Below, piece after piece: positions 1 through 41,940 of a stretch of DNA of 41,940 bases; position 1 is the stretch's first letter; the number at the start of each line of letters is the position of its first letter. The position numbers and the translations under genes were made by a program. Source of the DNA: Macrostomum lignano (Eukaryota); assembly GCA_002269645.1 (NCBI GenBank), contig NIVC01004561.1, forward strand, positions 1 through 41,940. Direction: 5' to 3'. Below the pieces are notes generated by a model. That model made no database searches. It was not told the origin of the DNA and saw only the letters and a list, made by a program, of their open reading frames with translations.

Positions 1-479
1 TAAAAAATAGCCTATATAGCCGGATCCGGAAAATTTGCAGATTTTCTAATTTAAGTTTCAACGCTGACTTGCAAGTCTAGGAATAGTGATCGAACATACA
101 CACACAGACAAACAAAGCATTTTAGTATACAAATTTGCAGTTTTCCCATATGCAGGTTTCGACGCTAAATTGACACGCCACTAGTCTAGGAGTTAAATTG
201 CAATAGTAGGCCTATATTATGTATATAAAGAGTCAGATATTTTAAAAGCTTGCCTTTATGTTGACTTTATAGCATTTCAAATAGCCGTCGATTTTCCAGG
301 AAGTTTGTTGGTATTAAGACAAATTTTCTTGAAAGCTAGGAAAGCTAGGATTTCTAAGCTTCCTAACTGTTTGCTGTGCTAAAAAATTCTCTTTTTTCAA
401 AATTCTCATATGGATTGGATGTGTTTAAGCACATTGGCCTTATAGTTTTTATTCTTATTGCCATATGCTTAGCCATGGC

Positions 480-3400
480 CCTATGGGCAGGATACGAATG
501 CCAACGTCAATTAGACGGCGGGCAGTCTTAGCCCTGCGACGAAGATGTCCAGCGGGGAATGTTGAGGAAAGCGTTGAGGCCATCGTAATGGAGCAGACGG
601 CGGGGCGCTCATGATCATGCGGCATGCGCGCCCTTCGTTCTACTGAGAGCCTTCAGGCAGGTCTCTTCATCTGCAGGGCGCAAGCCAGATCAGGCCGCCG
701 TATAACGAGACAGCAGGTCTAACCATTGCAGTGTAGATCCACCAGAGACGCTTGGGGTGAGCCCCAAGGTGGTGCCGACGGCCCTGCGCAGTTGCGCTAG
801 GACTTCGAGGGCCTTTTTGGCTTTAGCTTAAACGTGGGGTGGATCAGTTCAGCGTGTGGTCAAGGGTAATTCAAAGACATTTAGTCTGCTTGCAGAGAGG
901 GATTTCAGCGGCTGAATTTGCCACAATTGGTCCTGTTGGTGAACATGATCGCTCCATCTTAGTCTCAGAGAGCTTTAACCACAACAATGCGCCTACTGCT
1001 CAGCGGCGTAGATAAAGTTTTGAAGAAGGTCCCTGAGGGTGTCAGAGGACGGACAGACGCCACCGCGGGTGGTGACATCGTCCGCATATCCTACTTTCAG
1101 AATGGGGTCAGGCCGAGCATCCTGAAGAAGCTCATCGATGACCATATTCCAGAGAACTGGAGACAGCACCCCACGTTGCAGGCTACCTTAGCAGATGAGG
1201 ACCGTCCGCTGGTAGCCCAGACTGGCGGTGGACGTGCTGTGGCTGATCATGTACATGATCCACCTGGTGAGATGTGAGTGCGTTTGCCCTCACAACGGCT
1301 TCGCTATGGGATCTTTCTAGACATCATGGGCGCCTTCGACAACTTCCTCTTCGAGACGTTCCAAAGCTTTTTGAACGACTCGAAGAGGAAGTAGTCGAAG
1401 GCGCCATGATGTCTAGGAAGATACCCAGAGCGAAGCCGTTTCCAAGCACGGCCTTCTTAAGTTTATCGACCAAGACGTGCAGCGCGCTTTCAGTGGAGCA
1501 ACAACTCGAAAGCGTGCTGGTTTTCGCTGAGAGAGCTTGACCAGGTAGGAGGTCAGGATGATTGGTCTGAAGTATTTGATATATAGAATGGTAGTCCGAA
1601 GGCCTGGCTTAGGTATGAAAATCACCTTTGCTTCGGTCCAAGCCTGTTGGACATAACGAAGCGGGATGCATGCCCGGAAAAGGCCGTCGGGTCCTGGAGC
1701 TTTGAAAGGTTTGAATCGAAGGAGTTGGCCGTTCTTCCAATGCGGTCCTCCGTGATGATAGAGGGAGCCAGCGCGTGACCTCCTTCAGAGTGGTCCGGAG
1801 TGGTCAGCAGGTTGACCGGCTCGTTGGGGAAAAATGCAAGAGAGCATTACATCAAGCATTTCACTGGGTTTGTCCGTGAACGTTCCGTCCGGGTTAGGGA
1901 ATCAGTGTTTCTGGCGTTCTGTCTCCACGTAACAAAATTTGGGCTGCGCGCGGCCATCAGGTTGAAGGAGATAACTTGTGATTGGAGAGTGAGGACGCTG
2001 AAAACACCCGCCACGCTCCAATGCTATGGTAGAGCCTGGGTGTTGCGAGTGTGACATCGATAACCTCCGACCACCGACCGTTGTCAAATGTATGGGTGGA
2101 CCCAGAGTTGCAAAACTCAAGGGTCGTGGAGGCAAAATAAACTCGGTGGTTTCAATCCAGCCTTCTGGCTGTTGGGGTGGAGCGCGAGAACCCGCTCAAG
2201 GAGGCTCCTAGCCTGGTACAGCGGCGTTGAATCTGACCGGACCTCCGGGTGCTCCTGACAGGTCTGCGGTTGCGGTTGCCGGATTTAGCAGCGCGAACTG
2301 CCCTACCGGACTGGGAATCGGCCGTTTGCCTCTGCTTCTTTGCTGGAGGAGCCTGGGCTCCAGTTCCGGTTTCGGAAGCCTCAGCATGCTAATTGGCTCC
2401 GTCAGCTTTCCGCCCTTACAGCGAAGGGTGGTCAGCTGAGCCAGGCCAAGGTGGATCGTGGACTCAGGCGACAAGCGATTAGTCCAGGCGTCAGAGAGCC
2501 CTAAGATCACCGTGCCCCCTTCTCCTTGCGGGAAGTGGCGTGGTGTAGGAGCCCGTTGACCTCGAGGTCAGGGTGCACCTTTTGCAGGATCTGCCTAAGC
2601 TGATCCCCTGACTTGATGGCACTGCCGGCCGGGATCCAGACGCGAAAGCGCTGGGTCTTTTGTCGCACGCCCTCGCTTGCGAAGACGAGTTAGCCGAGCT
2701 TCTTTAGCCAATTCAATTTCGGCAGAAGCTCCTTAGACTGCGGCTGCTCTCCTCCGAGTTGCACCAGATGAAGATACAGCTAGCCGTCAGTCTTTGCTGA
2801 TCTGACTACGCTCACGGAGCGGCCTGCCAGGAGCTGGTCAATATAAGCGCGGCGTTGATGGTGCACCAGGCACTGTCGAGCTCATCGGCAGTGAGGTCTT
2901 GCTCCTCCCGAAGACGATGACCGCCGGTTGGAGCTTGACCTTTAAGGCGTAGTTGGTGGTCCCGAAGGCCCGGCCGTGCTGATGGCAGGTTTGCTGGGTG
3001 GCATACCATCGGGGGTTGTTTCCTGGGGGGCAGGGGTTGCTGTGGTTCCTATATCGGCCTAACAGCGGCCTCGCCCTCCCGAGGTTTCTCCCTCCGCAAG
3101 TGGCCAGCCCGCAGCTTCCCTGTCCCGTTGTCGCCGTCGTCGCTCATTCCGGCGTTGGTTACGAGCACGTCGGGCCTCTGCAGAGGGCCTGGGTGCGCAT
3201 GTGGGCTTGTCGCCAGACGAGCCGGCGTCGAGCCCAACTGCCCTCAATGTGGCGGTGCTGGCGCAAGAATCACCGGCTGGAGTTGCCGGGGTCCCGGCTT
3301 CAGCGGGATTGTTAGAGGCGGTGGATGTTATTGCTGAAAGCGGGAATTAGTGAGCGGAGTCACAAAAATAATGAAAAAAGAGAAAAGGACCGCTAGCGAC

Positions 3401-3750
3401 CGGACTACTCCCCGACCTTCCAGCTCATCGGCACGGTCAAACACCTTAGACATCAGAAGGTACGTTAAGCAGTACCACGGCCTGCAGGCTGGCGAGCCAG
3501 TTTCACATACCCAAGTTCGGCCAAAGCCACTGGAGGGTACCCAGCGTCGGAGCCCAGTCTGTCCAGCGGTCCTAGGGTTTGCTTTGAACACACGCAGGGA
3601 CGGGTACCCCTGGGTTGGCTTGCGAGACAGCCTGGTGGGGGGGGGGTCTGCGGCAGCCGGATGCAAATAAAGGGTGCAGACCTCCCACCAGCCTTAACCT
3701 GCTGAAGATAGGGGCAGGCGTGAAGCATCGCAGACCTTAGCCCATAGGCC
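480..3750 (-). mobile_element. Degenerate non-LTR retrotransposon (R1/LOA-like LINE) with ORF1, AP-endonuclease and reverse transcriptase remnants; many frameshifts, stops and deletions
   Basis: Minus-strand translations: ORF1-like KTQRFRVWIPAGSAIKSGDQLRQILQKVHPDL...GTVILGLSDAWTNRL (~2660-2440). APE C-terminus NSGSTHTFDNGRWSEVIDVTLATPRLYHSIGAWRVFSASSLSNH (~2110-1970). RT motifs FKPFKAPGPDG (~1715-1685), WTEAKVIFIPKPG...FRPIILTSYLVK, LGIFLDI, GSLQRGVLSPVLWNMVIDELL and LKVGYADDV (YADD at 1088-1077). Post-RT AQLRRAVGT...KRLWWIYTAMVRPAVS (~800-710). Ends are approximate. Confidence 0.9.
1294..1440. repeat. Local inverted duplication (fold-back) inside the LINE RT, ~73-bp arms around the centre AAAGCTTT
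   Basis: 1294-1366 is the reverse complement of 1367-1440 with a few mismatches and indels. The + arm reads FLDIMGAFDNFLFE, a copy of RT domain 3 in the opposite orientation. Confidence 0.9.
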
Positions 3751-4688
3751 TAGTCTGCCTCATACTTCACTGGCATGCTGAATTCGCCTTTGCGTGGGTG
3801 TATAGCTGTATAGCTCAAGTCAGGAACGAAATTTCAACTTTTTATTTTATATTTATCAATAGCGACGGTACAAGTTAAGGACAGTGTATACAGTGGTCCT
3901 TGCGACAGTATTTTACGATTGTGAATCGTATTAATTTGATTAAGGACTTAAGTTAAATATCACGGGAGCAGCTGTGGCGCATGGTACCTAGCTAGTATAT
4001 ATACATGTAGCAACTGTAGTAGCTGGCTGCTACGAGTTTAGAGCTTTTGGAAATTTTGGTTATAGCGCTCTGTGGCAAGTATATTTCTTGTCTTATTATA
4101 AAGCTCGGGGCTTTTCTACCCAGAGTACTAACTGCAGTTGGCGCTGCAATCTGGTTTTAATTTTCAATTTCCTCAAACACAAGTATGTTTTGCTTGATAA
4201 GTAAAAAAAATTACTGCTAGACGACGCATATCCCAGGAAATCATGTGATTCATGACGCACTGTACGTTTGCATACGAACGATACGAGCGTACACCAAGAG
4301 AGAAGAAAGATTTCTTGTGCCAGAGGCACAAGATATGGGGCGGGGTTTCTCAGAAATACAGATGAAGCTGAGCAATCTAGGAGCGAGATATGACGTTCAA
4401 CCGAAGCTGCACAACCCTCTCTCCCACTACCGAGTTGCCATTGGTTATATTCAAATCCCATCTCCAAATCTTCTTCTCTTCCCCTTGAACCCCCACGCGC
4501 TTGTTTCATTTTAACTCCCATTTAGCTATGCGCGCGACAATCTTGGGTCTGATAAGTGTTGATAAAACGGCGAGAGGTCGCGGGCTTAGACTATATTTTT
4601 TTCGTTTTACCGGCCATAATATTAACAAAGGCAATCTCCTAAACGACTGATATTCAGCAAATTAGCCCGCAATTGAAACCTATGCAGG

Positions 4689-7600
4689 ATGGGCTCTTGC
4701 TGTAGCCGTTGCACTAATGATGACGATGCATCCGCTGTTATTGGCGCAACTAGTGATGGATTTTTAGCTGCGGCTTCATTTCCATCGTCAGTGACACCTG
4801 TAAGTTTCCGGCCGCGCCAACAGCATGACGAAATTATTCAACAGCAAATCTTGCCGCCTGTAAAGCAGGGGGTAGAGAACGCAGCTTTCAGTCGTAGTGA
4901 TGAGGCATCAACAGCACCAGACCTCTGCCAAGCCTCAGCCTCAGCCAAGTCAGTATCGAACGGACCAAAGTGCCACTTTCACTTTCCTGATTGGTTGGGA
5001 ACTATGGCTACCCGAGCTTCGCGTCACCGCCATCTGCACCAGCAAAGTCGGGCACGGGATGGTGGACCTTCTTCAAGCAACAATCGGCGTAAGCTGACTG
5101 GCATTATTGAGCAAGTGAACGAATGCGCACACGTCAGTGATGCATACGAAACCGGTGTAAATGGGACAGAGTTCCTAAACAACTTGCCGGCTAAAATGTC
5201 TTCGTTACAATACTCCGGTGATGACTCTGCTTTCTGTTTACACCGGCAGCTAACGAGGGATCACGGTGCCACTAGTTCGCTTCGTCAGGAACCTGTCAGT
5301 CGAACTATTCCCTCCGAGTCCACGGATCACCAAAACAATCTTGATGGGGAGCAGCACCAAAATGGTAACCACCTTTGTCACAGTCACCACAGCTTCCATG
5401 GCGATGACGTTTACCGAATATTCGTCGAGTCTTCATGGCACGTCAAGTCGTCTATTCTTTCTCTGGTAAATTTTTCACATGTAAAATCTGTGCGAAAACT
5501 GATGACAATTTTATGCGAGATTTAGTCAACCATTAAATTTTTAGTTCGCCGCGAACTTATCTAAAAGTAGCAATGGAAACGGGGCAAAGAAACGGAAGAA
5601 TGAATGGATTCAATTATCGGGTCATTGTGGTGAGCCATGCGATTTGTTCTATGATTTTCCTGTTTTCTTTGACCCATGCACCCAGTTAGAAGAACCGCAA
5701 CTCATTAGCAGCAGCAATTGGCTATTCGAATGTTTAAATTAGTCTAGTTTGTTCGTTCGGAGCTTCTCAAAATGCATTAATCACAAGCGTTAACGGCATA
5801 TTTCAAGTACACAGTCAAACAGTTACTTTTGACAATGGCCGAAATCAGTTCTTTTAACAGTAGAACTACCAAGAGGGGGGGGGGAATTTCCCCCCCCCTG
5901 ACAATTTTTTTCGCTGCGCCGGAACGGAGCAACGCAGGCACACGAAATTTAAGAACACGGGCTAACTTTTTGTTGCGCACCTTCTCAAACAAGAATCAAG
6001 TCGCCAGCCCTCGCCAGACGGCGTCGGGGTGATGGCTGAATGCTTGACTGACTAGCTGAGGATGTCCAGCAGTTGATTTTTGCCCACTATCGAGGCTTGA
6101 TCAGCGAAACTAGAGAAATTCTTATCAGGCTGTCCATAGTCACCTGGTGTAATCTGTTGAAGGAGCCGACGGCGTCGGGATGATGACGGAATGCTTGAGA
6201 GACTAGCTGAAAATGTCTGGCGGTTGATTCTTGCCCACTGTCGAGGCTTGATCGGCGAAACTAGAGAAATCCGCATCAGGGTGTCCATAGTCACCTGGTG
6301 CCACAGCTGTTGAGGGTCCAGAAGCTCCACTTGGGTGAAGGCTAGTGACCAACGAAGTCAGAACTGATGCAGACACATGTGTTCGACGTTCTGATGAAAT
6401 TTGGAGACTTGGCAAGGCGGCACTGAGGCGCAGTGCTAATTGGCGCACAGGGGTGTACTGAATACACTAGCACTTAGCTCGTATGGGAAAAATCCGACCT
6501 TCTGGCAGAATCGTCGAATATCTCGACGGTCCGAAGGGCTGGCGACTTGATTCTTGTTTGAGAAGGTGCGCAACAAAAAGTTAGCCCGTGTTCTTAAATT
6601 TCGTGTGCCTGCGTTGCTCTGTTCCGGCGCAGCGAAAAAAATTGTCAGGGGGGGGAATTTTTCCCCCCCTTTTGGTAGTTCGACGGGCGGAAAAATGGCT
6701 TGGTATTCCTACTGTTAACTTAGCATATGAATATCATCCTGCTTCAGGCACATTTGCGGTGGCAGGCCCATGGAGCATTTGGAAGCGCAGAGACCCACGA
6801 GAAGTAAATGAGCTGCAAGCTTATAAGCTGTTGATGCAAAGCGAACAGCTGAGGCAGTTTGTGCCCATATTCTATCGCGAGGTCGAACACCGGGGAGAGT
6901 GTGAGTTAATCTGAATTATCCACGAATTATCATGCAGTATCCAAAACGAAGTTTAATCTTGCTATGTATTATAGATACTTTAGTATTAGGAACTAATGCT
7001 CAACATTAGTTTGTGTCTGTGGATGTATAGTTTAACCAAGAAGTCAAGATGTTGTTCGATAGGCCACACACAAACTGAGTTTATATGTAAATTTTGGCAC
7101 TGTTCAAAGTCACGCAATGTGATAGTTACGAAGCAAGCAGATATTCCCATTCTACTGACAACTAAGTACACACCACGCCCCCAATGCGCACGCATTTTCG
7201 TACGCCAGTCCCGACAGAGCACTTGATCGAGCCCTGGTTTCTTTAGAGCGAGAGCCGGGGCGCGTTACCACCTGGAGCTGCTCTGCCTCTTTGATGGTCA
7301 AGAAGGAAACTATTCTCATTAAAATAGTTCAAAGATTCGCAAGATCCGATCGACACAAGAAGTAGCCTAATGTCTTTAATCTTCCCTTGTACTAATCAAT
7401 GATTCTTCTAAGCACTTCAGATCAAAGAGGGAGCTAGCAGGTGCGTATAGCCACGCCCAAAAAACAACAGATCACAGATACTTGATCGGATTTATTACAT
7501 CCGTTCTATAGATGAATCTGAATGCAGTGACTGTTTTAACAACGTGTTTTCAGTTGTCCCTGTTGGTGTCTAAAACCTATCATGTTGATTTTTTTAGTTT

Positions 7601-8853
7601 TGGGTTGCGCTTAACTCAACAATGAAGCATCTGCCAGCTATATGAATTGTGTCCTTTCAGATTTCCTTGAACTGGAAGATCTACTTCATCACTTCAAGAA
7701 TCCCAGCATCATGGATGTGAAGATGGGGAGTCGGACTTTCCTGGAGTCCGAGGTGACAAACCCAGTGCTGCGCACGGATTTGTACAAGAAGATGGTCGAG
7801 TTGGATCCCAATGAACCAACTGCAGAAGAGAAGCAGCACCAGGCTGTGACAAAGCTGCGTTACATGCGAGTAAGTCTGTCTGCCAAGGTCAAGTTTGGGC
7901 TGAAATCAGTAATCAAGAGTCTTTATAGCTCTTACGTATTTGTTACTACATGTATAAGCTTAAGAATCCGGAATTGTACGTATCATTTACAATGCATCAA
8001 AATCGAAGTTTATCTATACGTAGTTGATCAGCTTTCGTGCTTCCACACTCTTGCTGGTAGACAATTCGATATTAAAATGCATGTAAAGTATATTTAATTT
8101 TTGTCAGCATTAAAACATTGAAACTTTTCAGTTTCGAGAGAAAGAGAGCACATCAATAACGTTGGGATTTCGCTTAGATGCCATTCGGGTACGTCTCTTA
8201 CTGCCAGTGACACTTATTCAGTGCGAAGAACGCCAGCTAAATCTTAGTACACTTGTACCTTTTTATTTAACAGACAAAAGACCCTAAGACCTGCGAACAG
8301 TACAGTTTACGGCTAAAGACGGCCAAAACAGAAGCTGAGGTAATTAAGCTATTTTGCGCAAACTTCCACTGTCTATGTTACTTTGTGTTGACACCTATCT
8401 GCAGTCGTTTGGTGCCTACATTTTTATACACGCAGGTCGCCGACATCATGCACTACTTCTGCGCATACAATCCGGTCATTATGCGCCAGTACGCTAGACG
8501 GCTCACAGATCTGCGTACTGTGCTGGAAGGCTCCAGCTTCTTCAAGTCTCACGAGGTCCAATGGGTTTCAAAATAGACCATAATTACGGTATACCAACCT
8601 TCAGTTTTATTTCTATCTGTAATTGTCATCTAATTTCCTATTGTAGTTGATTGGGTCGTCACTGCTCTTCCTGCACGATGAGACGCTGAAAGCGAATGCG
8701 TGGATGATCGACTTTGCCAAAACGGTGCCACACCAGGAGCTTCGGCTGAGCCATGCGGTCGAATGGCAGCTGGGCAATCACGAGGATGGCTACCTCACCG
8801 GACTGAATAATCTTATTCGACTGCTGGACGGCATGGCGAATCAGTATGTGTGA
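4689..8853 (+). CDS. IP3K: Inositol-trisphosphate 3-kinase (IPK family; IP3K/ITPK/lfe-2-like), 557 aa
   Basis: join(4689..5465,5545..5629,6748..6900,7661..7869,8132..8188,8274..8339,8436..8555,8647..8853) = 1674 nt, all GT-AG, phases consistent. Motifs: [42 protein letters not shown] (PxxxDxKxG), [49 protein letters not shown]. Confidence 0.95.
5858..6714. mobile_element. Non-autonomous DNA transposon in IP3K intron 2 with ~154-bp TIRs and TTAA (or TA) flanks
   Basis: 5858-6011 matches the reverse complement of 6535-6714, allowing a ~27-bp insertion at 6682-6708. Ends are TTAA|CAGTAG...CTACTG|TTAA. There is an internal 151-bp tandem duplication (6017-6167 and 6168-~6315). Confidence 0.85.
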
Positions 8854-9451
8854 GGAGCGGCCGACATGTTGGATAAATGCGTCACCATGTGCTTAGTATA
8901 AAATTTCTAATGATTGCTCATATGACACGCATGTCAGCTCGAAATACGCTTCCCCAACCCCAAGAACAGCCGGAACTCATACAGGCAGTCATGATTGTGC
9001 CCCTACAGACTCACCTCTAGTAACTAATAGGTTTGTGTCTACACGGATCCAGCTGTATTATTCTTTGCTCATGAGCTTGAGAGGCATTCCAATTCCATTA
9101 TTTTTTGGAAAGTAACTTTTGTAACAAATTGAAGTAACTCGACTGTATACCCTTGGATCATTATTTTCTCTGAACATTCCTGGATGTACAAGCAACGGTA
9201 ATTTAAAAAAAATTAAAGGCTAAGAAAATCGACTTTGTGATGCATTCTATTTCTACGGTTAATCTGTTTTCTTCGAATCCGACTGAATATGTATTCAAAA
9301 GATTGAAAACTCTCTGTACTGTTCTTGTGTCAATTCAGTGTCGGAAATCAATATGTACCAAAGATTCGAGACTGTTTTGCCAACAGAAAATGACTATAGT
9401 TGTTGCTGAATCGTTCAGTCCAATTCGAATTGAAGGTCAGGGTCATCACAC

Positions 9452-12400
9452 CTAAATATGGAGCCTGTAGTCGCGAGTTTCAGGCTCTTGGTTGCGATAG
9501 TCGATCGGCTTCAGGTTGTCCCAGTTGTGGCCCTGGAATTTTATGCAACTTTTATTTAATTTTTCTAAGAATTCATCTCGTATCTTCGTAAAATTAAACG
9601 AACCGTTTCTGAAAGCACGTCTGAAAGGACATAATGTACGTTAACAGCTGTTAGTCTTTGAAACTGCGAGAACAGGCCTCAAAGGAAGTCCTTATATAAG
9701 TCCTTATATGCAGTACCAATGACTTGACCGTTCAGTACTTGTACAATGTATCAGCTCGTAAATTTTTTTTACGCGGTTGTTTACCGAGATTTCCACTCCA
9801 GAGGAGGAGTTGCACGACTGGTGAATACGGCCGGTGCGGTACATTTGCTTCAGGGCGGCCACTTCCATGCGGCCCCATTCTATGCTCTGGTAGTTCTCTT
9901 CGATCGTTTTCTTCCTCGAAGTTTCGGCTCCATAAAGTCTGTCGAATCAAAAATGAATTATGCTTTCTTTTTTGTATAAATTCTAATTCGACCGATGAAT
10001 AATAACACAGACTGATAATGATAACTCACACATTCATTTTTTTGAAGAATCGATCTAAAGTGTTGTCACTGACAATGCTCTTGCACAGTTCAAGCTGACT
10101 CTTCGGGTAGTAAAATACATAGTTCAGGCACATCTCGTTGTTGATCGTCAGGCCGCCGAGAGTGACGTTCCTACGCTTGGACGTGTCGAATGTGCAGGTG
10201 GTCACGAGAGCATCGCCCTTGCAATTGATTATTTTGCTTATTTGCTTAATTTGAACGGTACAATTTGTCATCCTATTGAACTTCAGCCAAAATTCTAGAC
10301 GCATTTATGACTAAAAATTGTATAAAACTTACCGGCAGGACACGAATTGGCTCTGGAAGCAGACGAATTTCCTGGAAATGCGGACTATAATGCTTGTCAT
10401 CGTTAAGAACTCTGACAAAATGACGCGGCCTGTGATGGATTGTCTTCACACGAACCCCTGTCGTATGCGTGTGTAGCTGAGAAGCGAATATCTTGATGCC
10501 GTCCGGTGGAAGCCCCTGTCATTGAAGCCATTCATGAATCATATAAAATATAGCTGCATTATGCAAAAAGACAAAGGGTCTACAAATGTAATATTTCGGC
10601 CTTCATATTTAGTCTTTCAGAACGTACTCTTCCGAGCCTGATTCCACTGCTTCGTGCTTAGCAAATACCTAAAATCTTTAATGTTTTCTCGGCTCAGCGG
10701 TTAACGTGTCTGAATTTCGCATCTTGCACGGGATAATTTAAGGCTCGCGAACAAAGTTTGGCCTGCGGTGAAATTCTCGATGGCTTTCATGAGGCCGATT
10801 CATTCAACCCAGGCAGAGTGTGTACATGCCTGTCGACGAAGAGAAACTCAGGGCCACTCTAAACTCTGTGTGGCGTACTCAGGGGTCGGTGGAATGGGCA
10901 TAACTAAACTACGGAACAGCAAAATACTGCGTAATATTACATTCTATACAAATCGGTAAGCTTGTCGATGAACTCCTACCTCATTTGTGCATTTCGGCAG
11001 GCAAAATCCAGTTAGTTCAAATCTGGGCTCTCCCGGCGGCACTGCGCTGTAGGGCAAATAGTCGAGCCCAAGCTCTATAATTCCGACATCGAATTTCCGC
11101 AGTCTCCGGGTGAGATAGAATCGCAGGCCGCTGCTGTCCACCAGGCCAGATTTACCTGCGGCATTGTTATAGTGCAGTTCTATCACGGCGTACTGAGTTC
11201 CGCTTCGGCCGCTTCGGCCTCCGATGGGCAAGCCAGCCTCGGACGGGTAGAAGATTCCCTGTTCATGGAGTTTGGATGCTTGTACGTCTCACAATGAAGC
11301 CTTGTACAAGGACTACTCAAGTAACATATATATAACTTACTGTGGCGGCCAGACTACGCGACCGGCAGCACCAGTGCAGCCGCACTGGAAACCCCCCCCG
11401 CCTCTGTCTAGCTGAGGTGGGGTGGGTACGCGCCAAGCTAGCCGGCTCGCTAAGCCGGGGGGTTGGCGTAGCCAATCACGCCATGCCACCTTTTCGCACC
11501 TCCCTTGGCCCCTCAATCTCGCACTGTTTGTTATAATCATATAAATACACGCGCAACGCAGTGCAGAATCTTCGCTGCCACTCCATCTATTGAAACTATA
11601 AGGCCTTCCGCCTCATTGGTGAGCCCGACTCCCAGCGCGGAACGCTGGGCCTACCTGGTCGGCCCTGTGCGGTCCTGGCAGCCAACCGCCTTGGCCGACT
11701 GCAACGGCAGCACAGCAGCACCGCAGCACCGCAGCACAGCAGCACCGCAGCACAGCAGCACCGCAGCCCAACCGCACCGCAGCACAGCAGCACCGCAGCC
11801 CAGCAGCACGAATCGGCCCAGTCAGCCCGCCCCCCGGTAGCTCCTGGGGTCTCGCCTTTCGGCCCCCGCGTTGGACCAACCAGCGCCACACGCTGCAGCT
11901 ACTTCTAGGTTAGCACCGCTGCTGCTAGCCTAACGTCCCCAGCCTCTGTGCAAGAGCATCGATCCGGCTCACGGCGGCAACTGACTGTCGATTGCCTCTG
12001 GTGTGGTACGGCCGCGCGCCCCTGCTGCCTTCGGCGCCCACCTGGCGCCCTGCTGCCATCGGCGCCCGCCTGGCGCCCTGCTGCTATCGGCGCCCGCCTG
12101 GCGCCCTGCTGCCATCGGCGCCCGCCTGGCGCCCTGCTGCTATCGGCGCCCGCCTGGCGCCCTGCTGTCTTCGGCGCCCGCCTGGCGTTCTGCTGCCTTC
12201 GGCGCCCGCCTGGCGCCCTGCTGCCTTCGGCGCCCGCCTGGCGCCCTGCTGCCTTCGGCGCCCGCTTCGGCGCCCGCCTGGTGCCCCGCCGCCTTCGGCG
12301 CCCGCCTCGCGCCCCTGCCGCCTTCGGCGCCCGCCTGGCGCCCTGCTGCTACCTTCGGCGCCCGCCTGGCGCCCTGCTGCCTTCGGCGCCCGCCCGGCAC

Positions 12401-14895
12401 CCGCCTGGCGCCCTGCTGCCATCGGCGCCCGCTCGGCGACCTGCTGCCATCGGCGCCCGCTCGGCGACCTGCTGCCATCGGCGCTCTGCTGCCTTCGGCG
12501 CCCGCCTCGCGCCCCCGCCGCCTTCGGCGCCCGCTCCTCGGCGCTCTCGCTGCCTCGGCTACCACCCGACGTTCGGGGCCTAGCTCGGTGCTGGGGGGAG
12601 CTGTGTGGCGGCCAGACTACGCGACCGGCAGCACCAGTGCAGCCGCACTGGAAACCCCCCCCCCGCCTCTGTCTAGCTGAGGTGGGGTGGGTACGCGCCA
12701 AGCTAGCCGGCTCGCTAAGCCGGGGGGTTGGCGTAGCCAATCACGCCATGCCACCTTTTCGCACCTCCCTTGGCCCCTCAATCTCGCACTGTTTGTTATA
12801 ATCATATAAATACACGCGCAACGCAGTGCAGAATCTTCGCTGCCACTCCATCTATTGAAACTATAAGGCCTTCCGCCTCATTACTATATATATATATATA
12901 GTAACTTACAATGTAAGTTGTCCTTGGCCTTATAACTGACATTAAAGTAAAGAGATTCTTTAATGATATAGAATATTATTTATTTGGCTTGGTTTTAGGC
13001 TCTGTACATTTGATTCGCTTCATGTTCTTTACTTTATACTCTTTTAGTAGTAGGCCAGCATTTGTAGTAGGGAAGCCCCCAGTCTCGAAGTGAACAACTT
13101 TTATCCCCGAAGCCGAGGGTGCGCTATACAGTATGTTCAAAAAGCTTTGGCTTTGTGCGATCAGATGATGAGAAAAAAGTTTCTGGCCTCCTTACCGTTG
13201 CACCCATCGCCCAGGCTCCGATGACTTTTCTGCATGAGGTCATGCCGAGAGGCTTTGTCTCAGAGTTGCACGGCGCATCGTAATCCCTGACGGACTCTGG
13301 CAGATCCTCGACGCACAGAAATACCTCCAGGTGATGTACCAGGCCTTCACTTCCCTTGCTGATCACCGGTTCGTACTTTGATTGGCAGTTGCGAAGCAAT
13401 TTTAGATTGCAGAGTCAGCTGTACATGTACATGTAAAGTTACAAAAATCTACGTCAAACAGCAAGCTCTCACCCCGATAATGTGGTGCTGTTCGCGCATT
13501 TCAGGCAGTCGCACCACCCGACACCAGTAGGTAGTTTCCGAAGAAGGCACCTGAACACCTGAGACGCGGACTTCCATCTGCTTCGTGTCCGGTTGGGGTG
13601 GCGGAATCGGCAGCTGGCTTTTGATCAGCTGCACGAGGTGCTCAGACACGTCATAGTCCTGTAGCCGGTCCCACACGAAAGGACTTTTGAAGAACAGCAG
13701 GTGAGTTGTACCGCGCTGTAAAGAATGTTAGAAGCTTAATATTAAAGTCATGGTTGCTAAAGCGAATGCTTTGCGCTAATTTCTATACCAAAAACCCCAT
13801 TGGGACGGCATTGATGACGGAATAATGGCTGCAGATAGTGTGGATTTGACGTGATGCTTTTTCCTTTCAGGTTAAATATCTGTCCAAGCTAGGTAACAAT
13901 AAAATATCCAGCCCTTTTATATCTATCTTGAGGTTAAACTTCTAAATTGTGCATGGTTAGGTTTTATCATAAAAGCTGAACTTTGCACAATACGATAATA
14001 ATAATAACAATTGATTACACCTGCCCTAATGGGCAGATGTGCAACTGACAGCTCAGCCACAGTTATTGCGCCGCACACCTGAAGTCTGTCCAAGGACTGG
14101 GGAGTCCCCACACAAACCCTAAATTACCCGAGCTAATGCTGGCACCCATTTTACAGCTGGGTGGACTGAAGCAATGCAGAGTTGAAGTGTCTTGCTACTA
14201 GCTTGTACTAGCTTACAATACAAAAACCTCTGTTACTAATGGGGTTCTCATCAGAGCAAAAGCTTACATCAATCTTGTAGAAGGTGAGCTCTTTCGGACG
14301 AATTGGTCGCAGAATGGTGAGAACGATAGTTTTCCCATCGGTATCCCAGGCTTTAAGCTCATACTCCGACTTTGGCTGCCGCTTTAGCGTCTTATCCTCG
14401 GTCACACGGAAGTCAGCAATGGTCAGCTTGCGGGTGGATTTAAGAGCGGCTTAGTTGAAAAATAGGCTTTTTGTTGCAAATGTCTCGAGTGCATCCAAAA
14501 CCTATGGGTCTATGGGTACGACGTATCCGTATGGGTGTCTCTACCTAAATACTCGTAGTACTGTTGCACGTTATCGCTGAGTTCAGAAGCATGTATCAAT
14601 ATGGAATTTTCAAGCATTCATGAATCCTCACCAGCTCTGAAGCGTCAATGTACACGATCCCAAAGTCGGCGCCTTCAACCTTGCCGCGGTCTGAGAAGCC
14701 CAGTCCAACGACGGTGGTGCCCTGTGGCACTTCTACATTAAAAACTATGAAATTTGCGCGCCAATTGAAATTCCAACTAAGTTGACAGCCGCCGCCCAAA
14801 GGTAGCTTATAGGGTAGCTTCTCTACCTGGCTTGGCGTGGAAGCATCTGCAGCTAAAGTCAGGCCAAAAATCAAAAGCAATGCTGTAGGCAGCAT
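9452..14895 (-). CDS. tbh: Tyramine beta-hydroxylase / dopamine beta-hydroxylase-like copper type II ascorbate-dependent monooxygenase, 576 aa
   Basis: complement(join(9452..9532,9785..9938,10030..10217,10333..10515,10980..11258,13196..13375,13473..13715,14268..14426,14632..14895)) = 1731 nt, all GT-AG. Signal peptide MLPTALLLIFGLTLAADA, DOMON domain (LSWNF...GLGFSDRG), ETTYWC, CuH ligands VHHLEVF and ELHYNN, AWAMGA, CuM ligands SQLHTH and NEMCLNY, and HYSPHFQEIR (DBH/TBH type rather than MOXD1 type). An extra upstream exon cannot be excluded because a 3' splice site lies 8 nt before the ATG. Confidence 0.93.
11708..11811. repeat. 8-bp tandem repeat CAGCAC(A/C)G, ~13 copies, inside the LTR element
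   Basis: Direct reading: cagcacag cagcaccg cagcaccg cagcacag... Confidence 0.9.
12021..12545. repeat. GC-rich 28-bp minisatellite CTGCTGC(C/T)(T/A)TCGGCGCCCGCCTGGCGCC, ~18 degenerate copies, inside the LTR element
   Basis: Unit read directly. The 28-aa periodicity of the overlapping ORFs equals three 28-bp units. Confidence 0.9.
13995..14197 (-). mobile_element. 5'-truncated SINE with (ATT)n tail in tbh intron 2
   Basis: The reverse complement reads gcaagacacttcaactctgcattgcttcagtccacccagctgtaaaatgggtgccagcattagct...ggcaggtgtaatca-(att)n and aligns with 15839-16123. Confidence 0.8.
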
Positions 14896-15788
14896 GTGTC
14901 TATCTGTTTTGGAGAGACTAATTTCCTGCAATGCACAGAAGAAAACGGTCCGACAAACTCAGAGAAAAATGCTGTCTGATCGAAGGCGATTGCAGCTATT
15001 TATTCTTGGGCCTGTGCTATTTACATGCATTTGAGCTCCCATTCAGACAGCATTCTCAAGACTCAAATCATTTGGTCCAATCCCCGGTGAGAGATGGAAT
15101 TGTTCCGGGTCAGTGCCAACTCAGTCAGCTCTGGTTGGCTTTCTGGGGAAATGAGACTTCCAGTTCAGTCTGTCGTCTGTTAATTAGCTGAAAATCCAGA
15201 AAGAAATGAAAGTTTAAGCTTCAAACCAAGAACTTATCAGCAGAATGGACCAATGCCGATTGGCAAGCCATCAAATCATGCAAGTTGAATCTCCATTAAA
15301 AAGTGGATGCTGATTAGCAACTTTCTCGAGAAGTTTCGAAAAACTATCGCCATCTTGCTATGACTTGAGGGTTAATCGAGGTGTTCGACAGTTCTCAAGG
15401 TTTTAGAGATAAAGTAACTAATGCTCAGTGTTCACGGTTGAGTTTGCTAAGACCCGCCACTACAGGGTAGGTGTCTTCATGATGCCGCGTTCCAAAAACG
15501 ATAATATCTGTCATCTAGAAACTATATGATTATATGGCTCGTATGATATGCGTCTTCATAATGAGAAACCTTAAATAAATTTCACTCTCAAAGCAGCTCT
15601 GACGCTGATGCACATTCCTGATCCAGCTATGTAAAAGCTATTCATCGAAAACTTCAACTGATTTTTATCATCTAACAGAAGAAATGATTCTCTAAGCAGT
15701 GTAGACAATACTTGTAGACTTTTTGCAGCTAGGTTGGCTTGCACGAGTGTATGGAGCTAGTGATTTTTCATTTGTGTATGTTTCTAGG

Positions 15789-16123
15789 TTGTAGCTTAAT
15801 GGTAGGTCGTAATCCACTCGGAACAATTTGTGTCCTTGAGCAAGATACAGTTATGTAACTCTGCATTGCTTCAGTTCACTCAACTGTACAATGGGTACCA
15901 GCATTAGCTGGGGTAATTGCGGGTGTGTGGCGACCCCGCAGCAAGGACTAATTAAGTAGATATATAAATTATTTCAGTCGTCCTTGCCCCGCAGCCGCAG
16001 TCCTTGGACTGAATAGCCGTCAGCCTGCAGATACGCCGCGCAATACCTGCGGCTGAGCTGTCGGTCGCATGCACATCTGCTTATTAGGACAGGTGTAATC
16101 ATGATTATTAATACTTATTATTA
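15789..16123 (+). mobile_element. tRNA-derived SINE, same family as 13995-14197
   Basis: A-box-like TAGCTTAATGG and degenerate B-box GGTCGTAATCC. Body gtgtccttgagcaaga...cattgcttcagttcactcaactgtacaatgggtacc, ending in an ATT-rich tail. Confidence 0.75.
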
Positions 16124-16889
16124 ACGCGAATATCTATCAATCAATTAGACTAAAAAACTAAAAGATGCATGCAAGTAACATCATTTTAAGCACAGCTTGT
16201 GCCTGCTGACTTCAAGATAGTTCGTACGATCGTATCAAGAACCTTGCCATCATACGAATGCTTCGCACAGTGCAGATATGGGCTGATAAGAGCTGAAGAT
16301 GGCTACAGAGAAAATAACCAATGCATTAATGCCAACGGGTCCTGAGAGAATTGATTTGGAAAAAAGATCCTGTCAGCTTATGTCAGAAACAGATTTCCAG
16401 TAATGGACGGTGGAAGGTGTTTTCTCAACATTCTGATACAGGATAAGCGCTCCGTATTTTAACTCGCCACTCCAACAACTTACGTCATGTGCAGTGAATA
16501 AATGAATGCAAATCGCTTAGGACTACGCCTCTTGGAGTATCGAAGGCACTGCACTCATTTTCAGATAATAGTTAATACATTTACGTACATGTACATGTAC
16601 ATCCTGCAGCATATAAGAAGTAGTCAATCATGTGAATGTTGCCAAATTGTAATCAGTTCGAAAACCTAAAAAGAAATTCAGAAACTGGGCTCTCTCATCC
16701 GTAGAGTATCTTCTTATTAGCTTTCTTAGATCGATCTACAGACTTACGCGTCAATAGCGCGGACATGCGTGGTATAATAAACAAGTTAAATCCACTGTTG
16801 AATTGTAGCACGAGTACCATTCGCCTAATTTCAATAATCTGGGGGCACCAACGGACCTTCAAGTTAAGATCTACTGCCGTTGCATGAAC

Positions 16890-17370
16890 GGGCGGGCGGC
16901 ATTGCTGCCTCGCTGCAAAGAATTCATCTACCAAGTGCCAAGCATCACGGACGACATGCATGGCACGGCGCAGGGCGCTTGCCTGGGGGCATTCCGTACC
17001 GTGCGGACTGTCCCCGCGCTGCCGGATCGTCTGAGAGGGCGGCTGTTCCAGGCCGTCATAGAAACCGGCAACTCGCTCATGCTGGACTTCTGTGAGCCGC
17101 ATTCGGTGACCACTACTCGCCGACCGCCACCACCAACACCAGCAATGACGAGCCATCCCGACGGCCCAGCTAATCCCGACCTAGCCAGCTGCTACGCATC
17201 CGGCGCCTACAGCTGGCCGCCACGTCATCCGAGCAGAGTAGTACTGCCCTGAGTCGCTGCAGGACGTGCTGCTACTCTCCCTTCAAGAGCCTCGACTTCT
17301 CGCGGCTTGGTCAGGCGAGAAGTCTGCGTTTCGTCGACCTGCTTCTAAGAGACGATGAGATATCTGACTC
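16890..17370 (+). mobile_element. RTE-like non-LTR retrotransposon 3' fragment (post-RT region), decayed
   Basis: Frameshifted translation LPRCKEFIY...ARRRALAWGAFRTVRTV-PALPDRLRGRLFQAVIET...SQLLRIRRLQLA-HVIRAE*YCPESLQDVLLL matches RTE-type C-terminal motifs (FxYLG, RxxxAWxAF, RRLxxAGHxxR). Confidence 0.8.
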
Positions 17371-17489
17371 TCGTGTACTCGCTGTTCTACGCAACTTTGC
17401 GCTTGCGCGCGCGTTTTGACAGCAGCCCAGCCTGGCTTGTCCCGGGCTGCTGTAGCTTGATATTGTTGCTGTTGTCGTTGCTGTTGTTG

Positions 17490-18075
17490 GTCGGCAACTT
17501 CTCGGGGTAGTGCACGCCTAGGGCGTAGCGCAGCAGGGACCTGTAGAGCGCGTCCAGGGCTCGCTCTCGTGTGTCAGTCATCGGCACCGCTTCCATGCCG
17601 TACAAGAGGATCGGCTCGGCTCCACGGCCGCGGGAAAGAGGGTAAGCGCACCTTCAGCTCGTCCCTCGCAGCTGAGCTGAAGACGTTCCTGAGCAGTCGC
17701 GAAGCGCGCCAGGCCTGATTCCTCCTGTCGGAGACAATGGAGTCCGGACTCGTTGCTAGCGATCCGAGATACCGGAAGTCTTCGCGCACCACGATGGCGT
17801 TTCCGTTGGGCAGCGAAAGTGCCGGAGCGGTGTCAGTGCCACGTGCATCACCTCTTGTCTTGGGCACGTTGATAACCAGCCACCCGATCGCCCTACACAC
17901 AGAGCCGGGGATGAGCGCGTTGGGCAGCAGCTGGGTTGTGACAGAGCAGCGCGATGTCATTGGTGTGCGTGAGAGCAGGCAACAAAACAGCAGGATGTCG
18001 GGAGCTTCGGCGTGGGACCAGCAAGTAGCTGTCGTCTCGTCCTCTTGAAGGGAGCGGCGCAGCACGTAATGCATG
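17490..18075 (-). mobile_element. Second RTE-like non-LTR retrotransposon fragment (RT C-terminal part), decayed
   Basis: GWLVINVPKT...VREDFRYLGSL...DRRNQAWRASRLLRNVFSSAARDELKVRL, then after a frameshift ILLYGMEAVPMTDTRERALDALYRSLLRYALGVHYP. Confidence 0.85.
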
Positions 18076-18176
18076 ATAAAGAGCAGGGGAGCTAGCGTGT
18101 CTTGCTAAGTTGTAATTATTGAATGACAATGGCTAAAAACAAAGTTAAAAATTGTTTAAACACAAAACAAACTTAA

Positions 18177-18789
18177 ATAGTTATACTGGTTTTTTTCTTG
18201 GAAGATGCGAACCGATTCAGGATCTGAAATCGTAATGTGAAAAGCCGGAATTTTATTTTATTGTTTTTTTAGTCACAGGTTGTTTTTTAATTTGTTAAAG
18301 GCATTAAACTTGCCAATAAAAACTCTTCGCTGAAGTGGATCAATCTTAGGCGCCCTAACGAATCATTCGCCGAAATGGCCAGATTTAGAAGAAATAGCCA
18401 ATAGGCCTAGTCTCTGCAAAAGCCCCTTCTGGTAAAGTGTAAAAAGCTACCCAGATTTTCGCAGAAAACATTACCTGAAAATTTTCTGTCAGATTTGCAG
18501 TGTCTTGTTAAAAACTGTGGTCTCTGTTAAAAAAGCTAGTAAATAAAAATTTACTAGTAAAATGCGATCTTAATTTTTATTTCTGGCTGGTAAAAAGCAA
18601 GGTAAGACTTTACCCTAAAAACTTACCCGTAATTACCAGGTCCTTACCTGTAATTACCCAAACAAATAACGCTGCGATATTGTTTATTTGTTTACGCTAT
18701 TTAGGCGTCTATCAATGAGGCTTTTCATATTACCAATTCCAGAATCAGAATCGGTTCGGATCTTCCAAGAAAAACAGCAGTATAACTAT
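18177..18789. mobile_element. MITE-like element with ~70-bp imperfect TIRs flanked by TTAA
   Basis: TTAA|ATAGTTATACTG..TTTTTCTTGGAAGAT.CGAACCGATTC...GTAAT.TGAAAAGCC (18173-18246) versus its reverse complement at 18719-18793. Confidence 0.75.
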
Positions 18790-20103
18790 TTAATTCTGTT
18801 GAATGTTTGGCTGCCTTAACAACCTCAGCACAATTTTTCACTTTCTTCTTGGCGATTGGACATCATTCAATAATAAAAACTTTATAGCTCGTATCTCCCT
18901 CTAGTTATGGAGACAAAAAGTTATACTTTACAAATTGGTTCTGGACCAGAACAAGCAATATGAAAAGGCACGAAGTACTACCACTTTTGTTTAAATTTAT
19001 CGCGATTTTTAAAACTAGCGCCGAATTATAAAAATCGTAAAGTAAAAATCGTAATGTAAAAAAAATTAAATGTAAATGTCAGGAATGACTATAAAATATA
19101 ACTACCTTTTAGTGATGAAAATGCCTTATCATCTAATTAGTTATTGTATTAGTGGTACACATTAATTTACTGACAAGATTCAATTTATCTCAAGCTTATA
19201 ATATTATATTTATCTATCTAAATTGAATTGAAATTAGAATTGAGCTTAATTCTTATATATCTAATCTAACTAATTCCAATTACTAATACTAGAACTAATA
19301 TTATGTTTGTGCAATTTGATAACTTTACTGTATATAGTGCATATTGCATTTGCATTTTGAAAAAAAACAAAGTAATGATTATACTTAAACAATGATTACC
19401 TATCTAAAAGTTTCTGCAACTTTAAGTTGAATGCCTCAAAGGTCCTAAAGTTAAGTAACTTTCTTTACTTAAAAACACTTATAAAGTATGTTACTACAAA
19501 AACAAACAATTGTAAAAACAAACAATAGGCCTATGACATTAAATTTTGTGTTCTCATTTGTGTTCTCACTTTGTTTTTTTGATTTTTTTATATTTGGAAG
19601 CATATTTGGAAATTGGAAAATGAAATTTCTGAATACAAAACATTCTGATTTCTATAAAAATGAGACTTTTTTTCAATTCGGATTCCAAATTTGAATATTT
19701 AGATCCATTGCTATTGATAGCACATGTGACCTAGAAGGCCATATAGCAGAGCCATAGCACTTTGACTAGGGGGCCTAGAACTTTGTTGGGGCCAAACGCC
19801 TTGCCACCTGATGTTTTTTGAGTGAATAGCCCAATGTCTATTGTGGTGACTGAGCTTGTATAGAAGTCTTTAATCCTCAGCTAGGAGGGGCATATCCAGT
19901 GAGAATGCAAAACTAGCAAGCAACAACAATGCAGATGAGCTTATAATGCCAACAAAAAAGTTGCACAATTCATTCTTGCATTCCTCTAGGGTGTCAATGG
20001 CTAGGTTTAGTGCCACATGCTTTTTGTGCCCTATCAGAGTCTAGATAGCTATTTACATTGCTGGGCTAGGCTGGCTAGCTGCAGTGATAGACCTAATGGC
20101 ATT

Positions 20104-20380
20104 CCTGATTGCAGCGCATGGGCATTTTGGCGGACGGCGTCCGGCGCGGATCTAATACGGCGCGGCGCGGCGCATACGCGTGCGGCGATTAGTACGGCGC
20201 GGCGCAGTACTAATTAGATGCCGAGGCATTTAGGCTTGATAAGACAGTCATAGTTACTCCTGCCGTTTACCCAAAACTGCGTTAACTTTGCTTTAGGTTT
20301 CTTTCACAGGTAAGTCATTTCACAGCGTGGCGCAGGTTGTGTAGGCGTCTGGCGTACTTAAGCCATGCGCTGCAATAGGG
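20104..20380. mobile_element. 277-bp MITE with 18-bp TIRs and 8-bp TSD (hAT- or P-type)
   Basis: TIR CCTGATTGCAGCGCATGG versus reverse complement CCCTATTGCAGCGCATGG (16/18). Perfect TSD ATGGCATT at 20096-20103 and 20381-20388. Confidence 0.85.
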
Positions 20381-20520
20381 ATGGCATTGTTGATAGTAGC
20401 CTACTGCCGCTTATCTAGAAGATGCTCAAATGTTTCTTCAGTGTAGCCTATGGGCTGCTAGTTTCTATGGAGCTGCTTGATATAGAGCCATACTTGCTTG
20501 ATAGTTAGGTTGCTCTAATA

Positions 20521-21695
20521 GGGGGGGGTTCACAAACTCGAAATTTCACAACGTCGAAAGTACCCTCTTTCATAAGGTCAAAATTTCACAAGGTCGAAAT
20601 TTCATAACATCAAAAACTTGAAAAGCAGCCACTTTCATAAGGTTGAAATTTCACAAGGTCGAAATTTCACAACATCGAAAACTTTAGCAAGAGACTTCAT
20701 AACGTCGAAATTTCACAAGATCAAAATTTCACAACATCGAAAACTTTGACTTCATAAGGTCGAAATTTCACAAGGTCGAAAACTCAAATAGCAGCCACTT
20801 TCATAAGATCGAAATTTTACAATGTAAAAACTGAGAATTTAGCAGCCTCAAGTATGAAAAGATCAAAATTTTACAATGTAGAAAACTAAAGTCTTTATTG
20901 TGTCAATGTTTATATCATTATTTTTTGTTTTAATAGCTTTGGTTCAAAGAAGTTTTTAATCACTTCTTTAAGTAGTTCAACGTCAAGGAGTGCTAAGTGC
21001 TCTGCTAAGTGTGTTATCACTACTGGGACAATGGGTTAGTTTACATAAGCTGTAAGTTTAGCTATATAGTTGGGAAGCATTTTGGAATTAGGCCTAGAGC
21101 AGTAAAAAGCACCTAAAATTTGGTATCAGAAGTAGGATAAAATTAGGAGAAAAGAGAAAAACTTTGAAAAGAGAAAAAAGCCCTATAACTTTGGCAATGA
21201 CTGGTTAGGATAAATTAGACTGTGACAAACAGAAAAACACCTACAACATATAATATATAGGCCTACTAAACAACAATAGAATATAGAAAAGCCTCGAAGG
21301 CTTACAACTATTAAGTCTTCTGCTAGAGTTTTCAATGTTATGAAATTTCGACCTTGTGAAAGTGGCTGCTATTTGAGTTTCGATGTTATGAAATTTCGAC
21401 CTTATGAAAGTGGCTGCTTTTGGAGTTTTTGATGTTGTGAAATTTCGACCTTGTGAAATTTCGACCTTATGAAGTCTCTTGCTAAAGTTTTCAATGTTGT
21501 GAAATTTCGACCTTATGAAAGTGGCTGCTTTTCGAGTTTTCAATGTTGTGAAATTTTGACCTTGTGAAATTTCGACCTTATGAAGTCTTCTGCTAGAGTT
21601 TTCGATGTTGTGAAATTTCGACCTTGTGAAATTTCAACCTTGTGCAATAATTTGCTTTTCGAGGTTGTGAAATTTTGACCTTGTGAAAGCACCCC
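20521..21695. mobile_element. Foldback-type element whose arms are inverted arrays of ~15-16-bp AAATTTCACAAGGTCG units, with an AT-rich spacer
   Basis: Left array ~20521-20885 and right array ~21315-21695 are in opposite orientation. Termini GGGG...CCCC. 8-bp TSD CTCTAATA at 20513-20520 and 21696-21703. Confidence 0.85.
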
Positions 21696-22253
21696 CTCTA
21701 ATAGACAGGCAGCAATTTTTATACTAGCCATATCAATGGGACCATTTGCTCTGTAGTGGCTCTAATGGCAGTGCTAATATTAGAATACTCCGCCTTGTAT
21801 TAATCTCTATAATAGATCTCCTGATCTCTATAATAGCCATAATAGAAACCTACAGCAAGATGAGGTCCAGTTCTAGGCTGTGGGCTAGCTAGACAAAGAT
21901 GGTGCAATACTAGGGGGCCTTCAAAGTTTGATAGTTCATTGTGCCAAGTCTGAGGTGGCCATCTGGTACAGCTAGGGCCAGATGGAGGTTGGCCTCATGG
22001 TCCCTAGCACCACCCAGCAGATCTATAGTTGAAGTTGTAAGGACTAAAAATGATAGGCACCTGGCTGCGCCACAGAGCCACCCTTGCCAGTTGCACTCAG
22101 TACAACATTGTGTGCTGTGCCAACCTTTGTAAGTGCCTGCTATGCTGAACTTTGCTGCTGTAGCCAAGGCGCAGCTGTCTGAGCCAATTGAGGTTGTCTG
22201 CAGCTTGATGATCTGGCCATAATACCAGGTGTCTGTACTATTTGCATGGGTAT

Positions 22254-22614
22254 GCAAATATAATGGCTTGGCAAATGTAATGGCTCTGCAAAAATTATGG
22301 CCTTGCAAATATAATGACTCTGCAAATATCATGGCTCTACAAATATAATGGCTCTGCAAATATAATAGCTCTACAAATATAATGGCTCTACAAATATAAT
22401 GGCTCTGCAAATATAATGGCTCTACAAATATAATGGCTCTGCAAATATAATAGCTCTACAAATATAATGGCTCTACAAATATAATGGCTCTGCAAATATA
22501 ATAGCTCTACAAATATAATGGCTCTACAAATATAATGTCTGCAAAAATAATGGCCTTGCAAATATAATGACTGCAAATATAATGACCCTGCAAATATAAT
22601 GGCTCTGCAAATAT
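22254..22614. repeat. 17-bp tandem repeat GCAAATATAATGGCTCT / ACAAATATAATGGCTCT, ~21 copies
   Basis: Direct reading. It explains the repetitive ORFs 22140-22325 and 22388-22711 and the repetitive N-terminal part of ORF 21910-22410. Confidence 0.92.
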
Positions 22615-22932
22615 TTGTAGTTAAAGGAACTTTTCTACACTTTAAAAATAGCAATTCAAAAACTTGACTATTAAAAATTGACATATATTTATTTACATAT
22701 ATTAGAGCCATATATATATTGCTATTGCCACATGTGGCTATAATTTTAATGCAATCAAACTAGAGTAGGTGCAAGGTAGATAAATAAAAAACTATATTTC
22801 TGACAATTTAACAATAACAAATCATTTTACAGCTTTTTCTCTAATCTACTTTATTTTATGCAAGTTTAATTTGTACAAGTAAGCAATTATATTTGCTGCT
22901 TATAATTAAGGAAACTAAAAGCAAAACACAAC

Positions 22933-25881
22933 ATGGGACCTATTTCAAGACAGTCAGTAAGCAGCCGATCCAGTACTAGCAGCATTGTCAAAGGCCGCGC
23001 AGCCAGTGTCAGACAGCAGGCTCTGCAAAATCGAATGCGCCAGAGGCCTTTCGCTGAGAAGCTTGACGCCGTTAGCGCAGCGGCGGCCGCAGCTGCTGCT
23101 ACAGCCGCTGGCTATGGGCGCCAAGGTTCCCCGCTTGTCTTCGATGTAGCCCTAGAGTCGCGGAAGCGCCTGGCCACGCCGCGCGTTGTTGTCGCCGCCA
23201 CTGAGGCAGCCGGGCGTAGAAAGCAGCAGCCGCCAACGCCGTCGTCTTCAACTCTGGCCGAGCCGCTGACTGCGCGCAAGTCCAGCGACCTCAAGCGCAT
23301 CCGCAATCCGGAGCTGCGCGCCCTGGCGCTGGTCAATTCGCCAATGATCGATTCTCGGCGACAGCAGCAGCGGCGCTCCACCCTGTCTGGCCGGTCGCCT
23401 GCACCGGCGCCTCAGCAGCGGCAAATCGAATCGGCTGCTGCTGCCGGGGCCGACTTGGCCGAAGTGAAGGCGGCTATTGAGACCGGGGACGAATGCGAAC
23501 GGGTGACTCGGGCCTACCTAATGATGCTGCACCAGCAGTGGGAGTACTTTAGGTGAGTACGCTTTTCTCTATGCTTCAAGAAGTTTCCGGACTGTGTTCA
23601 CTGTGGACAGCAGGATTTTTTAAATAAGTTAAACTTTTACCTGAGAAAGCTGTACCCAAGAAATGTACCCATTTTGAAGTTTGCAGTTTTTTATGCAGGT
23701 AAAACGGCATATTGGTGTCAAAAAGCGTCCTCGGTATGTCTTGAAACGGCATTTAAATTAGCTAATAAGGGAATAAATTATTGAACCACCATAGAGTCCA
23801 TAGATAAAAACCATAGACCCTCTGCAAACTTCAAAATCGTGTTAGAAATTTCTTGGGTACAGTTTTGAAATGCTCATAACTTTTGGCGGGCACGTGGTAT
23901 CGCTGTGAAATTTATGCTTTAATAAAACAGACGTGAAAAAGAATATCAAGAAGGTATGAAAGTAAGGTTGGAGGCTGTTGCTAAATTAAATGCAAAAAGT
24001 TGTGTTTATAGTAATAAACTTCTTGCAATGCTTTTCAGACAGCTGATTGGCGATTGGCGCGAAGTTCTTTCAACGGAAGCTGCCTCAATACCGGAAGCTG
24101 GTCAAGGCAGCATTCGCACCGCCATTGGTATGGCGGAACTGCTCTGCAAAAAGAAGTTTCCATTCTTTGAAGGCATGCTAAAAAAGTGCGTTAACGCTCC
24201 ACCGAACGATGCAGAGAATACGGAGCCAGACGCTACGCTGCCAATCCTTCCTGGCGATGTGACTGGCTACTGGACTTTGGTTGAGCGGGAAATTGACAAC
24301 GTCAAGGCTGAATTTGCCAGCCTGGAGGCCGATCGCAGCGCCGGATGGCCAGCCAAAGCACCTGTGAAGCCGGCTCCGGCAAAGACTGCGCCGCGTAAGC
24401 AGCCACGACAGCCACCTCGGACAAAGACTGCTGGGGCAGCCAAGGCAAAGTCGCGATTTGCCGAATTCCGCAAAAAACACCTGCTGACAATGTCTACTAC
24501 AGGCGTTGGTGCTATCTCATCACCGATGGTTAGTTTTGCTACGACTTCAAGGTCAGGCTCCGTCTCCGCACGCAAGTCCTTCGCGGCTAAGACACCCGGA
24601 ACCAGAACACCTTCCCAGAGAGTTTCTTCGGCACGAACTCCTGCAACAAAGACACTTGTGCAAAATTTTCACGGTCGTTGCACTCCTGAAATTAAAAATT
24701 CGGAAAGAAGGACGTCTAGAAGAGTGACAGCTGGAGCGAAGACTCCTGGCAAAGAGTCGGGAGGAACGAAGACTCCAGGCAAGGAGTCAGGAGGAGCGAA
24801 GACTCCAGGCAAGGAGTCAGGAGGAGCGAAGACTCCAGGCAAGGAGTCAGGAGGAGCGAAGACTCCAGGCAAGGAGTCAGGAGGAGCGAAGACTCCAGGC
24901 AAGGAGTCAGGAGGAGCGAAGACTCCAGGCAAGGAGTCAGGAGGAGCGAAGACTCCAGGCAAGGAGTCAGGAGGAGCGAAGACTCCAGGCAAGGAGTCAG
25001 GAGGAGCGAAGACTTCAGGCAAGGAGTCAGGAGGAGCGAAGACTCCAGGCAAGGAGTCAGGAGGAGCGAAGACTCCAGGCAAGGAGTCAGGAGGAGCGAA
25101 GACTCCAGGCAAGGAGTCAGGAGGAGCGAAGACTCCAGGCAAGGAGTCAGGAGGAGCGAAGACTCCAGGCAAGGAGTCAGGAGGAGCGAAGACTCCAGGC
25201 AAGGAGTCAGGAGGAGCGAAGACTCCAGGCAAGGAGTCAGGAGGAGCGAAGACTTCAGGCAAGGAGTCAGGAGGAGCGAAGACTCCAGGCAAGGAGTCAG
25301 GAGGAGCGAAGACTCCAGGCAAAGAGTCAGCGGGAGCGAAGACTCCAGGCAAGGAGTCAGGAGGAGCGAAGACTCCAGGCAAGGAGTCAGGAGGAGCGAA
25401 GACTCCAGGCAAGGAGTCAGGAGGAGCGAAGACTCCAGGCAAAGAGTCAGCGGGAGCGAAGACTCCAGGCAAGGAGTCAGGAGGAGCGAAGACTTCAGGC
25501 AAGGAGTCAGGAGGAGCGAAGACTCCAGGCAAGGAGTCAGGAGGAGCAAAGACTCCAGTCGAAGTCTCAGACTCGCAGTCCTCAGTAAAGGCTAGAATTG
25601 AGACATTTGAAGCGAGGATTTCCGCCACAAAGCGGGCCACCTCATCAGCCAAAGACGCGCCTGAGAAGTCGCCAGCTACCGCAGCTAAAAGGCGGCGCTC
25701 AACTAGCAAGTCGGTGTCCTTTAACGCCGTCTGTTTGCAATCTGCCGACGCCAGCCTCGGGGATCGAGTTGACCGGCAGCTGACGCCGTATCCGACCCGG
25801 CAGTCCGCCCGCCGGCGCCAGGCTAACTTGGGCTCTGATCAGCCCCTGGTTGCTACCATGGAAGCGCTGGAAGATGATTAA
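22933..25881 (+). CDS. DLGAP5: GKAP/SAPAP-domain protein, DLGAP5/HURP/Mars-like mitotic microtubule-associated protein, 820 aa, with a C-terminal GAKTPGKESG repeat array
   Basis: join(22933..23552,24039..25881) = 2463 nt, phase-2 GT-AG intron. The GKAP domain spans the junction: EYFRQLIGDW...SIRTAIGMAELLCKKKFPFFEGML...GDVTGYWTLVEREIDNVKAEFASLEADRSAGW. The basic, TP/SP-rich disordered flanks and the lack of a C-terminal QTRL PDZ ligand favour DLGAP5 over synaptic SAPAPs (inference). Confidence 0.82.
23650..23862. mobile_element. MITE-like remnant in the DLGAP5-like intron
   Basis: CTGTACCCAAGAAAT...ATTTTGAAGTTTGCAG (23650-23686) is mirrored by CTGCAAACTTCAAAAT...ATTTCTTGGGTACAG (23822-23862). 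No clear TSD. Confidence 0.65.
24733..25557 (+). repeat. Coding 30-bp minisatellite, 28 units encoding GAKTPGKESG
   Basis: Unit GGAGCGAAGACTCCAGGCAAGGAGTCAGGA. Three units read KTSGK, two have ESA and the last reads KTPV. Confidence 0.97.
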
Positions 25882-26226
25882 GTTGCTGAGTTATAAAAGT
25901 GGAGGCCAATCGCTGCTAATTATAATAAACATTAAGGTCTTTTGACCCTTATTAATTAGGTAATAGCAAGTTTATTATGTATTGCGTAGCGTCATGTGTC
26001 ACAGTTGTACTTTAATTTTCATCCAAGACGAAACGCGGTTAGTGCGCGAATGATGAAGCAAAAGGAAGCAAAGCATAAGTTTGAACGTATTCTATATATT
26101 AGCAGGTATGCTAAAATCTTTAGAGTTCTACACCTGCTTTTCCTTAGATGAATTCCAGTTTCATTTTCTATGCTACGTCCAAACATTCAAAATTCGCATT
26201 TGACGATTTTGGAACAATTCATACAT

Positions 26227-26382
26227 GCGCAACCTTGGGAATCCCTCGGCCGTTTCTATTGGCAATACATACATGTAAGTCGCTATTGGACGGAATAGTA
26301 CTCACGTGACTGCTCTCCGCCAATAGCGACTTACATGTGTGTGTTGCCAATAGAAACGGCCGGGTGAATCCCTAGGTTGCGC
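26227..26382. repeat. 156-bp hairpin/palindromic MITE-like element
   Basis: gcgcaaccttgggaatccctcggccgtttctattggcaatacatacatgtaagtcgctattgg pairs with ccaatagcgacttacatgtgtgtgttgccaatagaaacggccgggtgaatccctaggttgcgc. The ~20-nt loop contains TCACGTGA. Confidence 0.85.
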
Positions 26383-27285
26383 CCAAGCATGGGAACATTT
26401 TAATGCCTTCTTTTCAACTGAAATCTTTCCACCTAGGAAAGCTCATTTCAATGCGTCCTAAATACAGGCCCTGCTAGTGAATAAAGTAAATTTGGTGTGA
26501 TTTATAGTTTCTGGATGCTAAACAATTTTTTTTAAACCTGTTTAATACATTTTTGTGAGCTTATAGTATGCAAGACTTTTTATCTTCTGCTAGTAACTCT
26601 GCTCACATAAATGAAATTTATTATATTCAGCTTTATCGGTGCGTCCATAGCATTCTGCGTTTTATTTTTTCCAACTCAATCAACAATATTGACTCAGCCA
26701 TGCTTTTCATAATATTTTCTTATTCGTTTCTCGCTACTCTCTGCCAGTAGTAGCAGTAGTAGCGTACGCCAATTTGGATTTGCGCATTTTTTCAAAACCC
26801 GCATTTTGCTTCAATTTAAACCTCTAGGCATTTCAGTTGTAAAATTATTTTCATGTTCCACTAAATGTCATCGCAATTAAATCTGCAAGGTTATTAATAC
26901 ATGACGCTAATAAATATCTAGTAGTATATTCATGCATCCAATCAAAGTTATTTTTTGTCAAGAATTTTAATATCCGCTGTCAAATTTAATTAATAATATT
27001 AATATTTTGTTTGCCAAAAATTAGTCAGACAAGCAGCTTTTATTTTAATGCTGCGCTGCTTTTCCAATGTTTTGTTATTGAATGTCTTTTTTGAATTCGC
27101 GGTTTTCCATTTAGTCTATTGTAGTTAAGTTTAAGATTGTTTCTATTATTAATCCTACGCAGATTCAGAATAAGTTAAGACGCTACTATTGCCTTGAAAC
27201 CTCTGCAGTTGCATTATAATATCCACACTGATCTGCATTGATTGCATGGTAAGCTGTTACTTGAACAGTTCAATAACTCGAAAAT

Positions 27286-28430
27286 ATGGATGTCACAAAC
27301 CTAGGCAAGCCGTTGCTGGGGACCGCAGCCGCTATCTCAGCTGGTACTGAAGGCGACAGTCATCTCAGCATCGCTGCCAAGGCCCTCACTACTTTGAGCT
27401 TGTTGCTCATCTTTCTGCCAATAACTTTGTATTTCTTTGCTAAGTCGCTTGTGTTTGAAGGTGAGTTGTGTCATTGTCATTGTCAAATATATCAGTCAGA
27501 CTAGTGTCAGATCTATCAATGTCAGATTGTCAGATCTATCAATGTCAGAGTGTCAGATCTATCAATGTCAGACTAGTGTCAGATCTATCAATGTCAGAGA
27601 GTGTCAGATCTATCAATGTCAGAGAGTGTCAGATCTATCAATGTCAGAGAGTGTCAGATCTATCAATGTCAGAGTGTCAGATCTATCAATGTCAGACTAG
27701 TGTCAGATCTATCAATGTCAGAGTGTCAGATCTATCAATTTCAGAGAGTGTCAGATCTATCTATGTCAGAGAGTGTCAGATCTATCAATGTCAGAGAGTG
27801 TCAGATCTATCAATGTCAGAGAGTGTCAGATCTATCAATGTCAGACTAGTGTCAGATCTATCAATGTCAGAGAGTGTCAGATCTATCAATGTCAGAGAGT
27901 GTCAGATCTATCAATGTCAGAGAGTGTCAGATCTATCAATGTCAGAGAGTGTCAGATCTATCAATGTCAGACTAGTGTCAGATCTATCAATGTCAGACTA
28001 GTGTCAGATCTATCAATGTCAGAGAGTGTCAGATCTATCAATGTCAGATTGTCAGATCTATCAATGTCAGAGTGTCAGATCTATCAATGTCAGACTAGTG
28101 TCAGATCTATCAATGTCAGAGAGTGTCAGATCTATCAATGTCAGAGAGTGTCAGATCTATCAATGTCAGAGAGTGTCAGATCTATCAGTGTCAGAGAGTG
28201 TCAGATCTATCAATGTCAGAGAGTGTCAGATCTATTAATGTCAGTGTCAGAATAGCATAAAGAATGGCAATGGTTGCATCCCAGGCCTGTTCCTGCTGTC
28301 ATCGCGGCAGAGCTATATTTACTCGGCCATCCTGGCGGTGGTCACTGTCCATGTACTGCTGGCAGGCTTCCTGCTGTTCGCATTCTACGAAGGCGGCCGG
28401 ACTGTTTACGTGTCCTACAAGAGGGACTAA
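27286..28430 (+). CDS. VMA21: Vacuolar ATPase assembly integral membrane protein VMA21, 106 aa
   Basis: join(27286..27460,28285..28430) = 321 nt; donor GAAG|GTGAGT, acceptor CCCAG|GC, phase 1. Protein MDVTNL...ALTTLSLLLIFLPITLYFFAKSLVFEG|LFLLSSRQSYIYSAILAVVTVHVLLAGFLLFAFYEGGRTVYVSYKRD has two TM helices, resembles recalled human VMA21 (VPIGLYFTTKSYIFEG...YAAIVAVVAVHVVLALF) and ends in a dibasic C-terminus. Confidence 0.93.
27483..28250. repeat. Modular satellite filling the VMA21 intron: GTCAGATCTATCAAT plus a variable module (GTCAGAGAGT / GTCAGACTAGT / GTCAGAGT / GTCAGATT), ~30 units of 23-26 bp
   Basis: Direct reading. It explains the repetitive ORFs 27437-28255. Confidence 0.95.
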
Positions 28431-30918
28431 AAAAACTATAAAACTATGCTTTATATTCAGAATTTAAAGCAAGCGTTTTTCAACTTCATGCAGCTGTTTT
28501 GTTATAGCAGTGAATTATGCCGTTAAACCGTCCTTTGCTGCTTTATTGCGGCTGTTTTACTTTTTTGTTTCTTTTTTAATTCGGTTTTCTTGCTGAATAT
28601 TTTTTAAGTTAATAATTGACTACCCTGGTCGTTAGTAAAATAGTTTTTGTCTGGATTGCTAGCCTGGTAAGGAAGTTATTTTAGTTCAGTTTATTAAACA
28701 CTTACTCCGTATGCAAGCGTTTGAGATCGATTTTCAGTGAGCATTCTACAAAAGCGATTGCCGAACAAATAAAAGTGCATCGCGTGTAGTGTAGTGTGGC
28801 CTTTTGCATAATTGGAAATGCGACATTGGCCTTAATTCACTCACCGTACGTGACTGGCACTTCAAATCAAAGCTTCTATTCTCTTTATTGCTTTCAGTTC
28901 ACGTGAGTGAGCGCGCGCGGTTTTGCCTCTTATCTTTTTAGCATCCTAACAAAGCCTAGCTAGCATAAATCTGAGCTGAGCGGGACAGCCGTAAGGGCAT
29001 GCAATCTTGATGAGTGCCTTTTTCAAGCACAAACTGTTCAGGGAAAGGGGATTTTTTGGGTGACATCTCCTGTCTTCTTTGAAGTGGATTTTCGTCTTAT
29101 GAGCCGCACACCTTTTAAGTCCTCTTTCGTGCATTCATTGCGTCTCAAAAGCAAGAAATTATTTGGCTTTACTAGTGCTCGCGAATTAAAGGCTTGTGGG
29201 CTTGTTCACACAGTCATCAATCGGGTCATAGAGGCACATAACTGGTTTGCAAGACACAATCTGTTCAACTCACTTGACCTTATAGTATTATAGAGCTACT
29301 AAGCCTAAAGTTTTGTTGAGTACAGTTTGCTATCTTTTCCGTTGTTTTTTTTGACAAAACACGTGTAGGTTTCTGCGAAAACTGATACTTCTGACGCTTC
29401 GAACATCCTGGATAACGGGGACGGCAGTAATATTGTTGGTAAAATTTTTAGCACGATGGACGACCGCTTTGAATATATAGTAAAGCGCTTAATTCCTTTT
29501 AATCACTATTGATGTAGCTAGTGGCACTACTTACAGTAGACTCAGTAAGGTTTCTATCGGTTTAAGCTACTTGTTCACAGTGCAATTGTTCCTAAGTAGC
29601 GATCGCTCATTGGCTCAAGCCACCCTTAGAGAGATGCGGTTCCTCCTGTGATTGAAGCTGGCTACACATTAGCCATAGCTTAAACAGGCATGCAGTCCTC
29701 TGGCTATTGGCCCGCAATTCAGCCGGGACAGCTGTAACTGGCTCAGCTGTCTGGACTGGCAGAGTTCTTCCAAACCCTTCTTAAAAACCGAACTGATTCT
29801 GTCTTAGCCAGGAGACCGTCTACTGAAGGTGCGATTTATGGTCAGCGGCGGCTTTTGACGTTTTGATGCGTTTTCCTGATTCCCTTGTCAATCGGCTTGA
29901 AAAGCAATCCGTGTATAAGGCGGAGAGAGGCGCGCGTAAAGGAGGAGCATGCGACAATTGCTGCGCTGCTGACTAACGCAAGAACTCGCTGATTGCTAAG
30001 GAAAGATACCTGGCCATTCTGGAGCTTTCTTTTCGAGGCTCGCATTGTAAGTTTTCAGCCTGTGCTATAATAAATTTTTATTAAAGTAGTTTATTCCAAA
30101 TGCGGCACTAATGTCAATAAAAATCTATGAATTTTTGTGTAACTGCTTAAAGAACTGCCGAAGTAATTTATTCAGAATGTAATTTACTTTATTTTGTGGG
30201 ACCCGTGAATCAATTTCTGTCTATTCTTGAGAAGCTAATTATGCATGATTCTGATCGTTTTTTACACAAAAGCTGATGCTCTTCAACTGCCATTAAAATC
30301 AAAGCCAACGGGACAATGATCGAAAAATAGTGGAGAATGAGCTAGTTAGGAAGCCAGCGAGGCGGAACGGGTAGAGACAGGACAGACAGAATGCGCGAGT
30401 TCAGAGCGGAGGTCCTCAACTGGCCGCTGCATCCTGCTAAATCCCTGGGGAGAATTCCCGATGGACTCCCGCCCCAGGGTTACTCAGTGAGTTCGTGATG
30501 TTTCAAAATCCCAGCTGTGGATCCGCTGTGAGAAGTGTAATTTTTGCTGCTGAGCTGGCGGATTCCTGTCGGCTGGCGCCAGCCTGTTGCGTAATCGCCA
30601 GCAACTGGGTTGATCTGCCCAAGTGGCGTCTATAGCTATCGCGATTTGCATCGCAATTGCTCTTTCATCTTTCACTTGCAGAGAGAGAAGTATCACGTTT
30701 GCTTTCCCAGTGGCACCCATTCGAAATGTTGATCATCATTTTTTGAGATGGGAGCGCTGATGCGTGCATGCTGATCACTGGTGCTGGGCATGGATTCTGA
30801 CTATGCAAAGCAGTGTGATTGCGCTGGAAATTTCTTCTTAATTTCCATTAAGAAAAGCTTATTTCTTACTTGTACTTTTACCAATGTTTTTAGTGGCATC
30901 AACCAAAGTGCATAGACT

Positions 30919-31159
30919 CAAGGGCGTCGCCATAAATTTTAAGGTGGATGGTACAAAGTCGATCGAGAATTCTACATGACTAGATTTCGGCATTATTGTT
31001 TCTAGCACTCAGTTTAGCGTCTCAAGAACTCGTTTTGCCGCCGAAGGCGCTATATTTTAGCGCCCTAAAGCAAAATTATTTATTTCTATAACGGGTCACA
31101 AGGTGGGGCGGGGGCAGGGGGACAAAGCATTACCTTGTCCCCTGGCGGCAACGCCCCTG
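30919..31159. mobile_element. 241-bp hAT-like MITE remnant
   Basis: Ends CAAGGGCGTCGCCA...TGGCGGCAACGCCCCTG. Flanks CATAGACT and CAAGGACT (6/8) resemble a decayed 8-bp TSD. Confidence 0.6.
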
Positions 31160-33826
31160 CAAGGACTATACTACCTTTAGGCGGTAGTTTAGGCCTAAAG
31201 GTTGTTGTTCCCCCGTGTGGCTTGGTACTTTTACTTACGAAAAGACCCCGTAACAATTCTTTGTGTGTCGATCCGATCTATTTAGCAAGTGTTCGAAATG
31301 TCTATGGTTCAAAGCTGCATGGCAATGATCGTCAAATCGCTAAACAATGGGTTTTCATCTAAACAAGTAACGAATGCAAAAGCTTAACCACAAACTATGA
31401 AGGGCTGGTAGCTGAAATTCTCACTTCCTATTTTCCTGTTAGTTTCATCGGTCGCCTTGTCTGTATTTATCAAGTGTAATTAATGACCTAAAGGAGGGCA
31501 GGGGTGTGAAATGGTATCTGTATTCTACTTTGAATATAGTTTCATACAATGGCCCGAACAAATTCAACCATAGACAGCAGGTGCGATAAGGACGTCTTAA
31601 GATTTTCGTGATTTCTCAGCAATTCAGTTATCTGCCTTACTGCACTAATGTTTTGCGACCTCAGCTTATTAAGAAATCATTGGCATGATTAGCTGTAAGA
31701 TTAGGGCCACTCGATGACAGCTTCAGCACCTCCATGATTTCCCAGGCAGTCGCGTACAGATGAGAAATTGCTGTTATAAAAACAGATTTCAGCCCTCAGC
31801 ATGGAGCAGCTCAGCTGGCTAAGAAAACCCACCACCCGGTCGAAGCTGCGCGCATCACGCGACCGCGGCTTCGGGCGGAGCTATCGATCATGCGGTACCG
31901 GGGTGGCTGCTCCTCCCCTTCTGCTGCAGTTCGGGGAGGGCAGCCATTTCACACCCCCTGCCCTCCTTCAAGTCATTAATCACACTTGCCAATCTCGAAC
32001 TTGTTACTGCAGCAGTTTGTTCTTGCGTGATGAGATACAGAGAGAGAGAGAGTCGAGCGCACCGACTTTGGCGTGTTGTTGGGCAGCACAGCGACTTCAG
32101 TTGGTTTGGTTTAATCGATTCCTATCTGCAGTTGCGAATATCCCGGAGCCCGCGTGATTGGCGATAGCGGAATGCATACAGTTTTTTTTGTTGGTGCGTC
32201 CATGGTGATTAAAATGTATACAGGCTAAATATAGGAATGCATAGCAGAGCCGGTCTTTGCCGAATAACTCCATGGATCTTATTAATTCTACAGCTTCTGC
32301 ATGGTAAGAAGCCGCCCCGATTAATAAATATTGTAGTAAATAGATTCAGCCAAAACTGAATTCCCCTGCTTACTGCATTGCTACTAGCTGTTCGGCCCAT
32401 ATTCAGATTTCAAACAATCCAATTGACTTCTATTGGCCCGGGTACCCGGCTATAAGCCCACTGCGCCAACGGACACCGCGGGGTGAAGGCAGGACAGAGC
32501 CAATATGCGCTCTTTATCCCAGCTGCATCAGTTGGGATAAGCAGATTTCGCATTCTAGCTGGCCTTACAGCTGATTGAGGGATCAGTGCGCCTGCGCAGC
32601 TGCGTGCGCCTCTCCTCCCGCAGTTGCTCTGTTTTTTTCCGTCTTGCGGCCAGAAAGCAGCTTGCGGAATGCCCCTCACATCCTCTGTTGCGTGCGAATC
32701 CTTCGCCTTCCCAGCCATGGCCTCTCATCCATGGCGGGGCGCCACTGCCTTTCTGCTGTCACGCGTCAGGGCTGAAGAATCGCGCTAGCTTGAAGGCCTA
32801 TCTAAAAGTCTAATGACGCTTATGAATGATCTTGGTACAGACATCAGCTGTCCTGCAGGATCGTACATGCAGTACCAATTCGAATGTTTTTGCTCAAATC
32901 GCACCTATGAGTTATACTTTTGGTTCTGATGGCCAAAAGCCTCCGGAGAAAAGTTTTCTTTCTAAAAGCGGTAGATCCAACGAACTGCAAAAATTCACTT
33001 CATATGGAGAGTTTTGTTCATTTTTAAACTTTTCCAAGATGCAAGATTTTCACGCTTGAAGATAGCGATTTTCTGTGCCGCCAGACAAAGAAAAACAAGA
33101 GCAAATCTTCCGAACTGAGGGAACGCTGAAAGACGGATTGGCTTTTTGGGGGTGGTGGGGCGTCATTTTCCATCCTGAAGACTTTTAAATTCAATTCTTT
33201 GCTGTTTGGGCTCTGTCCAGATGAGGGGATAGATCAGGCCAGGGAGAGACGCCAGTTTCACACCAGCAGCCGGCGATGAATCTTCAATCCTTTGTGGATC
33301 CTCAAATGAACTTCACGGCAGCTTGGCATCCCGAAGTGACAATCCGTTTTCTTAGGCAGGTCAAGGAATTCAAGGTGCAAAAAGGGAAGAAAAAAGCAAC
33401 AAAATTGCCTTCAACTAGTCAAAAAATCTTTCACTCTCGGCTTTATTCACCCTTTTCCCTTCGGCATCCGTGATCAATCTTTCGTGTGTTTTTTGCTATG
33501 TTGCAGTCCAAGCCATGTGCTGCCAAGCCTAGCATTAACTTCCCTCTGAGTCTGTCCCTGTTTCTCCATCATATCTCTCTCCCCATATCCTCTTTCTCAT
33601 TTTCCTTTCTCTCATAGCAGCTCTATATTTGCAAAACTGTACTTATTCATTTCTAACTACGAGTACATACCTACGACGTAGTTAGGAACACTGGTAGCTC
33701 ACCTATAGGCAGTAGATACCTATAAACTCCGTTGTTTTTTGCTTGAAAATAGGCTTTACAAAACTGTTGAAATCCAGTACGTAATGATGGAATTGTTTTT
33801 AGCTATTACCACCATGGTGATCGAAC

Positions 33827-34216
33827 CATGGATGAATGAATAGAATGGATTGCTATTCTGGCTCTGGCTATTTTCGTTTTTGACTCTTTTGCATCCGGTT
33901 CCCCCCCGTGCCTTTTCATTGGTTGATGATTGCCATAGACAATTTTCGGCCTTCGCCCCTTTCTTTCGATGCACAAGCGCAAAGAACTGAGAATGTCAGT
34001 TACTTGCAGAGAATATCGAGCGCTCGTAGGTCTTCCCCCTTTATTTCAAAACACGAGCGAAAGCGCTTGTGCATCGAAAGAAAGGGGCGAAGGCCGAAAA
34101 TTGTCTATGGCAATCATCAACCAATGAAAAGGCACGGGGGGGAACCGGATGCAAAAGAGTCAAAAACGAAAATAGCCAGAGCCAGAATAGCAATCCATTC
34201 TATTCATTCATCCATG
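33827..34216. mobile_element. 390-bp MITE with perfect 154-bp TIRs, 82-bp spacer and 8-bp TSD (P- or hAT-type)
   Basis: 33827-33980 is the exact reverse complement of 34063-34216. Termini CATGGATG...CATCCATG. TSD GATCGAAC at 33819-33826 and 34217-34224. Confidence 0.93.
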
Positions 34217-34739
34217 GATCGAACAGGACCAAATTCGTCTATGGCGAAACCTTATTCAGGGCCACTCATTCTCTGGAGCCCCATAGTCACCAGTACGACT
34301 AAAACTAAGCAATGTGACAAACGTAGAGTTTTTTAACGTAGAGTTTAGGGTTAACTAACCTTGCGATGGGAGGTTGAAGGATCGGAAAACAAGAGCAGAG
34401 GCAATCAAGCAAAAGGATGAATCTGAGACAGAAGGCAAACAAAACTGAGAGCATTGCCTGCTACGAGTGTTAGTAAATGAAGCGAATCTTGTGCAATTTT
34501 ATCCAATAAGCGAATACACTCGGCAGATATGCTTTGATTCGCAGTTTGAAACAGATTTGAAACTGGAAAATCGAAACCTCTTAGGCGGAAAACTCTCTGT
34601 AATGTATTATATGGGCTCAACTGATCTGTGATCAACTGATCGGCCTTTTAAAATCATCAAGATTGCCTTGTCATTAAATATAGTACGATGAGACTATACT
34701 TGCAGATAACCATTGCTGAGTTGCTTGCCTTTCATCGGG

Positions 34740-36192
34740 ACGGGCGCTGATCGAGGGGGTGCTGTCCTTAGGGACGGGTCGCTGTCCCTCAGGGGCACTG
34801 TTATTCAGGGACGCCGTCCTTAGAGAGCGGGCGCTGTCTTTAGGGAAGGGGCACTGTCCTTAGGGAAGGGGCACTGTCCTTAGGGAAGGAGCACTGTCCT
34901 TAGGGAAGGGGCACTGTCCTTAGGGAAGGGCACTGTCCTTAGGGAAGGGGCACTGTCCTTAGGGAAGGGGCACTGTCCTTAGGGAAGGGGCACTGTCCTT
35001 AGGGAAGGGGCACTGTCCTTAGGGAAGGGGCACTGTCCTTAGGGAAGGGGCACTGTCCTTAGGGAAGGGGCACTGTCCTTAGGGAAGGGGCACTGTCCTT
35101 AGGGAAGGAGCACTGTCCTTAGGGAAGGAGCACTGTCCTTAGGGAAGGGGCACTGTCCTTAGGGAAGGGGCACTGTCCTTAGGGAAGGAGCACTGTCCTT
35201 AGGGAAGGAGCACTGTCCTTAGGGAAGGGGCACTGTCCTTAGGGGGGAGGCACTGTCCTTAGGGAAGGGGCACTGTCCTTAGGGAAGGAGCACTGTCCTT
35301 AGGGAAGGGGCACTGTCCTTAGGGAAGGGGCACTGTCCTTAGGGGGGAGGCACTGTCCTTAGGGAAGGGGCACTGTCCTTAGGGAAGGAGCACTGTCCTT
35401 AGGGAAGGGGCACTGTCCTTAGGGAAGGGGCACTGTCCTTAGGGAAGGAGCACTGTCCTTAGGGAAGGGGCACTGTCCTTAGGGGGGAGGCACTGTCCTT
35501 AGGGAAGGGGCACTGTCCTTAGGGGGGAGGCACTGTCCTTAGGGAAGGGGCACTATCTATAGGGGGGGAGGCACTGTCCTTAGGGAAGGGGCACTGTCCT
35601 TAGGGAAGGGGTACTGTCCTTAGGGAAGGGGTACTGTCCTTAGGGAAGGGGCACTATCTATAGGGGGGGAGACACTGTCCTTAGGGAAGGGGCACTGTCC
35701 TTAGGGAAGGGGCACTGTCCTTAGGGAAGGAGCACTGTCCTTAGGGAAGGGGCACTGTCCTTAGGGGGGAGGCACTGTCCTTAGGGAAGGGGCACTGTCC
35801 TTAGGGAAGGAGCACTGTCCTTAGGGAATGGGCACTGTCCTTAGGGAAGGAGCACTGTCCTTAGGGAAGGAGCACTGTCCTTAGGGAAGGGGCACTATCT
35901 ATAGGGGGGAGGCACTGTCCTTAGGGAAGGGCACTGTCCTTAGGGAAGGGGTACTGTCCTTAGGGAAGGGGTACTGTCCTTAGGGAAGGGGCACTATCTA
36001 TAGGGGGGGAGACACTGTCCTTAGGGAAGGGGCACTGTCCTTAGGGAAGGGGCACTGTCCTTAGGGAAGGGGTACTGTCCTTAGGGAAGGGGCACTATCT
36101 ATAGGGGGGAGGCACTGTCCTTAGGGAAGGGGCACTGTCCTTGGGGAAGGGGCACTGTCCTTAGGGAAGGGGTGCTGTCCTCGTGGGGGGGG
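34740..36192. repeat. 20-bp G-rich satellite CACTGTCCTTAGGGAAGGGG, ~65-70 copies
   Basis: Regular core ~34845-36170 with degenerate edges. Variants include GGAAGGAG, GGGGGAGG and CTATCTATAGG. Confidence 0.97.
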
Positions 36193-38078
36193 CTGTCACT
36201 TGCAACCTTAATAAACTGTATTGAAAGCAATATGGCAGCAATTAAAGAACATGGTCCAATAGCTTTAAATTTGAAGTCCGGATATCAGGCTAGTTTCCGC
36301 CCCCAAGTCTCCCTCGCACTAGTAGGGTAACTACTGGGTGAATCGATTGCCAGAAATCTGCAAAATCCTTTATTTATCGAGCTGTCCTTATCCTGCATCA
36401 TCCCGGGCTCTTCAGTCGTGATTTAATAACGAAAAAGCTGCCCACTTAATGCGCCAGGCTTAAGCCACCGGCCCTCCCGCAGTGAGCGACGCTGCCTGTG
36501 ATCTGCAGGAAAAGCCGAGACTCGCCGGGCTTTTGGAATGTCTCATCTTCATCCATCTAGTGGATTAGGCGGCCTCACTGTCACTTGAGACAACTGGAAA
36601 TATTGAGAGAAATGATTAAAGATAAACGGATCCTCTTTTCAAGGCTTGAGCAGCTCAGAGTGGATGGATAGCGACTGACCAGCAGCCATCCGCTCTGATC
36701 CCTCTGTCGCACAGGATCAATCTGACAGGCAAGAAGAGTCTGTATTTCCCTACAAGCATAGAACTCAACTTTTGCTATGAATATACGGAGTATACTTTGA
36801 GCACCGCTTGCCGCTGAACAACATGAAAAGGAGAACCGCGGAGCTTTGAAAAACTGCACAATGCGATACCTCTATAGAGCGTCTTGCGCTCATTCTTTCA
36901 GCTCATCCATGGAGACACAGCAGAGCAGCATAATTAGGCATTTGCTATAGAGTGAAAGCCACTTCAGAATTTTTCTCATAGCATCTCCTCAACAACTAGC
37001 GCTCTTACTCATAGCCAATTGAGAATTGTGCAAAGCCATCGGATGCAAGTGACAGTAGAGTGTGCGGTTTATCAGCATGATGAGGTATTTAAGCAGAATT
37101 TTCGCAATGCTGTGAAGCAGCAATCTGCAAAGCAGCTGTGACAAGGAAACCCCAACGCTTTTTAATAGATGCGTGTGAAGATAAAAAAAAATCGCTCAGA
37201 ATTCTAGCAGCCCCTCGATGGAAATGTGAATAATCTGCAGCGACAATGGCTTTGGAATCTTAACTAAATGAGAGGTTACTTTTCATGAATGAAAGGCTTC
37301 CTACAGCTGTTATTTGCCACACAGTGCTCAGGCTGCTCAGATATGCAGAGTTGAAGATTAACGCGCAGCTGAATTTCAGCACCAGATTGTTCCACTTGCC
37401 CCTGGTGCTGGTTTCGAGTCTGAGACCTTGAGCTGCCTGCCCTCTTCGAGCGAGAGATTGAGCTGGGCTAATTGAGTTACCCGGGCCTCTGCTTGGCTGG
37501 CCCGAAACTTTCAGCTCGGCCCCGAGGAGCTGCAGGGTGCAGAGTTTCAAAGTCGGGCTGATTGCGATTAACCCTTGGCAAAAACTGCGCCCGCTCCACC
37601 CTGCGCTGATGATTTTTCCTTTCAATCTCATTGTCCGGGTCGATAAACTGCCAGCAATGCTGTTGGGAGAATATCGGGAGCAGATGTTTTCCTCGGGACT
37701 AAAGAGCTGCGCTCCAAGCAATATGGGGGTGAGACTCAAGCTGGGAGCATAAATCACTGGCCTTCATAGCAGAAACTTGCTTGCGATGAGTTGCCTGTCT
37801 CGGGGGGGGGAGTCGTCACTCAAAATGGAAAGAAACGGCCGCAACTGTAAGCGGCAGATTGCAGTGAAAATCAGACACGCTTTTACTGCGATTCTGGCTT
37901 ATATGATTGCCTCTTCTTGAACTTGTCTGTCAGAAGTATGATTCTCCATAGCTGATTGAATCGAGTCAATAACCTGTGGTCAGTAATACGTGTATTCCAA
38001 GTACGATAAAACTATGCTTACGAGTATACATGTATACTAACTCAGAGCATCAATCGAGATGATATCGATGCATTTTAC

Positions 38079-38334
38079 AGCCATGAAATTCACCATGGCA
38101 GTTAAGAAAGTCATGGAATTCACAATGGCAGCTCAAAAAGCCATGGAATTCACAATGGCAGCTCAAAAAGCCATGGAATTCACAATGGCAGCTCAAAAAG
38201 CCATGGAATTCACAATGGCAGTTCACAAAGCCATGGACTTCACAATGGCAGCTCACAAAGCCATGGAATTCACATGGCAGTTCACAAAGCCATGGACTTC
38301 ACAATGGCAGTTCACAAAGCCATAGAATTCACAG
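38079..38334. repeat. 30-bp minisatellite GCAGCTCAAAAAGCCATGGAATTCACAATG, ~8 copies
   Basis: Direct reading. It explains ORFs 38050-38256 and 38059-38325. Confidence 0.92.
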
Positions 38335-38527
38335 ATTCAGCTACACGCCGTGTTTTCGAGCTCCGGCCTTTTTCGTCTTCCTTGCAGGCAAGTTGGCGAG
38401 CCCTGGATTGAAAAAGAGGCACAGAAAAGCTGAGACACGAGCTGCAGCATCGATTGCGTGATTGGGTCTCTCCATCTCTCGATCACTGCGAATCTCTGCC
38501 ATGGCATGTCCTGACAGAACCTGTACT

Positions 38528-38555
38528 GACACACACACGCACACACACACACACA
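38528..38555. repeat. (CA)n microsatellite
   Basis: gacacacacacgcacacacacacacacag. Confidence 0.85.
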
Positions 38556-41500
38556 GGTCTCGAATTTCGCGAGTAGCAGCAGCAGGGAAAAATTGAAAGC
38601 AAAAATTCGATGTGAAAAAGTCAAAATTATGACATTCAGTTTCTTAGGCGGCTCTCTGAAGCGGCATCTGAAGTTAAACTTTGATGCTCCAGCTTCATCC
38701 CATTTTTATAACTGTCAAATAAAAACTCCATTGAGATAATGAAGTTCAGCACTGAGAGACTCAGCATGTCTGGAGTCATTCGATTATGAATTCTCCTAAA
38801 TTCGCTGAGAAATTGGATTATCCGCATCCAATAGGTGCTGGGGTGCTCTAATTGATTCAAATCTGCTTTCACTTCAATTTACTAATGACTAAATAGAGGA
38901 GAGAATTCAATCGTTTCCACGCAGTCTATTGGATGGCTTCAAATATTTCTGTCATATTTTAACTCAATAGTTTCATTAATATGATACGCACGTATGACTC
39001 ATCGGTGTGAGTCGTCCGTCCTCCAGTCCTTTCAGTTTGGGTCCACATTCATATAGCATTAAAACTTTTAATTATTCGAATTCAAGGCAATTGACTGGTG
39101 CATAGTAAATCAACACTCAATAAGTTACATCACTTCGTTAGCTGGATTTCAGCTGTTGTAACAGAGGCTAAGAAGCAAATAATTATTTTTAAGTTTCGCG
39201 GTCAGCTGCACATCTTGCGCAGTTAATCTGTTGATGCACCATATTCATTGAATCTCTTCAAGCTTACTCCCCGTCCCTGGACTTGCTGGAAGGTGAAAAC
39301 CGGAGAGCCACGCGATGAAAGATCGAGTGGACGCAGCTGGTAGAAAGAAAGCCACCCGGCAATCAAGCAGCCTCAGGCTTGAATTGCTGAAGTTGGCAGA
39401 CTTCAGAGCTGCACCGGGTCACTTGGACTGGTTTCTGACCCAGCGGATAAGCTTGGTAGAATTTTATATATGCCCATTTGCACAGTGCCGTGATCCTCCT
39501 TGAACCTCATTGAAATTTTTAGATTTGATTAAAAGCAAAAATGCAGTCCAGCATCGACTCGTATGGAGACTTTTACCATCATACTATGCGTTTATATTTA
39601 TATAGAATCTTATGATAATCACAGTTGGAATTTTTAATGCAATTATTTTTTTGTTTGGGAGTTTTCTGGTTAACAAATGAGCAGCAATCTCTGCTTTCTA
39701 TTGTCATCACCAGGATTCCCCTGTCGCATTGTGATGCAGTAAAGTGTTCTACAGACTAGCAATAATTCCTGTTCTGAGCGGCTTTCGCACCATCCTGCAG
39801 CTCATAAATAAACCCGGAGGCAATACAAAATGAATCCACACTGGAATGGAGCTGCAGTCAATATGGACAATGGGGACAAACGCTTTTAGCCAGCAACAGG
39901 GTCACAAAACAGTCACGCCGAAAGATAATAATAGAGATATGAATAGATTCGAGTGAGCTGGAGGCTCAGACTGGGGATGCCTAAATTTAGCTGGGTGAAA
40001 ATGTTATTTATTGCTGGAAAAGCTTCTTCAGAAGCGACTCCCCAGCAACTGTTTCTCTTGACCGGCCCAACTGAATCGCTGAATAGTCAGAAATATGCAA
40101 TCAAATCCAACGAAAATTCCCTTGCCTCGCATTTATTTCTCAGAGAAGATAATCCACAATTTTTCTGACGCTCGGCTTATTGTCTTAAGAACAATAGTAG
40201 CATATTTAATCAACAATTGCTTGTCTCGGGCTCATAGTGTTCCGTGTCTATAGAGTGGGACAGCGTGGATCAGTAAACTCTATTACGTAAGGACCGCACA
40301 ATTGGCGGTATAAGCTCTCATAAAAATGTTAATGGTATAAAGTAAAAATTCGCAACGGTAGGCTAACTAGGCTCATTAGTATATTGTATTTGTATTGTAC
40401 TAGAAAATCTGGTAACAATTTTCTTTATTTTATTTTTTATACCCAGTAAAGTCTCTATCCGGTTATAACTTATTGAAAATTAGACCCTCTGGCTTATGAA
40501 AACAGTAAACCAACCAACTAGTGGCAGTGCAAGGCTATTCCCCCAACCCGCACGAGAAACCAGTGCATTCTGTTTGCCTGTCTTATGCAACCCCTTGACG
40601 GATTAAGAGGAAATGGGTTTTCACCCCTCACCTGGGTGAGCGCGAGGTTACTGCCTGGGAAATCCACGCTATAGTCTTTAAACTGGGAGGAAAGTGTGAC
40701 ATGGGAAATTGAAAGTAAAAAGCAGACACAGAACAATAACCAAAGCGCCTTAACACTTCAGCAGCCCCCTCTATAGCTTCCATGCAGATGTGAAAGTGCA
40801 CAGAATGTGTTGGGCTATTTGTGGCGGTAGAACTGTTGTTTGTGAATTAAAGGCGAGCGATATTTTCTGGGTTTCAATACAAGCGGCCGCTTCAGATGCG
40901 AGGCATTATGCACGCTGGAACAGGTAAGGGTCTCAATGCAGGTCAGGTATGAAGCTCCAAGCTGAAGAAGATAGTCTGGGCGCATAATTCCTTTGTGGCA
41001 GTGACGGAAGTAGATGTCTGCTCACATCAAGCCCTGATGTCATAAGCCAAGGCTTCTGTAGCTGAGAAAAATGAATAGGAGTTCATCCATGCCCTCGTTT
41101 ATGCTCGAGTTGTGCCTGAGAAGAAAGATAATGAAATTCAAGAGGTGCTGTTTGGGCCACGACTGTGACAGCTTCTCGACAGTTAAGGGCCTCCAACGTC
41201 AAGCAGATGGCCAGACTCGAGTAGCATTAAGGCCCGCGGAGACAAGCATGGGTCCAAGCTCATCTCACTGATTCAGTTAAGATCTATATTTTGATATCTC
41301 TAACCCAAAAAAGTGAGTTTTAGTTACCGCTCGTAAAGACTGTGATGATGCAATCGGTATGTGCGAGTGCATGGAGTGCCCACATGGACGGCGCTTTGAT
41401 ATAGCAATTGCAGCAATAAGCTCAAAATGAAAACTTTTAAGCCGTCGTTTGTTGCAGAGTACGAAGAAATTAAATTACCGGGTCAACAGCGTTGTCAAGA

Positions 41501-41940
41501 CACTCCACAACTGAGTCTGGCTGATAAAGAATTACAAATTAACTTCAGTGAAATCAATTGACCTCAATTCTCTAGCTCACAAAATCCTGCAGACTCGTGC
41601 GAAAATTACCCTGCCTTGTAGATTTTCTAGCACATCTGAGTAAAACTAGCCAACTTGATTTTGAGTAGCTAGCTTCAGCCTCTGCTTTGCTGTCAGTCTT
41701 TCAGCGAGAGTGACGAGCATGACAGTTTCCTTTGTTCTGCCTGAGAAGCATTTTAAACAATGTTTTCAAAGTGTCTTTCACGCGCTTTCCTATGCTCAAA
41801 AACATGCAAGCATCCCCGAGAAAGGCGCATTCTCTCGTTAGCTTTAAAGTGTGTCTTGCCTATAGCAAGAAGCCTTGTCCTGAGGCCAGGCGTAAATGAA
41901 AATCGATTCTCTCCAATTGCTAAGCTGTCAGCTGCCCCAT

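Follow-up and report, generated by a model that had tools for sequence, protein, structure and literature searches.

A recent, length-unstable coding minisatellite of CDK-consensus repeats in a GKAP-domain gene of Macrostomum lignano

Introduction

In proteins of the SAPAP type (DLGAP1-4 and Vulcan) the GKAP domain lies at the extreme C-terminus and ends in a PDZ-binding motif of the -QTRL type, and the N-terminal repeats that bind guanylate kinase domains are of the R-x-x-S-Y type. HURP (DLGAP5) of vertebrates carries the domain in the middle of the protein, as does Mars of Drosophila. In HURP this region (residues 428-534) binds beta-tubulin, with R468, E480, Q484, M512 and Q516 being the contacts that have been mutated (PMC11471760). 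HURP is a substrate of Aurora A (PMC4659922) and also of Cdk1-cyclin B, the latter according to Hsu et al. 2004 as cited in PMC2063914. Invertebrate GKAP proteins have only the GKAP domain in common with HURP, and neither Mars nor DLGR-1 from C. elegans shows homology to its N-terminal microtubule-binding domain (PMC11364988). Here we describe a GKAP-domain gene from the flatworm Macrostomum lignano, a species in which tandem repeats make up 15% of the genome (PMC5730564). The gene is located within a contig of 41,940 nucleotides (NIVC01004561.1), the whole of which was analysed and is called the window below. The original prediction, made from the DNA letters, described a HURP-like protein with a tail of tandem CDK sites that could act as an ultrasensitive mitotic charge switch.

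Results and Discussion

The gene, annotated in GenBank on the same contig as BOX15_Mlig022919g1, consists of two exons on the forward strand with a spliced coding sequence of 2463 nt, that is 820 codons and the stop codon. Exon 1 (22933..23552) opens with the ATG at 22933, encodes aa 1-206 plus 2 nt and comprises a basic, disordered N-terminus (aa 1-147, net charge +17) followed by the start of the GKAP domain; its translation is identical to the N-terminus of the protein model P0001. It ends in the donor AG/GTGAGT at 23552/23553, the beginning of the sole canonical intron (23553..24038, 486 nt, phase 2, boundaries GTGAGT...TTTTCAG), and the spliced junction ...WEYF-R-QLIGDWREV is the same in P0001-P0004. 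The terminal exon (24039..25881) encodes the remainder of the GKAP domain, a basic linker, the repeat array and a unique tail. The domain thus spans 23374..24453 (aa 148-345) and is split by the intron, with its core three-helix bundle at 23488-24339 (aa 186-307). In the linker (24454..24732, aa 346-438, net charge +15) a conserved helix, KSRFAEF, is located at the start, corresponding to the motif KSKFAEF common to trematode and other relatives, and RRTS/RRVT at the end directly 5' of the array. The linker contains five minimal S/T-P sites, among them those of AAKTPGTRTP, so that this flanking segment already has an AKTPG and further TP sites. The array itself (24733..25557, aa 439-713) is followed by the unique tail of 107 aa (25558..25878, aa 714-820, net charge +4) with the basophilic-kinase-type motif KRRRSTS. 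The stop codon (25879-25881) terminates the frame that runs from the GKAP domain through array and tail, and a polyadenylation signal AATAAA (25924..25929) follows 43 nt past it.

In order to place the protein we compared it with Pfam, with known structures and with its relatives. The Pfam profile GKAP (PF03359), proposed as a check along with the original prediction, matched aa 148-345 of the spliced protein above its cut-off (43.1 against 27 bits, E 5e-11), and exon 2 alone still scored 35.4 bits. AlphaFold2 predicted three helices (186-219, 226-258 and 278-307) forming a bundle with pLDDT >90, for which the top Foldseek match was 8x9p_C, the tubulin-binding domain HURP(428-534) (E 1e-4, TM 0.84 normalised to the target), and a further match was the GH1 domain of GKAP, 4r0y_A (E 9e-4, rmsd 2.2). 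Profile and predicted model thus support the assignment of the protein to the GKAP/DLGAP superfamily with a GH1 three-helix-bundle fold. The five HURP contacts to tubulin correspond to R, K, F, L and E, so that one of them (R468) is identical, two (E480 to K and Q484 to F) are changed non-conservatively and two (M512 to L and Q516 to E) are conservative or semi-conservative. Upstream of the domain we found no homology to the N-terminal microtubule-binding domain of HURP in a comparison with 8x9p_C, which may omit the extreme N-terminus of HURP: only the GKAP region aligned significantly, and one upstream stretch scored -2.1 bits.

Assignment to HURP and Mars within the superfamily, as claimed originally, is favoured by the architecture and weakly by the sequence. 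The domain is central and followed by a long basic tail of 470 aa (195 aa when the array is left out) as in HURP and Mars. The protein ends in EALEDD and therefore carries no PDZ ligand, a SAPAP-type C-terminal domain is likewise absent, and the dipeptide SY, as expected for SAPAP-type R-x-x-S-Y repeats, does not occur anywhere in the 820 aa. The best named database matches are mars or DLGAP5, names that were assigned automatically. For a comparison of profiles we grouped relatives by the length of the tail after the domain, the long-tail group being taken as HURP/Mars-like and the short-tail group as SAPAP-like; in 15 of 16 leave-one-out tests members preferred the profile of their own group, the margin being about 25-78 bits. 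The window protein scored 120.6 bits with the long-tail profile and 111.3 bits with the short-tail profile, a preference of just 9 bits, and the trematode orthologues preferred the long-tail profile by 20-27 bits. In a neighbour-joining tree of 76 domain sequences, which was star-like, the protein fell inside no named clade, and a sequence search of the PDB did not separate DLGAP5 (E 1.7e-4) from DLGAP1 (E 2.5e-4). The tree, the small profile preference, the equal PDB matches and the restriction of the similarity between invertebrate GKAP proteins and HURP to this single domain would also fit a divergent scaffold of the DLGAP/SAPAP kind, or a protein whose role is specific to flatworms, in which the TP repeats might serve MAPK, CDK5-like kinases or DYRK or act as a spacer. 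Against this stand the named matches, the central domain with its long tail and C-terminus, the preference of the trematode orthologues and HURP as best structural match, and we regard a protein of this other kind as quite improbable. The GKAP domain of the original prediction is supported, with a predicted fold that matches HURP and GKAP, and the specific assignment to HURP is weak in view of the tree, the 9 bits and the one contact in five.

The array was found by Tandem Repeats Finder as a single repeat at 24733-25558 with a period of 30, 27.5 copies, 96% matches, no indels and a score of 1554. Read in the frame of the gene it comprises 27 full units and a half unit encoding 275 aa, so that the 28 copies given originally were a slight rounding up, while the count of 24 K-T-P-G-K was exact. 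Twenty units read GAKTPGKESG, one GTKTPGKESG, three GAKTSGKESG and two GAKTPGKESA. The first unit also encodes GAKTPGKESG with three synonymous changes in the DNA, the interior units are identical in DNA, and the last unit (GAKTPVEVSD) is degenerate, sharing 22 of 30 bases with the consensus, where the best background match elsewhere in the window reaches 19 of 30. The three units with the P-to-S change, in which the site is lost, recur at a spacing of eight units. AlphaFold2 gave pLDDT <50 for everything beyond aa 360, the array included, and we read this low confidence as disorder; the encoded segment is rich in lysine. An origin of the unit from the upstream AAKTPGTRTP segment is unsupported at the DNA level, with an identity of 15/30 lying below the background maximum. 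We also dropped a reading of the unit variants as synonymous versus nonsynonymous changes, because independent changes are few and the outcome hinges on including or omitting the degenerate last unit.

Since the 30-bp unit is free of stop codons in all six frames, the open frame through the array alone is no evidence of coding. A second genomic copy of the region is collinear and about 98-99% identical across more than 20 kb, and between the two copies only 4 of 1638 bases differ in the coding sequence outside the array, whereas intron and flanks differ at 27 of 1791 (Fisher p = 8e-5). The C-terminal tail shows no difference in 324 nt, stop codon included, and we count it as evidence for coding that the frame of the array joins the GKAP domain to this tail. 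The transcript-derived CDS in GenBank uses the same frame and the same stop codon. The in-frame array downstream of the domain, open into a unique C-terminus, is confirmed by the reading frame, the repeat search and the structure of the terminal exon.

Both GenBank models are only 590 aa long with about 4.5 units, and the sole transcript-derived model is among those with this number. They could mean that the expressed protein does not contain the long array, because transcripts carry only some 4-5 units (owing to a shorter allele or to removal of the repeat) or because the long-read assembly inflated the copy number. This reading would also fit P0003 with about 16-18 units, as apparently the same haplotype has 27.5 in the window assembly, and the frameshift errors within the array in the ML2-assembly models P0003 and P0005. 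Yet the loci with 27.5 and with 13.5 units are annotated with an identical 590-aa product, and the gap annotated within the array at L001 would have the boundaries AG..GC or GA..CA. Such gaps, of which the window requires at least two, are non-canonical, and we reject them as real introns; removal of the array by splicing, named as a possible refutation of the original prediction, finds no support in these artefact-like gaps. Arrays of at least 13 units are moreover present in two contigs of the same assembly and in the independent ML2 models. The annotation of M. lignano used a short-read de novo transcriptome mapped with BLAT (PMC5730564), an approach in which a collapse of perfect 30-bp repeats is to be expected. 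As the gaps are not canonical introns, the 590-aa model probably follows from such a collapsed transcript, and we consider an expressed protein lacking the long array quite improbable. The GenBank models are then too short by roughly 90 and 230 residues at the two loci, and the same error is likely in other repeat-bearing genes of M. lignano. Searches of literature and supplements by locus tag, and for a DLGAP5 of M. lignano, gave no match, and no data on expression, localisation or phosphorylation of the gene were found.

The number of units differs between copies of the gene. The near-identical second copy has only 13.5 units, compared to 27.5 in the window assembly, with about 13 and about 16-18 in other gene models. 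Together with the DNA identity of the interior units these differences show that the array is a recent and length-unstable coding minisatellite in a predicted disordered region, whose copy number appears unconstrained. Tandem repeats occupy 12% of the window, beside their 15% share of the genome (PMC5730564).

To see if the array is present in other GKAP proteins we examined 153 sequences with the domain, 147 of which are relatives outside the gene's own copies. As originally supposed, none of the 147 carries a comparable array, and a faint periodicity was seen in just two. It is also missing from proteins of trematodes and cestodes that bear the name mars or DLGAP5, and the older M. lignano paralogue Mlig020599 stops just past the domain and lacks it as well. 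When the GKAP region or the array was used by itself as query, word-indexed protein searches returned nothing and missed even the gene's own entries; they are hence uninformative about absence. Judged from the sequences compared, the array is confined to the copies of the window gene and is not conserved across the family.

As predicted originally, T-P-G-K fits the full CDK consensus S/T-P-x-K/R, and the charge arithmetic is also right: the computed net charge of the array changes from +28 to about -22 with all 25 TP sites phosphorylated. All 24 full sites of the protein lie within the array and none outside, which could mean that the array is a selected, functional CDK module. The relatives are enriched in full CDK sites within disordered stretches, with 95 such sites in their C-terminal tails where 20 are expected; the short-tail, SAPAP-like relatives are enriched too, and the enrichment therefore cannot tell a HURP-type from a SAPAP-type protein. 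A mitotic charge switch would fit this enrichment of the family. In its strongest form, the gene would be a HURP orthologue in which selection has kept a multisite CDK1 module as an ultrasensitive switch for binding to microtubules or chromatin or for condensation. The perfect sites, their confinement to the array, the position of the array behind a HURP-type tubulin-binding fold and a basic linker, the motifs RRTS and KRRRSTS on either side and the regulation of HURP by Cdk1 and Aurora A all speak for such a switch. However, a twofold difference in copy number between near-identical copies speaks against a tuned switch. Units in which the P-to-S change destroys the site have been duplicated to three, the array has no conserved counterpart in the other genes compared, minisatellites are plentiful in window and genome, and the identity of the units at the DNA level points to a very recent expansion and not to long-term selection. 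A selected switch is thus unlikely in our view, although less so than the alternatives weighed above. There is a slim chance of a new, lineage-specific multivalent timer operated by CDK1 and PP2A-B55, in which the array would provide all CDK input to a HURP-like, tubulin-binding protein of flatworm stem and germ cells, and its copy-number polymorphism would grade spindle binding or mitotic timing in a heritable manner among gene copies and individuals.

We favour, with a probability of roughly 55%, a young and unstable in-frame minisatellite in a HURP/Mars-like gene, which provides a phosphorylation-tunable appendage acting through its bulk charge, so that its presence may matter, with no tuning to an exact length. 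One decapeptide with a proline-directed site would have been amplified by unequal exchange or replication slippage, and the expansion would have been tolerated because the region is disordered. It would have added a charge of about +28 and the 24 full-consensus CDK sites to a protein that is basic to begin with and a probable binder of microtubules or tubulin. Provided that this protein occurs in dividing cells, like its relatives, many TP sites would become phosphorylated by CDK1, and an array at about -22 would be attracted less strongly to acidic tubulin or chromatin. As the sites are TP flanked by lysine, a quick reversal by PP2A-B55 at mitotic exit is possible. Should this minisatellite be translated at full length and phosphorylated, its copies with about 13, 18 and 27 units would form a natural series relating the number of CDK sites to the response of a microtubule-associated protein, and as transgenesis is possible in M. 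lignano the influence of unit number can be tested. In that case a minisatellite would have given rise to a regulatory cluster of phosphosites in a single step. An array that is no more than tolerated would be an ordinary coding minisatellite among the many tandem repeats of this genome.

Conclusion

In summary, the protein resembles HURP/DLGAP5 of vertebrates and Mars of Drosophila in a centrally placed GKAP/GH1 three-helix bundle (TM 0.84 to HURP(428-534)), in long, basic, disordered flanks and in proline-directed and basophilic kinase motifs towards the C-terminus. It differs from HURP in having no detectable counterpart of the N-terminal microtubule-binding domain and in sharing just R468 of the five tubulin contacts, and from its relatives in the array itself, as these have no tandem array and their tails hold full CDK sites at about 1 per 100 aa compared to 8.7 per 100 aa in the array. 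Short Thr-Pro tandem repeats in a disordered tail are also found in the C-terminal repeat of Spt5 (PF12815), where the TP is phosphorylated by CDK9, and this Pfam profile matches the array with 45.9 bits. The score collapses to 11.7 bits when the array is trimmed to two units, which indicates a match of repeat composition and not homology, and as Pfam detected no NGN or KOW domain but only GKAP and the PF12815 repeat match, homology to Spt5 is rejected.

The KSP repeats of neurofilament-H, the TPxKK repeats of nucleolin and the S/TPxK repeats of histone H1 are likewise lysine-flanked, proline-directed arrays in disordered tails, in which phosphorylation alters charge and binding, and the number of KSP repeats in neurofilament-H is polymorphic. 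These proteins are unrelated to the one described here and their repeats are older and degenerate in DNA, in contrast to units that are nearly identical in DNA and differ twofold in number between near-identical copies. With coding minisatellites the array shares a unit length divisible by three, a near-identical interior with diverged units at the edges, the duplication of higher-order blocks and copy-number differences among alleles or paralogues. Unlike ordinary coding minisatellites, its peptide is a full kinase consensus, and it is located in a protein family that is enriched for such sites.

Results and Discussion

Tandem Repeats Finder reports one array at 24733-25558, with 27.5 copies of a 30-bp period, 96% matches and no indels. 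Split into units by direct sequence reading in the frame of the gene, it spans 275 aa and comprises 27 complete decapeptides plus half of another unit. Twenty units read GAKTPGKESG, as does the first one, whose DNA carries three synonymous changes. GAKTSGKESG is found three times, GAKTPGKESA twice and GTKTPGKESG once, while the degenerate terminal unit GAKTPVEVSD keeps 22 of the 30 consensus bases (best match elsewhere in the window: 19 of 30). K-T-P-G-K is present 24 times, the same number as originally predicted, and the observation of an in-frame array of CDK sites is confirmed.

The array lies inside a long ORF (23956-25881), and the ORF at 22933-23556 supplies the 5' part of the gene. A canonical splice donor (AG/GTGAGT, exon end 23552) and acceptor (TTTTCAG/A, exon start 24039) join both in phase to a CDS of 2463 nt encoding 820 aa, and a polyadenylation-type AATAAA signal follows 43 nt 3' of the stop codon. 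The GenBank protein from the same contig, BOX15_Mlig022919g1 (590 aa), has the start, splice junction, frame and stop of our model but only ~4.5 repeat units. The GenBank product of L001, a second M. lignano locus on contig NIVC01004189.1, is also 590 aa long. Deriving it from L001 requires the removal of 270 bp with the edges AG..GC or GA..CA (L001 11789-12059), and BOX15_Mlig022919g1 requires at least two separate gaps within the array (GenBank CDS, window 24721-25510); none of the annotated gaps in either array is a canonical intron. Both models retain ~4.5 units compared to 27.5 (window) and 13.5 (L001) in the genome, and the deposited proteins are probably too short by ~230 and ~90 aa, respectively. 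The assembly was annotated with a short-read de novo transcriptome mapped with BLAT and merged with StringTie models (PMC5730564). The most economical explanation is that the perfect 30-bp repeats were collapsed in a transcript assembly, which was then forced onto the longer genomic arrays. The annotation would then show that the locus is transcribed into an mRNA spanning domain, repeat units and tail, but it would be uninformative on the true unit number.

As the 30-bp unit is free of stop codons in every frame, an open frame through the array is uninformative alone. Better evidence of coding comes from the comparison with L001, which aligns collinearly with >20 kb of the window at ~98-99% identity and whose array is in frame to the shared stop. 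Outside the array 4 of 1638 coding positions differ between the copies, compared to 27 of 1791 in intron and flanks (Fisher p = 8e-5), and the 324 nt 3' of the array are identical. Together with the frame and stop of BOX15_Mlig022919g1, this contrast upholds the claim that the array is exonic and in frame. The copies also differ by ~2.5 kb of L001 (2119-4630) that is missing from the window at ~17240-17245 and by ~280 bp extra in the window (~20103-20381), insertion/deletion differences that possibly reflect a mobile element.

The interior units of the array are identical at the DNA level and the edge units are more diverged. Units 10, 18 and 26 share a P-to-S change and units 20 and 24 a G-to-A change, a pattern indicative of block duplications. 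Besides the 27.5 and 13.5 units of the two loci, models from the earlier ML2 assembly have 13 and ~16-18. The array is very young and unstable.

From the 153 sequences carrying a GKAP domain, 147 are relatives other than copies of the window gene, and none of these 147 shows a comparable tandem peptide array, with faint periodicity in just two. The older M. lignano paralogue Mlig020599 (L002 6013-7505, contig NIVC01001551.1), whose domain is ~42% identical, stops right after the domain without an array; its intron holds a 26-bp x 11 minisatellite (L002 6835-7121). Within this set and the paralogue, the data support the suggestion that HURP orthologues lack such arrays. Two crustacean proteins (P0006 and P0007, Macrobrachium nipponense XP_064108094 and a relative) carry three to four tandem whole GKAP domains with linker, so that domain and linker are repeated there and a decapeptide in M. 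lignano, a different mode of repetition in one family.

Tandem repeats cover 12% of the window in nine arrays of at least 200 bp. In the M. lignano genome, simple and tandem repeats account for 15% and duplications of ≥95% identity for 180 Mb (PMC5730564). In such a repeat-rich genome a minisatellite with a period divisible by three in a disordered coding region is not a rare type of event. A 17-bp minisatellite (TGCAAATATAATGGCTC) located ~320 bp 5' of the start codon has 21.5 copies in the window (22253-22614) and 19.5 in L001 (9353-9682), showing that the promoter-proximal region is length-variable too. A VMA21-like neighbour gene (27286-28470; Pfam PF09446 on the L001 equivalent), whose first exon starts with MDVTNLGKPLL..., appears to contain a 25-bp x 31 minisatellite (27481-28244) in its intron. 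The largest repeat of the window, also found in L001, is a 20-bp x 68 array (GTCCTTAGGGAAGGGGCACT; 34816-36181) with 58% GC and strong GC skew, and another 30-bp-unit array (AGCCATGGAATTCACAATGGCAGCTCACAA) has 8.5 copies at 38079-38333. The block at 11707-12559 (~68% GC; 8/16-bp and 28/56/84-bp repeats) has several open frames on both strands and is probably a non-coding satellite. An ORF fragment at 7642-8097 matches the start of the inositol polyphosphate kinase domain (PF03770, 37 bits) and is probably a single exon of an IPK gene.

The predicted GKAP domain is indeed present, as Pfam PF03359 matches aa 148-345 with 43.1 bits (cut-off 27). AlphaFold2, run with an alignment of 50 sequences, predicts a three-helix bundle at aa 186-307 (pLDDT >90) plus a further helix at aa 344-357 (KSRFAEFRKKHLL; window 24448-24489), and pLDDT is <50 throughout the residues beyond 360 including array and tail. 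The KS(K/R)FAEF motif of this further helix, directly after the bundle, is conserved in trematode orthologues and several unnamed long-tail relatives. Foldseek found only two significant folds in the PDB (E <= 0.001), HURP(428-534) on alpha/beta-tubulin (8x9p_C, TM 0.84 on target) and the GKAP GH1 domain (4r0y). In human HURP the bundle binds beta-tubulin on its longitudinal face, and binding is lost in the R468A/E480A/Q484A and M512A/Q516A mutants (PMC11471760). In the HMMER alignment the flatworm protein has R, K, F, L and E opposite R468, E480, Q484, M512 and Q516, so tubulin binding should not be assumed.

An exhaustive HMMER search yielded 280 relatives. The named best matches are 'guanylate kinase-associated protein mars' or 'disks large-associated protein 5' from trematodes, a cestode, insects and a lamprey, with 'DLGAP4/Vulcan' proteins also among the relatives. 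Neighbour joining on the domain gave a star-like tree. We compared two profiles built from relatives with a long (HURP/Mars-like) or short (SAPAP-like) tail after the domain, which gave 120.6 and 111.3 bits for the window protein, compared to a preference of ~25-78 bits for the own group in 15 of 16 leave-one-out tests of true members and of 20-27 bits for the long-tail profile in trematode orthologues. The architecture favours the HURP/Mars type, as the GKAP domain is central, the long tail is basic, R-x-x-S-Y repeats are absent and the C-terminus (EALEDD) is not a PDZ ligand. The window protein is therefore termed HURP/Mars-like, an assignment that is not proven. This fits C. elegans DLGR-1 and Drosophila Mars, whose reported homology to HURP is confined to this domain (PMC11364988).

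All 24 full S/T-P-x-K/R sites of the protein are located in the array, with twelve minimal S/T-P sites away from it and R-R-x-S/T motifs on its flanks. The C-terminal tails of 36 long-tail relatives contain 95 full sites compared to 20 expected from composition-preserving shuffles (0 of 500 reach 95), but N-terminal regions of short-tail relatives are enriched too, so the enrichment characterises the disordered parts across the family and does not single out HURP. HURP is an Aurora A substrate (PMC4659922) and, according to Hsu et al. 2004 as cited in PMC2063914, is phosphorylated by Cdk1-cyclin B. The protein is basic along its whole length, with net charges of +17 (N-terminus), +15 (linker) and +28 (array). 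If expressed in dividing cells, the array would be multiply phosphorylated, shift from +28 to about -22 and might modulate this basic, putative microtubule- or tubulin-binding protein through its bulk charge. Lysine-flanked Thr-Pro sites are good PP2A-B55 substrates, so that rapid reversal at mitotic exit would be possible. The charge arithmetic of the suggested mitotic switch stands. However, two near-identical copies differ twofold in array length and units that lost the site have spread, arguing that the exact unit number is not tuned, which weakens the 'ultrasensitive' version while the array as such may have a function. The best reading is that a proline-directed site was recently amplified and the expansion tolerated, with the conditional bulk-charge role described above as its second part. 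The youth and instability of the array favour a tolerated expansion. The original prediction is partly supported: GKAP domain, in-frame exonic array, CDK consensus and family uniqueness hold, whereas HURP orthology and the switch function are inferred.

Conclusion

The Pfam Spt5 CTD model matches the array with 45.9 bits, but this reflects repeat composition and not homology to Spt5, since NGN and KOW domains are absent and an array trimmed to two units scores only 11.7 bits. The closest functional analogues are the Spt5 C-terminal repeats, the neurofilament-H KSP repeats, nucleolin and histone H1, whose disordered tails contain proline-directed sites in tandem or in clusters. A coding minisatellite yielding a multisite phospho-region is a known type of feature, and the array is new within the GKAP/HURP family.
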